The notes under the pieces were generated by a model, which saw only the letters and a program-made list of their open reading frames with translations, was not told the origin of the DNA and ran no database searches. Below, piece after piece: positions 1 to 10,190 of a stretch of 10,190 nucleotides of DNA. The position numbers and the translations under genes were made by a program. The stretch is from Treponemataceae bacterium (GTDB lineage Bacteria > Spirochaetota > Spirochaetia > Treponematales > Rectinemataceae). Each line of letters starts with the position of its first letter. Within the stretch, counting starts at the first letter, position 1. The stretch spans positions 1 through 10,190 of the forward strand of contig CAXXGJ010000024.1 in NCBI GenBank assembly GCA_963677895.2. The letters are read 5' to 3'.

Positions 1-790
1 ACGGTCTTCGCCTGCGGTCCGGCGAGCTTCTACGCCGCACGCAGCCTCGATCAGGTGAAGGTCGACGTCGCCTACGCCCGATCGAACGTCAAGGTTGTTG
101 GCATTTCGGGCGGCGTGAGCTACGGCCCCCTGGGAAGCACGCATCACGCGTTGCACGACATCGCCGTCATGCGCGCCTTTCCCGGCCTCGAGGTTTTCCT
201 GCCCTGCGACCGGGTCTCGACGGCGGCCGTGACGAGATACATGGCATCGAGCGGTAAGCCCGCCTATATGCGAATAGGCAGGGGCCCCGTGGGCGACGTG
301 TACGGAGAAGCCACGCAGGCGGGCGCCTCGCCAGGCGCGCCGCATGCGGGCGCATTAGGCGCGAAGCCCGAGTTTGTCCCAGGCAAGGCCAATGTCCTTC
401 GCGAGGGCGACGATTGCGCGATCATCGCCGTGGGGGAGATGGTCCAGCCCGCGCTGGCCGCGGCCGACATTCTCCTGAAGCGCGGCATCCGCGCGAGGGT
501 GCTTGACTGCTGGTCGCTCAAGCCGCTCGACACGGAGGCGATCGAGGCGGCGGCGCGGGAGACGCGCTTCATCGTGACCGTCGAGGAGCACAGCATGTAC
601 GGGGGCCCTCGGCGCCGCCGTCGCCGAGGTCGTCGTCCAGTCCAGCCCGCTGCCGATGCGCATTCTCGGCTTCCCCGACGAATGGGCGCCGGCGGGTTCA
701 TCGGCCGAACTCTTCGAACACTACGGATTCACCGCGGAAAACATAGCCGCCGTGGCGGCGGGCCTCGACGCCTCGACGGGGAGGCGCTGA
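1..790 (+). CDS. Split transketolase C-terminal (pyrimidine-binding + C-terminal domain) subunit, AptB-like. 5'-partial, with an apparent +1 frameshift at ~606-608.
   Basis: Frame 1 is open from base 1 (TVFACGPASFYAARSLDQVKVDVAY...GISGGVSYGPLGSTHH...AYMRIGRG...SLKPLD...IVTVEEHSMYGG). After GGGGGCCCTC (601-610) the family C-terminus continues in frame 2 from 608 (LGAAVAEVVVQSSPLPMRILGFPDEWAPAGSSAELFEHYGFTAENIAAVAAGLDASTGRR) to TGA 788-790, 3 nt before the next ATG. The Arg-rich tail of track ORF 55..936 is out-of-frame read-through. Confidence 0.9.
314..363 (+). repeat. Imperfect in-frame tandem duplication (27-nt period) in the transketolase interdomain linker
   Basis: CGCAGGCGGGCGC (314-326) vs CGCATGCGGGCGC (341-353), 12/13 identical. 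Each is followed by AGGCGCG (333-339 and 357-363). Encodes QAGASPGAP / HAGALGAKP. Confidence 0.55.
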
Positions 791-793
791 GGC

Positions 794-2290
794 ATGGGCG
801 GCTCCCTCATCCTCGCCATAGACCAGAGCACCCAGGCGACGAAAGCATATCTCATCGACAAAACAGGCGGCCTCGTCGCCAAGGCGGCGAAACCGCACCG
901 CCAAATCTATCCCGCCAGTGGCTTCGTCGAGCATGATCCCATCGAACTGTACCGCAACAGCCTCGACGTGATCGCCGCCGTCGTGGCCGAGACCGGCGTT
1001 CCGGCCACCGAAATCGCGTCGCTCTGCCTCACTAACCAGAGGGAGACGATCGTGGCCTGGGATGCCGAATCGGGCGAACCGGTGCACAACGCCATCGTCT
1101 GGCAGGACGAAAGGGGCGCCTCGATATGCGCCGAACTCGAGGCGAAGGGTTTCGGCCCTCTCGTGAGGGAGAGGACAGGCCTCAAGCTGGATCCCTATTT
1201 TTCGGCGAGCAAGCTTTCATGGCTCGTCAGGAACTCCCCCGAAGCCCTCGCCGCCCTCGATTCGGGCAGGCTGATGGCGGGCAGCGTCGACGCCTGGCTC
1301 ATCTGGAATCTCACCGGGCGAAGAGTCTTCGCCACCGATTATTCAAACGCCTCGCGGACGATGCTCTTCGATATCAGAAAGCTGGCTTGGGATCCCGAAC
1401 TTCTGGGGCTTTTCGGACTCGAAGGGATTCTTCTTCCCGAACCGCGCTGTTCCGACGCGGGGTTCGGGGAGGCGACGTTGAGCGATCCCGAAATGACCCT
1501 TCCGATATCCGGCGCGATGGGCGATTCCCACGCGGCTCTCTTCGGCCACCGCGGATGGAATCCGGGTGACGCCAAGGCTACCTACGGCACGGGGTCCTCC
1601 CTCATGCTGAATATCGGCGCCCAAGCGAGTCCCCCTCCTCCGGGCATCGTCCTCTCGCTCGCCTGGGGCATTCGAGGCAAAGCCGCCTACGTTTTCGAGG
1701 GCAATATCCATTCCACTGGCTACACGCTCCGCTGGCTGAAGGACAACCTGGGGCTCTTTTCGAACGACGACGAGGCCGAAGCCCTAGCCGCCGGCCTGGC
1801 CGACAACGGCGGCGTCTATTTCGTACCCGCCTTTTCGGGCCTGGGCGCTCCCTATTGGGAGCACGGCATCCGGGCCTGCATCACGGGGCTTTCGCACGGC
1901 AGCGACAGGCGGCATATCGTGCGAGCCGGCCTCGAATCGATAGGTTTCCAGGTGATGGATCTCGTCGACGCCATGAACAAAGGCGCGCCCGCCCCCCTAG
2001 CGTCCCTCCACGTGGACGGAGGTCCGTCGCGCAACGCGTTTCTCATGCAGTTCCAGGCCGATATGCTGGGCATTCCCGTCCTCGCGCCAGCGAGGGAGGA
2101 GCTGTCGGCCCTCGGCGTGGCCTACATGGGAGGCCTCGGCTCGGATTTCTGGGCTTCAACCGGGGAGATAGAAAGCCTCGCCGCCGATTCACGACGTTAT
2201 TCGCCCTCGATGGCGGAAGGGCAGCGGAAGGCTCTGGCCGAAGGCTGGAAATCGGCCGTCGCCCAGGCGATTTCCAGGAAAGTGGAATGA
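794..2290 (+). CDS. FGGY-family carbohydrate kinase, glycerol-kinase-like. Probable apulose-kinase-like sugar kinase rather than true GlpK.
   Basis: 498 aa with AIDQSTQATKA, VEHDP, TNQRETIVAWD, NAIVWQD, DPYFSASK, TDYSNASRTMLF, GDSHAALFG, KATYGTGSS, YFVPAFSGLGAPYW, VDGG and MQFQAD motifs. GGGAGG lies upstream at ~779-784. Confidence 0.9.
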   Translation: MGGSLILAIDQSTQATKAYLIDKTGGLVAKAAKPHRQIYPASGFVEHDPIELYRNSLDVIAAVVAETGVPATEIASLCLTNQRETIVAWDAESGEPVHNAIVWQDERGASICAELEAKGFGPLVRERTGLKLDPYFSASKLSWLVRNSPEALAALDSGRLMAGSVDAWLIWNLTGRRVFATDYSNASRTMLFDIRKLAWDPELLGLFGLEGILLPEPRCSDAGFGEATLSDPEMTLPISGAMGDSHAALFGHRGWNPGDAKATYGTGSSLMLNIGAQASPPPPGIVLSLAWGIRGKAAYVFEGNIHSTGYTLRWLKDNLGLFSNDDEAEALAAGLADNGGVYFVPAFSGLGAPYWEHGIRACITGLSHGSDRRHIVRAGLESIGFQVMDLVDAMNKGAPAPLASLHVDGGPSRNAFLMQFQADMLGIPVLAPAREELSALGVAYMGGLGSDFWASTGEIESLAADSRRYSPSMAEGQRKALAEGWKSAVAQAISRKVE

Positions 2291-2312
2291 ATATTTTTTC
2301 AAGGAGACTTGG

Positions 2313-3746
2313 ATGCGGGAAAATATGACGGCGGTGGAAAGGCCGCTCTGCTTCGGCGTTATCGTCAGTTCGCGGCTCTTTTTCAACGCGGCCCACGCGA
2401 TCGGCGCGAGGGAAGACATCCTCGCCGCACTCAAGCGGCAGGGCCATCAGGCTGTCATCGGCGCCCCCGGCCTCACCTCCGACGGGGCCGTGGCGAGTTT
2501 CGAGGACGCGCGGAAATACGCCGCGCTTTTCAAGGCTTCCAAGAAAGCTATTGACGGCATCATCGTCGTGCTGGCCAATTTTGGCGACGAGATCGGCGTC
2601 GTCGAGACGATCCGGCAGGCGGACTTGGGCGTCCCCGTCCTCGTACAGGCCTGCCCCGATCGGCTCTCCGAGCTGGGCGTTTCGGGCAGGAGGGATTCCT
2701 GGTGCGGCAAAATATCGGTATGCAACAATCTCTACCAGTACGGCATCCCCTGGACGGACACGACGAGCCACACCGTCGATTTGAAAAGCGATGAGTTCGC
2801 CGCCGATCTCGATTTCTTCGCTCGCGTATGCAGGACGGTAAAGGGCCTGAAGACGGCGAGGATCGGCGCCATCGGTACCCGCCCCGGCGCCTTCCAGACC
2901 GTGCGCTACAGCGAGAAGCTCCTGCAGAAGGCCGGCATCACCGTCGTTCCCGTCGATCTTTCGGAGATCTTCGCCGCCGCCGGCGCCCTGGGCGACGAAG
3001 CCCCAGAAGTAGTTGCCAAGGTGGAGGAAGTCCTGGGCTACGGCCGTGTTCCTTCCACGATTCTCCCCTCCAATATCGTGAAGCAGGCGAAATTCTCCGT
3101 CGCCGTGGAGCGCTGGCTGGACAGGAACGAATGCGACGCGAGCGCGATCCAGTGCTGGAACTCGATGGAAGAAAACTACGGCTGCTCGAGCTGCCTGACG
3201 ATGAGCATGTCGGGCGAGGCTCTGCGCCCGAGCGCCTGCGAAGTGGACGTCACGGGCGCCGTTTCGATGTACGCCCTCTCCCTGGCCTCGGGGAATCCCG
3301 CCGCCCTCCTCGACTGGAACAACAACTACGAAGGCCGGCCCGACCTCGTCGTCGGCACCCACTGCTCGAACTTTCCGAAGGGCTTCATGGGCACGGAGGT
3401 GGAGATTTCCAACCTCGACCTCCTCGGCGAAACTTTCGGGGCTGAGCGTTGCTTCGGGGCGATCAAAGGCCACGTGGCGCCGGGGGAATTCACCTATTTC
3501 AGGATTTCGACCGATGACGGGAAGGGATTCGTCAAGGGATATCTCGGGGAAGGCGAGTTCACCGCCAACCCCTTCGCCATGGACGGCGGCATAGCCGTAT
3601 GCAAAATTGAAGATGTCCGCGGCCTCATGCGCCACGTGACGCGCGAAGGATTCGAACACCATGTGGCCATGGCGCGTGGCCTGTCGGCCCGGGTCCTCCG
3701 GGAGGCCATCGAGCGGTACCTGGGCTGGAATCTGTATACGCATTGA
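2313..3746 (+). CDS. L-fucose/L-arabinose isomerase-family protein (aldose-ketose isomerase, substrate unknown)
   Basis: 477 aa with NFGDE, RRDSWCGKISVCNNL, RIGAIGTRP, ACEVD, LLDWNN, HCSN and FEHHVAM motifs. The E, D and H in ACEVD, LLDWN and EHH fit the FucI/AraA metal ligands. RBS AGGAG at 2302-2306. Confidence 0.85.
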   Translation: MRENMTAVERPLCFGVIVSSRLFFNAAHAIGAREDILAALKRQGHQAVIGAPGLTSDGAVASFEDARKYAALFKASKKAIDGIIVVLANFGDEIGVVETIRQADLGVPVLVQACPDRLSELGVSGRRDSWCGKISVCNNLYQYGIPWTDTTSHTVDLKSDEFAADLDFFARVCRTVKGLKTARIGAIGTRPGAFQTVRYSEKLLQKAGITVVPVDLSEIFAAAGALGDEAPEVVAKVEEVLGYGRVPSTILPSNIVKQAKFSVAVERWLDRNECDASAIQCWNSMEENYGCSSCLTMSMSGEALRPSACEVDVTGAVSMYALSLASGNPAALLDWNNNYEGRPDLVVGTHCSNFPKGFMGTEVEISNLDLLGETFGAERCFGAIKGHVAPGEFTYFRISTDDGKGFVKGYLGEGEFTANPFAMDGGIAVCKIEDVRGLMRHVTREGFEHHVAMARGLSARVLREAIERYLGWNLYTH

Positions 3747-3793
3747 GGGTTGGCGGTCCAATAGCCGCCTAGCGGGCCGCTCAGGAGCACACT

Positions 3794-4774
3794 ATGGAAT
3801 TCGTCAAGCTTGCGAACACCGATCTGCGCGTTTCTCGCCTCATAGCGGGCTGCATGGGCTTGGGCGGAGGCTGGGAAAAAAGCCTCGAGCTGAGCGAAGT
3901 CCATGAGGCCCAAGCCGACGATTTTCTCGCCAGGGCCCTGGGCGAAGGCATCAACTTCTTCGACCACGCCGATATCTACGCCTACGGCCGGGCCGAGGAA
4001 ATTTTCGGCAGGGCACTGTCGCGGAGGCCCGGCCTTCGCGCGAAGATCGTCATCCAATCGAAATGCGGCATACGCTGGGCCGACGAGCCGCCAGGCGCTC
4101 CCCACCGCTTCGACTTCAGCCGCGAGCACATCCTCGCCTCGGTCGAGGGCTCGCTCGGGCGGCTCCACACCGACTACCTGGACATCCTCCTCCTCCACCG
4201 CCCCGACAGCCTCTGGGAGGGCGAAGAAATCGCCGAAGCTTTCGCGACGCTCAAGGCTTCGGGCAAGGTGCGGTATTTCGGCGTTTCCAACCAGAACCGA
4301 GGGATGATGGAATACCTCCAGCATTTCCTGCCCGACCCCCTCGTGGCGAACCAGCTGCAGATGAGCCTCCTCCACCATGACTTCGTCGAGGCCGGCATCT
4401 CCTTCAACCAGGAGAGCGCCGGAAACCTCCAGGGATGGGAAGGCGTCCTGGAATACTGCCGCCTGCGGGGGGTCTCCCTCCAGGCATGGGGTCCGCTGGA
4501 CAAAGGACTCCTGGCGAGCGCCGAGCTCTCGAGCCTGGACCCTGGCCAGTGCGGTGCCGCCATCGAGCTGAGGGCTCTTGCCGCCGAGAGGGGGGTGCCT
4601 CCCGAAGCCGTCGCCCTGGCCTGGCTCCTGCGCCACCCTGCATGCATCATGCCCGTGCTGGGGACGGTCACGCCGCGGCGCCTCGAAGCCTGCGCCAGGG
4701 CGACAGACCTGTCCTTGAGCCGAGAAGAGTGGTATCGCCTTTTCGAGGCCGCCCGCGGCCGAAAGATGCCCTAG
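3794..4774 (+). CDS. Aldo/keto reductase, YdhF/YcsN-like
   Basis: 326 aa with GINFFDHADIY (catalytic D/Y), QSKCG (K), LLLHRPD (H), GKVRYFGVSN, NQLQMS, ALAWLLRHP and LSREEWY motifs. RBS AGGAG at 3783-3787. Confidence 0.92.
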   Translation: MEFVKLANTDLRVSRLIAGCMGLGGGWEKSLELSEVHEAQADDFLARALGEGINFFDHADIYAYGRAEEIFGRALSRRPGLRAKIVIQSKCGIRWADEPPGAPHRFDFSREHILASVEGSLGRLHTDYLDILLLHRPDSLWEGEEIAEAFATLKASGKVRYFGVSNQNRGMMEYLQHFLPDPLVANQLQMSLLHHDFVEAGISFNQESAGNLQGWEGVLEYCRLRGVSLQAWGPLDKGLLASAELSSLDPGQCGAAIELRALAAERGVPPEAVALAWLLRHPACIMPVLGTVTPRRLEACARATDLSLSREEWYRLFEAARGRKMP

Positions 4775-4861
4775 ACCCCGTCGCGAACTTTGTCGCCACA
4801 GCCTCCCGGAAAGCCTCCCCACATCGTTGGTACCACTTTTTGCATTCCGTAAAAATTATCC

Positions 4862-4890
4862 TTGACAGAATTGAAAACTGCCTTGATGAT
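4862..4890 (+). promoter_or_regulatory. Putative sigma70-type promoter for the racemase-transketolase-TRAP operon
   Basis: Perfect -35 TTGACA at 4862-4867, 17-nt spacer, then GATGAT at 4885-4890 (4/6 match to TATAAT). It lies in an AT-rich intergenic region with an A/T tract just upstream (4850-4859). Confidence 0.55.
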
Positions 4891-4920
4891 ATCAAACATA
4901 GGACATCATACATCTTATGT
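4883..4920. promoter_or_regulatory. Putative repressor operator(s) overlapping the -10/+1 region
   Basis: Inverted repeat TTGAT-gat-ATCAA at 4883-4895. At 4896-4920, ACATAGG ACATCAT ACATCTT ATGT has ACAT at a 7-bp period, outer arms ACATAGGA/TCTTATGT (7/8 complementary) and a terminal ACAT-N3-ATGT palindrome. Confidence 0.5.
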
Positions 4921-4950
4921 GTGGATGGCCACAAAGCGAGGTTTTTGAAT

Positions 4951-5613
4951 ATGCGCACAATCGCTGCAATCTATACCGGCGTCGCCCTGGTAAAGCCGCT
5001 TTCCGACCAGCTCAAGGAAGCCCTGCCGGGTTATCGCATCATGAATATTCTCGACGACAGCATGATTGCCGAGATCATCGCCGAAGGTCGGCTTACCGCC
5101 TCCGTGCGCCGCCGCCTCTATTCCTACTACGACGCCGCGGCCTCAGCCGGCGCCGAACTCATCCTCAACACCTGTTCCTCGATCGGCGAGGCGGTGTACG
5201 CCGCCCGGGACTTCATCCCCGTGCCCATCGTTCGAATCGACGAAGCCATGGCCAGGCGAGCGGTGGCCGAGGCCAGCAGGATCGCCGTCCTCGCCACCCT
5301 TTCCACCACGATCGATCCGACCATCGCCCTTCTGCGGCGCTGCGCCGCGGAAGCCGGCAAGACGATCACGACTATTTCCGCCGTCGCCGAGGGCGCCTTT
5401 CCCGCCATCACCGCCGGCGACGCCGCCACCCACGACAGGCTCCTCGCCGAGACGGCGAAGAAGGTCGCCGCGGACTGCGACATCATTCTCCTGGCCCAGG
5501 GCTCCATGGGGCGCATGGAAGCCCCCTTGCGCGAACTTACGGGCAAGACGGTGTATTCCAGCCCGCGGCTGGCCATCGAAATGGTGAAGAAAATGCTGGA
5601 GGGCAAGAACTGA
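4951..5613 (+). CDS. Asp/Glu/hydantoin racemase-superfamily protein (220 aa, single catalytic-site Cys)
   Basis: True start is ATG 4951 with GAGGT at 4938-4942. The track ORF start at 4435 overlaps the AKR and the promoter. Motifs: GAELILNTCSSIG, PIVRIDEAMA, RIAVLAT, DIILLAQGSM, VYSSP. Confidence 0.85.
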   Translation: MRTIAAIYTGVALVKPLSDQLKEALPGYRIMNILDDSMIAEIIAEGRLTASVRRRLYSYYDAAASAGAELILNTCSSIGEAVYAARDFIPVPIVRIDEAMARRAVAEASRIAVLATLSTTIDPTIALLRRCAAEAGKTITTISAVAEGAFPAITAGDAATHDRLLAETAKKVAADCDIILLAQGSMGRMEAPLRELTGKTVYSSPRLAIEMVKKMLEGKN

Positions 5614-5614
5614 G

Positions 5615-6445
5615 ATGATCGACGCCGAAAGAATTCACGCTGTCGAGGAACACGCGAGGCAGATCCGCCGCGATGTCGTCGAGATGGTGTACAAGACCGG
5701 CGATGGGCATCCGTCGCCATCCATGTCCGCCGCCGACATCATCGCCGCCCTGTATTTCGATGTGTTGCGCATCGATCCCGCCCGTCCCGACTGGGATGGC
5801 AGGGACCGCTTCGTCCTCTCGAAAGGCCACGCCTGCCCGGCCATGTACGCGGCGCTCGCCCGCAGGGGCTACTTCGCCCCCGAGGAGCTTTTAACGCTTC
5901 GCTTCCTCCATTCGCGGCTGCAGGGACACCCCTACGCCCCCAAGCTTCCCGGCCTCGACGCCACGACCGGTTCCCTCGGGAACGGCGTTTCCGTCGGACT
6001 GGGCATGGCCCTCGCCGCGCGCATCCGCAAGCTCGACTACCGCGTCTATGTGGTCACCGGCGACGGCGAATTGGGCGAGGGACTCATCTGGGAAGCCGCC
6101 ATGTGCGCGGGGCACCAGAAAGCGTCCAACCTGACCGTCTTCGTGGACAACAACAATTACCAGAGCGGCGGCACCGTGGGTGAAATCTCGGGCGTCTATC
6201 CCATCGAGGAGAAGTGGCGCGATTTCGGCTGGTACACGCAGTCGATAGACGGGCACGACGTCGGCCAGATTCTGGAAGCGGTGGAGAAGGCCAAACTCGA
6301 GAAGGATCGTCCTTCGGCTATCATCGCGAAAACGGTGAAGGGCAAGGGCATATCCTTCATGATCGGCGACAATACCTGGCACAAGCGCGTCTACACGACG
6401 CAGGAGTACGAACAGGCGATGCGGGAACTCGGGGGGGCGCTATGA
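5615..6445 (+). CDS. Split transketolase N-terminal (ThDP-binding) subunit
   Basis: 276 aa with GHP, RDRFVLSKGHA, LQGHP, TGSLGNG, the ThDP motif GDGELGEG...DNN, IDGHD, TVKGKG and WH. Starts 1 nt after the upstream stop. GGAGG at ~5597-5602. Confidence 0.95.
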   Translation: MIDAERIHAVEEHARQIRRDVVEMVYKTGDGHPSPSMSAADIIAALYFDVLRIDPARPDWDGRDRFVLSKGHACPAMYAALARRGYFAPEELLTLRFLHSRLQGHPYAPKLPGLDATTGSLGNGVSVGLGMALAARIRKLDYRVYVVTGDGELGEGLIWEAAMCAGHQKASNLTVFVDNNNYQSGGTVGEISGVYPIEEKWRDFGWYTQSIDGHDVGQILEAVEKAKLEKDRPSAIIAKTVKGKGISFMIGDNTWHKRVYTTQEYEQAMRELGGAL

Positions 6446-7416
6446 GCGGCGTATACGACAGCACCAGGATCGGCTTCCGCGACGGACTCGTCGCCCTGGC
6501 CGAAAAGCGCGACGACATCGTCTTCGTCTCCACCGATTCCATCAAGGTGGTGAAGGGCGAACCCTTCGCCCAGCGCTGGCCCGACCGCGTCATCGAAGTG
6601 GGCATAGCCGAGCAGAACGGCGTGGCGCTGGCCGCCGGCCTCGCGAGCGCGGGCTTGCGGCCCTATCTCTGCACCTACGCGGGTTTCCTCACGATGCGAG
6701 CCTGCGAGCAGATGCGCACCTTCGTGGGTTATCCGAAAGCGAAAGTGCGGTTCGTCGGCGTGAACGCCGGCGTCTTCGGCGGAAACCGCGAGGGCGTGTC
6801 GCATCAATTCATAGAAGATATCGGCATCCTGCGGACCATTCCCGGCTTCACGATTCTCTGCCCGGCGGACGGCGACCAGGTGAAACAGGCCGTCATCGCC
6901 TCTGTGGACATCGATGGGCCGGTCTACATCAGGATCGGGTCGGGGAAGGAAGAGCGGGTGTTCCCCGAGGGCACGCCCTTCGAGATCGGCAAGATCCGGG
7001 TGATGAAATCCTACGGCGACGACGTGGCCCTCTTCTGCCACGGTTTCGTGACCAACCGCGTGCTGAAAGCGGCCGAGGAACTCAAGGAAGCCGGAATCAA
7101 CGCGACGGTGGCGGAAGTGGCGACGATCAAACCGCTCGATGTGGCGGGCATTTCATCCGTCCTCGGCCGCTGCGGTTGCGCCGTCACGGTGGAGGACCAC
7201 AACGTGATCGGCGGCCTTGGCAGCGCCATCGCGGAAGTCATCGCCGAAGGCCTGACCGGAGTTCCGTCGGGAAGCGCGAATCCCAGGCTCGTGCGGCTCG
7301 GGATGCAGGACTGCTACGGGGAATCGGGCTTCCCCGACGAGCTCCTGGACGCGTACGGCATGTCGGTGAAGGACATCGTGGCCGCGGCGGCCAAAGCCCG
7401 CGCCCAAAAGAACTGA
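6442..7416 (+). CDS. Split transketolase C-terminal subunit (324 aa)
   Basis: ATG 6442 overlaps the upstream stop (ATGA) and has a G-rich RBS at 6431-6437. The track start at 6214 is too early. Motifs: EVGIAEQN, AGFLTMRACEQMR, EGVSHQFIED, PVYIRIG, TIKPLD, VTVEDHNVIGGLGSAIAE. Confidence 0.95.
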   Translation: MSGVYDSTRIGFRDGLVALAEKRDDIVFVSTDSIKVVKGEPFAQRWPDRVIEVGIAEQNGVALAAGLASAGLRPYLCTYAGFLTMRACEQMRTFVGYPKAKVRFVGVNAGVFGGNREGVSHQFIEDIGILRTIPGFTILCPADGDQVKQAVIASVDIDGPVYIRIGSGKEERVFPEGTPFEIGKIRVMKSYGDDVALFCHGFVTNRVLKAAEELKEAGINATVAEVATIKPLDVAGISSVLGRCGCAVTVEDHNVIGGLGSAIAEVIAEGLTGVPSGSANPRLVRLGMQDCYGESGFPDELLDAYGMSVKDIVAAAAKARAQKN

Positions 7417-7420
7417 AGGC

Positions 7421-7457
7421 GATATCCGGTCCCCGGCGGGAACCGGCGAAGAATATC
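7421..7457 (+). other. Intergenic stem-loop upstream of dctP
   Basis: CCGGTcCCC-ggc-GGGaACCGG at 7426-7446, extendable by GATAT (7421-7425) pairing with ATATC (7453-7457) across a 6-nt bulge. No U-tract follows. Confidence 0.4.
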
Positions 7458-7482
7458 ACGCATTTCCAAGGAGGCATTTGAC

Positions 7483-8487
7483 ATGAAAAAGGCACTGTTC
7501 GCAGCGATGATTCTCTGCATGGCGTTCGGAGCCATGTCGGTGACGGCACAGACGCCGCAGAAACCGCTTAACCTGCGCTACGCGCACATGAATCCCCCCA
7601 ACAGCCCCAACGGGCTCCAGGCGCAGTATTTCGCCGACAAGATCGCCGAGAGGACAAACGGCGCCGTCAAGATCACGGTCTATCCCAACTCCCAGCTCGG
7701 CTCCATCAGCGAAATGGCCGAACAGGTCTCCATGGGTTCCATCGCCCTGCACCACAACACCTATGGCGGTCTGCAGCCCCTCCTCGAGGACCTCGGCCTC
7801 TTCGACACGCCCTTCCTCTATCGCGATGTCGACCATCTTCTGGCCGCGACCGATCCCAACACTTCGCCGGTGCTGAAGGAACTCAACGCGAAACTGATTG
7901 CGACGCGCAACGTCCGCGTTCTCTATTCCTTCTATTTCGGAACCCGCGACCTCACCTCCAACAAGGCCGTATATTCTCCCAAGGACCTCGCCGGCAAGAA
8001 AATCCGCGCCATTCCCTCCGCCATCTATCTCGCCGCCGTCGAAGGCATGGGCGCCGTGGCGGTCCCCATCGACTGGGCGGAAGTGCCGGTCGCCCTCTCC
8101 ACCGGCGTCGCCGATGGCCAGGAAAACCCCGTCAGCACCCTCGTGACCAGCAAGCTCTATGAAATCCAGAAGTACGTCATGCAGACGCACCACATCATGG
8201 GTTCCGAGCCTGTCGTCATCAACGAAAAAGTCTATCAGGCTCTTTCCGAAGAGAACAAGAAAATCTTCCAGGAAGTCGCCGTCGAGACCAGCAAATGGGC
8301 ATCCGACTATGTGCGTAACAGCGAAGCCAAAGACCTCCAGACCCTCAAAGACAAGGGCATGAAGGTCATCGGCGTGGCCGAAGGCCTCAAGATCGACGAG
8401 TTCAGGGCTTCCGTCAACGCCGTCGTGGCCAAACGCTTCGGCGCCAAGTGGGGCAAGTACTACGATCAGATCGCCGCGATAAAGTAA
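7483..8487 (+). CDS. dctP: TRAP transporter substrate-binding protein (DctP family)
   Basis: 334 aa. Sec signal peptide MKKALFAAMILCMAFGAMSVTA. Motifs ERTNGAVKITVYPNSQLG, TPFLYRD, GTRDL, DLAGKKIR, ALSTGVADGQENP and LYEIQKY. RBS AGGAGG at 7469-7474. Confidence 0.96.
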   Translation: MKKALFAAMILCMAFGAMSVTAQTPQKPLNLRYAHMNPPNSPNGLQAQYFADKIAERTNGAVKITVYPNSQLGSISEMAEQVSMGSIALHHNTYGGLQPLLEDLGLFDTPFLYRDVDHLLAATDPNTSPVLKELNAKLIATRNVRVLYSFYFGTRDLTSNKAVYSPKDLAGKKIRAIPSAIYLAAVEGMGAVAVPIDWAEVPVALSTGVADGQENPVSTLVTSKLYEIQKYVMQTHHIMGSEPVVINEKVYQALSEENKKIFQEVAVETSKWASDYVRNSEAKDLQTLKDKGMKVIGVAEGLKIDEFRASVNAVVAKRFGAKWGKYYDQIAAIK

Positions 8488-8504
8488 CGTACACCCTGTC
8501 GCGT

Positions 8505-8548
8505 GGGCTGACGAATAAGCCGTTCCGAATCTGGTTTTTCGTCAGCCC
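8505..8548 (+). terminator. Strong stem-loop between dctP and dctQ (mRNA stabiliser or partial terminator)
   Basis: Perfect 11-bp inverted repeat GGGCTGACGAA (8505-8515) / TTCGTCAGCCC (8538-8548), with further inner pairing AAGCC/GGTTT. Followed only by a weak ATTT tail. Confidence 0.6.
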
Positions 8549-8582
8549 CGATTTCCAAAATACGATTTTTCAAGGGAAAACT

Positions 8583-9059
8583 ATGAGGCGTATAGTTCGT
8601 GTCTTATGCGATACTTTTGAGAGTATCGCGATCGTGTTTCTCGTGGTCCTCTGCCTGTCGGTCTTTATTCAGATCATAATGAGGAATTTCTTCGCTTCGG
8701 GTTCGATTGTTCTCGAGGAACTCGCGAGGTTTTCCCTCGTCTCTCTCGTTTTCCTCATGATTCCCGTGCTTACGGTCAGAAAACAGCATATAATCGTGGA
8801 TTTTGTCCTCAACATGCTGGCCGTTCCGGTTCGCAAGGGATTCGATCTTGTGATCCAGATCGTGATCGGCGCCGGTTCTATCTTCCTCATCATCGCCATT
8901 TCGCGGATCATGGTCATGAACTACAACGTCCGGACGGCGGCGCTGCGTATGCCCAACTACATTTTTTACCTGCCGGTCGCGCTCGGCCTTCTCTTCAATG
9001 TTGTCGCTTCGCTGGATAATTTCATCACGACCATAAAGGGCAAGGGGGCAGTCAAATGA
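8583..9059 (+). CDS. dctQ: TRAP transporter small permease (158 aa)
   Basis: ATG 8583 with AAGGGA at 8572-8577. Four hydrophobic segments. Motifs QIIMRNFF, LEELARF, HIIVDF and TAALRMP. The track start at 8448 overlaps dctP and the hairpin. Confidence 0.92.
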   Translation: MRRIVRVLCDTFESIAIVFLVVLCLSVFIQIIMRNFFASGSIVLEELARFSLVSLVFLMIPVLTVRKQHIIVDFVLNMLAVPVRKGFDLVIQIVIGAGSIFLIIAISRIMVMNYNVRTAALRMPNYIFYLPVALGLLFNVVASLDNFITTIKGKGAVK

Positions 9060-10190
9060 GCGGCGGCGTGATAATCGGACTCTTTGTCCTTCTCATGATT
9101 CTTGGCCTGCCGATCGCCTTCAGTATGGTGATTCCCGCGGGCATCTATATGCTCGTAAGCCAGATACCCATCAGCACCGTCATCCAAAGAATGGTGACGT
9201 CGCTCAACTCCTTTCCCCTGCTCGCGGTGCCGATGTTCATCCTGGCGGCCAACCTCATGAACAACTCGGGCATAACCGGGCGGCTTTTCGATTTTTCGAA
9301 ACTGCTCGTAGGTAGGATGAGGGGCGGGCTCGCCCAGGTTAATGTCGTCGCTAGCCTGGTATTCGCCGGAATTTCCGGGGCCGCCCTCGCCGATATCGGC
9401 GGCTTGGGCAATATAGAAATCGAGGCGATGAGGAAGCAGGGATACTCCATGGAGGATTCAGCGGCGATAACCGCGGCTTCCGCCACGATAGGACCCATAT
9501 TCCCTCCGAGCATCCCGTTGATCATCTATGCCGCGGCCGCGGAGACTTCATCGATGCGTCTGCTCATGGGTGGCGTCGTTCCCGGGCTCCTGATCACCGC
9601 CGTCCTCATGGTAATGGTGGATTTTTTCGCCAGGAAAAAGAAATGGCCCCGAGGCATAGAAGGAAAGTGGAAGAAAGCCGAAGTGATTGACATCGTCAAG
9701 AAAGGGCTTCCCTCAATGCTCATGCCCGCAATTCTTATGGGTGGCATGCTTTCGGGCTGGTTCTCGCCGACCGAAGTGGCTTCGGTGGCTATAACGTATG
9801 CGATTCTGCTCGGCATCATCTATAGAAGCTTTACCTTCAAGGGCCTGGTCAAGGTTGCCAAAGAGACGCTTGTTTCGACGGCTTCGGTCCTGTTCATAGT
9901 AGCCGCCGCCGCTATTTTCGCCTGGACGCTCACCGTCGAACAACTTCCCCAGCAGATCGCCGCCGCGCTTCTCGGCATTTCCTCCAGTCCCATCGCCCTG
10001 CTTAATGTTAACCAACGTCATTCTTCTCATCGCCGGGATGTTCTTGGAAACCACGGCTGCCATCATGATCTTCACGCCCATCCTGCTGCCCACGCTCGTG
10101 GCCGCGGGCGTGAACCCCGTGCATTTCGGCCTCGTGATGGTATTCAACCTCATGATCGGCATGCTGACCCCGCCGGTCGGGATGAGCATC
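9056..10190 (+). CDS. dctM: TRAP transporter large permease. 3'-partial, with an apparent +1 frameshift at ~10002-10005.
   Basis: Not in the ORF track because it has no stop within the window. Manual translation from ATG 9056 (ATGA overlap with dctQ) gives MSGGVIIGLFVLLMILGLPIAFSM...SFPLLAVPMFILAANLMNNSGIT...GGLAQVNVVASLVFAGISGAALAD...GPIFPPSIPLIIY...FSPTEVAS...EQLPQQI...SPIALL. It continues in frame 3 from 10005 as MLTNVILLIAGMFLETTAAIMIFTPILLPTLVAAGVNPVHFGLVMVFNLMIGMLTPPVGMSI. Confidence 0.95.
   Translation, partial: MSGGVIIGLFVLLMILGLPIAFSMVIPAGIYMLVSQIPISTVIQRMVTSLNSFPLLAVPMFILAANLMNNSGITGRLFDFSKLLVGRMRGGLAQVNVVASLVFAGISGAALADIGGLGNIEIEAMRKQGYSMEDSAAITAASATIGPIFPPSIPLIIYAAAAETSSMRLLMGGVVPGLLITAVLMVMVDFFARKKKWPRGIEGKWKKAEVIDIVKKGLPSMLMPAILMGGMLSGWFSPTEVASVAITYAILLGIIYRSFTFKGLVKVAKETLVSTASVLFIVAAAAIFAWTLTVEQLPQQIAAALLGISSSPIALLNVNQRHSSHRRDVLGNHGCHHDLHAHPAAHARGRGREPRAFRPRDGIQPHDRHADPAGRDEH

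Follow-up and report, generated by a model that had tools for sequence, protein, structure and literature searches.

A split transketolase with a remodelled substrate site and its possible role in L-aceric acid use

The window, the whole 10,190-nucleotide stretch of Treponemataceae DNA analysed here, encodes a split transketolase (TK) with an unusual substrate site. We propose that it represents a distinct TK subfamily for carboxyl-branched, phosphate-free ketoses, and that here it would cut the carbon chain in what would be the first anaerobic route for L-aceric acid, in spirochaetes and Firmicutes. The probability of this reading is about one half. The alpha (PP) subunit is encoded at 5615..6445 and the beta (Pyr and C-terminal) subunit, of 324 residues, at 6442..7416, both on the + strand. 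The stop of the first frame overlaps the start of the second. The adjoining genes match Transketolase_N and Transket_pyr plus Transketolase_C, respectively, above the Pfam gathering scores, which is the architecture of a split TK.

Substrate site of the split transketolase

Both chains have their best PDB match in the C. hydrogenoformans split TK (6YAJ/6YAK). The window enzyme shares the fold of that TK (PMC7661550) and keeps the ThDP and catalytic residues. The AlphaFold model of the beta chain (mean pLDDT 92, only 69 in block 111-120) matches 6YAJ with a Z score of 40.6 and an rmsd of 1.8 over 300 residues. In the alpha chain H32, H72, H105, H256 and the GDGE...N motif are intact, and equivalents of His26, His66, His100, His261, His473 and the catalytic Glu are present in the alpha/beta pair. 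The metal, ThDP and catalytic set (D150, E152, N180, H32, H72, H105, H256, E57 and H121) is invariant, and cofactor and catalytic residues are unchanged in 141-144 relatives from several phyla. The NCBIfam transketolase equivalogs score 212 and 304 bits against a cut-off of 488, partly because the TK gene is split.

A sequence-only reading had proposed that the beta chain keeps the equivalent of R358 and has replaced S385, H461, D469 and R520, which we take to be the E. coli numbers of these positions. HMMER alignment, with residues mapped through the C. hydrogenoformans split TK (6YAJ), human TK and the RSFHR motif, confirmed every one of these assignments. R9 (6466-6468) corresponds to R358. 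V36 (6547) in TDSIKVV (6532-6552) replaces S385, N108 (6763) in VNAG (6760-6771) replaces H461, and S167 (6940) in YIRIGS (6925-6942) replaces R520. In the loop GGNREGVSHQ (6778-6807), E117 (6790) replaces D469 and is preceded by a one-residue Arg insertion, R116 (6787). The RSFHR motif and D469 of canonical sugar-phosphate TKs are thus absent. Where the C. hydrogenoformans enzyme has RSFHR, a GEDG loop and WHG, the window enzyme has R-V-F-N-S, NREG with the insertion, and WHK. The subfamily signature of the beta chain comprises R9, V36, N108, R116-E117, S167 and K169, with catalytic E57 and H121 retained.

These substitutions are conserved. Among the 119 closest homologs, N108 and E117 are found in all, R116 in 118 and S167 in 116 (Asn in 3), and position 36 is never Ser. 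N108, R116 and E117 are each present in 144/144 distinct subfamily beta chains, drawn from 160 loci, and none of these chains has Arg or Lys at position 167. We compared these with 143 other TK beta chains, the best profile matches outside the subfamily. In this background the R520 position holds Arg or Lys in 131 chains, the H461 position His in 91, the S385 position Ser in 87 and the D469 position Asp in 88. All three phosphate residues are altered in eight background chains, and the column of the Arg insertion is occupied in none. Based on these counts, loss of S385, H461 or D469 alone is common, and loss of R520 together with the Arg insertion is a rare signature.

The sequence-only reading dealt with the beta chain only. 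Subfamily-specific residues are also found in the alpha chain: D30 (5702-5704), S184 and K257 (6383-6385). K257 is invariant in the subfamily, giving WHK in place of WHG/WHH, and beta position 169 is Lys or Arg in 143/144 chains. The substitutions are real, but the claim that most of the phosphate site had been lost is not supported in that form, since alpha K257 and beta K/R169 could rebuild an anion site. Judged from the alignments, the pocket looks rebuilt, not lost: R9 is kept, and R116, K/R169 and K257 would add positive charge. Because K257 and K169 could form such a site, the acceptor may still be G3P. A compensating role for K35 and K38 was rejected: the C. hydrogenoformans enzyme, whose site is full, has Lys at both aligned positions, and K/R38 occurs in 79/143 background chains.

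Gene contexts of the subfamily

In the tree the subfamily forms one clade against 29 outgroup rows, with an SH-aLRT value of 100. AptB-like chains, about 29% identical to the window beta chain, fall in the outgroup. A search with one subfamily member matched 587 clusters at E below 1e-100. The subfamily was found in 0/300 sampled genomes of the phylum, where phylum-wide co-occurrence is uninformative for the TK, and a plasmid search gave no match at E 1e-60.

A homolog of the D-apionate oxidoisomerase ApnO (PF16896) is encoded in 49/160 loci, and six motifs around the residues named in the accessible part of PMC13753588 are present in 48-49 of the 49. According to that part, ApnO makes 3-oxo-isoapionate, a phosphate-free product, and also yields 3-oxo-tetronate from erythronate; the oxidative routes it sets out list no TK step. 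The ApnO loci also contain a hydroxypyruvate-reductase-like 2-hydroxyacid dehydrogenase (33/49) and glycerate kinase (at least 11), the expected fate if the TK releases hydroxypyruvate. The Blautia hydrogenotrophica D-apionate locus, reportedly described by Carter et al. in 2018, is said to consist of ApnO C0CMQ7, a putative TK and hydroxypyruvate reductase. The 49 loci resemble it in having TK followed by ApnO, and many are from Blautia and other Lachnospiraceae; the name B. hydrogenotrophica was not found among the matches listed (the best 120 of 587 subfamily matches). Unlike that locus, the window has a racemase-like gene instead of ApnO, and its relatives add transaldolase-like, cupin and GH127 genes.

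A racemase-like and/or transaldolase-like gene is found in 84 loci, the window's type among them, and 0/160 loci combine this context with ApnO. ApnO is present in 2/31 genomes with the racemase/transaldolase module, and a tblastn search (E 1e-6) did not find it in the window's own genome, G000, which is 92.8% complete. The ApnO-linked TKs have the same active-site signature and belong to the same clade as the window TK, and the ApnO context requires three changes on the subfamily tree. The three contexts share identical active-site residues: N108, R116, E117, H121 and K/R169 in the beta chain, and D30, S184, H256 and K257 in the alpha chain. A residue filter separated ApnO-type from racemase-type TKs only by V/A36, S/G7, alpha S/A36 and two distal positions. 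Since so few positions separate them, the pocket does not distinguish the two donors.

The active site common to the ApnO loci points to a non-phosphorylated 2-hydroxy-3-oxo-acid donor, and a carboxylated, non-phosphorylated donor for the whole subfamily is highly probable. This agrees with the sequence-only reading, which had suggested a non-phosphorylated and possibly carboxylated ketol substrate. In the loci compared, the racemase/transaldolase module has no kinase or dehydrogenase gene among its conserved components. The lack of a recurrent kinase partner and the conserved R175 in the solute-binding protein DctP lend further support to a phosphate-free donor.

The window's module and its probable link to aceric acid

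The gene for an Asp/Glu-racemase-fold protein (4951..5613, + strand) lies 5' of the TK genes. Structure comparison confirmed its fold; a PDB sequence search gave no match, and the ESM Atlas placed it in generic racemase clusters only. It has the first catalytic Cys (C75, found in 70/70 family members), and its second site reads LAQGSM, with Ala-Gln in the family in place of the second Cys of two-Cys racemases. We regard it as a candidate aceric acid aldose-ketose isomerase. The family adjoins a DUF1537 kinase and a RuBisCO-like protein in Rufibacter, and locus L192 combines this context with GH127 and GH78; the racemase-like protein would stand in for ApnO there. Members of the family are found in unrelated settings as well (L191, L194, L195 and a Deinococcus tetronate-type cluster), and G000 has a racemase and transaldolase-like pair without TK.

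A sigma-70-like promoter, TTGACA-17-GATGAT (4862..4890, + strand), serves as the module's own and lies 3' of the kinase-containing module. Its TTGACA is found 5' of the racemase-like gene in 43/44 distinct close loci. An imperfect palindrome (4896..4920) directly 3' of the -10 box is a candidate operator for the GntR/FadR regulator of relatives' operons. The promoter and two half-sites, a pattern composed after the sequences were inspected, occur in 32/44 loci versus 72/10000 random windows from the same loci. The TK genes are followed on the + strand by genes for the TRAP proteins DctP (7483..8487), DctQ (8583..9059) and DctM (9056..10190, truncated by the contig end and with one base more than L001 near 10004). 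DctP R175 (8005) presumably binds carboxylate. In relatives, transaldolase-like, cupin and GntR genes lie 3' of DctM.

The upstream module (1..4774, + strand) is probably of the apiose type. It encodes a partial AptB-like TK beta chain (1-790, with an extra base near 607 relative to L001), an FGGY kinase (794-2290), an L-fucose-isomerase-like protein (2313-3746) and an aldo/keto reductase (3794-4774); we presume some of these names, and the others follow the accessible wording of PMC13001218. The sequence-only reading had contrasted the second TK with this first one. YMRIGR is indeed present in the first (265-282), but the H461 and D469 equivalents are also gone (Ser and Leu), so the contrast is weaker than proposed.

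The likely substrate of the window's module is aceric acid, a rare plant-pectin sugar. GH127 genes are found in the fetched flanks of 6/84 racemase/transaldolase loci versus 0/49 ApnO loci. On the profile of the aceric acid hydrolase family (NCBIfam NF049879, cut-off 950 bits), one of ten neighbouring GH127 proteins scores above the cut-off (992) and the others 603-913, compared with 345-502 for generic GH127 and 452 for that of G000. In genome-wide searches, GH127 matches of at least 600 bits, a line drawn after the scores were known, are found in 9/30 racemase/transaldolase-type genomes, 0/43 ApnO-type genomes (best 502) and 0/300 genomes of the phylum sample (best 468); kin genomes in these counts are not independent. 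Two close relatives, 95% and 87% identical, have an operon that runs from GH127 (913 and 886 bits) through a GH78 rhamnosidase, an ABC transporter, DeoR and apiose-type genes to the module seen in the window. GH127 adjoins the TK in the absence of apiose-type genes in L016, L033, L146, L152, L160 and L173; in L173 it (835 bits) is immediately 5' of the TK, transaldolase-like and cupin genes. Further RG-II-type hydrolases flank L078, L120, L128, L150 and L153. Sphaerochaeta sp. S2 (L014) has the module together with TRAP genes and a GH127 of 733 bits. In L170 and L172, GH127 occurs with apiose-type genes distant from the subfamily TK, so part of the linkage could stem from apiose release. No close GH127 or GH78 was found in G000; since the window's contig begins partway through the first TK, this may reflect an assembly gap.

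We slightly favor a mechanism, built from the gene content, in which L-aceric acid, as its ketose isomer, would be split by the enzyme into 3-hydroxy-2-oxobutanoate and a C2 unit, with G3P as the probable acceptor of the latter. Aceric acid would be imported by the TRAP system, or freed from AceA-Rha-Api by GH127 and GH78 encoded upstream in relatives. The one-Cys racemase-fold protein would isomerise the aldose to 3-C-carboxy-5-deoxy-pent-2-ulose, with neither kinase nor dehydrogenase; we take this ketose to be the methyl homolog of 3-oxo-isoapionate. ThDP would attack C2, with R116 and possibly alpha K257 gripping the branch carboxylate, and C2-C3 cleavage would free 3-hydroxy-2-oxobutanoate. 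In the weakest step, the C2 unit would be transferred to G3P to give xylulose 5-phosphate, its phosphate gripped by R9, K169 and K257. The C4 keto acid might then be reduced or otherwise processed, perhaps by the transaldolase-like protein, cupin or reductases. IlvD, a fitting fate for this acid, is encoded in 8 loci, 5 of them with an ApbA-like reductase, and their branch adjoins L146 and L033, both with GH127. The scheme gives the transaldolase-like partner no obvious function.

The depolymerisation of RG-II has been mapped in detail. A 2026 preprint reports, in its accessible part, that B. thetaiotaomicron secretes the trisaccharide AceA-Rha-Api and leaves its uptake by other microbes open (10.64898/2026.03.13.711244). 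Our literature search, which covered few subscription papers, found no paper on consumption of released aceric acid. The module would provide a short, testable gene set for aceric acid use and a candidate taker of this trisaccharide. RG-II degraders may leave AceA-Rha-Api or free aceric acid, and the same pocket would serve apionate with ApnO as partner.

Alternative readings and related enzymes

In an unlikely alternative, the transaldolase-like protein acts on aceric acid first, as a Schiff-base aldolase or decarboxylase, and the TK follows. The aldolase would release acetaldehyde and leave 3-oxo-tetronate, which the TK would split into glyoxylate and a C2 unit; the decarboxylase would give a 5-deoxy-pentulose, split into lactaldehyde and a C2 unit; or, in a variant modelled on the branched route suggested for sulfoquinovose in Faecalicatena, a single ketose would be the substrate of both enzymes. 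The transaldolase-like gene is present in 62/84 loci, and its product is strongly remodelled, in a way that fits a C3-carboxylated, unphosphorylated substrate: the Schiff-base Lys is kept, Asn replaces what we take to be the sugar-binding Asp, Gln the presumed catalytic Glu, and one presumed phosphate Arg is missing. The formation of 3-oxo-tetronate by ApnO and a ThDP gene near the G000 racemase/transaldolase paralogs, which we take to be glyoxylate-carboligase-like, are also consistent with this order. However, loci with ApnO, hydroxypyruvate reductase and glycerate kinase have an identical TK site, which argues for a branched donor. Moreover, L033 and L160 have racemase, TK and GH127 with no transaldolase-like gene in the flank (G330 has one elsewhere).

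A donor from another acid sugar is somewhat less likely still. It could be 3-oxo-isoapionate formed from apionate by a route other than ApnO, a tetronate, or a pectin-derived ketose with a terminal carboxylate, such as 5-keto-gluconate or tagaturonate. The window's module is directly 3' of the apiose-type genes, TRAP import suits any carboxylate, an altronate-dehydratase-like gene is a neighbour in L029, and 21/30 genomes have no strong GH127 match. The engineered E. coli TK R358I/H461S/R520Q gains 5-keto-gluconate activity, as stated in the accessible part of PMC12016104. Against such donors, ApnO is missing from 29/31 genomes, GH127 adjoins the TK in the six loci free of apiose-type genes, and the module has no conserved dehydrogenase, so the imported acid should already bear a carbonyl.

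An ordinary sugar-phosphate TK, its pocket rebuilt from R9, R116, K169 and alpha K257 and working with transaldolase as an extra pentose-phosphate shuttle, is very unlikely. Four basic residues are kept or added near the pocket in the alignment, and the TK adjoins transaldolase in most loci, but G000 has other TK genes, the subfamily was not found in the 300 sampled genomes, it occurs in acid-sugar modules, and phosphate residues have been lost from the transaldolase-like protein as well. A decaying or misassembled, functionless paralog, for which two single-base frameshifts in other contig genes relative to L001 might speak, is rejected along with chance because the residues are invariant and the clade is single; both TK frames are open, and the promoter and operator-like element are conserved.

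Other split TKs offer parallels to the carboxyl-branched donor proposed here. AptA/AptB is an apulose-4-phosphate TK, and the ketose that it cleaves is branched at C3 and derives from an RG-II sugar. It is likewise split, and an AptB-like gene lies upstream in the window (names from the accessible part of PMC13001218). AptA/AptB depends on the kinase AplK and has an R520 equivalent, whereas the window TK has S167 and its own promoter. SqwGH, as described in the accessible part of PMC11659671, is a sulfofructose TK with a non-phosphorylated anionic donor and G3P as acceptor. It resembles the window enzyme in being split, with a remodelled head-group site, a co-encoded isomerase and sometimes transaldolases. 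Both arginines are retained in its RAFDR motif, with Asp in place of His, whereas the window enzyme has Asn there, Ser at the second Arg and an inserted Arg. On this motif comparison only, we rejected identity as a sulfoquinovose TK. Sulfoquinovose isomerase is absent from the conserved module, and the window's fucose-isomerase-like protein scores 86 bits versus a cut-off of 700.

The subfamily would define a natural TK for branched carboxylated donors. With its three markers (the Arg-Glu insertion, a lost R520 equivalent and WHK), several hundred proteins at present labelled simply as transketolase could be annotated. Assays of the subfamily do not require aceric acid because ApnO converts sugar acids that can be obtained into 3-oxo acids (PMC13753588, accessible part). 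The value of a phosphate-free TK for biocatalysis is speculation. In the accessible parts of PMC10787763 and PMC12016104, the E. coli TK variants S385Y/D469T/R520Q and R358I/H461S/R520Q shift toward unphosphorylated or carboxylated substrates. These variants were made in the laboratory from a single-chain enzyme and have neither the Arg insertion nor the alpha Lys; their altered positions match those of the window enzyme.

Active site of the split transketolase

The product of the ORF at 6442-7416 is a transketolase (TK) β chain of 324 residues. The gene of its α partner (5615-6445) overlaps the start of the β gene, and the predicted β structure matches 6YAJ with a Z of 40.6. RSFHR is given as the TK phosphate motif in section 3.4 of PMC11659671. 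When the chain was aligned with human TK and with the split enzyme of C. hydrogenoformans, the changes proposed in a sequence-only reading were borne out. One Arg is kept as R9, whereas Ser, His and the other Arg are replaced by V36, N108 and S167, respectively. In the loop, Asp becomes E117 and R116 is inserted. Every motif lay at its assigned position. E. coli TK residue numbers are used for these positions. The proposed contrast with the first TK in the window, which keeps YMRIGR, was only partly sustained, as that TK likewise has neither the His nor the Asp equivalent.

The same reading held that most of the phosphate site seems lost, but it overlooked the α chain. D30, S184 and K257 of this chain are invariant in 141 sequences. 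K257 directly follows the catalytic His; its equivalent is Gly in human TK as in the split TK of known structure, and Gly or His in other TK α chains of the fetched loci and the source genome. Of the 144 β chains, 143 have Lys or Arg at position 169. With α K257 and β Lys/Arg169, the pocket keeps several positive charges and, judging from sequence, is better called rebuilt. By analogy with SqwGH, the C2 acceptor is most likely G3P, and some phosphate binding would therefore remain. In its mode of action this TK would resemble SqwGH and AptAB, but it lacks the motifs that define each.

N108, R116 and E117 are invariant across the subfamily (144 distinct β chains from 160 loci), and position 167 is Ser in 136, Asn in 6 and Cys in 2. 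The best 150 profile matches among 50%-identity representatives served as background; 7 are members of this subfamily, and the other 143 formed the comparison set. There 131/143 have Arg or Lys at the R520 position, and none of the 143 carries the R116 insertion. Replacement elsewhere is frequent (His is kept in 91, Ser in 87 and Asp in 88), and all three phosphate residues are changed in 8/143. In a quick tree search, the subfamily formed a single clade against 29 outgroup rows (SH-aLRT 100). Its distribution is patchy, and it was found in 0/300 sampled genomes of the window's phylum. Other TK β chains (P0127, P0129, P0133, P0145, P0154, P0156) have Glu at the D469 position without the Arg insertion; their His position holds Leu or Met, and their R520 position is basic. 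By these residues, they would be another specialised TK group.

Gene contexts of the subfamily

We fetched 80 genome and 80 metagenome loci and sorted the neighboring genes by BLAST. Racemase-like and/or transaldolase-like genes occur in 84/160 (racemase 74, transaldolase 62, cupin 55, DctP 46). An ApnO homolog, assigned by PF16896 plus six motifs that surround residues listed in PMC13753588, occurs in 49, with a 2-hydroxyacid dehydrogenase in 33 and glycerate kinases in 11 and 3. The two contexts coincide in 0/160 loci. IlvD is found in 8, and the remaining 19 loci, most of them on short contigs, lack all of these partners.

ApnO turns D-apionate into 3-oxo-isoapionate and also forms a 3-oxo-tetronate from erythronate (PMC13753588). 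Cleavage of 3-oxo-isoapionate by the TK would free hydroxypyruvate for a reductase and glycerate kinase. The ApnO-linked TKs belong to the same clade as the window's TK. This ApnO-linked locus is reportedly that of Carter et al. 2018. Active-site residues are identical across contexts, and the tree shows three changes of the ApnO label, which suggests that a single pocket works with different partner genes.

The TK + IlvD loci (L147, L148, L155, L156, L157, L159, L163, L166), five with a ketopantoate-reductase-like (ApbA-like) gene, are a third pathway variant. A PF05853 gene (beta-keto acid cleavage enzyme) lies near the TK or its operon in L009, L027, L057 and L080. Twelve ApnO loci (L034, L042, L047, L052, L071 and others) contain a sugar ABC transporter and an Amidohydrolase_2 gene, whose product is a candidate apionate lactonase.

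A possible route for aceric acid

The window's module lacks ApnO, tblastn (E 1e-6) found none in the source genome (92.8% complete), and modules of this type contain no conserved kinase or dehydrogenase. The module has its own promoter, an operator-like element and a TRAP system. The imported substrate should already bear a carbonyl and a carboxylate. Aceric acid is 3-C-carboxy-5-deoxy-L-xylose. Its ketose isomer would differ from 3-oxo-isoapionate by a single added methyl group. An isomerase plus the TK would then suffice, yielding 3-hydroxy-2-oxobutanoate and a C2 unit bound to ThDP. A candidate isomerase is the racemase-fold protein (gene 4951-5613), which has one Cys; the KdgF-like cupin is an alternative isomerase or ring-opener. 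The racemase-like family is also paired with a DUF1537 kinase and a RuBisCO-like protein in Rufibacter and in L192 (with GH127 and GH78), and lies with the kinase, GH42 and GH78 in L193.

GH127 genes adjoin the module in L016, L033, L078, L146, L152 and L160. Their products score 603-992 bits against the aceric acid hydrolase model, and the top PDB match in L016 is 5MQO. The GH127 aceric acid hydrolase is BT1003 (PMC13501991). In whole-genome searches, matches of at least 600 bits occur in 9/30 genomes with this module type, 0/43 ApnO-type genomes, 0/300 background genomes and 1/7 context-unassigned genomes (G332, whose second, module-type TK copy adjoins its GH127). The Fisher value of ~1e-4 overstates the difference, because the 600-bit line was placed at the gap visible in the data and related genomes are not independent.

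In relatives at 95% and 87% identity, the locus starts with GH127, a GH78 rhamnosidase, an ABC transporter, DeoR and the apiose-type TK pair, and continues with an isomerase-like gene, an aldo/keto reductase and the module. A kinase follows the apiose-type pair in L003, but not in L001; L168 has an additional GDSL esterase. This order fits use of the RG-II trisaccharide AceA-Rha-Api, which B. thetaiotaomicron secretes (10.64898/2026.03.13.711244).

Several observations weigh against aceric acid. Strong GH127 matches are missing in 21/30 module-type genomes, and in two genomes GH127 accompanies apiose-type genes instead. The source genome has a TK-free racemase + transaldolase-like pair. The racemase-like family is also broader than this pathway, with other contexts in L191, L194, L195 and three other plasmid regions. 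As the main rival, the heavily remodelled transaldolase-like protein could act before or after the TK.

Searches of mostly open-access literature found no published aceric acid catabolism, and PMC12168206 lists its biosynthesis as unidentified. New here are the pocket common to the window's TK and ApnO-linked TKs, the α Lys, the genome counts with controls and the match to AceA-Rha-Api.

Related loci and the source genome

In a transaldolase-fold family (L113:6385-7434 and 54 relatives), the conserved Asp is replaced by Asn and the catalytic Glu by Gln; a Glu and a His are new, and one phosphate Arg is lost. Its best PDB match reaches an E-value of only 1e-10, and it is possibly a new aldolase or decarboxylase. 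On a Deinococcus taeanensis plasmid (L189, 6078-10798), a racemase-like gene lies with a dehydrogenase, a four-carbon acid sugar kinase and a class II aldolase; its product may replace the OtnI isomerase. Upstream of a GH127 operon, L167:2261-7676 encodes a ROK kinase, an RpiR regulator, a DUF6259 protein and, above cut-off, a D-psicose 3-epimerase. In RG-II loci (L128:13195-16237, L133, L150, L153), two conserved proteins of ~640 and ~370 aa without Pfam/NCBIfam match sit between the apiose-type TK and the DUF1537 kinase.

The source contig spans the window alone, and the flanks with the relatives' GH127/GH78 genes are missing. Compared to L001, one extra base shifts the frame of the AptB-like gene (~607) and of dctM (~10004), possibly assembly errors. 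At least four further TK loci, two split (L085, L086), lie on contigs C27, C1, C12 and C22. On C18 (388000-404000, L081), an ABC transporter, an FAD oxidoreductase and racemase-like and transaldolase-like paralogs occur without a TK, with an acetolactate-synthase-family ThDP gene on the opposite strand.
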